This document shows positions 1 to 25,895 of a stretch of 25,895 nucleotides of DNA, piece by piece. The position numbers were made by a program, and so were the translations under genes. This DNA is from a virus, in the IMG/VR virus record IMGVR_UViG_3300028298_000030, positions 1 through 25,895 of that record; one strand, 5' to 3'. Numbering within the stretch: position 1 is the stretch's first letter; the number at the start of each line of letters is the position of its first letter. The notes under the pieces were generated by a model. It saw nothing but the letters and a program-made list of their open reading frames with translations, ran no database searches and had not been told where the DNA came from.

Positions 1-169
1 TGGTGCATCCCGCAACCTGCCGGGTTCTGGGTTCAAGTCCGGTGAGCTGATCTTTCCCGCAGAAGTACCGGTCAAGAGGATAACAAGCGGTCGTAAGTTT
101 ATACTGGCAGTATTCGTCCCCGGCACAAACATCTCCTGCATGCAGGTATGCACACTTGTGAGATTGCAT
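1..169 (-). CDS. Cys-rich hypothetical protein, runs off the window edge (MQSHKCAYLHAGDVCAGDEYCQY...)
   Basis: Hand translation; ATG lies 1 nt after the stop of the 171..326 ORF; open to the window edge. Confidence 0.4.
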   Translation of the reverse strand, partial: MQSHKCAYLHAGDVCAGDEYCQYKLTTACYPLDRYFCGKDQLTGLEPRTRQVAGCT

Positions 170-170
170 T

Positions 171-326
171 TCAAATCAACCCCGCATCGCGTCCAACCTC
201 ATACGCAGCATCGATCAGGGCCGCTTCATGGTCGGTCAGACAATCGTTCATATCCCGCCCGCAGGCCTCGGTGTCCTTGTTGCAGGCACCGCAGAGATCC
301 GCAATGAGGTTGGCCATGTGGCTCAT
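171..326 (-). CDS. Small Cys-containing hypothetical protein, 51 aa (MSHMANLIADLCGACNKDTEAC...)
   Basis: Hand translation; ATG overlaps the upstream TGA (ATGA); CxxC motif. Below the ORF-track cutoff. Confidence 0.45.
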   Translation of the reverse strand: MSHMANLIADLCGACNKDTEACGRDMNDCLTDHEAALIDAAYEVGRDAGLI

Positions 327-586
327 GATGCCCTCTGTTCCTGCGGGTTGTATTCCCGGACCACATACCGCTGGTTACCCTCGATCACATACTGGATCGA
401 GAAATGCCGCCCGCTCTCATCGCAGGGATCACAGGGGCCATCATGCATGCAGGTGTATCCCTTTGCGGAAATGCACCCACAGAATGGGTATTGGCAAACT
501 TTGATTTCCTCAGGCGATTCAGAATTGTTAGCAGTCTCCCCTTCTTGATCGGGACTGCCATCATGGTTTTTGGTTGTTGTTTGCAT
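323..586 (-). CDS. Cys-rich hypothetical protein, 87 aa
   Basis: ORF track 323..607, start moved to MQTTTK; CxxxxCxC...C...CxxC cluster; coupled to neighbours. Confidence 0.55.
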   Translation of the reverse strand: MQTTTKNHDGSPDQEGETANNSESPEEIKVCQYPFCGCISAKGYTCMHDGPCDPCDESGRHFSIQYVIEGNQRYVVREYNPQEQRAS

Positions 587-746
587 TGGTTTCACACACC
601 TTTTCAACGATCATCTTACCTCTTGATTCCCGGATATTTACGGTATCCCCGGGTGAGATTCCGAGCGCGATAGCAATACTTTGGGGTATTGACATCCGAA
701 TTGCCCGGCTCACTTGATTGACTTTGACATTGAGCGTTTTGCCCAT
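561..746 (-). CDS. AbrB/MazE/SpoVT-family DNA-binding protein, 61 aa
   Basis: From ATG at 746: KVNQVSRAIRMSIPQSIAIALGISPGDTVNIRESRGKMIVEK matches the swapped-hairpin pattern (IP..I...LGI.PGD.V). Confidence 0.8.
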   Translation of the reverse strand: MGKTLNVKVNQVSRAIRMSIPQSIAIALGISPGDTVNIRESRGKMIVEKVCETNANNNQKP

Positions 747-814
747 ACCAGAGTATATACCAGTGAGGATATATACCTTGTGGTTTGTGGGTTGGAAAAA
801 GGATATATACCAGT
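744..814. promoter_or_regulatory. Divergent control region with (GA)TATATACC(AGT) direct repeats
   Basis: tatataccagt (754-764), ggatatatacc (767-777), ggatatataccagt (801-814) and a partial cataccag (744-751), between the divergent starts at 746 (-) and 834 (+). Confidence 0.55.
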
Positions 815-833
815 ACGAATAGAATACCACACC

Positions 834-1019
834 ATGCAAAACACGATTGAAGTTCTCACTATTGTGAAAACCAGTGATGAGGCGGGGCAGGTCAACTATT
901 CGGTGAATGGTTCTCTCTCGCTCGATGAAGCTGCACGGGCGCTTGTAATCGTGGCGTTTCAGGCAGAAAAACCGAAAAAAGAAGGGAGTATTCTAATAGG
1001 AGTGAATGACGATGGATAA
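834..1019 (+). CDS. Hypothetical protein, 61 aa
   Basis: In-frame ATG at 834 within ORF 714..1019; divergent from the AbrB gene; contains the GGAGTGA RBS for the next gene. Confidence 0.5.
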   Translation: MQNTIEVLTIVKTSDEAGQVNYSVNGSLSLDEAARALVIVAFQAEKPKKEGSILIGVNDDG

Positions 1020-1266
1020 AATTAAGATAATCACAGTGGCTCTGATTGCCGCAATGGTATTAGCTACAGGATTCGTTGCGGGGATGCAGTATCAGAAAAG
1101 CCAGCCGGTTAAGGTTGATGTTATCAGTTATTCAGGGATTGATATCACAAAAGTACAAACTTTTCTTTATCCCGTGAAAATGGAACAGACCACCATGCTC
1201 TCAGACCAAAATTATTATTGGGATCGGAATGTTTCTTTTTACGGAATTTTAATTCATCCCAGTTAA
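1006..1266 (+). CDS. Small membrane-anchored or secreted protein, 86 aa
   Basis: Basic N-terminus followed by the hydrophobic helix IITVALIAAMVLATGFVAGM; RBS upstream. Start may be 1012. Confidence 0.65.
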   Translation: MTMDKIKIITVALIAAMVLATGFVAGMQYQKSQPVKVDVISYSGIDITKVQTFLYPVKMEQTTMLSDQNYYWDRNVSFYGILIHPS

Positions 1267-1466
1267 GAAAATAACCCCAAAATGCAGAAAACTATATCAA
1301 TGTGGTTAAAAAAATATGTTTAGTAGTAATATGAGACAGAAAATCAGGAAGGTCATCCGGCAGATCAGGGCACACCAGTTCGGACAGCCCGCCCCAGAAT
1401 TTCTCTCCTTTGACCCGGGCTTCAGACGCAGGGCTCACGCACCACCTTGCATCCGATAACTCTTTT

Positions 1467-1769
1467 TTACATCGCGATATTGACGAGCTGCCGGAACATC
1501 GCAGGCTCCGGGACGGTCTGGAGCCCAAGACTCGCTCTCACGAAACCCTTCCCGGTGTTTGAGATGCGCCGATAGCCACACTCATTAAGGGCGTGGGCGA
1601 TGTTCCATTCCATCCGGACGATCCGCTGGCTGGCAATCTCCGGCAGTCGTTCGAGGTAGTCCTGGATCACGGTGCAGGACACAAAAAACGGGTACTCCCT
1701 GCTCTTGAGGTAATTGAGAACAAGTGGAGAAACGAGCAGGAAATCCCAAGAAACCCGGATTTCACCCAT
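1467..1769 (-). CDS. Hypothetical protein, 100 aa
   Basis: ATG at 1769 within ORF 1467..1910, just downstream of the hub gene; no family recognised. Confidence 0.5.
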   Translation of the reverse strand: MGEIRVSWDFLLVSPLVLNYLKSREYPFFVSCTVIQDYLERLPEIASQRIVRMEWNIAHALNECGYRRISNTGKGFVRASLGLQTVPEPAMFRQLVNIAM

Positions 1770-1795
1770 TGCTAAAAAGTAGGCGGATCTGATAT

Positions 1796-4597
1796 TTAAA
1801 GCAACGCTTTTTGGGAAGCTGCCGTGTTCTTGTCCAGAACATTGTACACGTCCTTGACGTAATCCCCGAGGGTAAGCGACACGATCATCCTGTTGGCATC
1901 CATCTCCCACAGGATCACCTGCCGCTCGATCGCTGTGGCCCCGGTGTATGGCACGATGGAGATCTTCTGTCCCTCCCGGATCATCACGGGCCCGGTAAGC
2001 TGCACTCCATCCCGCACGCGGTTCACCGTGAACTGGAACCAGGTCAGGTTCATCGAGGATTTCTGGTAGTACTGGGAGCCCTGCAGGAGCGCATTTGATG
2101 CTGCCACTTCCAGGTCCGGGATAGTCGTGAGGGTATCAATCGTGATGTTCTTCGTGATTGTGCCATGGAACTGTAGTGTTGATCCCGTTTCCGGTGCTGC
2201 TTCCGTGTGCTGGGTTGTTGAAATCAGACACCCTGGTAGGTGTGGAGTTATGATTGAAGTCCCGGCCCCAATATCCCCACTGCTCCCGATCGCTGTATAA
2301 GGTCCATAAACAGCATCCGAATCGATTGACCGGAAGGTTCGTTTCTCGGTCCCGACGTAGTGATCTGTACCTGTGGAAATTATTGAAGAATCTTTAATAT
2401 AGGTTTTAGTTGCGATGAGGATACTGTATTTCATGAGAGGAATAGTATCCAAATATCCGGTTGTGAAGGTTACCGTTGTGGTCAAAGTACCATCAGTTTG
2501 GGTTTCTGTAGTTATTCCCGAGACTGTTTTTGCTCCATAGATTTGTGGCGCGGCATCTGCCTTGATGCCGTACACATAAAATGTGTCACCAATTTTGAGA
2601 GCATATCCCTGTCCGATCAAAGTAATGGTGGTGGCACTCGCCGCATAGGAATAAACATACCCATCCATCCGGTAGGAGATCACTGTTGAAGCTTTGAAGA
2701 ACTGTTTTGATGAATCCCATGCATCCTTTGCCGATATCGCTGCCGTGATGCTGCTATTCAGGCCACTCTGGGCAGTTGCGAGTGCGTTCTTGCCCTTGGC
2801 GATCACCTTCGTGAACAGGTCCACCTTATCATCGGAGTTCGTGAACCGGACGCAGTTCACTCCGTTGGTGAATGCCCGCACCACATCCGGCTCCATGAGG
2901 TCGTTGGAGAAGTCCATCCGTGGCACCTGCACGATCAGGCAGTTATCAAGGGTGAGCGGAACCTGCGCAGCCCCGGTAACTGCTGCCGTGATAGTGGTTG
3001 CATCGTTGGCGGTAATCCTGCCCCATGCGAGGACTCCGATATTATTCACGGGGAACTTCACATACGAGTGGCCGGTTGTGGTGTATGCACCTGAGTAGGT
3101 AATCGGTGCACCCCCTTTGGTTGCCGAGATCTTGAAGTATGCTGTGGGGCCGCCGGTATTGACATACACGACATAGTATATCGTCCCGGCCACGATCTGC
3201 GCAGGAAGGGTGCCTGTCGTTGAGAATATGACCCGATCTCCAGTACACGGCAAAGTCGTCCATGGAGTGATGACGTCGCTACCCCCGGCAGAAAGCAAAA
3301 CGGTACTGCCCACCGTGGAGAGGATGCTGGCGGTCGGGAACAGGATCCAGTTGCCCACGAGTGCGCTTGTTGTGAGTCCCGCGCTCGTGATGGTGATGAG
3401 ATTGGAGCCGTTGAAAGTCGCATACTGGAACAGCATCGTCTCCATCCGGGTGCGCCAGTCGTAATCGGTTGCATTCGTGAGCTGGGAAAACGCCGTCAGT
3501 TTATCACTATCGGTGAGCGTCATCTGCAGCAGGGAGCCGGACGGGTCGATGAATCCGCCCCGGGTGCCGATGAAGTCCGGCTCTCCGGAGTTGATATCGA
3601 GGATTGAGGTGCAGAGCTGGCCGGGAGATTTCCCGACTTGTGAGGCCGGGGTCTTGATGTTCCAGTCACTGAGCTTCTTAACGTCCGTATACGCTTCGCA
3701 GTGGTAGATGGCTTTCTGGGGAGTGACACCTGGCGGACTCTTCTGCTCCTTCTCGGCCTTGGTGATCTTCCCCGACCAGATAACGTCATATCCGCCGATA
3801 ATGGCGATGTTCTTGTAGGTGCCGATCGTGGTGCTCTCGAACAGGTCAATTTCATCTGCAGTACCGGCACCGGTGTTCACGATATCGAACGTGGCCTTGC
3901 CGGCCTTGGTCATGGCACCTTGCACGAGAAGGTTCACAAAGAAGAGGTTGCAGGACGCCGTCTTATTCCGGCAGATGCAGGAGCCTTTCGGGGCTGTCTC
4001 TAGGGAGCGCTCGTATACGAATAGCGTAAGATTCCGGTATGCGGTTGATATCGTGGGCGGAGTAAAGGTACCGGTGGCGATCTTGAGCCAGTCGGTTTTT
4101 GTTGTAGTAGCCGCGCTGGATCCTCCGGAATCATTACACGTGAGGGCGATCTTGTGGGTGCCTGCAGCGATGGTTTTGAACTGGATGACGGGGTTCTGCA
4201 GGTCGCTGACCTTGCTGATGGTGAACGACCCGGATCCGCTCCCGTTTGTGTACGTGACCGGTGCCCCGCCCTTGGTGAGAGAGATTGAGATCCAAGATGG
4301 TGGACCCACTGCCACAACCCAGTACACAACCGTCCCGGATAAACCTGTGGGAAACGATCCCGTTGTGAATAGTTTTATCTGATCGTTGATCAGGAAAACG
4401 GTATAAAAATTGGTACCCGTCAGATACGGGGTCGAAACCGGGGCATCCATCGCGTGAGAGTCATCGAGCTTCCACAGCCACGAGTTTATCACGCCGTTGT
4501 CCGTGGTGGACTTGTCAACGAACCGGACGTTTAACGTACTGCCCGCCACTCCAAAATGTGTGCGGGGGTTGGAGTCAAAATCCGAGGTGATGGTCAT
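1796..4597 (-). CDS. Baseplate hub/central tail fibre protein (933 aa) with a split N-terminal PKD domain and two fibre-type repeats
   Basis: Last large gene of the tail module, after TMP and Dit-like genes. PKD halves V.F.D.S...SWLW and QNPV..F...GTH.IAL..N..GS..TTKTDWLKI. Hub-like segments (W.G.I.K.E; TDYDWR; D..DLFTKVIAKG). Confidence 0.75.
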   Translation of the reverse strand: MTITSDFDSNPRTHFGVAGSTLNVRFVDKSTTDNGVINSWLWKLDDSHAMDAPVSTPYLTGTNFYTVFLINDQIKLFTTGSFPTGLSGTVVYWVVAVGPPSWISISLTKGGAPVTYTNGSGSGSFTISKVSDLQNPVIQFKTIAAGTHKIALTCNDSGGSSAATTTKTDWLKIATGTFTPPTISTAYRNLTLFVYERSLETAPKGSCICRNKTASCNLFFVNLLVQGAMTKAGKATFDIVNTGAGTADEIDLFESTTIGTYKNIAIIGGYDVIWSGKITKAEKEQKSPPGVTPQKAIYHCEAYTDVKKLSDWNIKTPASQVGKSPGQLCTSILDINSGEPDFIGTRGGFIDPSGSLLQMTLTDSDKLTAFSQLTNATDYDWRTRMETMLFQYATFNGSNLITITSAGLTTSALVGNWILFPTASILSTVGSTVLLSAGGSDVITPWTTLPCTGDRVIFSTTGTLPAQIVAGTIYYVVYVNTGGPTAYFKISATKGGAPITYSGAYTTTGHSYVKFPVNNIGVLAWGRITANDATTITAAVTGAAQVPLTLDNCLIVQVPRMDFSNDLMEPDVVRAFTNGVNCVRFTNSDDKVDLFTKVIAKGKNALATAQSGLNSSITAAISAKDAWDSSKQFFKASTVISYRMDGYVYSYAASATTITLIGQGYALKIGDTFYVYGIKADAAPQIYGAKTVSGITTETQTDGTLTTTVTFTTGYLDTIPLMKYSILIATKTYIKDSSIISTGTDHYVGTEKRTFRSIDSDAVYGPYTAIGSSGDIGAGTSIITPHLPGCLISTTQHTEAAPETGSTLQFHGTITKNITIDTLTTIPDLEVAASNALLQGSQYYQKSSMNLTWFQFTVNRVRDGVQLTGPVMIREGQKISIVPYTGATAIERQVILWEMDANRMIVSLTLGDYVKDVYNVLDKNTAASQKALL

Positions 4598-4600
4598 GGA

Positions 4601-5029
4601 TTACGACCCCACGATCCGGAGTGTAATGTCATAGCTGAGCGTTTCACCATGTGCCCCCTGTTCCCCGCAGGTGAACCGGGTGGGAACACAGTACCACGTC
4701 TTTGCTGAGACCGGCCACGCAAATATGAGCGATACTATCTCAACCCGGCAGAGATACAGGAGTTTCTCGAACTTTGTGGATCCCGGCGTGCTGCCGTCTG
4801 CGGTACCAAGTCCATCCTTGAACTGTCCGGAGATGCTGATACTCTCCTGTGTATATTTGAAGTCCAGTGCCTGGGCCGTGGTGGCGCCAGTCGTGGAATC
4901 CGCCGGGGCCTCCATCACAGCAATTTCGTTTACGTAGGAGTATTGAGGCCCACCGCCCTCGTTGTAGGTCTTATCGAAATCTACGGTGACGGTACTATCC
5001 TGGTTGGTGAGTGTGCATGCATATGTCAT
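4601..5029 (-). CDS. Distal-tail (Dit-like) protein, 142 aa
   Basis: Position between TMP and hub, ATGA-coupled to TMP; beta-rich and ends in YDITLRIV. Confidence 0.55.
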   Translation of the reverse strand: MTYACTLTNQDSTVTVDFDKTYNEGGGPQYSYVNEIAVMEAPADSTTGATTAQALDFKYTQESISISGQFKDGLGTADGSTPGSTKFEKLLYLCRVEIVSLIFAWPVSAKTWYCVPTRFTCGEQGAHGETLSYDITLRIVGS

Positions 5030-6105
5030 AGAGTCAGCCCCTTGCCACGCACACGCATGAACTCCATGAACTTCAGGAAGAGCTCGTATTCGGTCTTGGT
5101 CTGGCCGTAATTATAGAAGTTGAAGGTATCCCCACCTCCAGTACCTGCAGCGGATTGACCGGAGCCCCGGACGCCACTGAAGGTCTCACCCCGGTGCACA
5201 ACTGCGATACCGGTCTGGGTAACTGTCCCACCTGCGTCAAGGGTCGGCAATCCCAGCGAGCCGGCGGCCATGTTATAGACTCCTTTACCCCCGGCCCAAA
5301 GTGCGAGCAGGAAGCTCCAGATGGCTCCGAGGGGGTTGGCAATGAAATCAATGGCAATCTGGGTAATACCCGGGCCGTTCCCAATCCCCCAGAGGTACTG
5401 AAGGATTGAGATCATGAGGTCGGCAAGCCCGGAGAACGCCCCGAGAATGGCGGATCCGATATTGAACATTAATGCAATGGCATCATGGGCCAGTTTGACG
5501 TTGCCTATAATGACGTACTCGGCAATCGTCCAGAGCCAGTCGCCGATACCCTCCAGGATCCCGAGTGTGAAGTTGATCGCGCTCGTGATGTTGCCCTCTC
5601 CGAGTGCCCACTGGATGAGCTTGATGACCCATCCAAGTGGGGAGGTGAGCAGGAGCAGGTTCACGCCGAAGTCCAGCAGGCTTTTGAGTGTAAGGTTCTT
5701 AGTGAAGTTCCGGAAGGCAATGATCAGTTGATACAGCCACCGGACGAGCATCATGAAAATCGGCATCAGGGGCATCAGGATCACATCCATCAGGAACCCG
5801 AGCAGCTTGCCGATAGTTCCGAAAACCGTCGTGAGGATCTTGGAGTTCGAGACGGCCATCAGGAGCACCCCGACACCGATCCCGACCACGGCTGCCAATC
5901 CGGTTAGGGACTTTGTGAGGGTTTCGAAAACCGTTCCGATACCCTCGCCTTTCATAAGGCTCCCCTGGGCTGCCCCAAGTGCACCCGTAAGAGATTTCGG
6001 CCCGTTCTTTGTCGCTCCTCCACCCCCACCCCCGGCAAGGGCGTCCATCACTTTGCGTCCCTGCACATCGACGAGGACCTTGACGTTATAGTTTGTTTCC
6101 GGCAT
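5026..6105 (-). CDS. Short tape measure protein (about 359 aa)
   Basis: Follows the tail chaperone; Gly/Ala-rich amphipathic and hydrophobic helices; typical C-terminal GG.V..TG.A.VH.GE motif. ATG at 6105 (GTG at 6111 is an alternative). Confidence 0.78.
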   Translation of the reverse strand: MPETNYNVKVLVDVQGRKVMDALAGGGGGGATKNGPKSLTGALGAAQGSLMKGEGIGTVFETLTKSLTGLAAVVGIGVGVLLMAVSNSKILTTVFGTIGKLLGFLMDVILMPLMPIFMMLVRWLYQLIIAFRNFTKNLTLKSLLDFGVNLLLLTSPLGWVIKLIQWALGEGNITSAINFTLGILEGIGDWLWTIAEYVIIGNVKLAHDAIALMFNIGSAILGAFSGLADLMISILQYLWGIGNGPGITQIAIDFIANPLGAIWSFLLALWAGGKGVYNMAAGSLGLPTLDAGGTVTQTGIAVVHRGETFSGVRGSGQSAAGTGGGDTFNFYNYGQTKTEYELFLKFMEFMRVRGKGLTL

Positions 6106-6253
6106 GTCCACCCCCCGCTAACTTGTTCTGTCTCTCGACAATCCCGGCCACGAGGAAGACTTCCTCGATTGGCTCGGTGTCAAGCTCCGACGGCTTCTTT
6201 CCCAGCATACAGCACAGCTCAACGAGTGCCTGCCCCTCAGGACTCTTTGCGAA
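6086..6253 (-). CDS. GT extension of the tail assembly chaperone, reached by a predicted +1 frameshift
   Basis: The +1 frame after TCC TTT CGC (6257-6249) is open for 55 codons: FAKSPEGQALVELCCMLGKKPSELDTEPIEEVFLVAGIVERQNKLAGGGHAGNKL*. It fills the G-TMP gap. Confidence 0.7.
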   Translation of the reverse strand, partial: FAKSPEGQALVELCCMLGKKPSELDTEPIEEVFLVAGIVERQNKLAGGGHAGNKL

Positions 6254-6698
6254 AGGAGATCGCAGTCTGGTGCGCCTCCTTGATCAGGGCCTCTGCCTTC
6301 TGGTAGATCAGTTCCGCTTCACCCGTGATCTCATCATAATAGCGCCATGATTCTGCGCTGTTGTAAGGTTCATCCATGCACAGTGCGGCAAGCGTGCGGT
6401 AGAGCTGTTCGAGGCTGTCATTGAGAAAACCGTCCGGGAGCTCAGTAGGTATAATCGTTCCGTTCCGGGCGGCTTCGAGGTCCACACCCTTATACTTCTG
6501 CGCAAGTTTCAGGATCTCCGACCGGGCGCTGCCGGGAAGAGCCATCCTGGTCCGGATGGTAATGCCATTGTGGACAAGGGAGAGTGATTTCTCCCCGGAC
6601 GACCGGATGAGGGCGTCCATGGCGGTATGAAGGGCAGCCTGCTTGCGTTCGAATTCATCGCGGGATGCAAGTTCTTTTTGGGGATCGAGTTCTTCCAT
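6237..6698 (-). CDS. Tail assembly chaperone (lambda gpG-like), 153 aa
   Basis: Between tail tube and TMP; acidic and helical; ends ...ISFRKES over a slippery site. Confidence 0.72.
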   Translation of the reverse strand: MEELDPQKELASRDEFERKQAALHTAMDALIRSSGEKSLSLVHNGITIRTRMALPGSARSEILKLAQKYKGVDLEAARNGTIIPTELPDGFLNDSLEQLYRTLAALCMDEPYNSAESWRYYDEITGEAELIYQKAEALIKEAHQTAISFRKES

Positions 6699-6707
6699 AG
6701 TGCAGCC

Positions 6708-7169
6708 TCAGGAATTCGCAAATACGCAGCTCTTACCTTCGCCGGAGAATTCAACCGTCCACCAGTCGTTTTCCGGGAGACTCATGGGGAAACTCTCGAA
6801 ATAGACATCCGTTACGGTGATCTTACAGAGCGTCCCGGCTGCCCCGGTTGCCGTTGCTACGACGACGAACACGGGCACATCGTTGGTATCTGCCGTAGTG
6901 CCGTCGAAAGCAGAATTGTTCAGGATCTTGTAAGGGAACCCACTCGAGATGATCGTGTTGAATTTCGCGCTCTTAATTTTCACTTCTACGCGGAACGTGT
7001 GCCGGGCGAGATCCGCCCACAGGATTGATCCGCCGCCATACAGTTTTGCGACATCGTACTTGGGGGTGATCTCAACTCCTTTGAAGACCGCCAGTGCCGT
7101 AACACTATCGACTGTGATAATGCCCCGATTCCCAAAAAACGTGTCTAATACCATGCTTGGTGCTGCCAT
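6708..7169 (-). CDS. Major tail tube protein, 153 aa
   Basis: Position after the terminator; beta-rich tube-like pattern (..ITVTDVYFES.P.S...NDWWTVEFSGEGK). Confidence 0.72.
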   Translation of the reverse strand: MAAPSMVLDTFFGNRGIITVDSVTALAVFKGVEITPKYDVAKLYGGGSILWADLARHTFRVEVKIKSAKFNTIISSGFPYKILNNSAFDGTTADTNDVPVFVVVATATGAAGTLCKITVTDVYFESFPMSLPENDWWTVEFSGEGKSCVFANS

Positions 7170-7172
7170 GTT

Positions 7173-7625
7173 TCATATCACCTGTTTTACCTGTAAATTC
7201 AATGTCCAGTAATGCATTACATAATCCCCGATACGCCAGTACCCGACTTCAAGCGAAGCATCGACGACTTCCCCGCCACACACAACACCGAGCACCGATG
7301 TCCCCCTTACCGTGGCATTGGCCTGGGTAAAGAGGTCCAGCGCAGCCAGCCCGTAATCCCGTGTTGACCGGATGTAGGAGGTGATGTCCGTGCCCTTGTA
7401 GAAGGCTACGATGTGCAGGGGATAGGTGTGCTCCTCGCCATTTGCATAGAGTTTGATCGTATCCCGTCCCTCAACGAACGGTATTGCGTAGGCTTCCGGT
7501 GGGGTAATGTACCGCGGGTCTTCGTCCCGTTCGGAGATCCGATCGAGTCCGAGGATGACAAGATTTGTCGTGATGCGGGCCATGACGGCATCGATGACGC
7601 AGTTGATCTGGTCACTCGATGACAT
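7173..7625 (-). CDS. Tail terminator/completion protein (about 150 aa)
   Basis: Position; start moved to MSSSDQ; typical C-terminal strand YVMHYWTLNLQVKQ. Confidence 0.6.
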   Translation of the reverse strand: MSSSDQINCVIDAVMARITTNLVILGLDRISERDEDPRYITPPEAYAIPFVEGRDTIKLYANGEEHTYPLHIVAFYKGTDITSYIRSTRDYGLAALDLFTQANATVRGTSVLGVVCGGEVVDASLEVGYWRIGDYVMHYWTLNLQVKQVI

Positions 7626-8079
7626 GATCCGCCCCGCTGAAGAGTTGCATGACCGCCTGGCAGCCGTTCGCAATGCCCGCCTCGATCCCATCTTCGATGA
7701 AGGAATTCGGGCGCATCCCTCGTATGCAGCGCCGGAAGATGAGGTCGCCGCCGCCTTTCGGTTTCCATGCCATGACGTGCGGGTGTCCGGGATTCCTCTT
7801 GCTCATCCCCTTGGCGCAGATCATCTGGTGCTTGGGCCCGTAGAGACCGGTACCGGTGATGTGGAAGGGAAGATATGAGGTGTTATTGGCGAACTCAATC
7901 TGGGTGCGGGTCAGTTTCCGCTCGTGCCAGTGCTGCCGCATGTATCCCTTGTCGACCGGGGTTCCCTTCATGATCTCGGTCTGGATCTCGGCCATGAAGA
8001 CATCGGCGATCCGTGCCTGCAGCTCTTCCATCTCGATTGTGCCGGTTACGATATCCTTGAGGATCTTCGAGTCGTTCAT
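7612..8079 (-). CDS. Neck/tail-completion protein (HK97 gp10-like), about 155 aa
   Basis: TPVDKGYMRQHW, N.TSY..F...GTG and G..PN.FIEDG motifs; ATG at 8079 overlaps the upstream TGA. Confidence 0.62.
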   Translation of the reverse strand: MNDSKILKDIVTGTIEMEELQARIADVFMAEIQTEIMKGTPVDKGYMRQHWHERKLTRTQIEFANNTSYLPFHITGTGLYGPKHQMICAKGMSKRNPGHPHVMAWKPKGGGDLIFRRCIRGMRPNSFIEDGIEAGIANGCQAVMQLFSGADHVIE

Positions 8080-8360
8080 GGCTTGTACTGCATCACAATA
8101 GTGAACAGAGAGAGGCAAACCGAGATCAATGAGGTCACTACAAGACCCGCCCCTGCAAGGAGCAGGTTGTCAAGGCGCTTGTTCAGCTCCTTGATTTCCT
8201 CTTTCAGCTCGGAGACCGCGGTATCAGACTGTTCGCAAATCTGCTTTGCCTCCCGGGCGGTGTTTTTTCGTGCCATGTCAACTGCACCGACGAGGTTCTG
8301 GTCTCTCTCCCGCTGAATGCGTTCGCAGTCCAGGAACGTAACAAATTCATTCTCTCTCAC
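8076..8360 (-). CDS. Coiled-coil protein with a C-terminal TM helix (holin/XhlA-like topology)
   Basis: GGAGG RBS before GTG at 8360; heptads VSELKEEIKELNKRLDNL, then hydrophobic LLAGAGLVVTSLISVCLSLFTIV. Confidence 0.5.
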   Translation of the reverse strand: MRENEFVTFLDCERIQRERDQNLVGAVDMARKNTAREAKQICEQSDTAVSELKEEIKELNKRLDNLLLAGAGLVVTSLISVCLSLFTIVMQYKP

Positions 8361-8362
8361 TA

Positions 8363-9076
8363 TTACCTCCATGCGGGCCCACCAGCCCGCGTGCGTTTGA
8401 AGTTGTCGAGCTGCATCCGGATATCGGGCGTGAACACATCCGATGCCTGGACTTTGAACATGTCCGCCGACTCCTTGGTGCCGATCATCCGGGCGGCGCT
8501 GGCTTCCTGCAGGGCCTTCTTTTTCGCTAGGAAGTTATCGGAGATCTGCTGCGCGATCATGCGGATGGCGTCTATCTCTTCTGAGTCGGAGTCAAACCCG
8601 GCGACGTATACCACCTTGACGTTGTTGTTGCCCTTGGAGGGGACGTTCTGCTCGAAGTAGATGTACGAGAACGAACCCCGGGTTGCGATGCGGAAATCCG
8701 CAGTACCGGGCAGGATACCAACCGCACGCTGCACCCGTGCCGTCCAGCTGGGTGCACTGGTCGCTGAGGCGAGATCTTCCGAAAGAGATGTTACGGAGAC
8801 GACCGGCTGCTCCCTGAGGAGCATGATCCGGTCGCGCTCTGCATATTGCCCGAGATCTCCGGTGGCTCCCCGGCCACTGTGGTACTCGGTGTAGGTGTTC
8901 TGCTCGAACGACGTGAGTTTGCAGTACGAGTTAATCGCGGCTGTGATGGAGTCGATCAACCGGTCGCAGAAGAGCTGCCACTGCGTTGCGGTCATGACCG
9001 CGCCGGACTGCCTGAAATCCGCGTAGCCATACCCCCCGCCGGAGGCTTCAACATCCGACTGCGTGAGGTAGACCAT
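8363..9076 (-). CDS. Head-tail adaptor protein, 237 aa
   Basis: Y.T..DV N-terminus; I..YC..F; E.H.G.G; L...PVVSV.S; V.Y.AG; ends ..QLDNFKR. Located after the capsid genes. Confidence 0.7.
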   Translation of the reverse strand: MVYLTQSDVEASGGGYGYADFRQSGAVMTATQWQLFCDRLIDSITAAINSYCKLTSFEQNTYTEYHSGRGATGDLGQYAERDRIMLLREQPVVSVTSLSEDLASATSAPSWTARVQRAVGILPGTADFRIATRGSFSYIYFEQNVPSKGNNNVKVVYVAGFDSDSEEIDAIRMIAQQISDNFLAKKKALQEASAARMIGTKESADMFKVQASDVFTPDIRMQLDNFKRTRAGGPAWR

Positions 9077-9084
9077 CCATCACC

Positions 9085-9408
9085 TCACGCTTCTTTCACC
9101 GGGACTTCCGGGGCCTCCATGATGCGGCGCACGAGCTCCACGTCATTCTGCGTGTAGCCGTGAATAGACTGTATAGCCCGCTGCACCCGGGAGTATTCCT
9201 CCTCTTCCAGAAGTATGTCGGAGCCTTCAACCAGCTTGATTTTCTGTGCCAGCCGGTCGTTGTTCAGGAGTTCCATGGCTCCGAGTTTCTGGTCGGGATG
9301 AAAAAGGGAGTTCACCAGAGATAGCCTCACATTGTAGGGGGCTTTGGTGACTGCTCCTTTTTCATCGACGCATTCCACAAGATAGGGATCGAGGTTGATT
9401 TTTCTCAT
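9085..9408 (-). CDS. Hypothetical protein, 107 aa (possible fibre assembly chaperone)
   Basis: ATG at 9408 with a GAGTGA RBS; acidic helical LLEEEEYSRVQ; directly follows a fibre-like gene. Confidence 0.5.
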   Translation of the reverse strand: MRKINLDPYLVECVDEKGAVTKAPYNVRLSLVNSLFHPDQKLGAMELLNNDRLAQKIKLVEGSDILLEEEEYSRVQRAIQSIHGYTQNDVELVRRIMEAPEVPVKEA

Positions 9409-9413
9409 GGTGA

Positions 9414-10061
9414 TCACTCTGCCGACATGAATGGAATCCACTTCTTGACGCCATTGATGATTACACGGATAGTCCCGTGCTGCGTTCCAGCTGCGGTGTG
9501 TGTGTAGATCATCTTCCCGGTGCCGTCCGCTCCACTGAATGCGAATGCATTGGCAACCAGGTCCATGGCTGTCGCGGTGGGCACAGAACAGCACAGACAG
9601 GCGTTTGAACCAGAAGGTAACGCTGCGGTTGTGCCCAGAGCATAGAGTTCTGCCATGACACCGTAGTAGGTGCCGGCAGCGATCGCCCGGTTACCAACAA
9701 CGACATTGCCCCTGAGACCGGTTCCAAGCCCGGTGACGTTGCCGTATGAGGTATCGAGTTCAAGCGTGGCGTGATGACCGTGGGCGTTGCCGATGCTGTT
9801 CGTGGCGAGCAGGCATTTTGACCGTGCTGCAATCTGTTCTGACCCGGCACCGTTGCCGAGCAGGCCGATATACAGGCCGTATGTCGTACCGCTGGTGGCT
9901 GTCGAGCTGAACCAGGCAAGGATGCCCTTGTCATCTGCGGTGTTGATGACTACCGGGTCGCTGTAGGAAGTTCCCATCGTGAACTTCTTCATCCCGGGAT
10001 CGAGCGAGAGGGTTTGCCCATCGTCCGATTTCCGGAAGAAATGGGGTGATTGGGAGGCCAT
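9414..10061 (-). CDS. Putative head fibre/virion structural protein, 215 aa
   Basis: Gly/Ala/Thr-rich and beta-stranded; ends G.IRV.ING.KKWIPF as many fibre tips do; lies in the capsid block; GAGGTG RBS. Confidence 0.5.
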   Translation of the reverse strand: MASQSPHFFRKSDDGQTLSLDPGMKKFTMGTSYSDPVVINTADDKGILAWFSSTATSGTTYGLYIGLLGNGAGSEQIAARSKCLLATNSIGNAHGHHATLELDTSYGNVTGLGTGLRGNVVVGNRAIAAGTYYGVMAELYALGTTAALPSGSNACLCCSVPTATAMDLVANAFAFSGADGTGKMIYTHTAAGTQHGTIRVIINGVKKWIPFMSAE

Positions 10062-10073
10062 TGGTCTCTCACC

Positions 10074-10619
10074 TCACGTAAACGGTGTTGCCGCTTCCGG
10101 TAATGGGAGTGCACGCCCGATGGTGAATCCGACGGTCGAGCTGGTGAGCACAATCTGGTTCAGGATTGAACAGCGGTCGTTCTGGGCGAGACCGGTTGCG
10201 GTTGCGGTTGTGCCGAGACATCCGCGCCGGACCGTGAGCGTTCCTGCTGCGGTTAGCGGCAGGGAGTCTGCGATAACCTCAAGGATCTCTCCACCACCGG
10301 TAAGCAGGTAGTAGGGACAGATCCGGGGGTTCGTGCCGGTTCCGTAGAGCATTCCGTCTACAACAATCGATGTGGTGGTTGCTGTGTATGCGGTTCCGGC
10401 GTTGTCAATGTCGCACGGACCATACGTGATGGTCTCGGCCACGTTTGCAGCCGCACCGACCGGAGTCGTGTTTGCCACAACACCGACCACCCCTTTGATG
10501 AGGTTGCCGGATTTGCTCAGGTTGATCCAGTCATGCTGGGTGGCTTTCTGCACCTTGAACACAATCGGCATCACATACTGCAGGTTCATGAATTCTGGGA
10601 GTATTGCATCTGCTGACAT
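10074..10619 (-). CDS. Capsid decoration/cement-like protein, 181 aa
   Basis: Immediately after the MCP with a GGAGG RBS; Thr/Gly-rich; G.EIL.V...LTVRRG.LGT.A motif. Confidence 0.55.
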   Translation of the reverse strand: MSADAILPEFMNLQYVMPIVFKVQKATQHDWINLSKSGNLIKGVVGVVANTTPVGAAANVAETITYGPCDIDNAGTAYTATTTSIVVDGMLYGTGTNPRICPYYLLTGGGEILEVIADSLPLTAAGTLTVRRGCLGTTATATGLAQNDRCSILNQIVLTSSTVGFTIGRALPLPEAATPFT

Positions 10620-10631
10620 TTCTTTTCCTCC

Positions 10632-11948
10632 TTATGCGACCGTGATCCCGAATACTCCACCCTGGAGAGAGTTGGTCGCGTTGCTGTCCGACTTGTCGAT
10701 CAGGGTCTCGGAGAACGAAATGACGCCCCTTGTCGAGGTGTTCAGGTTCCCGAGTTCCTCATAGGTGTCGCCCCAGAGGACCCGGCGGGCTAGGAACGAT
10801 GTGTCGAGAACCATGATGCTGCCGTAGCTGCCGGTTGTGGTCGGCATGAACTGGATCGGAACCATCGGGATCTGCCCGACCGGTGTGACGATATCCACTT
10901 TGCCGAACCCGAACTCGGTCGCCTTGACCTGCTCGGTTCTCCAGAAGTCGTTCATGCCACGGCCTATTACGGCGAAGGTCTTCCAGTCGCAGACTGCAAG
11001 AGTGGGCATCTGACCGTGGAGGACCATGAGGCGGATTGTCTCATCGAGATATGGCTTGATCTTGTCGAGTGTGGCCGCTCCGCCCGCATAAGTCTGGGTG
11101 AGCGAGGCCGCCGTGTTGTTGGTGATGAGCTCGTAGAGGCCGGCATGCTCCAGCGTGCTGGCTGCCACATACGTGGGCGTCATGTTGGTGACGTCGCGTT
11201 CGACACCGATCATGCACCGTTCGCGCATGTTGCGGATGCTCTCGTTCGCGGCGATTGTCCGGATGGACATCAGGTCCCGTGAGGGGTACTGGGTCTGCCC
11301 GGCAACCTTCGCCATCTTGGTGACGCGGATGAAGTGGTACCCGATCTTACAGGTGGATGTCCGGATCGCATCCGTCATGTCGGATTCGACAGCCTGGGGA
11401 TCTTCCGAACCATAGAACGGTTTCCCGGTGCCGGTCTCGGTGATGGCATCCCACTGTGCGATCTTGCCGTGGTTGGCCTCTACGGGGATGAGCGCCTGCA
11501 GCGGATACACTTTCTTGAACAGCATGACAACCTGCTCGTCGGAGTAGTTGTGCATGAGGTTCGAGACACTGGTGGTGCTGGTGGCTTTCTTCAGGGTTGA
11601 CGCCCGGAGCTGCGCATCGATCTCGCTGGCGAAGTCCATCTGTGCTTTCTTGACCTTCGTCCGGAATCCTTCCATCCCGAACGTGTTGTCAAATACCGCT
11701 TTCCGGATATCCATCGGGTCGATGAGATCAATGAGTGGGATCATGACCGCTGCACGCGGATCGGCTTCGATTGCTTCGATCATCCGTTCGTGCGCAGACT
11801 TCTGGATTGCCTGCAGGTTGAAGATCGTATCTCCCTCATCGATGCCGTCGCCCCAGTACGCTCTTGCACGGGACCTGGATTCCTTCACACCGATATTCAG
11901 GCCGGGAATTGTGTTACCATACCCGGTTCCTTTGACAATTGCTGACAT
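10632..11948 (-). CDS. Major capsid protein (HK97 fold), about 438 aa with an N-terminal propeptide
   Basis: Follows the prohead protease; GGAGG RBS before ATG at 11948; HK97-like elements (PLQALIPVE; GL..LI; GQIPMVP..FMP; G.I.F.ETL). Confidence 0.88.
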   Translation of the reverse strand: MSAIVKGTGYGNTIPGLNIGVKESRSRARAYWGDGIDEGDTIFNLQAIQKSAHERMIEAIEADPRAAVMIPLIDLIDPMDIRKAVFDNTFGMEGFRTKVKKAQMDFASEIDAQLRASTLKKATSTTSVSNLMHNYSDEQVVMLFKKVYPLQALIPVEANHGKIAQWDAITETGTGKPFYGSEDPQAVESDMTDAIRTSTCKIGYHFIRVTKMAKVAGQTQYPSRDLMSIRTIAANESIRNMRERCMIGVERDVTNMTPTYVAASTLEHAGLYELITNNTAASLTQTYAGGAATLDKIKPYLDETIRLMVLHGQMPTLAVCDWKTFAVIGRGMNDFWRTEQVKATEFGFGKVDIVTPVGQIPMVPIQFMPTTTGSYGSIMVLDTSFLARRVLWGDTYEELGNLNTSTRGVISFSETLIDKSDSNATNSLQGGVFGITVA

Positions 11949-11952
11949 TTTT

Positions 11953-13125
11953 TTAGCCTCCTTTACTGACTTTTCCGAACCCGGCAACCATTGCTGATGC
12001 TGCCGATTTCATGACCGGTGCCTTGGTCGGGTCCTTCTCCAGGGCCTCTTTTGCGGCTGCCGGGTCAAGGATCACAACTGATGGGCCTTTTGCGGTGCTC
12101 TTCTCAATCGCATTGAGCCGGGTTTCCAGCGTTGCGAGCCGCTCTTCAGCCTTTGCGATACGGCCAAGGTCGGCCTTGGTGATGGTTGTCACGTCGGGCT
12201 CTGCCGGTTTTACGGCCAGCTCCGCCTTCTTGGCACAGGCGGGGCCTTTCTCAATTTTCTCTTCCATATCTTCATCCTCCTTTTTCTTCTCCTCGTCGAC
12301 AGGTTCGGCCTTGTTGAGGCCGATGCTTGCTTCGAGGGATTGGAGACGCTCAACGATCTGCGTCAGGAGCTCCTTGATCTCGCTCCCACCGCCCTCAGGT
12401 GCCGCACCCTGTTCTGTTTGATCGGGGCCGTCACTCGCGTCCTTCATGGGCGGTTGAGGTTCCGTAGTTTCCTCTTTTTTGTCATTTTCTTTGGGGGGTG
12501 CCATAGTACTCCTCTTTTTCGGGTACTTCCCGTCCGTTGTCGGATGGATCATGTTACTGGCAGAATCTGTGGCTTTACCAAGACCCGCCGTGATACTCAT
12601 AGCCTTCATTACCTCTGCGAATGTATTCGGGTTGATGGCGCTCCCGGGCTGGCAGATGGAGATCGAATAGAGCTCCAGGGCCTTGGTGATGCAGGGCTCG
12701 GTCCGCTTCGGTGGGTCGAGTGCACATGATGCTGTGCAATCCACCCGGTCACCGAAGATCGAGAACTGGTAAGGTTTGCCAACCTTGGATGCCTTGACGA
12801 CATCTTTCCAGAATATATCGCAGTCCGAAGTCGGCTTAACGCAGGCTTCCACGTAGAGATTCTGCCCTTTGAACTCAGCTTTCGTGAACCATCCGACCGG
12901 ACGTTCAGTGTGATCGAGATGCATGATCGGGAGCATCATGAAGTTCGGCAGGGCATCTTCCACTGCCTTTTTCAGGATTGTCTCATTCTCCCGGTCGAGA
13001 TGCGGGCCGGTGGCCATACCATAAACCTTCCGCGAATTATCGTCGAGAACGTTCAGGTCGAATACGAAGAGCTGCTTGCCACCCTTGCGTATTTGGAACC
13101 CCGGCCCTGCGGTAGATAAGGGCAT
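11953..13125 (-). CDS. Prohead protease (HK97 gp4/U35-like) fused to a C-terminal scaffold, 390 aa
   Basis: VYG.AT...LDRENE, HLDH..RPVG (His), FSIFG (Ser), EL.SISI....AINPNT; acidic coiled-coil C-terminal half. Confidence 0.88.
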   Translation of the reverse strand: MPLSTAGPGFQIRKGGKQLFVFDLNVLDDNSRKVYGMATGPHLDRENETILKKAVEDALPNFMMLPIMHLDHTERPVGWFTKAEFKGQNLYVEACVKPTSDCDIFWKDVVKASKVGKPYQFSIFGDRVDCTASCALDPPKRTEPCITKALELYSISICQPGSAINPNTFAEVMKAMSITAGLGKATDSASNMIHPTTDGKYPKKRSTMAPPKENDKKEETTEPQPPMKDASDGPDQTEQGAAPEGGGSEIKELLTQIVERLQSLEASIGLNKAEPVDEEKKKEDEDMEEKIEKGPACAKKAELAVKPAEPDVTTITKADLGRIAKAEERLATLETRLNAIEKSTAKGPSVVILDPAAAKEALEKDPTKAPVMKSAASAMVAGFGKVSKGG

Positions 13126-13148
13126 TGAGACATGGGTTTAATAGTGAA

Positions 13149-13167
13149 GCATATTATAGGGGAATGC
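13149..13167 (-). promoter_or_regulatory. Candidate late promoter CATTCCCC-TATAAT
   Basis: The minus strand reads GCATTCCCCTATAATATGC about 30 nt upstream of the protease ATG; a near-identical ACATTCCCCTTTATAATTGG lies at 17351-17332. Confidence 0.45.
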
Positions 13168-13179
13168 CTCAAAGGAGGA

Positions 13180-14007
13180 TTATTTCTTCAAAAAGCGGGG
13201 CGCGAGAGCGCATCTGCATTGGATAATCTGTGCTGCAGGTGCCCCCAGGCTTGAATCGGCGGGATACATCATTTTACAGGCTGGCACCCGGGTGTTCTTC
13301 GATGCCATGAAGGCCGGCACCTCGAACGCTTCATCGACATCAATCACGACACCTTTCATGGCAAGATGCGACGGGCGGGTACGGTGATCCCCGGTAGTAG
13401 GCAGCCACTCTTTAAAGGGTGCGTAATCCTTCGTCCTACTCCAGGCCGCTTCGTTGTAAGATTGCGTACTAACCGTGCGGGCGATTGCCTCTGCTCTGAC
13501 AGCCCCGATGCCGTTGTAGTGCTGCTGGATGATCTCGGAGAACTTCGTGATACCAGCGCCTTTTTTGTCCGCTTCTACGATATCCCGGATGATCTTCTTG
13601 TTCATCTCGCCTGTGAACCCTTTGAGATCCGAGAGTGAAACTGCGGACAGGTTGGCGATGGCTCGTTCATCGGGGCGGGTGAAATTCAGGCCGATATCGA
13701 CAACTCTGTGCTGAGGGCGGGTCTGCGCAACAAGAGTCTGGTGCGTGTTGTCGATACCGCGCCGGTAAGCCTGCAGGACATACTGCTGGATAAGTCTGCG
13801 GCCCGGCTGGTCGATGTATGCGATATTGAGGATCTCCAGCAGCCGTATGAGTTCCCCGATATCGAGCTGCTGCAGCCGGAGCATCGGACGGAGCTCTTCG
13901 AGAGCCTTTGCCCGGGCGTTCCGGATCAGGGCGAGAAACTCGCGGGTGAAGATGTTGCGCACGGGACCGGAGGGATCGGATACTCGCACCGGAGATTTCT
14001 CCCTCAC
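13180..14007 (-). CDS. MuF-like (SPP1 gp7) minor head morphogenesis protein, 275 aa, without a toxin extension
   Basis: RAEAIART; KEW...GD.RTRPSH; G.VI...E.F; MYP.D; I.CRC. Confidence 0.88.
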   Translation of the reverse strand: MREKSPVRVSDPSGPVRNIFTREFLALIRNARAKALEELRPMLRLQQLDIGELIRLLEILNIAYIDQPGRRLIQQYVLQAYRRGIDNTHQTLVAQTRPQHRVVDIGLNFTRPDERAIANLSAVSLSDLKGFTGEMNKKIIRDIVEADKKGAGITKFSEIIQQHYNGIGAVRAEAIARTVSTQSYNEAAWSRTKDYAPFKEWLPTTGDHRTRPSHLAMKGVVIDVDEAFEVPAFMASKNTRVPACKMMYPADSSLGAPAAQIIQCRCALAPRFLKK

Positions 14008-14285
14008 TTCAATGAATTATTTAAGTCTGTTGCTTTTGCCCAGTCCAGAATTTCGACCGAGATAGAATCCAGATACTTTCGGATCTCATCTCGTGTATTA
14101 AACTTTTTCGGGAGAATCCATAAGATAATACGTTCTGAGTAGTTCCAGGATGTTGAGATTCTCTCAGAGATTTGTTCATCCTTCTGCGCCTGCTGAGCAA
14201 TATTCCAGCGGACAAGAAGACGGGCACGACCGTCATCAATCCTGTCCAAAAATATTTCATCCGGTTTTGAGTTCGAATTTGGCAT
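14004..14285 (-). CDS. Hypothetical protein, 93 aa (possible fibre chaperone)
   Basis: GAGGT RBS; abuts the RT-like remnant; overlaps the MuF start. Confidence 0.55.
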   Translation of the reverse strand: MPNSNSKPDEIFLDRIDDGRARLLVRWNIAQQAQKDEQISERISTSWNYSERIILWILPKKFNTRDEIRKYLDSISVEILDWAKATDLNNSLK

Positions 14286-14414
14286 TTACGCTACCTCTTT
14301 TAATAATAACGGACGGATATACTTTCTCTCAAGTCGATACGAATTACACCAGGATAACCACCCGTAATAACTGGCAATGACATTTCTATCTTGTGGGGGG
14401 TCAAACCGTGACAT
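14286..14414 (-). pseudogene. Remnant of a DGR-type reverse transcriptase C-terminus (42 codons)
   Basis: Hand translation: MSRFDPPQDRNVIASYYGWLSWCNSYRLERKYIRPLLLKEVA*. SY.GWL..C.S..L..KY resembles the terminal thumb motif of DGR RTs; it lies downstream of a DGR-type VR. Confidence 0.65.
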
Positions 14415-15016
14415 TACGGCACTCCTTTTCCAGCGAAAAACGACGGGTCTAATTCATACCCCTCCGGGCATGGTTCAAATTTTTTGTCAGATAAAAACCC
14501 CAATCCCCCGGTTTTTGATTTGTAAAAGTAGGGGGCGGTTTCTGCCATATCTAACGCACGACTGATCTTCCTTGTCAGCCACGCCCATCGTTTACCGTTT
14601 TTAATATCATTGATGGTTCTGACGGGGATATTACGATTCCTGCTAATCTGTGAACAGTTCAGGGTTTTAAGGTCTCTCACAATTCCAATAATCATTAATT
14701 GGGTGAGTTTATTATTTCCATTTCTCTCACCAAACGCCTTAACGGTACGTCCTTTTTTTGACATATCTTGCATGTTGTCTTTCGGAGTTCCTAAAAAGAG
14801 ATGCGCGGAATTAATACACATATGATTGTCACAGGTATGACACACCAACACCCCGGCAGGAATATCACCGTATAGTTGTGAATGGATGTACCGGGCGACA
14901 GTCCATTTCTTACCGGATTTCATTAATGTTGGGTATCCCCCGGTGTTCGGTGCATGAGAAGTACAGATATGACAACCATTCTCATTCACTTCAAAGGTTA
15001 TCGGGCGGGTTTTCAT
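14414..15016 (-). CDS. HNH homing endonuclease (HNH_3-type plus a C-terminal HTH-like segment), about 200 aa
   Basis: True start MKTRPIT at 15016; VCHTCDNHMCINSAHLFLGTPKDNMQDM.KKGR; AT-rich. Confidence 0.88.
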   Translation of the reverse strand: MKTRPITFEVNENGCHICTSHAPNTGGYPTLMKSGKKWTVARYIHSQLYGDIPAGVLVCHTCDNHMCINSAHLFLGTPKDNMQDMSKKGRTVKAFGERNGNNKLTQLMIIGIVRDLKTLNCSQISRNRNIPVRTINDIKNGKRWAWLTRKISRALDMAETAPYFYKSKTGGLGFLSDKKFEPCPEGYELDPSFFAGKGVP

Positions 15017-15132
15017 TTCTTTTTCACCCGTCTTTCGGTATCCCAATAAGGAGAATGACATTTCGGACAAATTTTTGGGTGTTTGTCTCCGCGCTGTGCC
15101 CACTCGTGCTTGCATCTGTTGCATTTGTGTAA
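15013..15132 (-). pseudogene. Startless Zn-ribbon ORF (39 aa)
   Basis: LHKCNRCKHEWAQRGDKHPKICPKCHSPYWDTERRVKKK*; CxxC..W..CPKC..PYW pattern; its stop overlaps the HNH ATG; no start codon after the fibre's TAA TAA. Confidence 0.6.
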
Positions 15133-15135
15133 TTA

Positions 15136-16848
15136 TTATCGGTATTCGAGCCGCGAGCCAACATACCGATAGACACATGACGCCGCACTATCCAGATCCC
15201 AAGCGAAAGCGCCCGCATTACCCGCACTACGCCAATCGCCGCCCAGCAGGGCCGAGCGATTTCCGGTTGCCTGATAATAATAATCACAGAGATATTGGCT
15301 GCTGGACCCTCCTACGGTCAATGGCACGAAGAGATAATCGAATGTTGAAGAGAAGACAATCGAGACCCCATAGTTATTTGTTGAAGGTAATGTGAATCCA
15401 GTATCCACATAGGGATGTGCGAAGGTATCTTCAACAAAATCATGGTCTGCAATCCAAGGATTCCTATTGGCTTTGATGTTGATGCCGGCAATCCATTTCC
15501 AGATATTTCCCCAGAAATTCTCAATCCCAAAGATGCTGAATGCCTTTGCTGCTTCTCCGGTCTTGTAGTGCGTAACCAAGGGGCATTCTCCGGAGGTGTT
15601 ACCGAGGTCCACCCCGTTGGTGCCGACCCCTGCCGTAAATCCTGTGTTTATGGCGTTGTTGAACGTTGATCCCGCTGTTGCATCGGTGACTACTGTCACT
15701 CCTGCATAGACCGACTGTGAGTTCAGCGTAGCGTTCCGGATAATGAAAAGCAACTGGACGGCACAGACCGAGTTGAAGTCCATGAAGTTCCAGCCGGTCC
15801 CCCGGTTCTTTGCGAGCTGCCGGATGTTCGGCAATGTTGCCGTTGCATTGTTCCAGCCGCTTAACGGCTTTACACCGGCGATTGAGCAGAGGAGATCTCC
15901 GGTCGTTGCGGTGAAATCCAAGCCACCTGCATCGTTCAGAACGTATCCCCCCGTTCCCGGCGTGGTCTTGGCAATGGTGCATGTCACCCCACATGCAGTG
16001 GGCATAATGACGGTGGTTTTCAGCCCGGTAACGCTGGATGTGTAGGTGAGTTTATCTGCCCCCGTTTTTGCCGGCGTCCATACCGTTTCCTGATAATCGG
16101 TTTTCGCACCTGCTGCCACGATCTTGTCAACAACACCTTCGACGGTATCATCATCGAGGATAGCCACGGTGAAGATATAATTCCCACCGAGGGTAATTGT
16201 CAGATTCCCGGACGATGTTGGTTCTGCCGTTACCGTGATTGTATTGACTTCCGTTGCTGTTGCAGTGACGTCGTTTGCCGATCCTTCAAAGGCCGAAACG
16301 TAGATGTAATCCTTTTCGACCGTGTCCACGACGAATGCCGGGTGGACTTTGTAGCCCGTTCGCGCCACCGGGTATATCGTGAACCGATATTTGTTCGAGA
16401 GTGCATCAACCTTGTAGTAAAATTTCGGGATACGGACCATTACCTGCCCGTTCGAACCGGTGTAGGAGAATAATGGATCTCCATAAAAGGCGGTCACCAC
16501 TCCCGCATTGGAGAGGTTGCATCGTCTGATAGCCCCGAATACTGCATGACTCGCCCAGTCCCCGGCAGACATCGTGATGGCCGCACCAAACTGGTTTACC
16601 AGAGTCAAAGTCGGGCTGGTGGAATCTGTCGCCCACTCAACACCGATCGGTAAATCGAGGGGTGAATAGGGCAAGTCCCCCCATTTTAAACCCGGTGTGA
16701 CCGAACTGTCAGCAATTAAGACCTGTCCGTTCGTTCCGACAGGCAATCTTGTAGCTGAATCCGCCCCAACCCCTGCCGGGAGATCTCCTTTTGCATCCCA
16801 GAGAGGATCGGTCGCAAGCGATCGTGACCTGATGTTGGTCATGATCAA
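15136..16848 (-). CDS. Fibre/receptor-binding protein with a C-terminal CLec (Mtd-like) DGR-target domain, 570 aa
   Basis: N-terminal shaft repeat KGDL...RLPVGTNGQVL.AD; GQVMVRIPKFYYK, HPAF, IYVSAFEG, GIENFWGNIW.W; ends GG.W...AG.F...L......GSRL. Confidence 0.85.
   Translation of the reverse strand: MIMTNIRSRSLATDPLWDAKGDLPAGVGADSATRLPVGTNGQVLIADSSVTPGLKWGDLPYSPLDLPIGVEWATDSTSPTLTLVNQFGAAITMSAGDWASHAVFGAIRRCNLSNAGVVTAFYGDPLFSYTGSNGQVMVRIPKFYYKVDALSNKYRFTIYPVARTGYKVHPAFVVDTVEKDYIYVSAFEGSANDVTATATEVNTITVTAEPTSSGNLTITLGGNYIFTVAILDDDTVEGVVDKIVAAGAKTDYQETVWTPAKTGADKLTYTSSVTGLKTTVIMPTACGVTCTIAKTTPGTGGYVLNDAGGLDFTATTGDLLCSIAGVKPLSGWNNATATLPNIRQLAKNRGTGWNFMDFNSVCAVQLLFIIRNATLNSQSVYAGVTVVTDATAGSTFNNAINTGFTAGVGTNGVDLGNTSGECPLVTHYKTGEAAKAFSIFGIENFWGNIWKWIAGINIKANRNPWIADHDFVEDTFAHPYVDTGFTLPSTNNYGVSIVFSSTFDYLFVPLTVGGSSSQYLCDYYYQATGNRSALLGGDWRSAGNAGAFAWDLDSAASCVYRYVGSRLEYR
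15148..15258 (-). repeat. DGR variable region (VR); template partner not in the window
   Basis: 111 nt with only 10 adenines; 12 codons at the canonical Asn/Ile positions are all NNT (GAT CGT AGT AAT GCT GAT GAT AGT TGT TAT TAT GTT). Confidence 0.75.
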
Positions 16849-17243
16849 TACCCCAGGTATTTGCAGTCGATTGTTGCTGCCGTTCCCCCGGTTTCACTCA
16901 CGAAGGTCAGACGGATATACCCCACTGCAGTTTCCGGGACGGTGAAGATATACGTGTCGTTTGCCGTGATCGTTGTGTCAAGGTTCGATATATCGAGGTT
17001 TGCCCAGACGGAATTATCCGGGCTACCCTCAACACGAACGACTACGGTTGTGTTGATAGCCGCCACGGTGACAAACATCGAATGGTTAATCCGTTCACTT
17101 GTGGCAAACCCGGTCGTGCTGCCCGGTGCCGTAAGTTGCGTGAAGGTATTCGCAAGCGAGTAACCAGTTGTTGATACCGGTAATCGGTTTGTCACGGACA
17201 CTTCACTCCCATCAGTAGTTACGAGTTTTACTGTTCCTGCCAT
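16845..17243 (-). CDS. Small beta-sandwich virion protein, 132 aa
   Basis: Thr-rich; VVVRVEGS.D...W and YIRL.F motifs; coupled to the fibre gene. Confidence 0.6.
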   Translation of the reverse strand: MAGTVKLVTTDGSEVSVTNRLPVSTTGYSLANTFTQLTAPGSTTGFATSERINHSMFVTVAAINTTVVVRVEGSPDNSVWANLDISNLDTTITANDTYIFTVPETAVGYIRLTFVSETGGTAATIDCKYLGY

Positions 17244-17293
17244 GTTTTTCCTCAGATCTGAATATCATTAATTTCACCAATTGGTTCCATGAT

Positions 17294-17307
17294 CCTATGC
17301 GCATAGG
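17294..17307. promoter_or_regulatory. Perfect 14-bp palindrome CCTATGCGCATAGG
   Basis: Read directly; intergenic; followed by a T-tract on the + strand. Confidence 0.4.
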
Positions 17308-17364
17308 TTTTTGTTTTTGCATTGGGCATAGCCAATTATAAAGGGGAATGTTAAAAATGATATT

Positions 17365-17592
17365 ATGGGCATTGTTTTGGACAGCACCGTTGGGAGCAGC
17401 CCGCTTATAATTGACAGTTCAATCGAGAGCGATTCGACCAGCTTGGAGAGCCCGGTTACCGGCAGTTCCCTGCTCGTGATGACGTTTGATATCGGAGCTG
17501 GTTTTGTTGTCGGAAAAGTTATGACGACCGGGGGCCTGCCCGAACTCCTTGAGGCCCCGGGCGTAACGCTGGATAGCACTATCGACGCTTAA
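17365..17592 (+). CDS. Possible antisense-oriented small protein, 75 aa (LDSTV/IDSSI/LDSTI repeats)
   Basis: TTATAAA about 25 nt upstream; stop overlaps the convergent gene's stop; the competing minus-strand ORF 17295..17579 looks less protein-like. Confidence 0.3.
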   Translation: MGIVLDSTVGSSPLIIDSSIESDSTSLESPVTGSSLLVMTFDIGAGFVVGKVMTTGGLPELLEAPGVTLDSTIDA

Positions 17593-17882
17593 TAAATCGC
17601 TGTATTTACCTGGAAATACCCTTTTTTGCCGGGCGGTAACGCGATGCCGCTGACTTCTACATACGCCTGCACGACATACTCGCCGATCTGGGTGATTTCG
17701 GTGCCAACGGTGGTGTAGAGGATATCACCGGTGACGACGTCCCAACTGTCCGGCGTCCACACGGCAGCAGTGAGGTCGGGGCGTTTGATTTTGAGCAGCA
17801 CGGAAGTCGCCCCGGTCAATGCCCGGTTGGTTTTGACGGTGATCTGCTGCCCGGGTTTGCCGGCCCAGATGACATCGGACAT
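17589..17882 (-). CDS. BppU N-terminal-like adaptor protein, 97 aa
   Basis: LTGAT.V.LKIKRPD....W......G.I.Y......I.Q.GEY.VQAYV pattern; TGATG coupling. Confidence 0.62.
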   Translation of the reverse strand: MSDVIWAGKPGQQITVKTNRALTGATSVLLKIKRPDLTAAVWTPDSWDVVTGDILYTTVGTEITQIGEYVVQAYVEVSGIALPPGKKGYFQVNTAIY

Positions 17883-18277
17883 CAGATCATCCCCTTCTTT
17901 TTCATTTTACTGTAATATTTTGAGTCTTCGTCAAGCTGGTCCTTGGCGATCTTGCTGGCGATCGCGGGATTGTCAGTATGCTCCGCCTCGGTTTTGATGC
18001 CCAGGGCCAGCTCTACCGGGTCGTAATCGCTATCCGGGCGGGAGTCTGTGCCTTCCATTACCAGAGTGGCTTTCTGGGCTTGCGTGGTTCTTTCCTTGAA
18101 TTGGATGCCATGATCTCCCAGGAACGAGGAGGTGTGCTTATTCTTACCGTTCCAGATTGTAGACGGAATTTTATCATATGCTTTGCATTGGTGATCGGGC
18201 CCACTAATTAGGTTTGCACATCGGGCACAAACCGGGCTGTAAATTACTTTTTTTAATTCTGAATCATCCAAAATCAT
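17882..18277 (-). CDS. Chimeric protein: Cys/His motif domain plus DUF5661-like domain, 131 aa
   Basis: N-terminal CxxC...CKAY..IP..I..G...H.....GD.GI.F; C-terminal ELALG...E.EHT.....A.KIA.D(Q)L.ED..YY. Confidence 0.7.
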   Translation of the reverse strand: MILDDSELKKVIYSPVCARCANLISGPDHQCKAYDKIPSTIWNGKNKHTSSFLGDHGIQFKERTTQAQKATLVMEGTDSRPDSDYDPVELALGIKTEAEHTDNPAIASKIAKDQLDEDSKYYSKMKKKGMI

Positions 18278-20538
18278 AATTCCTCCCTATGATATAAAAT
18301 TCCGGTTTCCTGCGCTACACGAGACCAGATTTCGTGCCAATGGTTAAGACTGGCCTCTTCCGGTGTTATTTTTCCATTAAAGATTTTATCCCAGTTCTCG
18401 CCTTCTACTTCTTTCATCTTATTATTTATGATAGGAAGTATTGTCTCCTGATCTATCCATCCATTTCCCCGATCTAGAATATGCAAATATTTTGAGCTCA
18501 CGCAACGTATTTGGGCAAGATCTATTTTCATAGCCATGAAATAATCTGCCGGCGAGAATGATCCGCCGGAGGGGTGGTTGTGTGTAAAATATCCATCTTT
18601 CAATGATTTAATTTCATCTTCGGTAAATTCAATGGAATCGATATTTCCCCCCTTTATAAGGATCGTTTCCCCATCTTTATCAAAAACCTTTGCACTTTCA
18701 GTTTTATTATTTTTTATATATGGTTCATAAGTTTTGAATCGTGCCGTTACTTTATCTGGTGTCGGAATTTCGGGTTTTACCGGGGTTTTCCCCGCATCAC
18801 CTGCCGGTTTGCTCTCTTCCTGCTTCCCGCTCTGTTCTCCCGGCTTATCCCCGAATTGTCCGTCATCAGCTCTCGGGTGCTCACTCTCCTTGAAGTCAGC
18901 CTTGCCAAACGGGTTCTTCTTCTGCCCGTCGTCCTCCGGCTCCCCGGAATCGCTGCGGGCCTGCCCGGAGTATCCCTCGGAGTGCGGTTTGCCACCCTGG
19001 TCGGGCTGGTTGCCAGTGTTACCTGCATCTCCCGCGAGCTCCTGCGTGATATCAGCCTGCTTGAGGTTCTGTAAGGCTGTCTCCATGCTCTGGTTATCCT
19101 GTTGCGAGACCCGGTCAACGGCTTCGGTGACAGCCTTGATGTGATCTTCATCCACCTTGGCCATCCGCATAGCCTCTTCCAGCGGGACTCCTGCGTTAAT
19201 CCATTTCGAGACCACATCGGCCCGGCCCTGCTCAACCTGGATCTCCTTGAGCAGGTCGTCGAGCTCGACGATGGGTTTGAACCGGAACTCCCAGTCGGCC
19301 TGGTAGCCATCGAGCTCCGGGAGGATCTCGGTATTGATGACAGTCTCAAGATGCCTGAGAATCGGGGCCAGCATCTTGCTCTTGGTGATGTTCTGATTGA
19401 TGTATGCCGTGGCGCGGTTGGCGTCCCCGGAAGTGAACTCCGACTCGCTGAAACCGAACATGGCCCAGATGATAGAGGAGATGAACTTCTGCCCCTCCAG
19501 CCACTGCATGTGCATGAGCTCGGGGAATACGGTACTGATCTCTTCCTGTCCGAGCAGGTGGAGGATGTTACCGAAATTCTCGGGGCCTTTGTTCTCCAGC
19601 TCGACCTCCATATTGCGCTCTTCGAGCTGCTCGATGCTGGATAAATCGGGATGCTTCCAGACGAGCGAGGGGCCGATGCCGTTAGCAAAGGTCATTCCTG
19701 CGGCCTTGGTGCTGTCGATCATGTATTCGAGCTGCCATTTGAGCTGCTGGATGAAGTCCGTGCCGTAGATGCTGTCCGCACGCTTATACATCATGATCAT
19801 GCACACGTCTGTCGGTGCAAAGGGGATGTAGACGCCGGGCCGGCTGTGCTGCCAGTATCGCTTCACGTACCCATGCGACCAGGGGCCGAAGTAGTTGAGG
19901 CCGTATTGCCCCATGACATTGCCGAACTGGTTGTCCACCTCGATCCAGAACTCGGGGCCGCTGTATGCCTTGAGCTCCAGCAGATTGCCCGCGATGCTCC
20001 GGACCTTGACCCATGCGGCCTGATCGTATCGGAGGATATCGGGAATGGTCTGCTTGATGAGCGTCTGGAAGGTATCCTGTGGGTTGGGCCGCTTAAGGAA
20101 TTTCTCGGCGAATTCTACCGGCACCTTGTTGTTATTGGTGACTTCCCACTCAGCGGTCTCGATGGTGTCCATGATGCGCTTCTCGCAGACTGCGTAAATG
20201 GCGTTCCGGGCGAGCCGGTCGTTATCGGATTTCCAGAAATTTGCACGGGGAATGCCGAAGATATTGAGATACGAGTTGACGCTGTAGATGGCCCGTCGCA
20301 TGGGGTCGTTATTGAGCTGCCTGGCCCGGTATTCGAGCGCCTCGACCTCGTCCTGTTCGGTCATGTAGTATCGCTTGGAGCTCTGCGATACCATGTTGGT
20401 GGCTTTCTGCAGGGTGCGGGTCCGCATGGCCAGCCGTTCCGATGTGACCAGTTCTTCATAGGAGGGGGCTCGCAAGACCCGGAGAGCGGAACGGTACCCG
20501 ACCGTGGCGGCTTTTGTTATTTTGTGGAGTAGACTCAT
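18274..20538 (-). CDS. Portal protein (HK97-like) with a C-terminal linker and JAB/JAMM-like domain, 754 aa
   Basis: Follows terL; portal motifs FL.RPNP...F..L, D.L.Y..A, YG...I..L; the tail has E...THNHPSGGSFSPAD. Confidence 0.87.
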   Translation of the reverse strand: MSLLHKITKAATVGYRSALRVLRAPSYEELVTSERLAMRTRTLQKATNMVSQSSKRYYMTEQDEVEALEYRARQLNNDPMRRAIYSVNSYLNIFGIPRANFWKSDNDRLARNAIYAVCEKRIMDTIETAEWEVTNNNKVPVEFAEKFLKRPNPQDTFQTLIKQTIPDILRYDQAAWVKVRSIAGNLLELKAYSGPEFWIEVDNQFGNVMGQYGLNYFGPWSHGYVKRYWQHSRPGVYIPFAPTDVCMIMMYKRADSIYGTDFIQQLKWQLEYMIDSTKAAGMTFANGIGPSLVWKHPDLSSIEQLEERNMEVELENKGPENFGNILHLLGQEEISTVFPELMHMQWLEGQKFISSIIWAMFGFSESEFTSGDANRATAYINQNITKSKMLAPILRHLETVINTEILPELDGYQADWEFRFKPIVELDDLLKEIQVEQGRADVVSKWINAGVPLEEAMRMAKVDEDHIKAVTEAVDRVSQQDNQSMETALQNLKQADITQELAGDAGNTGNQPDQGGKPHSEGYSGQARSDSGEPEDDGQKKNPFGKADFKESEHPRADDGQFGDKPGEQSGKQEESKPAGDAGKTPVKPEIPTPDKVTARFKTYEPYIKNNKTESAKVFDKDGETILIKGGNIDSIEFTEDEIKSLKDGYFTHNHPSGGSFSPADYFMAMKIDLAQIRCVSSKYLHILDRGNGWIDQETILPIINNKMKEVEGENWDKIFNGKITPEEASLNHWHEIWSRVAQETGILYHREEL

Positions 20539-20541
20539 GGA

Positions 20542-22077
20542 TCACCTGTATTCATTCTTCCAGATCGGCTTGCTGCCGGGCTCTGTCTCGGTGGTATACT
20601 TCCCGGAACCCGGCAAGGCGGTCTGCTTTGAGGCCCCGCCTGCACTCTCCGAGACATAGATCGCGAAGTCAAAGGCGTCGAACTGGTCGTCGTAGGCACC
20701 ATCCGGCATGATGCAGAGTTCCGAGACGAAATCCGCCATGCCCTTTTTAACCCAGACTTTTCCATTCTGCACCAACCCGGACCGGCCATACGCGCGGCTG
20801 ACCTTGTCTTTCGTTGTTTTTACCTCTTTGACCCTAATAAAGGGGAATGTCTTCCGGATGCGCTGCACGAACTCCTTCTGGAATGCCACATCCTCGATGC
20901 CCATGATGTGTGGGTGCCACTGCTGGTACTTAGCGTTTACGATGGAGGCGCGACCTTCGTAGGTGAGCCGGGCCTTGTAGATATCGAGCACGTAGATCTC
21001 CTTTGCGATCTTTTCAAGGCCGATGATGCAGACCGCGAAGTAATCGCTCTGGTCGCCTTCCCCGATGCTGGGATCGACTCCACCGTAAGGTATGAGCCTC
21101 GATGCATCAATTTCAACACCATCGCTGCGAACAATCCAGAGTTTGCCATCTACCCGGGTCTCGGTGGTGTACCAGCGGAACCAGTCGTACTCGAAGATAT
21201 TGCCCTTTTTCATGAGCTCGGCATCGTTCTGGTACTGGAGATTGAAGATGACCGCACCGAGATTCTCCCGGATGGTGAGGAGGCCTTCGGTGAGCTTGCC
21301 GGTCGCGGGATCGAGCCGGTCGTGCAGGGGCATGTAGGTTTCCCAGATGCTGCACTCATCACCGTTGTCATCTCTCCGGATCCCCTGCTGGATCTGGGTG
21401 TCGTATCCGAGCTCATCGATCATGGTCTGGTACAGGTCCATGAAGTGGTACCGGGTGCCGATGATGTGGAGCTCGCCGCCCGGGATCAGGGTGGGAAGGA
21501 GGGTCTGCCGGAACCACTCCAGCATCCGGTCGCGGCTGCCTTCAGTGCGGGCGTTCTCGAAGTTGATCAAGTCGTCGCAGATGATGATGTCGTAGTGCCC
21601 GGACGTGACGGCACCGGAGTAAGCGCCGTGTGCGGTGATGGTGGCTTCGGTGAGGATCTTGCTCCTGCCTTTGAGAACGACCTGGTGGTCAGTCCATCTT
21701 TCCCCGGAGAGCGGGCCAAAATGCTTTCTTATGAGTGGGTGGTGGTGCAGGGCGGTCTTGATGGTGCCAAGGAACCGGACAGCATGATCGTCCGTATCGC
21801 TCACGATGAGGATCCTGATGTTGGGGTCCTGCAGGGCCCGCCACGCAGCATACCCGACCGTGACAACCCGACTCTTGCCGCATCCCCGGGGAGCGAGATC
21901 AAGGGAGATAGAGGTGTTCTCTATGTGGTGCAGGAGTCTCTCGTGGTGGGGCTCGATGACATAGGAGAAGACCTTTTTGATGAAGTACCGGCAGGATTGT
22001 AACAGGAACTCTTTTTCATGCGCTGCTGCTACGGTTGCCGGGTCAAAATGGGTGGGTGATTTGGTGACAGCATGCAT
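20542..22077 (-). CDS. terL: Terminase large subunit, 511 aa
   Basis: Walker A LAPRGCGKS, Walker B DIIICDD, coupling motif IIGTRYH, RNase H-like GGVDPS...D and DDQFDA. Confidence 0.95.
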   Translation of the reverse strand: MHAVTKSPTHFDPATVAAAHEKEFLLQSCRYFIKKVFSYVIEPHHERLLHHIENTSISLDLAPRGCGKSRVVTVGYAAWRALQDPNIRILIVSDTDDHAVRFLGTIKTALHHHPLIRKHFGPLSGERWTDHQVVLKGRSKILTEATITAHGAYSGAVTSGHYDIIICDDLINFENARTEGSRDRMLEWFRQTLLPTLIPGGELHIIGTRYHFMDLYQTMIDELGYDTQIQQGIRRDDNGDECSIWETYMPLHDRLDPATGKLTEGLLTIRENLGAVIFNLQYQNDAELMKKGNIFEYDWFRWYTTETRVDGKLWIVRSDGVEIDASRLIPYGGVDPSIGEGDQSDYFAVCIIGLEKIAKEIYVLDIYKARLTYEGRASIVNAKYQQWHPHIMGIEDVAFQKEFVQRIRKTFPFIRVKEVKTTKDKVSRAYGRSGLVQNGKVWVKKGMADFVSELCIMPDGAYDDQFDAFDFAIYVSESAGGASKQTALPGSGKYTTETEPGSKPIWKNEYR

Positions 22078-22295
22078 CAGCCCTCAGATTCTTTGGATTG
22101 TGCACCTATCACCGGGAATTTGCCCTGGACAAGACACTGTGGACATTCTGCAGTAATCTCTGCCTTCCGGATCGCCTGCCGCATTATACTCTCCGTCAGT
22201 GGCCGTTCCCGCCCGGTATATGGGGTGCGGTAGTTGGTGATGGTAGAGACTTTACCGCATCCCTGACATTTAATGATGAGTGAATATGCGATCAT
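22077..22295 (-). CDS. Small Zn-binding protein, 72 aa
   Basis: CQGC...CPQC; coupled between terS and terL. Confidence 0.6.
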   Translation of the reverse strand: MIAYSLIIKCQGCGKVSTITNYRTPYTGRERPLTESIMRQAIRKAEITAECPQCLVQGKFPVIGAQSKESEG

Positions 22296-22804
22296 AAACT
22301 CTCTGCGATGATATCACCAATCTTGCGGGCGGCCTCGGGTGACAGAGAGGGAATGAGTGGGGTAGACCCGGTCTTAATTTCACCGGCGTGCTCGACATCG
22401 TGCTTATCCCTCCAGTCCTTCGACTGCCGGTTCTTGAGCCAGAAGATCTGAGCGGTCACATCCGGGGCGACCTGCTTGACTGTGTTCTGCGTTATTTGGC
22501 TTCCATCCGGGTTTTCGGTGACCCGTTTTTCCGTATATTCATACCCACAGGCACGCTGGTACAGCGAGGCCACAACCTTACTATCCGCCTGATCCTTGCA
22601 CTCTTTTATGGCTCCGGCAAATTCGGGATATTCCTTTCTCCACCGGATCAGGGTGTCTTCATCCACCCCGAGTGCCTTGGCAATCTCTGGACCGGTTTTA
22701 CCCATAAGTGCGAGATCACCCGCTTTTTTCGGGTGTATTTCGGGATTATACAGGGACGGGCGGCCTCGTTTCTTCTTCTTTTCAGGCGGCAATTTCTTTG
22801 TCAT
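22292..22804 (-). CDS. terS: Terminase small subunit, 170 aa
   Basis: GRPS.Y; HTH (EIAKALGV...TL.RW...YPEF); SLY.RA.GY; PDVTAQIFWLKNR...WRDK. Confidence 0.9.
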   Translation of the reverse strand: MTKKLPPEKKKKRGRPSLYNPEIHPKKAGDLALMGKTGPEIAKALGVDEDTLIRWRKEYPEFAGAIKECKDQADSKVVASLYQRACGYEYTEKRVTENPDGSQITQNTVKQVAPDVTAQIFWLKNRQSKDWRDKHDVEHAGEIKTGSTPLIPSLSPEAARKIGDIIAESL

Positions 22805-23222
22805 AATTACCCCCCTTTATCGGCAATTTATTACTTTTACTTGAATTACAAACTTTGTGAGCCGGAACAAGATTATCCAAATCCTGTGTACCCCCCTTTG
22901 AAATCGGTATAACGTGGTCTATACTAAAATCGGTGTAGTGAATCTGTTTTCCACAAATATGACAAGTAAAACCTTTTCTTTCTACGACTTCCAACCGCAT
23001 TTTGATATTGTCATAATTTGCTTTGGATCGTTTGCGCTTTTTTATCGTTCCATTTTTGATGTCTTCCTTAATTTTTCTCGGTTCAATTACGCGATAATAA
23101 TAATTAATCAATTTTATTTTTTGTTTTGTCTCTTGTTTCTCCATTCTATCGGCCAGATTAAGCCAATATATTTTTTCTTCGGTGGGAAGAATGTCAAACC
23201 AAGGTAAGCCTATATCCATCAC
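22782..23222 (-). CDS. HNH endonuclease (McrA/HK97 gp74-like), 146 aa
   Basis: CHICG...SIDHVIPISKGG....DNLVPAHKVCNSSK; AT-rich; overlaps the terS start. Confidence 0.9.
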   Translation of the reverse strand: MMDIGLPWFDILPTEEKIYWLNLADRMEKQETKQKIKLINYYYRVIEPRKIKEDIKNGTIKKRKRSKANYDNIKMRLEVVERKGFTCHICGKQIHYTDFSIDHVIPISKGGTQDLDNLVPAHKVCNSSKSNKLPIKGGNYDKEIAA

Positions 23223-23578
23223 TCACCTTTCATCATTTTATCATCTATTTCCCCACCAACAAAGGCACAACCAGGAGGATGATAGTAATCACCCCACCCG
23301 AAAATACGGCATGGTTCTGGTCTATCCTCTTCATGGATTGAACATTTACCATCCTTTAATTTTATGCAGGGGTTGTAGGTAAAAATGACATTTCCTTTGA
23401 GTTCGGTTCCTGCATGAAGGAGAGTGAATTTCATATCCTCTTCATCAAGGGTATCTGCCCGTAACCAAAACCCCTCACAGCATTTCCCACACTGTTTACA
23501 ATCTGGGATAAAACGCCCCTGCTCGAAATGACCCTGATTAAGAGGAAATTCGAGACAGTGCAAGAAAGGCCGATTCAT
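23219..23578 (-). CDS. YkgJ/CxxCxxCC-family Zn/Fe-chelating protein, about 119 aa
   Basis: CKQCGKCC...C..L.DGKCSIHE.RPEPCRIF; ATG at 23578 overlaps the upstream TGA. Confidence 0.78.
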   Translation of the reverse strand: MNRPFLHCLEFPLNQGHFEQGRFIPDCKQCGKCCEGFWLRADTLDEEDMKFTLLHAGTELKGNVIFTYNPCIKLKDGKCSIHEEDRPEPCRIFGWGDYYHPPGCAFVGGEIDDKMMKGE

Positions 23579-23877
23579 TCCTTCACCACATACCCGCATC
23601 CATTCGGCTTGTAAAAGGCACCGAAACCATGGTACCGGGCACAGGTCAATGGATACTCTGAAGTGTCGTGAATGTTGCAGCTCGTGGGGAACTCCTGCCC
23701 TGGTGATTCATCAAGATGCTGACAGGTATGAGGGATAAGGAGGTGGTCCTGCTTTTTATCCTCTACACATCCGTGAGCTATCAACCATTCCCGGGTCTCT
23801 GGTGCCAGGTTCCGTGATATCACAGCAATGACGCGACAACAAGCTCCGCATCGGACGCATTCACCCATAGACATCAC
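23575..23877 (-). CDS. Second YkgJ/CxxCxxCC-family protein, 100 aa
   Basis: CVRCGACC...CQHL...CNIH...YP.TCARY. Confidence 0.75.
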   Translation of the reverse strand: MMSMGECVRCGACCRVIAVISRNLAPETREWLIAHGCVEDKKQDHLLIPHTCQHLDESPGQEFPTSCNIHDTSEYPLTCARYHGFGAFYKPNGCGYVVKE

Positions 23878-24299
23878 ACCTTGTTCTCATCGAGTTTGTG
23901 ATCTCCGCACCAGTCATCTTCAAAGACAACCGGATATCCATTCATCGTTGGAGCGTGGCGACGGCAACGGCCAAGTTTTTTGTGACCGTAGGTCTCCATC
24001 GATTGATATTCTCGTGGATTTGGGTCTTTCATTACGCAAAACATACATGTCCGGCACTGCATTCCTGCACTTCGGTGCTTCCATGGATCGGAATTGCCGG
24101 TATAACTTTTCGCGGAAAGTCGCTCATGTAAATTCTGCCAGCAGATAACCGCTTCGTTCAATTCCACTGGAGCAAGTTTCTGATGATACCTTCCGGGGTA
24201 AACTTCGATTGATGAAATCAACAATTCGTCGAATGAGATAATCTGTCCATTATTCGTGTGTATAGTGATTTTAATTGCTTCTCTTCCTGTTTCGTTCAT
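23874..24299 (-). CDS. Hypothetical protein with a C-terminal Cys cluster, 141 aa
   Basis: CRTC...G.CRRHAP....YP.V...DWCG; coupled on both sides. Confidence 0.65.
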   Translation of the reverse strand: MNETGREAIKITIHTNNGQIISFDELLISSIEVYPGRYHQKLAPVELNEAVICWQNLHERLSAKSYTGNSDPWKHRSAGMQCRTCMFCVMKDPNPREYQSMETYGHKKLGRCRRHAPTMNGYPVVFEDDWCGDHKLDENKV

Positions 24300-24607
24300 G
24301 CGTTCATCTCCTCCTTGGTGATAGTGCTCTTCCAGACCTCGCTTTCGGGAGTGCCCCGGGGAAAGAACTGTGTTGCTCCCCCCAACTTATGAATCACCCG
24401 GACTTCCTTCAGTTCCCGGGCGTGCTTGCCGGTCAGGGTCTCGAACTCGTCGCGGAACACCGCGATGTGGGGGGGCCCCTGTGGTTTCCCGGGTTGTGGT
24501 GTAATGATGATGTCTGCCCCATCCTTCCGGATGAGCCGGATTCTTTTGATGGCGATGAGGTACCGGTCGGCCAGCTGCTGGAAATCATCGGTGAGAATGT
24601 TTACCAC
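24296..24607 (-). CDS. Hypothetical protein, about 103 aa
   Basis: GTG at 24607 within ORF 24296..24853; the upstream part of that ORF is a shadow of 24585..24929. Confidence 0.55.
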   Translation of the reverse strand: MVNILTDDFQQLADRYLIAIKRIRLIRKDGADIIITPQPGKPQGPPHIAVFRDEFETLTGKHARELKEVRVIHKLGGATQFFPRGTPESEVWKSTITKEEMNA

Positions 24608-24929
24608 CGTCCTTTTTTGGCTGCTCTTTCTTCTGTACCTGTGGTTCCGTGGCGGGGATTGTTGGGGCGGGTGCGGGTTCTGGCGCTGATGCCGGTTCCG
24701 GGGGATCATCCGGTCTCCGCATCCAGATGGGGTGCTCCACCATGTAGTAAAGCAGTGTGGGCGTGATGAGGAGTCCACCAGTATGTTTCGAATATGTTGC
24801 CTCGTCCGGACGGGAGTCCCAGAATACCTTGAAGGATTGAGTGAGTTCCGCATTCCGTCCGCGCTGGACTACCGGGTCGTTCCTCCGGAGATCTTCCAGC
24901 GTCTTGATTGCCTGTTCGAGATCCATCAT
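24585..24929 (-). CDS. Hypothetical protein with a Pro-rich tail, 114 aa
   Basis: Coupled start; PEPASAPEPAPAP linker. Confidence 0.55.
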   Translation of the reverse strand: MMDLEQAIKTLEDLRRNDPVVQRGRNAELTQSFKVFWDSRPDEATYSKHTGGLLITPTLLYYMVEHPIWMRRPDDPPEPASAPEPAPAPTIPATEPQVQKKEQPKKDGGKHSHR

Positions 24930-25168
24930 ATTAATACCATCACTTCTTTGGGCTGCCCGGTCCGGCTGCTGACCCGGTCGGGGTCCGGAGTATAGAGCGG
25001 GAGGCCCATGAGCCGGTCGGGATTGGCATTGATTCCTTCCTTTCTGAATTCATCTTTCAGCATGTCATAATCCTCGTTCGAGACCAGGATGCCCTTGGGT
25101 TTGAGTCCCACGCCCAGGGCCTGTGCCTGCTTCGCCGCAATGAGCGAGAAAAGGTCTTCTTTTATCAC
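24926..25168 (-). CDS. Hypothetical protein, 80 aa
   Basis: Coupled to neighbours; plausible composition. Confidence 0.55.
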   Translation of the reverse strand: MIKEDLFSLIAAKQAQALGVGLKPKGILVSNEDYDMLKDEFRKEGINANPDRLMGLPLYTPDPDRVSSRTGQPKEVMVLI

Positions 25169-25686
25169 CCGACCACCCTCTCCCCCATTTTCAGATTCGG
25201 ATCGTATTCGAAGTGCAGCACACCGGACGGCTCACAATCGACAGGGTCCTCAATCCTGACACGGGCATGGGTGAATTTCGTGCCGTCGTTTTCGAGAGAG
25301 TACCCAAGGATTACCTTCGCTTTGATGCCTTTGATACGGAGCATCTCGACAGCAATAAGTGATCGTTCGGTGCAGTCGCCCTGCATTTTCTGCCATGCAG
25401 TCTCGGGTTTCCAGACCTCATTCCCGCGAGTCACGGTCTTAATACGTTGGAAAAGGTGGAATTCAAGCGCCCGGATGAAATCGCACATCGAGCCGGTGTC
25501 TGCATTGAGGCGCTTCACGCAGTCTTCCATGGACTCTTCCGGGATGATTTTATCCCATGCCATGGTCGGGATTACGAGCCGGTCGATATAAACGGGTTTT
25601 TCCACAATCTTTTCGACCGGTAATTCCCTCACGACCTCCACGATTTTCGGAGGGATGAGAGTTTGAAGGAATTCAATAAACGTCAT
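25165..25686 (-). CDS. Transglutaminase-like (papain-fold) Cys protease domain protein, 173 aa
   Basis: QGDCTERS (Cys), LR..GI.A..V.G, THA.V (His), and a downstream acidic residue (DCEP); N-terminal VE..VEKPVYIDR repeat. Confidence 0.72.
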   Translation of the reverse strand: MTFIEFLQTLIPPKIVEVVRELPVEKIVEKPVYIDRLVIPTMAWDKIIPEESMEDCVKRLNADTGSMCDFIRALEFHLFQRIKTVTRGNEVWKPETAWQKMQGDCTERSLIAVEMLRIKGIKAKVILGYSLENDGTKFTHARVRIEDPVDCEPSGVLHFEYDPNLKMGERVVG

Positions 25687-25698
25687 GTCTTTTCTCCA

Positions 25699-25895
25699 TC
25701 ATTGTGCATGACCAATTCTCGGAAGTGGCTTTTCACTGCACGGTGCTGCCTGCTCTTGTTCCTTCAGGTGCATCATCAGCCCCAGCTCAGTACCCCACTC
25801 TTTCCGCAGCTCCTCGGCTCTTGATATTTGAGGTTCCGTGTCGAGCGGCTCATCGTCTTTATGCAGTTCCCGTTCAAGTGCAGCGAACTCCTTAT
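25699..25895 (-). CDS. Hypothetical protein, 3' part only
   Basis: Open frame from the window edge to TGA at 25699 (..KEFAALERELHKDDEP..GHAQ*). Confidence 0.45.
   Translation of the reverse strand, partial: KEFAALERELHKDDEPLDTEPQISRAEELRKEWGTELGLMMHLKEQEQAAPCSEKPLPRIGHAQ

Follow-up and report, generated by a model that had tools for sequence, protein, structure and literature searches.

A mobile endonuclease cassette has, almost certainly, displaced most of a DGR in a probable archaeal virus. We analyzed positions 1 to 25,895 of IMG/VR record IMGVR_UViG_3300028298_000030, a stretch of 25,895 nt (hereafter the window) that covers ~54% of the genome and in which all features described here lie on the minus strand. 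With the same confidence, we take the ancestral locus to have been arranged fibre(VR)-TR-RT-p93, without avd, and a single non-homologous recombination to have exchanged the spacer, TR and reverse transcriptase (RT) codons 1–289 for a cassette composed of a Zn ribbon and an HNH_3 endonuclease. DGRs are generally treated as beneficial, domesticated retroelements and, to our knowledge, how they disappear has barely been described.

The target of the DGR is a tail-fibre or receptor-binding gene (15136..16848; phrog_5302 tail protein, E 1e-72), which encodes 570 amino acids (aa) from a TTG codon or 568 aa from an ATG at 16842 and whose homologues, 68–84% identical, precede TR and RT in relatives. 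Its diversified tract, the VR (15162..15269), is delimited by differences from TRs and between alleles that are concentrated at columns with adenine in the TR. Set against the TRs from four relatives, the VR of the window departs at 19 of 28 invariant-adenine columns and at none of 50 invariant non-adenine columns (Fisher p 1e-11), which bears out an earlier reading of this DNA, based on the letters alone, that the fibre ends in a DGR-type VR. An IMH-like, GC-rich and invariant VR 3' end, together with the last fibre codons, was located at 15139..15161 by allele comparison. The last ~25 nt of the VR are the same in five alleles, except for a 2-nt gap in contig L067, and carry fixed non-adenine bases opposite adenines in the relatives' TRs; we infer that this end may serve as the IMH. 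The window and four relatives were scanned for a post-VR hairpin and gave nothing significant, which is uninformative about the state of the window because relatives with intact cassettes also lack one. A 9-bp stem in the window was rejected as a candidate hairpin, being built on variable VR bases and not conserved. Searches of the fibre against PDB by sequence gave no useful match, the AlphaFold model of its C-terminal domain was too low in confidence for fold assignment (pLDDT 37.6) and its feature neighbours in the ESM Atlas include clusters with FGE-sulfatase in 17–29% of their members, which provides a lead only.

Downstream of the fibre, homology to the C-termini of intact RTs confirms a 42-codon ORF (14286..14414) as the 3' end of a DGR RT, corresponding to its thumb and C-terminus. 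The ORF matches PHROG 1423 ('reverse transcriptase', E 2e-4), aligns to residues 290–332 of the RT of relative L003 (67% identity, E 8e-13) and, of 15 residues shared by all of five intact RTs, has kept 14, its identity to these RTs being 48–76%; the resemblance to RT C-termini proposed from the sequence alone is thus upheld. Among 5.8 billion proteins, only two longer ones share words with the stub, both of which are RVT_1 proteins (73 and 70% identity). The homology is C-terminal, collinear and at the orthologous position, and p93 follows wherever sequence extends past the RT. Direct comparison of the stub to PDB gave no meaningful match, and its link to solved RTs is transitive: the L003 RT matches a solved RT of 328 aa (8ub7, which we take to be bRT; E 1.5e-41) in an alignment that reaches an S-x-x-G...W motif also present in the stub. 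As described before, the ORF is translationally coupled on both sides, with TAATG forming the HNH stop and stub start and TAAATG the stub stop and p93 start. An AAGGAG lies in the 3' end of the HNH gene, 7 nt upstream of the stub ATG, and all sibling contigs that span the stub have the same stub sequence.

Between fibre and stub, a 718-nt segment (14415–15132) stands in place of TR and RT codons 1–289 (~87% of the RT). Homology to L003 stops at the fibre stop codon and restarts exactly at a shared ATG TCA (A/C)G(A/G) TTT. The left end of the cassette is a 5'-truncated Zn-ribbon ORF (15013..15132; 39 codons, CxxC...CPxC) that has no start codon and continues in the fibre frame after TAATAA. Full-length Zn ribbons with an ATG occur in L075 and L076 (41 aa) and in L071 (50 aa), each with a stop that overlaps the HNH start. 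The startless ORF noticed earlier is real; the upstream part of L071 has no match in any locus compared or in viral contigs. Next to it lies an intact HNH_3 gene (14414..15016) encoding 200 aa from MKTRP, which scores above the Pfam HNH_3 cut-off (25.5 versus 24.8 bits), in line with its original description as an HNH endonuclease, and matches PHROG HNH endonuclease families with E-values down to 1.7e-23. Its motif with the catalytic His/Asn/His positions, CHTCDN...CIN..H, can be read directly from the sequence and its start, M-x-T-R-P-I-T, is conserved in homologues, none of which was found in any DGR-intact relative. Based on the domain, the presence or absence of the gene at this locus and a discordant tree, we classify it as a putative homing endonuclease with predicted cleavage activity. 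The AT-richness of this region does not point to a foreign source, since DGR-intact relatives are equally AT-rich across the TR-RT-p93 slot (GC 0.39–0.44). The window contains no match to RVT_1 or PF05635 (avd), no other RT fragment and no TR-like repeat, consistent with the reported lack of avd, TR and RT palm between VR and remnant.

What formerly occupied the slot is preserved in close relatives, which have the order fibre(VR)-TR-RT-p93 with an RVT_1 protein of 334 aa. In L002, L003, L004 and L006, the fibre is followed by about 1.2 kb, a stub-like end and then p93, a 93-aa gene (14004..14285 in the window; homologues 38–52% identical) that anchors the right-hand side of the locus. Mismatches between VR and TR in three relatives fall exclusively at TR adenines (25/25, 24/24 and 19/19), and two complete relative genomes contain exactly one RT each, at the DGR locus. 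Among more distant fibre relatives (34–45% identity), an RT end lies about 1.3 kb downstream in nearly all. The synteny anticipated from the sequence, fibre-avd-TR-RT-93aa, was therefore found except for avd, which is absent throughout: neither the window nor three relative genomes matched PF05635, and the gap between fibre and RT in L003 is just 293 nt. Judged from these genomes, the absence of avd is a property of this DGR clade, not a loss. Accordingly, the claim that an HNH segment overwrote avd, TR and most of the RT holds for the TR and for ~87% of the RT but not for avd, as two complete relative genomes also lack PF05635.

The same slot has been occupied in other ways across the group. 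Homologues of p93 come after the RT (L002, L003, L004 and L006), directly after the fibre (L007), after a TR remnant in a genome with terminal repeats and no RT (L008), or after HNH (L057, L075 and, with two small ORFs in between, L058). L075 has a full Zn ribbon plus HNH between fibre and p93, L076 has this pair behind its fibre, and L057 and L074 have HNH without a Zn ribbon in the slot; in total, related Zn-ribbon/HNH cassettes are found in the same slot of at least four other fibre lineages. HNH-bearing lineages are scattered among DGR-intact ones in the fibre tree, and the HNH and fibre trees are incongruent, with L076 and L057 pairing by fibre and not by HNH. The cassette almost certainly belongs to a family of mobile elements that has moved into this slot again and again in related viruses. 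The sequence-only reading had regarded relatives with this arrangement and no DGR ever at the locus as evidence against it; the arrangement does recur in L075 and L076, but their fibres, like those of all HNH-bearing relatives, carry the adenine-mutagenesis signature, and therefore a DGR was once at their locus too.

The replacement cut into genes at both joints, the Zn-ribbon ORF losing its first few codons and promoter and the RT being reduced to its last 42 codons behind an internal Met start. The cis DGR is therefore almost certainly unable to make cDNA, and truncation at both ends of the insert indicates that the window copy arrived by illegitimate recombination and not by clean homing. 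A reverse history, in which the HNH cassette was there first, TR-RT invaded the relatives and the 42-codon ORF is no truncation product, would fit the presence of HNH cassettes in the slot of several diverged lineages. We consider it extremely improbable, and in the sequences compared the truncations run in a direction that contradicts it: the stub aligns to no more than the final 43 residues of a 334-aa RT and begins at an internal Met, an RT cannot grow from its 3' end and the Zn-ribbon ORF is itself 5'-truncated. The mutagenesis signature already present on all HNH-bearing fibres and the RT end downstream of nearly all distant fibre relatives likewise oppose it. It is also improbable, if less so, that the 42-codon ORF is a small protein with its own function, for example an RT thumb fragment in a new role. 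Its open frame, upstream AAGGAG, coupling on both sides, conserved residues and uniform sequence across sibling contigs are what such a protein would display; however, identity among near-clonal siblings says nothing on selection, no free-standing homologue of comparable size is known and the HNH-bearing relatives L075 and L057 lack the stub entirely. We infer instead that the stub has survived on account of the signals for p93 translation in its 3' end, and another decay state, P0098, in which only the last ~17 RT codons remain and are fused to the TR frame, argues that this end is kept for p93 expression and not for protein function.

The fibre tip nonetheless differs between otherwise identical viruses, so the VR is not the one frozen receptor-binding variant originally envisaged. 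HNH and stub are present in all 10 contigs listed, of 16 with identical p93, and five or more VR alleles occur in physical linkage with this arrangement, with two further fibre alleles in existence. Samples containing this population are JGI 3300028156, 3300028191, 3300028299, 3300028619, 3300028621 and 3300029691, SRR8437247 and SRR8437272, and the runs underlying ERZ27248920, ERZ27248937 and ERZ27248953. Across five alleles, 22 of 34 TR-adenine columns vary, versus 5 of 87 other columns (p 3e-11), while the flanks differ by 0–1 SNP in up to 7 kb. The window and contig L054 differ at 23 positions, all inside the VR tract and none elsewhere in 1738 nt, yet have the same left junction. The Zn-ribbon 5' end has four indel variants among sibling contigs, and these left-junction variants pair mostly one-to-one with the five VR alleles. 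Five sibling contigs (L056, L068, L069, L070 and L072) end at or beside the VR.

Two accounts of this diversity deserve weight. In the one we favor, the alleles would have been generated by the lineage's own TR and RT shortly before their loss, in a near-clonal but VR-diverse population through which homing or recombination then carried the endonuclease. The left crossover would have fallen in the short invariant VR end, leaving several imperfect left junctions; each genome would now be fixed and the population not. We judge this part of the history to be evenly balanced between true and false, and the account as a whole, namely replacement with VR alleles that predate the loss and subsequent HNH spread, to be the best explanation by a narrow lead over even chances. 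Against spread by homing, the junction shared by the window and L054 requires either a crossover within about 29 nt or diversification after insertion, and homing normally co-converts markers this near the insertion. Furthermore, the search for an intact RT in a sibling came up empty: among the 5.8 billion proteins, a collection with >10 assemblies from this population, the nearest C-terminus was 73% identical.

Alternatively, the cis cassette is dead and the VR is still being diversified by an RT and matching TR acting in trans, making the target live and not fossil, which we regard as unlikely though well short of negligible. Because the window represents only ~54% of the genome, a second RT or TR elsewhere is possible, and the unsampled ~46%, a resident provirus or host and a co-infecting relative are all candidate sources; a DGR-type RT does occur in a Methanoregula metagenome-assembled genome (MAG) with a related MCP. 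Ongoing diversification would account for multiple alleles on the HNH-plus-stub arrangement, two of them on the same junction, for the confinement of variation to TR-adenine columns, for the intact, invariant IMH-like end, for the many sibling contigs that stop at or near the VR, as within-sample VR heterogeneity would give, and for the missing RT-bearing sibling allele. It is opposed by the two complete relative genomes with a single RT at the locus and the L008 genome without any, by the lack of any RT C-terminus >73% identical to the stub in the protein collection and by the four indel variants clustered in the 40 nt next to the left junction, which it leaves unexplained. Pattern scans, from which the window's closest records may be missing, add little weight against it: the lineage's own TR, written as an exact pattern with N at variable sites, was absent from viral contigs, and in metagenome contigs the pattern retrieved only the VR of one relative, L059, whose contig stops as its TR begins. 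A search for TR-frame ORFs returned those of relatives and none clearly from the window's lineage.

The locus can be placed among known systems. The DGR of Bordetella phage BPP-1 is the prototype, with the order mtd-avd-TR-brt. As in BPP-1, a receptor-binding protein carries the VR at its C-terminus, the differences are specific to adenines, the VR 3' end is GC-rich and invariant and the relatives' RT is homologous to the solved 328-aa enzyme; unlike BPP-1, this clade has no avd, no significant post-VR hairpin and a TR directly after the target gene, and from the window the TR has gone along with 87% of the RT. In Epsilonunovirus crAss-like phages, DGR RT genes are fragmented or deleted with target and VR remaining (Viruses 2024;16:513, PMC11054128), a similar mode of decay; in contrast to the window, that paper makes no mention of an HNH gene, concerns bacterial hosts and has no population data on VR alleles (PMC11054128). 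The nuclease resembles free-standing phage HNH homing genes (HNH_3, PF13392; PHROGs 1872, 6254 and 59) in its intact HNH_3 domain and DNA-binding-like tail, its presence/absence polymorphism at one locus and a tree discordant with that of the flanking gene. It differs from them in replacing 1.16 kb of functional DNA instead of being intergenic and in its small Zn-ribbon partner. We tentatively suggest, while leaning slightly against it, that these Zn-ribbon/HNH_3 cassettes form a family specialized on DGRs that cuts TR-RT alleles and copies itself in, with diverse tips being kept.

Within this one virus group, the loci read like dated stages of loss, from an intact cassette through TR alone, a TR with an RT tail, a clean deletion and HNH with the RT stub to HNH alone. 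These stages show a mobile endonuclease to be a recurrent agent of DGR loss, here in methanogen viruses. For DGR surveys, the locus cautions that a VR beside a dead cassette is not necessarily frozen, as shown by an RT-less allele with at least five VR versions. If the cassettes are specialized on DGRs, a selfish nuclease would time and again invade and disable the hypermutation systems of archaeal viruses, as of bacterial phages. If TR-RT is what that nuclease targets, nature would offer a tool-like enzyme whose target is defined and conserved, and one selfish element would be parasitizing another. Receptor-tip diversity would then outlast the diversifier, either through homing that spares the recipient VR or through an RT in trans.

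Extension of the genome past the window by exact-protein matches gained ≤750 nt. Promoter and terminator scans were at chance level, and Rfam searches over 13800–15600 revealed no intron or other RNA family, with one sub-threshold snoRNA-like match (E 0.1). Downstream of p93 lies a gene for Phage Mu F-like head morphogenesis (13180..14007; PF04233, E 5e-11). The MCP is 71–76% identical to sequences in Methanoregula and Methanoregulaceae MAGs, which supports the earlier assignment to a probable archaeal virus and indicates that the host probably belongs to the Methanoregulaceae.

All structural genes of this 25.9-kb linear IMG/VR virus record (~54% complete) lie on the minus strand. In transcription order, terminase and portal come first, followed by three small genes, a fibre gene coding for 570 aa (15136-16848), a Zn-ribbon frame that lacks a start codon (15013-15132), the gene for an HNH_3 endonuclease (14414-15016), the 42-codon ORF (the stub; 14286-14414), p93, which encodes 93 aa (14004-14285), then a Mu F-like gene and finally the protease and capsid genes. 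The TAATG and TAAATG couplings described on either side of the stub are both present. A second, unrelated HNH gene (of the PF01844 type in sibling contigs, 145 aa) is found at ~22782-23222, also on the minus strand; it immediately precedes the genes for small and large terminase, the usual packaging-associated position.

The sequence-only reading took the stub for the C-terminal end of a reverse transcriptase (RT) from a diversity-generating retroelement (DGR) and suggested seeking relatives with an RT between fibre and p93; both ideas held. RVT_1 had no match anywhere in the window, in which no further RT fragment was found. The 42-aa peptide matches PHROG RT family 1423 (E 2e-4). Stronger evidence comes from comparison. 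A fibre-based scan identified 42 related viral loci; in the closest of these (L002, L003, L004 and L006) a match to the stub lies ~1.2 kb after the fibre, with a p93 homologue immediately next, and the ORF order is fibre, template repeat (TR), an RVT_1 protein of 334-335 aa and p93. These cassettes bear the full DGR signature, since mismatches between the variable repeat (VR) and TR are confined to TR adenines (25/25, 24/24 and 19/19). The stub is 67% identical to residues 290-332 of the L003 RT (E 8e-13) and retains 14 of the 15 residues invariant across five intact RTs, and the only longer proteins containing its words among 5.8 billion were two RVT_1 proteins (73% and 70% identity). The L003 RT in turn aligns with a solved 328-aa RT (8ub7; E 1.5e-41), the alignment extending into the S-x-x-G...W motif of the stub. 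These comparisons identify the stub as a genuine RT remnant. In a more distant relative, L036, an RT end comes after three fibre-like genes in tandem that all have a VR-type C-terminus (L036:6001-11722); this may be a multi-target DGR.

DNA homology to L003 ends at the fibre stop codon and restarts exactly at the stub ATG, where the RT has an internal Met codon (MSRF). Here, 718 nt of the window (14415-15132) stand in place of 1159 nt of L003 comprising spacer, TR and RT codons 1-289. L075 and L076 (41 aa) as well as L071 (50 aa) have full-length Zn-ribbon genes that begin with ATG, follow an AT-rich, promoter-like leader and overlap the HNH start in an ATGA; the first few Zn-ribbon codons are absent from the window copy. 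Because the insert is truncated at both ends, the window copy arose by illegitimate recombination rather than clean insertion. The last HNH codons (..GKGVP, GGA AAA GGA GTG; window 14417-14435) resemble the last RT codons of L003 (..GKGVLQ, GGG AAA GGA GTA; L003:8683-8710), and in both an AAGGAG serves the next gene; this likeness could be due to chance or to a common Shine-Dalgarno constraint. Some proposed signs of DGR loss did not survive comparison: there was no avd to overwrite, as PF05635 is unmatched in complete genomes of relatives and their fibre-RT spacing leaves no space for it; the missing post-VR hairpin is uninformative, as relatives also have no significant one; and AT-richness was rejected as a mark of foreign origin because the TR-RT-p93 slot of relatives is equally AT-rich (GC 0.39-0.44 versus 0.435 for the insert).

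HNH homologues (55-67% identity) directly follow homologous fibres in L057, L074, L075 and L076, with p93 directly after HNH in L057 and L075; L058 has both genes, separated by two small ORFs. None of these loci retains an RT remnant, and all of their fibres show an adenine-mutagenesis signature. In a fibre-core tree the window clusters with L067, L002 and L059 (support 100/97) and HNH-bearing lineages are interspersed among DGR-intact ones, while a poorly resolved HNH tree places L057 apart from L076, though their fibres are sisters. We read these patterns as at least four apparent HNH occupancy events, a count to which the trees are only a rough guide because fibre genes recombine. Other loci have lost the DGR differently. 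L007 has a clean deletion, with p93 directly after the fibre; it joins the fibre stop to p93, and the first 16 nt past the stop are common to L004. L008 keeps its VR and a 63-nt TR piece with A-only mismatches (14/14; L008:7512-7871), and RT is absent from its whole genome (G003, 40.1 kb, terminal repeats). In two 75-aa ORFs located on ENA contigs and known here from the ORFs alone (P0098 and P0099), an Asn-rich TR frame continues without a break into the final ~17 codons of a DGR RT (..LSQKYIDPLMRKDVMRI), which looks like internal deletion of nearly the entire RT; the P0099 TR looks mutated too. The slot is a battleground.

The window contains no repeat of the VR. When it is aligned with TRs from four relatives, 19 of the 28 columns that are always A in those TRs are changed in the VR, and none of the 50 columns that always hold another base (p 1e-11). 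An exact look-up of p93 returned 16 contigs from many samples, with HNH and the 129-nt stub gap in 10 of the 10 matches listed. One contig (L055) is identical to the window, and another (L054) has 23 differences, all within 15162-15269, and none in the rest of 1738 nt. Over all contigs, HNH plus stub is linked to five VR alleles, the right flank showing 0-1 SNP over as much as 7 kb, and the 90% cluster of the fibre yielded two further alleles. The VR is thus not frozen, contrary to the earlier proposal of a single fixed receptor-binding variant. Variable columns coincide with TR-adenine columns (22/34 versus 5/87 others, p 3e-11), and the 3'-terminal ~25 nt are invariant. A number of contigs break off at the VR or next to it.

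The 40 nt that separate the fibre stop from the Zn-ribbon remnant come in four indel variants. These mostly go together with particular VR alleles, and in one of them the fibre frame reads on into the tail of the Zn-ribbon ORF. This is the state of L067, in which 2-nt and 38-nt deletions fuse the two, so that the HNH start marks the end of the fibre ORF; its fibre 3' half (L067:1-895, window 15094-15946) has 90.6% identity across the ~800 nt before the junction, and the 7 kb past it are 100% identical. The part of the fibre that precedes the VR is mosaic too: L066 has the window's VR and 31 substitutions in ~160 nt of fibre (window 15373-15535), and is otherwise identical across 12 kb, a patch that reflects recombination mosaicism inside the fibre gene. 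The sibling contig L071 matches the window exactly from 15079 on; upstream of that point (L071:1-526) it has no fibre, a different full-length Zn-ribbon allele and 440 nt or more of AT-rich non-coding sequence, which contains repeated CATAGAT(A/G)ACATAG motifs and is unmatched in the compared loci and in viral contigs.

There is no doubt that the cis DGR cassette is dead. The VR alleles, which have an identical non-A backbone, are accordingly young, and an RT with the TR of the window lineage therefore acted very recently. Pattern scans of viral and metagenome contigs and a TR-frame ORF search did not find that TR. One possibility, which we consider doubtful, is that the fibre target is still being diversified in trans by an RT and a TR located elsewhere; this would fit the one junction type common to two very different VRs, as well as the failure to find an RT-bearing sibling in databases, but a second RT is absent from complete genomes of relatives. 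We prefer, with confidence near the midpoint, an account in which the endonuclease swept by homing or recombination through a VR-diverse, otherwise clonal population. Recipients would have kept their own VRs, as a mismatch-rich VR would force crossovers into its short invariant end, and such crossovers would explain the junction variants.

DGR decay through RT fragmentation has been published for epsilon crAss-like phages (PMC11054128) without mention of HNH; a full-text literature search found no paper linking a homing endonuclease to DGR loss. New here are the probable archaeal-virus setting, an RT stub from which the direction of the replacement can be read, and evidence for many VR versions on an RT-less allele. 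The major capsid protein (MCP) of the window shares 71-76% identity with sequences from a Methanoregula MAG and a Methanoregulaceae chromosome, which makes Methanoregulaceae the probable host group. Fibre and DGR RT queries were unmatched in the latter genome (OY969564.1), in which a provirus-like region (L079, 2092836-2100143) carries the MCP with 76% identity.

Follow-up and report, generated by a model that had tools for sequence, protein, structure and literature searches.

A phage fibre gene on the IMG/VR record analysed here, a stretch of 25,895 nucleotides which is referred to throughout as the window, ends in what comparison with related loci identifies as a genuine DGR variable repeat (VR), but the template repeat (TR), the RNA spacer and RT codons 1 to approximately 290 that accompany this repeat in relatives are shown by the same comparison to have been replaced in the window by an HNH cassette. 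This local replacement orphaned the VR, and we infer that the VR is now most likely a recently frozen allele, a reading to which a probability of about 0.6 is assigned. The element is a broken DGR, which is a known kind of element, in an undescribed state that combines an HNH replacement, a relic of the RT tail and orphan VR alleles that are polymorphic. The case supplies a concrete route of DGR loss, namely replacement by a mobile endonuclease gene, and it indicates that a VR can be recognized, and its lost TR largely reconstructed, from sequence alone; because surveys of DGRs begin from the RT, orphaned VRs like that of the window go unseen.

Table. Features of the fibre locus, in positions of the window.
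Feature	Position	Strand	Basis and remarks
DGR target gene, phage tail/receptor-binding protein	15136..16848	minus	ORF list, translation, phrog_5302
VR	15142..15261 (about)	minus	A-depletion and alignment to VR/TR pairs of relatives; encloses the span 15148-15258 first described
Junction filler, from fibre stop to conserved left end of HNH cassette	15108..15135 (28 nt)	minus	HNH leader starts at about QARVG
HNH (HNH_3) endonuclease cassette, leader and CDS	14414..15107	minus	PF13392, PHROG HNH families
RT gene relic, last 42 codons	14289..14414	minus	Thumb end, past RVT_1; open, starts at an internal Met of the RT
Conserved 93-aa gene	14004..14285	minus	Follows the RT, translationally coupled, in relatives

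A preliminary description, made from the letters alone, had read positions 15148-15258 (coding strand, minus: RSALLGGDWRSAGNAGAFAWDLDSAASCVYRYVGSRL) as a VR carrying the signature of adenine mutagenesis; limits set by alignment with relatives are slightly wider (Table). Its observations hold on recounting. The 111 nt contain A=10, G=44, T=30 and C=27 on the minus strand, so that there are 10 adenines over the 37 codons; nine of these lie in codon positions 1-2 of NNT codons (GAT, AGT, AAT twice, GAT, GAT, AGT, TAT and TAT), the tenth is the wobble base of TCA, and on the coding strand all 12 of the codons that had been named as variable end in T. Sliding 111-nt intervals across the fibre gene contain 27.9 adenines on average (sd 5.1), with the minimum at the VR stretch, and on the minus strand of all 25.9 kb the mean is 29.2 (sd 6.2) and the minimum 10, all of the intervals with 12 or fewer adenines falling at the VR stretch. 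The binomial probability of 10 or fewer adenines in 111 nt is 1.9e-5. Codons ending in T make up 14 of the 37 in the stretch, compared to 21% in the remaining gene (P = 0.012).

The interpretation of this pattern depends on the relatives of the fibre. Related loci were collected from viral (42), metagenome (63) and genome (7) collections, some contigs being present in more than one, and 53 loci, copies of a few contigs included, in which the 3' end of the fibre gene and 800 nt or more beyond it could be read were assessed. Most loci with enough downstream sequence carry a near-repeat of the final ~115 nt of the gene 50-100 nt past its stop, and in 35 of the 53 a TR (five or fewer non-A mismatches) is followed by an RT, although some of these RTs are cut by the contig end or lie in two frames. 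In most such loci VR and TR differ at 0-2 non-A positions, as against 14-28 at A; the mismatches fall on adenines of the downstream copy in 27 of 27 cases in L001, 19 of 19 in L005, 30 of 30 in L009, 26 of 26 in L025 and 25 of 26 in another locus. The RTs are 322-335 aa long, match RVT_1 over residues 69-267 (E 4e-17) and phrog_1423 (E 1e-117), and visibly contain the IGNYLSQ and YCDD motifs; in the closest clade they are followed by a translationally coupled ORF of ~100-130 aa which is a homologue of the window ORF at 14004-14285. The 12 variable codons of the window VR coincide with the AAT/ATT codons in the TRs of five relatives, and among eight close relatives each of the 12 sites carries four to six different residues while the scaffold residues between them are invariant. 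The proposed signature is thereby borne out: the repeat lies at the 3' end of its target gene, its variation is concentrated at TR-adenine positions, and the VR, TR and RT that would account for it are present in relatives.

Several features of the relatives' cassettes are of interest in their own right. The spacer of 50-100 nt between target and TR holds no ORF, and so none of the size of avd. Between TR and RT there is a conserved element of ~45 nt, GCCCCTTGGCAAAACATAACAACGAAAAACCC.GTG.TGGTAGGA (L001:11640-11760; L002:7590-7705; L007:11690-11790), which may be the DGR RNA spacer for priming; it is kept in L007 despite the deletion of the RT there, and the window lacks it. Hairpins or cruciforms 3' of the VR were considered as a test of target competence, but neither a stable nor a conserved one was found, even in intact relatives (z -1.1 to +1.9), which leaves this test uninformative. 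Perfect VR/TR pairs accompany an RT in two frames at L026:11435-12426 and L064:5415-6415, where either a frameshift or an assembly error is possible. At L035:8883-14322 three tandem fibre paralogues precede a single TR and RT; these were considered as an example of remote DGR targets and rejected, because the mismatches to the TR of the VR-like ends, which are identical in two of the three, are not A-specific (14/34).

The relatives also allow the TR that had been predicted for the window to be compared with real ones, and the prediction is right in its codons and deficient in its isolated adenines. All 12 of its AAT/ATT codons (11 AAT and one ATT, at codon indices 7, 9, 10, 13, 18, 20, 22, 23, 27, 29, 31 and 32) match the TRs of L001, L002, L003, L005 and L007, in which there is no additional and no absent AAT. 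Over 102 nt, however, the real TRs contain 31-32 adenines versus 24 in the prediction, which overlooked eight or nine isolated adenines in codons such as CTA, AGC, ACT, ACG and CAG. The predicted TR is identical to the five real ones at 78-87 of the 102 positions, compared to 64-73 of 102 for the window VR itself, and of the 32 mismatches between the window VR and the heterologous L002 TR, 24 are at TR adenines.

The accompanying claim that the TR is missing from the window stood up to an ungapped scan of both strands, whose best site has 28 non-A mismatches and lies in an A-rich stretch, and to a self-blastn search (word size 7), which returned no repeat of the VR within the window; the window thus holds no template repeat that matches the VR outside adenines. 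Viral and metagenome contigs gave no match to a 58-letter IUPAC pattern for a sibling TR/VR, although records near the window may be masked in this search, and a search of the protein collection for a TR-encoded short ORF gave no candidates. It had been proposed that the adenine signature would lose its meaning if homologous fibres without DGRs were equally A-poor. RT-less homologues are indeed equally A-poor, but this leaves the VR reading intact because the tree described below makes these homologues derived losses.

What occupies the place of the missing cassette can be read directly from the alignment of the slot downstream of the fibre. The HNH cassette fills the position that is held by TR and RT in relatives, and ~1.2 kb of resident DNA is gone. 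Its CDS most likely starts at 15016 (MKTRP..., 200 aa) and stops with TAA at 14414-14416; the product matches PF13392 with E 1.5e-5 (25.0 bits, against a cut-off of 24.8) and PHROG HNH endonuclease families with E 1e-22 to 1e-23. The columns H60, C62, D63, N64, C67, N69, H72 and N81 are invariant in 20 homologues, so that the catalytic His/Asn/His and the Cys ligands of HNH_3 are all present. The ~30-35 codons before the start (15017-15107, …VGTARRQTPKNLSEMSFSLLGYRKTGEKE) show protein-level conservation in HNH homologues found on unrelated contigs, and they would be either a real N-terminal extension or a conserved leader. Part of the 120 nt that separate the HNH start from the fibre stop was aligned to TRs by MAFFT, and a TR remnant was considered there; this was rejected because the stretch is the conserved HNH leader of unrelated homologues.

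On the far side of the HNH gene the end of the RT survives. The relic overlaps the HNH stop (TAATG) and ends in TAAATG onto the start of the next gene; it is 85% identical over 79 nt to L002 8599-8677 by blastn and 67% identical to L002 RT residues 290-332 by tblastn (E 1.6e-11). A search of all six frames of the window with the RT domain PF00078 at E <= 1 gave no match, and beyond these last 42 codons the window has no DGR-type RT gene. The 93-aa gene that comes next lies, by tblastn, directly after the RT in L001, L002, L003 and L005 and directly after the target in L006; the identical protein is found on seven contigs. Since the HNH gene stands in the TR/RT slot and the RT tail has survived, the local cassette was destroyed rather than overlooked, and the tail may have been kept for translational coupling into the next gene. 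Composition was examined as a sign that the HNH gene is foreign and was set aside: its GC is 0.43, versus 0.53 for most of the genome, but the RT tail and the gene after it have a GC as low as its own, so that composition fails to mark it as foreign.

The loss seen in the window is one of many in this fibre family. A maximum-likelihood tree of the domain, built without its last 40 residues (the VR), places the window as sister to the intact-cassette locus L001 (SH-aLRT 92), and both fall inside a starred clade of four intact cassettes. There are at least 12 changes between the intact and non-intact states on the tree, at least eight of them forced by starred branches, so that on this phylogeny the cassette was lost recurrently, at least eight independent times. 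The outcomes differ from locus to locus. L006 has a clean deletion, with the next gene 25 nt from the fibre stop; L007 keeps the TR, with eight non-A mismatches, and the post-TR element, its RT being reduced to an 11-codon tail; and L022 and L085 have RT fragments only. At L056:1870-3427 an IS200/IS605 element, consisting of a 134-aa TnpA-like Y1 transposase and a 367-aa TnpB, splits the RT at about codon 299, and the RT tail and the next gene resume beyond it. L093 (725-1327) has an HNH_3 gene 46% identical to that of the window, which starts right after the fibre stop, and no TR or RT; its fibre product is only 38% identical to the window's and is phylogenetically distant. Two RT-less records that have direct terminal repeats, L007 (CheckV 80%) and L020 (CheckV 100%), contain no RT anywhere.

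The nearest siblings of the window bear on whether its orphaned VR is frozen. The searches of the collections omit records very near the window, and the protein cluster tables include them. The 90% cluster of the fibre has four members, each of 568 aa, in which the siblings are 97-99% identical overall with 0-4 differences outside residues 525-563. P0232 has the same VR as the window and differs from it by I451V, N459D and A475S; P0230 has the same three substitutions and ~12-13 VR-region residues different from the window, and P0231 has the upstream state of the window and likewise ~12-13 different VR-region residues, the last two proteins being 97-98% identical to the window's overall. The siblings differ almost only at DGR-variable columns, and with the exception of E551 in P0230 the changes are nearly all compatible with the NNT, GNT or CNG products of adenine mutagenesis. 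Because siblings that are otherwise near-identical differ at the VR sites, the diversification was very recent, and because all four cluster members retain the lineage-specific non-variable residues (S565 and the ...RLEYR end), the alleles were made by a lineage-specific TR. The three upstream substitutions common to P0230 and P0232 are clustered at 15424-15498 (fibre residues 451-475), and VR allele 1 is found on both upstream backgrounds, a four-gamete indication that the VR has recombined with this patch 150 nt upstream.

The HNH protein is 100% identical on about nine contigs. One of these proteins, P0235 (on a 12,562-nt contig), is a form that starts inside the VR in the other frame, and its N-terminal read-through, RRPLSIGLLARGS as compared to RRHVSIGMLARGS in the window, decodes to TCC at codon 557 and to different codons at 558, 562 and 563. 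This would be a fourth VR allele, again lying immediately before the identical HNH gene, and the read-through also implies a junction of 18 nt of different sequence, as against 28 nt in the window. There are consequently at least two, and probably four, VR alleles among near-identical HNH-bearing siblings. The MuF form P0241 (NCBI, Logan, ENA, gem) occurs on four contigs, the longest of 19,369 nt, and the contig of P0232 is also 19,369 nt long, which suggests that this contig spans the region from fibre to MuF. A search of ~15 billion proteins yielded no full-length RT whose tail exceeds 73% identity to the relic; since no sibling-grade RT turned up while the HNH gene is present on about nine contigs, the siblings with intact cassettes would be unsampled.

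Two accounts would dispense with a lost cassette altogether, and both founder on the relatives. If the HNH arrangement were ancestral, relatives having gained TR and RT later and the window never having had a cassette, then the A-poverty of RT-less homologues would be explained, but nothing else would be; the retention of the last 42 RT codons in the right place and frame refutes this account, the window nests within a clade of intact cassettes, and an A-specific pattern requires a TR, so that it is regarded as highly improbable. The A-poor, NNT-rich stretch could instead be a compositional or structural trait of the lectin scaffold that arose without retrohoming, as might be suggested by the conservation of the motifs GG.W, AGAF.W and R..G.RL over thousands of fibre homologues. 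This is scarcely credible, because the same columns are AAT in the TRs of relatives, whose VRs differ from them only at A, which refutes it, and because the differences between siblings of 97-99% identity fall almost only in those columns.

A weightier rival has the VR still being rewritten in trans. In the preferred account, a TR much like those of the relatives (11 AAT, one ATT and several isolated A) would have written the VR through adenine-specific mutagenic retrohoming, after which a free-standing HNH gene would have replaced the cognate cassette (spacer, TR, RNA spacer and RT) from just past the fibre stop to RT codon ~290. This replacement would have left a 42-codon RT tail that still gives translational coupling into the next gene, and a locus with a target but without a template or enzyme of its own. 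The sibling alleles would have been made shortly before, or during, the spread of the HNH gene through the population. Spread of the HNH gene through a population that had already diversified, and whose alleles are now frozen, is judged, on balance, the probable course of events; the absence of intact siblings from the sampled sequences, the identity of the HNH proteins, the VR allele found on two backgrounds and the different junctions all agree with it. Against a frozen state stands the observation that the variable sites nearest to the junction (codons 558-563) are no less variable than those farther away, an outcome that short-tract co-conversion during homing, which should homogenize those sites, would not predict. 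If a single arrival of the HNH gene had preceded the divergence of the siblings, later rewriting of the VR, with a TR and RT acting in trans, would be required. The window record is ~54% complete by CheckV; the unsampled ~46% might hold a second cassette that supplies TR and RT in trans, or a sibling phage or prophage that carries a DGR might do so from within the same cell. Such a supply would account for the multiple VR alleles among near-identical HNH-bearing siblings, junction-nearest sites included, and for the lineage-specific residues kept in all of the alleles, which point to a lineage-specific TR; moreover, supply in trans is mechanistically possible, since in BPP-1 a separate target is acted on by a TR and RT that a donor plasmid provides (PMC3240598). 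It is nevertheless considered possible rather than likely. The 25.9 kb contain no TR or RT, the local RT relic shows that a cognate cassette was once here, and the two RT-less relatives with terminal repeats have no second RT. The protein collection is without a sibling-grade RT tail or a TR-like short ORF, the contig collections (in which near records may be masked) are without a sibling TR/VR pattern match, and the identity of VR allele 1 on the window and P0232 backgrounds suggests that the alleles are stable. The coexistence of several VR alleles in near-identical HNH-bearing phages provides a natural test of orphan-VR rewriting in trans.

The preferred account leaves room for a more active role of the endonuclease. 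The window and L093 have homologous HNH genes in exactly the same slot behind two phylogenetically separate fibres, and an HNH lineage might home into DGR cassettes by cutting the conserved TR/RT region of endonuclease-free phages and replacing the diversifier with itself. If this conjecture, which is at present improbable, were true, then a selfish element would spread by knocking out phage tropism-switching, leaving frozen receptor-binding alleles in its wake. Site-specific cleavage and homing by the HNH protein of the window are putative, the indirect indications being its presence or absence in close relatives and the homologue of L093 in the same slot. No general link between the HNH family and DGRs was found, in that within 4 kb of 83 more distant IMG/VR HNH loci there is neither a homologue of the fibre nor an RT. 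The window gene resembles free-standing phage HNH_3 homing endonucleases in its HNH_3 domain with a C-terminal helix-turn-helix-like tail, in being present or absent between close relatives, and in having a GC below that of most of the genome, but it differs from them in having removed ~1.2 kb instead of sitting between intact genes.

Comparison with described DGRs places the locus further. Like the BPP-1 DGR (mtd VR, TR and brt), its target is a receptor-binding protein of a phage, with a CLec fold at the C-terminus and the VR at the 3' end of its gene; AAY codons of the TR are randomized, and TR and RT lie just downstream, in this case in the relatives. Unlike BPP-1, the family of the window has no avd between target and TR, no GC-rich hairpin was found 3' of the VR, intact relatives included, and the window itself lacks both TR and RT. 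Incomplete DGR cassettes, with an RT “fragmented or deleted” in some genomes, have been described in Epsilon (also Alpha and Delta) crAss-like phages (PMC11054128; PMC12386605), and cassette decay as such is therefore already known. These share with the window a conserved receptor-binding protein with a patterned VR and an RT that is broken or lost, and P0001 also matches tail proteins of the crAss-like phages cr50_1, cr56_1 and cr111_1. The window differs from them in that its loss is an HNH replacement with a defined relic of the RT tail, and in the persisting polymorphism of its VR among siblings that carry the HNH gene. A search of the literature found no description of an HNH gene occupying the TR/RT slot of a DGR.

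The fibre itself belongs, on a predicted structure, to the proteins that such systems diversify. Its ORF has 570 codons from a TTG at 16848, gene callers starting at the ATG at 16842 to give 568 aa, and its stop codon is at 15136-15138. In PHROGs it is a “tail protein” (phrog_5302, E 1e-72). A Pfam search returned nothing, and a PDB sequence search returned only a marginal match to 5VF4, which is TaqVP, a DGR variable protein of Thermus aquaticus (bioRxiv 10.1101/432187); the profile match is weak (E 0.055) and spans GNxWxW and the C-terminal VR. A profile of the final 250 residues finds 6,012 cluster representatives at E <= 0.001. A first AF2 model built with 30 sequences was unusable (pLDDT 43.9), and one from a deeper alignment of 104 sequences, with pLDDT 93.9, was used instead. 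The best structural match of this model is TaqVP (5VF4: Z 18.7, rmsd 2.5 A over 206 residues; Foldseek E 4e-9), followed by BPP-1 Mtd (1YU0-4, Z 9.8-10.1), TvpA (2Y3C, Z 9.6) and formylglycine-generating enzymes (Z 8-9). From these matches the C-terminal 250 aa are, in the predicted model, the C-type-lectin fold used by DGR variable proteins, in which the VR would form the C-terminal binding surface. The likeness to TaqVP is structural, the sequence identity being ~20%; TaqVP is a cellular protein rather than a phage fibre, and the window protein has ~320 extra N-terminal residues.

A homologue of the fibre is encoded by the Methanosarcina virus MetMV (L043, MK170447.1 43200-44768; 30% identity over 77% of the length), an archaeal virus whose complete 67.8-kb genome is without an RT. 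In the window the fibre gene is grouped at 14004-17243 with a gene for a 132-aa DUF6385/Bbp16-like protein (PF19912, E 2.6e-6) and with the 93-aa gene, and this group sits between the portal gene and a MuF-like head gene, away from the tail genes.

Follow-up and report, generated by a model that had tools for sequence, protein, structure and literature searches.

An apparent cargo-cassette site at the C terminus of a viral portal protein, occupied by a predicted RadC-like JAB domain and a small partner

The portal protein of a tailed virus that probably infects Methanoregulaceae methanogens appears to carry a cargo cassette that is polymorphic and toxin-like, a reading to which we assign a probability of roughly 0.6. 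In the stretch of viral DNA that was analysed (IMG/VR record IMGVR_UViG_3300028298_000030, positions 1 to 25,895; the window), the cassette encodes a JAB-like domain, fused in frame to the portal, and the N-terminal domain of the protein encoded by the next gene. The host assignment draws on sequence relationships: a relative is named Methanoregula sp. in NCBI, and a Methanoregulaceae chromosome has a related prophage remnant and a portal that is 67% identical to the portal core described here.

Organization of the portal fusion gene

The features of the region are listed in Table 1. The Pfam Phage_portal model spans residues 118-420 of the fusion protein (E 8e-20), PHROG portal families span residues 81-541, and the portal core is 70-79% identical to the portals of IMG/VR loci L003-L005. 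When the whole protein was compared by tblastn with 50,697 phage records, the C-terminal domain alone was matched, in 3 phages. A sequence-only reading of the same DNA had described a portal fused to a JAB/JAMM-like domain and a MuF head protein devoid of cargo. Both observations stand, as portal core, linker and a 160-aa domain form a single frame, and the MuF gene product contains the Phage_Mu_F domain alone.

The fusion is not an assembly artefact, because it is carried by four contigs in two sequence variants (an identical 754-aa protein on three contigs, a full-length K6R variant on the fourth), and the reading frame is unbroken across both cassette junctions. A chimeric assembly is thereby ruled out.

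Table 1 Features of the portal gene region in the window.
Feature	Coordinates	Strand	Evidence and remarks
Portal-cargo fusion ORF (P0001), 754 aa	18274..20538	(-)	Uninterrupted frame; Pfam and PHROG portal matches
Portal core, residues 1-480	19099..20538	(-)	Identity to sister portals; GC 57%, GC3 0.79
Disordered acidic/Gly/Pro-rich linker, residues 481-594 (~110 aa)	18757..19098	(-)	Low complexity; GC 60%
Junction tag FGKADFKESEHPRADDGQFG, residues 544-563	18850..18909	(-)	Variant of the [FW]xExEHPRDxxGKF tag
Swapped cassette: spacer, JAB-like domain, ATGA stop/start overlap, partner N-domain	18066..18850	(-)	Without DNA homology to L003
Predicted RadC-like JAB/MPN+ domain, residues 595-754	18277..18756	(-)	AF2 fold, structural matches, conserved residues
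Partner N-domain, residues 1-70 of the 131-aa ORF	18068..18277	(-)	Homologues after JAB-like genes; start overlaps the portal stop (ATGA)
DUF5661-like domain, residues 71-131 of the 131-aa ORF, with stop	17882..18067	(-)	Pfam DUF5661, E 9.5e-6; 80% DNA identity to L003
Bare MuF head protein, 275 aa	13180..14007	(-)	Pfam Phage_Mu_F, residues 138-268; PHROG head-morphogenesis families

A variable site at the portal C terminus

Homologous portals were surveyed for interchangeable C-termini, as the sequence-only reading had suggested, and the extension proved not to be invariant. At the same junction, sister portals (67-81% identical) carry an ADP-ribosyltransferase (ART, PF03496), an HExxH domain, a direct fusion to DUF5661 or nothing, and the cargo is therefore polymorphic. 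Within the close portal clade, JAB cargo is found in this virus only. DNA homology to the sister locus L003 stops at 18851, directly after the junction tag, and resumes at 18065. The DNA between these two breakpoints has no homology to L003, in which a 721-nt ADP-ribosyltransferase cassette is found instead. At the protein level, the left junction reads FGKA/D... and the right junction ...QKA/TLVMEGTD (slashes mark the joints), while the form lacking a cassette reads ...PFGKA/GPHLVMVGTD.

Base composition changes at the domain boundary, with a break at residue ~597-600. The GC content is 37% over the domain-coding positions 18274-18756, compared with 57% in the portal core, and the 5' end of the partner ORF is likewise low in GC. 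The fall from about 62% to about 29% reported earlier was reproduced (62.5% at 19201-19320, 29.2% at 18601-18720). The transfer of the JAB-like domain is recent, as GC3 is 0.34 in the domain and 0.79 in the core. The JAB-like domain and the small partner were acquired by recombination as one low-GC unit. Since this recent pair occupies a site at which sister viruses carry other enzymes, the portal C-terminus looks like a swappable toxin/effector cassette site.

The cassette might also be regarded as a neutral, hitch-hiking product of recombination with no role in the virus, in line with its very recent, low-GC arrival, its composition unadjusted to the rest of the genome and its status as the sole JAB cargo in the close portal clade. 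This is very improbable, however, as the frame runs intact through both junctions, neither the catalytic residues nor any conserved Cys, His or Asp of the partner has been lost, the fusion persists as two sequence variants on four contigs, and about 8-9 further portals (seven more distant ones surveyed, P0010 and the portal of L144) have the same JAB-like domain.

The junction tag

The linker is partly conserved in sister portals, as in the stretches PH.EGYSG and DSG.PEDDGQ. The sequence that had been singled out after the linker, FGKADFKESEHPRADDGQFGDK, was found at residues 544-565 (nt ~18844-18909) and is the sole HPR..G.F site in the window in all six frames. The EHPR..G.F tag occurs in at least 118 IMG/VR stretches, ahead of cargo modules. 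In 99 distinct tag contexts, two positions that were no part of the search are conserved: position -4 is F or W in 99, and position -2 is E in 93. The tag is also present near the N-terminus of stand-alone cargo proteins. Self-release of the JAB domain by cutting at the tag was considered and is disfavoured, because both the ART-bearing sisters, which lack a peptidase, and the stand-alone cargo proteins have the tag.

Fold and active site of the JAB-like domain

The domain found no match in Pfam, PHROG, NCBIfam, or PDB sequence and profile searches, and the Pfam RadC model (PF04002) gave nothing at E<=1. A related-locus search with the single domain likewise yielded no close relative. The same model weakly matched 2 of 44 relatives (best E 0.067). 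A paralogous copy in P0006 does pass it (28.8 bits against a cut-off of 22.1), over a 26-residue motif alone.

The fold was examined with an AlphaFold model, as proposed in the sequence-only reading. The AF2 model (pLDDT 97.7) is MPN/JAB-like, and only JAB/MPN proteins stand at the top of its structural matches. In addition, the family has two long C-terminal helices and a final strand of its own. In Foldseek searches, RadC (2qlc) ranks first and, together with JAMM1 (5ld9), provides the best matches (probability 0.98-0.99); the top list comprises RadC, BRCC36, JAMM1, BubCD and AMSH (E 7e-3 to 0.1, probability up to 0.99). Among 48,161 chains compared using VIA-align, the 15 best are without exception JAB/MPN proteins (Z 5.1-6.7), superposed with an rmsd of 3.3-4.8 over 86-123 residues. 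Support for the MPN fold is moderate, as these Z-scores are middling (below 8).

Candidate catalytic residues are E614, H653, H655, S662 and D665. The first lies in the KTES motif and the others in THNHPSGGSFSPAD (residues 652-665), which holds the HxH...SxxD signature. The Glu of KTES and the HxH motif had been recognized previously; an alignment of 44 relatives revealed that, at each of the five JAMM catalytic positions, the residue is either invariant or conserved to at least 90% across the family, and HNHP is present in 187/187 family copies. It had also been remarked that the HxH-Ser spacing is 6 rather than the canonical JAMM value of 7. The count is correct, but it is no mark of a degenerate site, because x6 is the family norm (131 of 153 scored copies). 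The domain is predicted to be a JAB/MPN+ domain of zinc-metallopeptidase type and is probably RadC-like.

The JAB-like family comprises 1960 representative clusters from phages and has no Pfam model. Its members usually form the C-terminal part of a MuF head protein, belong to a polyvalent protein or stand alone. A MuF region is present in 59 of 150 relatives, and relatives combine the domain with MuF, DRAT, 2H, InPase, Acb1 or portal domains; the polyvalent proteins concerned are 1200-1900 aa long. BFVD matches correspond to the C-termini of proteins annotated as 'minor capsid protein' (TM 0.8). The earlier statement that cargo of this kind is mainly borne by MuF proteins is fair, but fusions of the effector domains PBECR, 2H and InPase to portal or MuF proteins had already been published (Iyer, Burroughs, Anand, de Souza and Aravind 2017, PMC5512222).

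The resemblance to RadC raises the question of whether the domain acts on DNA or nucleotides rather than on proteins, either at the portal, as the genome is packaged or ejected, or in an anti-restriction role. RadC heads the Foldseek matches and provides the only Pfam link, the JAB proteins in the structural list are succeeded by deaminase-fold enzymes, and nucleic-acid or nucleotide substrates have been proposed for RadC domains in polyvalent proteins (Iyer et al., PMC5512222). At this site, however, the domain is interchangeable with ARTs, which modify proteins. To our knowledge, nuclease activity has not been shown for any JAB domain, and we consider a nucleic-acid role improbable.

The sequence-only reading favoured a different substrate, namely ubiquitin-like (Ubl) modifiers such as SAMPs. 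The injected domain would then be an anti-defence deconjugase that frees viral or host proteins of SAMPs or Bil/CBASS-type conjugates. Sampylation occurs in archaea, to which the probable host belongs, and the structural neighbours of the domain include the Ubl isopeptidases JAMM1 and Cap3, the bacterial Ubl deubiquitinase 8tyy and BubCD. Moreover, one relative joins the domain to the anti-CBASS enzyme Acb1, and another joins it to a 2H phosphoesterase. Nothing specific to Ubl chemistry was found, however. The ten ORFs scanned downstream of the portal include no ThiF/E1, E2 or Ubl match, and the conserved neighbour is a small 3-Cys/1-His protein and not a beta-grasp protein. VIA-align does not separate RadC from JAMM1 or Cap3 (Z 6.3-6.7), while the only sequence link is to RadC-like JABs, which have been argued to lack the Ubl-tail groove (Iyer et al., PMC5512222). 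Deconjugation is thus a distinctly unlikely function for the domain.

The partner protein

The gene downstream of the portal, flagged in the sequence-only reading for toxicity assays with and without it, starts with a co-acquired domain that is syntenic elsewhere and is predicted to bind the active site. The cassette includes the first 70 codons of this 131-aa ORF, which belong to a family of small 3-Cys/1-His proteins with conserved residues D5, C17, C20, C31 and H48. Of 107 other viral loci, 25 have a homologue (phmmer E 6e-18 to 2e-5) directly 3' of the JAB-like gene, and most of these feature an ATGA-type overlap between the two genes. The three JAB domains nearest to that of the window are all paired with the partner family. 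JAB similarity is associated with partner type (Mann-Whitney p 5e-5), a value that ignores relatedness and is indicative only. In the ART-bearing sister cassettes, no obvious immunity gene was seen.

The predicted complex of the JAB-like domain and its partner has an ipSAE of 0.63, compared with 0.00 for the best control. This mark is reached by 58 of 80 solved complexes and by 2 of 110 mismatched pairs, counts that are rough here because a self-made alignment was used. Between runs, at least 92% of contacts are shared, and the pLDDT of the partner is at least 81. The contacts touch JAB positions 20, 59, 61 and 68-71, including catalytic residues. The partner is thus predicted to cover the active site of the JAB-like domain.

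The remainder of the 131-aa ORF is DUF5661-like. The match (26.3 bits) is just below the 27-bit cut-off, and the L003 homologue is matched with E 1e-9. DUF5661 is fused straight to the portal in P0154, P0157 and P0161. Judged from these comparisons, portals of this lineage originally end in DUF5661, which the insertion split off the portal.

Partner domains are fused to other sequences in 3 of the 25 family proteins, as well as in the window. The fusions involve DUF5661 in the window, an ADP-ribosyltransferase in L241 (PF03496, E 8e-6) and a 60-aa tail in L144. Because of these fusions, an adaptor role fits the partner as well as an immunity role does. The JAB-like domain could accordingly serve in head assembly, by binding and perhaps cleaving the N-domain of the next protein and so loading the C-terminal part of that protein into the capsid, with the small domain as adaptor. 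The predicted interface is extensive, with the N-terminal peptide of the partner lying in the catalytic cleft like a substrate, and the direct portal fusions of DUF5661 are also in keeping with such docking. On the other hand, 22 of the 25 partners from other loci stand alone, at 68-83 aa, and have no further part to load, the catalytic site is intact and conserved, and sister viruses have an ART or nothing at the site. Docking or processing during head assembly is, in our estimate, unlikely.

Proposed mode of action

Under the preferred reading, in which the portal carries a toxin-like cargo, twelve copies of the JAB domain would be anchored within the head, since the C-terminus of the portal points into the capsid. 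Cleavage in the linker or close to the tag would release the domain, which would then exit with the DNA and act on a host protein early in infection. In the producing cell, the partner may cap the active site and act, like its counterparts in MuF toxins, as a cognate inhibitor or immunity protein. The portal itself remains in the capsid. No prohead protease was confirmed in the virus; a 390-aa ORF at 11953-13125 lacks PDB and Pfam matches, and its single-sequence model has a pLDDT of 35.

If the reading is correct, the concept of polymorphic toxins borne on head proteins would be extended from MuF to the portal, and from viruses of bacteria to those of methanogenic archaea. The effector belongs to an uncharacterised JAB-like family of about 2000 representative clusters that has no Pfam model and, if delivered at infection, would be a viral effector of a new class, one that acts early and comes with its own inhibitor. 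As a two-gene cassette, the enzyme and its small partner can be directly expressed and assayed. With the junction tag as a guide, cargo proteins of virions could be sought in any viral genome.

Comparison with known systems

The closest parallel is provided by MuF polymorphic toxins (Jamet et al. 2017, PMC5576092; Bxa, PMC11699363; Apk2), in which a conserved head protein likewise carries a variable C-terminal enzyme (ART, metallopeptidase or others). In Bxa and Apk2, adjoining small immunity proteins block the active site (PMC11699363), as is predicted for the downstream ORF here, and capsid loading and delivery with the DNA are hypothesised for both systems. The differences lie in the carrier, which is the portal while MuF is bare, in the probable archaeal host, in the cargo, a RadC-like JAB domain without a Pfam model, and in the fusion of the partner to DUF5661. 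The cassette works like MuF polymorphic toxins but is not a member of that group, as its carrier is a Phage_portal protein with no MuF domain.

RadC-type JAB domains also occur in polyvalent proteins, which are scarce in archaea (PMC5512222). Relatives of the JAB-like domain are found in such proteins alongside DRAT, InPase, 2H and Acb1. Whereas polyvalent proteins contain two or more effector-type domains, the portal described here bears one. The text of PMC5512222 mentions no portal-JAB fusion, swap site, junction tag ('HPR' has 0 occurrences) or cognate small partner.

RadC-like JAB domains (PF04002; 2qlc) share with the domain of the window the HNHPSG-type zinc motif, an upstream Glu and downstream Ser and Asp residues. 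The domain of the window nevertheless misses the Pfam model, and its motif is one residue shorter. JAMM Ubl isopeptidases (JAMM1 5ld9, Cap3 9ild and the Bil deubiquitinase 8tyy) have the same MPN+ fold and catalytic constellation (Z 5.5-6.7) but differ in that the domain of the window lacks a Ubl/E1/E2 neighbourhood, gives no sign of a Ubl-binding insert and is 11-14% identical to them.

In phage T4, Alt and the internal proteins, enzymes that include an ART, bear a short N-terminal tag that directs them into the head, from which they are injected together with the DNA, and these capsid-targeting tags are removed by the gp21 prohead protease. By analogy, the EHPR..G.F tag may have a comparable role, although the tags are unrelated in sequence and the cargo described here is covalently fused to the portal. 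More broadly, and as a tentative proposal that we hold at less than even odds, the tag and its portal or MuF carriers could constitute a general modular cargo-loading system of bacterial and archaeal tailed viruses. In that case the methanogen viruses described here would be the first viruses of archaea in which a polymorphic effector locus on the portal, with a defined site of recombination, has been shown, and the JAB-like domain and its 3-Cys/1-His partner would form a new, widespread toxin-immunity (enzyme-inhibitor) pair.

Organization of the portal-cargo fusion

The window (a 25.9-kb IMG/VR virus record, approximately 54% complete) encodes the fusion in a single frame, in which the portal, the linker and the KTES plus HxH...SxxD domain proposed by the sequence-only reading were all found. 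Pfam Phage_portal matches residues 118-420 (E 8e-20), and PHROG portal families match residues 81-541. The portal core is followed by a low-complexity linker of approximately 110 residues containing FGKADFKESEHPRADDGQFG, the sole site of its type in the six frames of the window, and by a 160-residue C-terminal domain featuring KTES (E614) and THNHPSGGSFSPAD (H653, H655, S662 and D665). The DNA encoding this domain differs from that of the portal core in GC content (37% vs 57%) and GC3 (0.34 vs 0.79), with the break at about residue 597-600; the GC fall described earlier was reproduced exactly (62.5% to 29.2%). The fusion is real, because three contigs encode the identical protein and a fourth encodes its K6R variant.

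As had also been read from the sequence, the MuF gene lacks cargo. The portal and MuF genes usually sit side by side (PHROG phrog_2662 models them as one fused protein), but in the window they are kept apart by genes for a tail/fibre-type protein (570 aa, phrog_5302), for a DUF6385 protein and for an HNH endonuclease. Between MuF and a SU10-like capsid gene lies a 390-aa ORF with an acidic, coiled-coil C-terminal half. Its N-terminal region of about 170 residues carries IMHLDH...G and YQFSIFG motifs, which we take to be reminiscent of HK97-type prohead proteases; Pfam, PHROG and PDB searches with this ORF returned no match.

Coordinates of the features discussed, in the window unless stated otherwise
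Feature	Coordinates	Strand	Remarks
Portal-cargo fusion ORF	18274-20538	minus	single open frame, 754 aa
Swapped cassette	18066-18850		785 nt
Partner ORF	17882-18277		131 aa
Tail/fibre-type, DUF6385 and HNH genes	14004-17882	minus	between portal and MuF
MuF gene	13180-14007		no cargo
390-aa ORF	11953-13125	minus	between MuF and capsid gene
K-A boundary sites	18066-18070; 18895-18900
K-A boundary site in L003	6450-6460

Cargo exchange at a defined linker site

In three IMG/VR relatives, the portal is 70-79% identical to that of the window, and about 13 further clusters (67-81% identity) were retrieved in a protein survey of portals. The C-terminal extension, for which interchangeable forms had been anticipated, is clearly not invariant. 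At the same linker point, the sister loci L003 and L004 and the surveyed proteins P0153, P0155, P0160 and P0178 carry an ADP-ribosyltransferase (PF03496, E 1e-10), L005/P0163 an unrelated short tail, and P0154, P0157 and P0161 the DUF5661 domain directly, while some sister portals have nothing. P0164 (portal 71% identical) features an HExxH-containing domain. This cargo, which follows the same tag and contains DHENFH, may be a zincin-type metallopeptidase and a fourth cargo type at the site; P0164 has no Pfam match beyond the portal.

At the DNA level, the window and L003 are homologous across the portal until 18851, just after the tag, and again from 18065, within the DUF5661 region. Cassette-less proteins read ...PFGKA/GPHLVMVGTD..., and the window reads ...PFGKA/DFKESEHPR...JAB...stop-start...QKA/TLVMEGTD... 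(slashes mark boundaries). Together, the homology breaks and the cassette-less junction delimit a cassette swapped at a defined site. Residues K-A stand just before both boundaries (FGKA/, QKA/, and KKA/ in L003; cassette-less, FGKA/G), and could represent a conserved protease site or recombination microhomology.

A degenerate scan for the tag (E-H-P-R-D-x-x-G-K-F) identified at least 118 stretches in IMG/VR, only a few being expected by chance according to our own rough estimate. In the 99 distinct contexts among the matches listed, positions outside the search pattern are conserved (F/W at -4 in 99/99, E at -2 in 93/99), and a Gly/Ser-rich spacer follows the tag. The resulting [FW]xExEHPRDxxGKF string is very widespread in viral contigs (loci L009-L126; for instance, L053:1290-3035:+, L025:11955-12971:-, L015:5499-6644:+ and L038:3558-4160:+). 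Phage_portal_3 portals carry it close to their C-terminus, and small cargo proteins close to their N-terminus (for example, a Zeta_toxin protein, a GNAT+ART-PolyVal protein and the stand-alone JAB-like protein of L038, 201 aa long); in polyvalent proteins it lies between modules. The tag string was not found in a phage context in the literature searched. It may be a packaging signal, a cleavage site or a recombination anchor.

The cargo is a JAB/MPN-like domain

The domain of the window matched no model in Pfam, PHROG, NCBIfam or PDB sequence searches. The family is nonetheless large, as an exhaustive HMMER search returned 1960 representative clusters at E<=1e-3 (548 at E<=1e-10). In an alignment of 44 short relatives, HNHP is invariant, and E20, T58, S66, S68, D71, E82, R84 and W144 (domain numbering) are at least 90% conserved. 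The swap could also be read as neutral insertion of a cassette, which, beside this conserved catalytic site, we regard as highly improbable.

The AlphaFold model built with the same alignment has a pLDDT of 97.7. Foldseek ranked RadC (2qlc), BRCC36, JAMM1, BubCD, AMSH and Cap3 at the top (E 7e-3 upward, probability up to 0.99). The MPN-like fold suspected earlier gained support from VIA-align against 48,161 chains, where JAB/MPN proteins fill the first 15 places (Z 5.1-6.7), followed by deaminase-fold enzymes. Taken alone, these Z-scores are middling; the case for JAB/MPN+ is a joint one, drawing on the consistency of the hit list, on the complete catalytic constellation and on the match of Pfam RadC to a paralogous copy in P0006 (28.8 bits). 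The HxH-x6-SxxD spacing, one residue shorter than canonical as the sequence-only reading had remarked, is not a defect, since 131 of the 153 scored family copies share it. Among narrower activities suggested by the hit list, a specific Ubl/SAMP deconjugase is improbable, and a RadC-like function on nucleic acids is more doubtful still.

JAB-like relatives occur in virion-gene contexts and in three settings: as C-terminal modules, within polyvalent proteins and as stand-alone proteins. In the first, the domain ends 400-600-aa proteins, a MuF region being recognised in 59 of 150 relatives by iterative search; BFVD matches are annotated as 'minor capsid protein' (TM 0.8). In the second, up to four tandem copies are found in 1200-1900-aa polyvalent proteins with MuF, DRAT, 2H, InPase, Acb1 or DnaJ. 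The domain is joined to anti-CBASS Acb1, to InPase, or to MuF and DRAT with four tandem copies in P0045, P0012, P0006, P0044 and L189:9053-11641:-, two of which also carry an intein/Hint domain. Among 108 sampled viral ORFs bearing the motif, nearly all have the domain at the C-terminal end. Portal-JAB fusions are recurrent, being found in another portal family (P0010), in seven portals 45-55% identical to that of the window, in a 942-aa portal-MuF-JAB triple fusion (L235:6846-9671:-) and in a 41%-GC virus with a distant portal (L144:10327-12716:+, 23% identity). In L144, a 130-aa partner-domain protein follows at an ATGA overlap, the same layout as in the window.

A small partner travels with the domain

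The next ORF, whose ATG overlaps the portal stop (ATGA), contributes its first 70 codons to the cassette. For 107 viral loci, we analysed the ORF that immediately follows the JAB-like gene. Most of these ORFs start only a few bases from the stop, 36 at an ATGA-type offset, and 25 are homologous to the N-terminal 70 residues of the window ORF (phmmer E 6e-18 to 2e-5); the remaining loci have other small ORF families. The partner family (about 70 aa) conserves D5, C17, C20, C31, H48 and an IP..IW.G...H motif, and accompanies all three JAB domains most similar to that of the window. Partner and domain are syntenic and co-transferred.

The predicted complex of the domain with partner residues 1-70 scored 0.63 (best control, 0.00), a level attained by 58 of the 80 solved complexes and by 2 of the 110 mismatched pairs, counts that are only rough here since chain 1 was folded with an alignment of our own and chain 2 with none. 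At least 92% of contacts are shared between runs, and the pLDDT of the partner does not fall below 81. The partner N-terminal peptide and IYSP segment are predicted to contact JAB positions 20, 59, 61 and 68-71, which include catalytic residues, and helices 118-140. The model supports binding of the partner to the JAB domain. The predicted arrangement mirrors that in two MuF toxins, Bxa and Apk2, for which adjacent small immunity proteins were shown experimentally to block the active site (PMC11699363).

The partner domain may also be an adaptor bringing further cargo, because it is fused to DUF5661 in the window, to an ADP-ribosyltransferase (PF03496, E 8e-6) in L241 and to a 60-aa tail in L144. 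The L241 protein (L241:1781-2821:+, 347 aa) directly follows a 543-aa ORF ending in a JAB-like domain.

Host

A portal 67% identical to that of the window is encoded in the 2.6-Mb chromosome of a Methanoregulaceae MAG (L007:3469-6662, OY969564.1), a scaffold of Methanoregula sp. carries another relative, and NCBI names a relative 'phage portal protein [Methanoregula sp.]'. On the strength of these relatives, the window most likely derives from a tailed virus of methanogens. L007 is a decayed prophage, with the terminase split into two frames; its portal is truncated at ...KKPIGR, exactly at the cassette junction of intact relatives, and is followed by unrelated low-GC genes, one encoding an 853-aa protein and one helicase-like. 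In the ESM Atlas, sequences from Bacillota-associated clusters resemble the low-GC cassette, which we treat as a lead only. Iyer et al. noted the paucity of such proteins in archaea.

Proposed role and relation to known systems

We favour, at a probability of roughly 60%, a head cargo borne by the portal. Twelve tethered copies would reside inside the head, be released and then be ejected with the DNA; the freed domain would act on a host protein, and the partner would inhibit it in the producer cell. A docking or processing module is an unlikely rival.

The cassette works like those of MuF polymorphic toxins, but is not a member of that group, because its carrier is a portal. It also fits the fusions of effectors to portal or MuF catalogued by Iyer et al. 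(2017), whose examples include PBECR, 2H and InPase for portals and RadC for polyvalent proteins. New here are the archaeal host, a defined, tagged swap site, a JAB-like family without a Pfam model and the cognate small partner.
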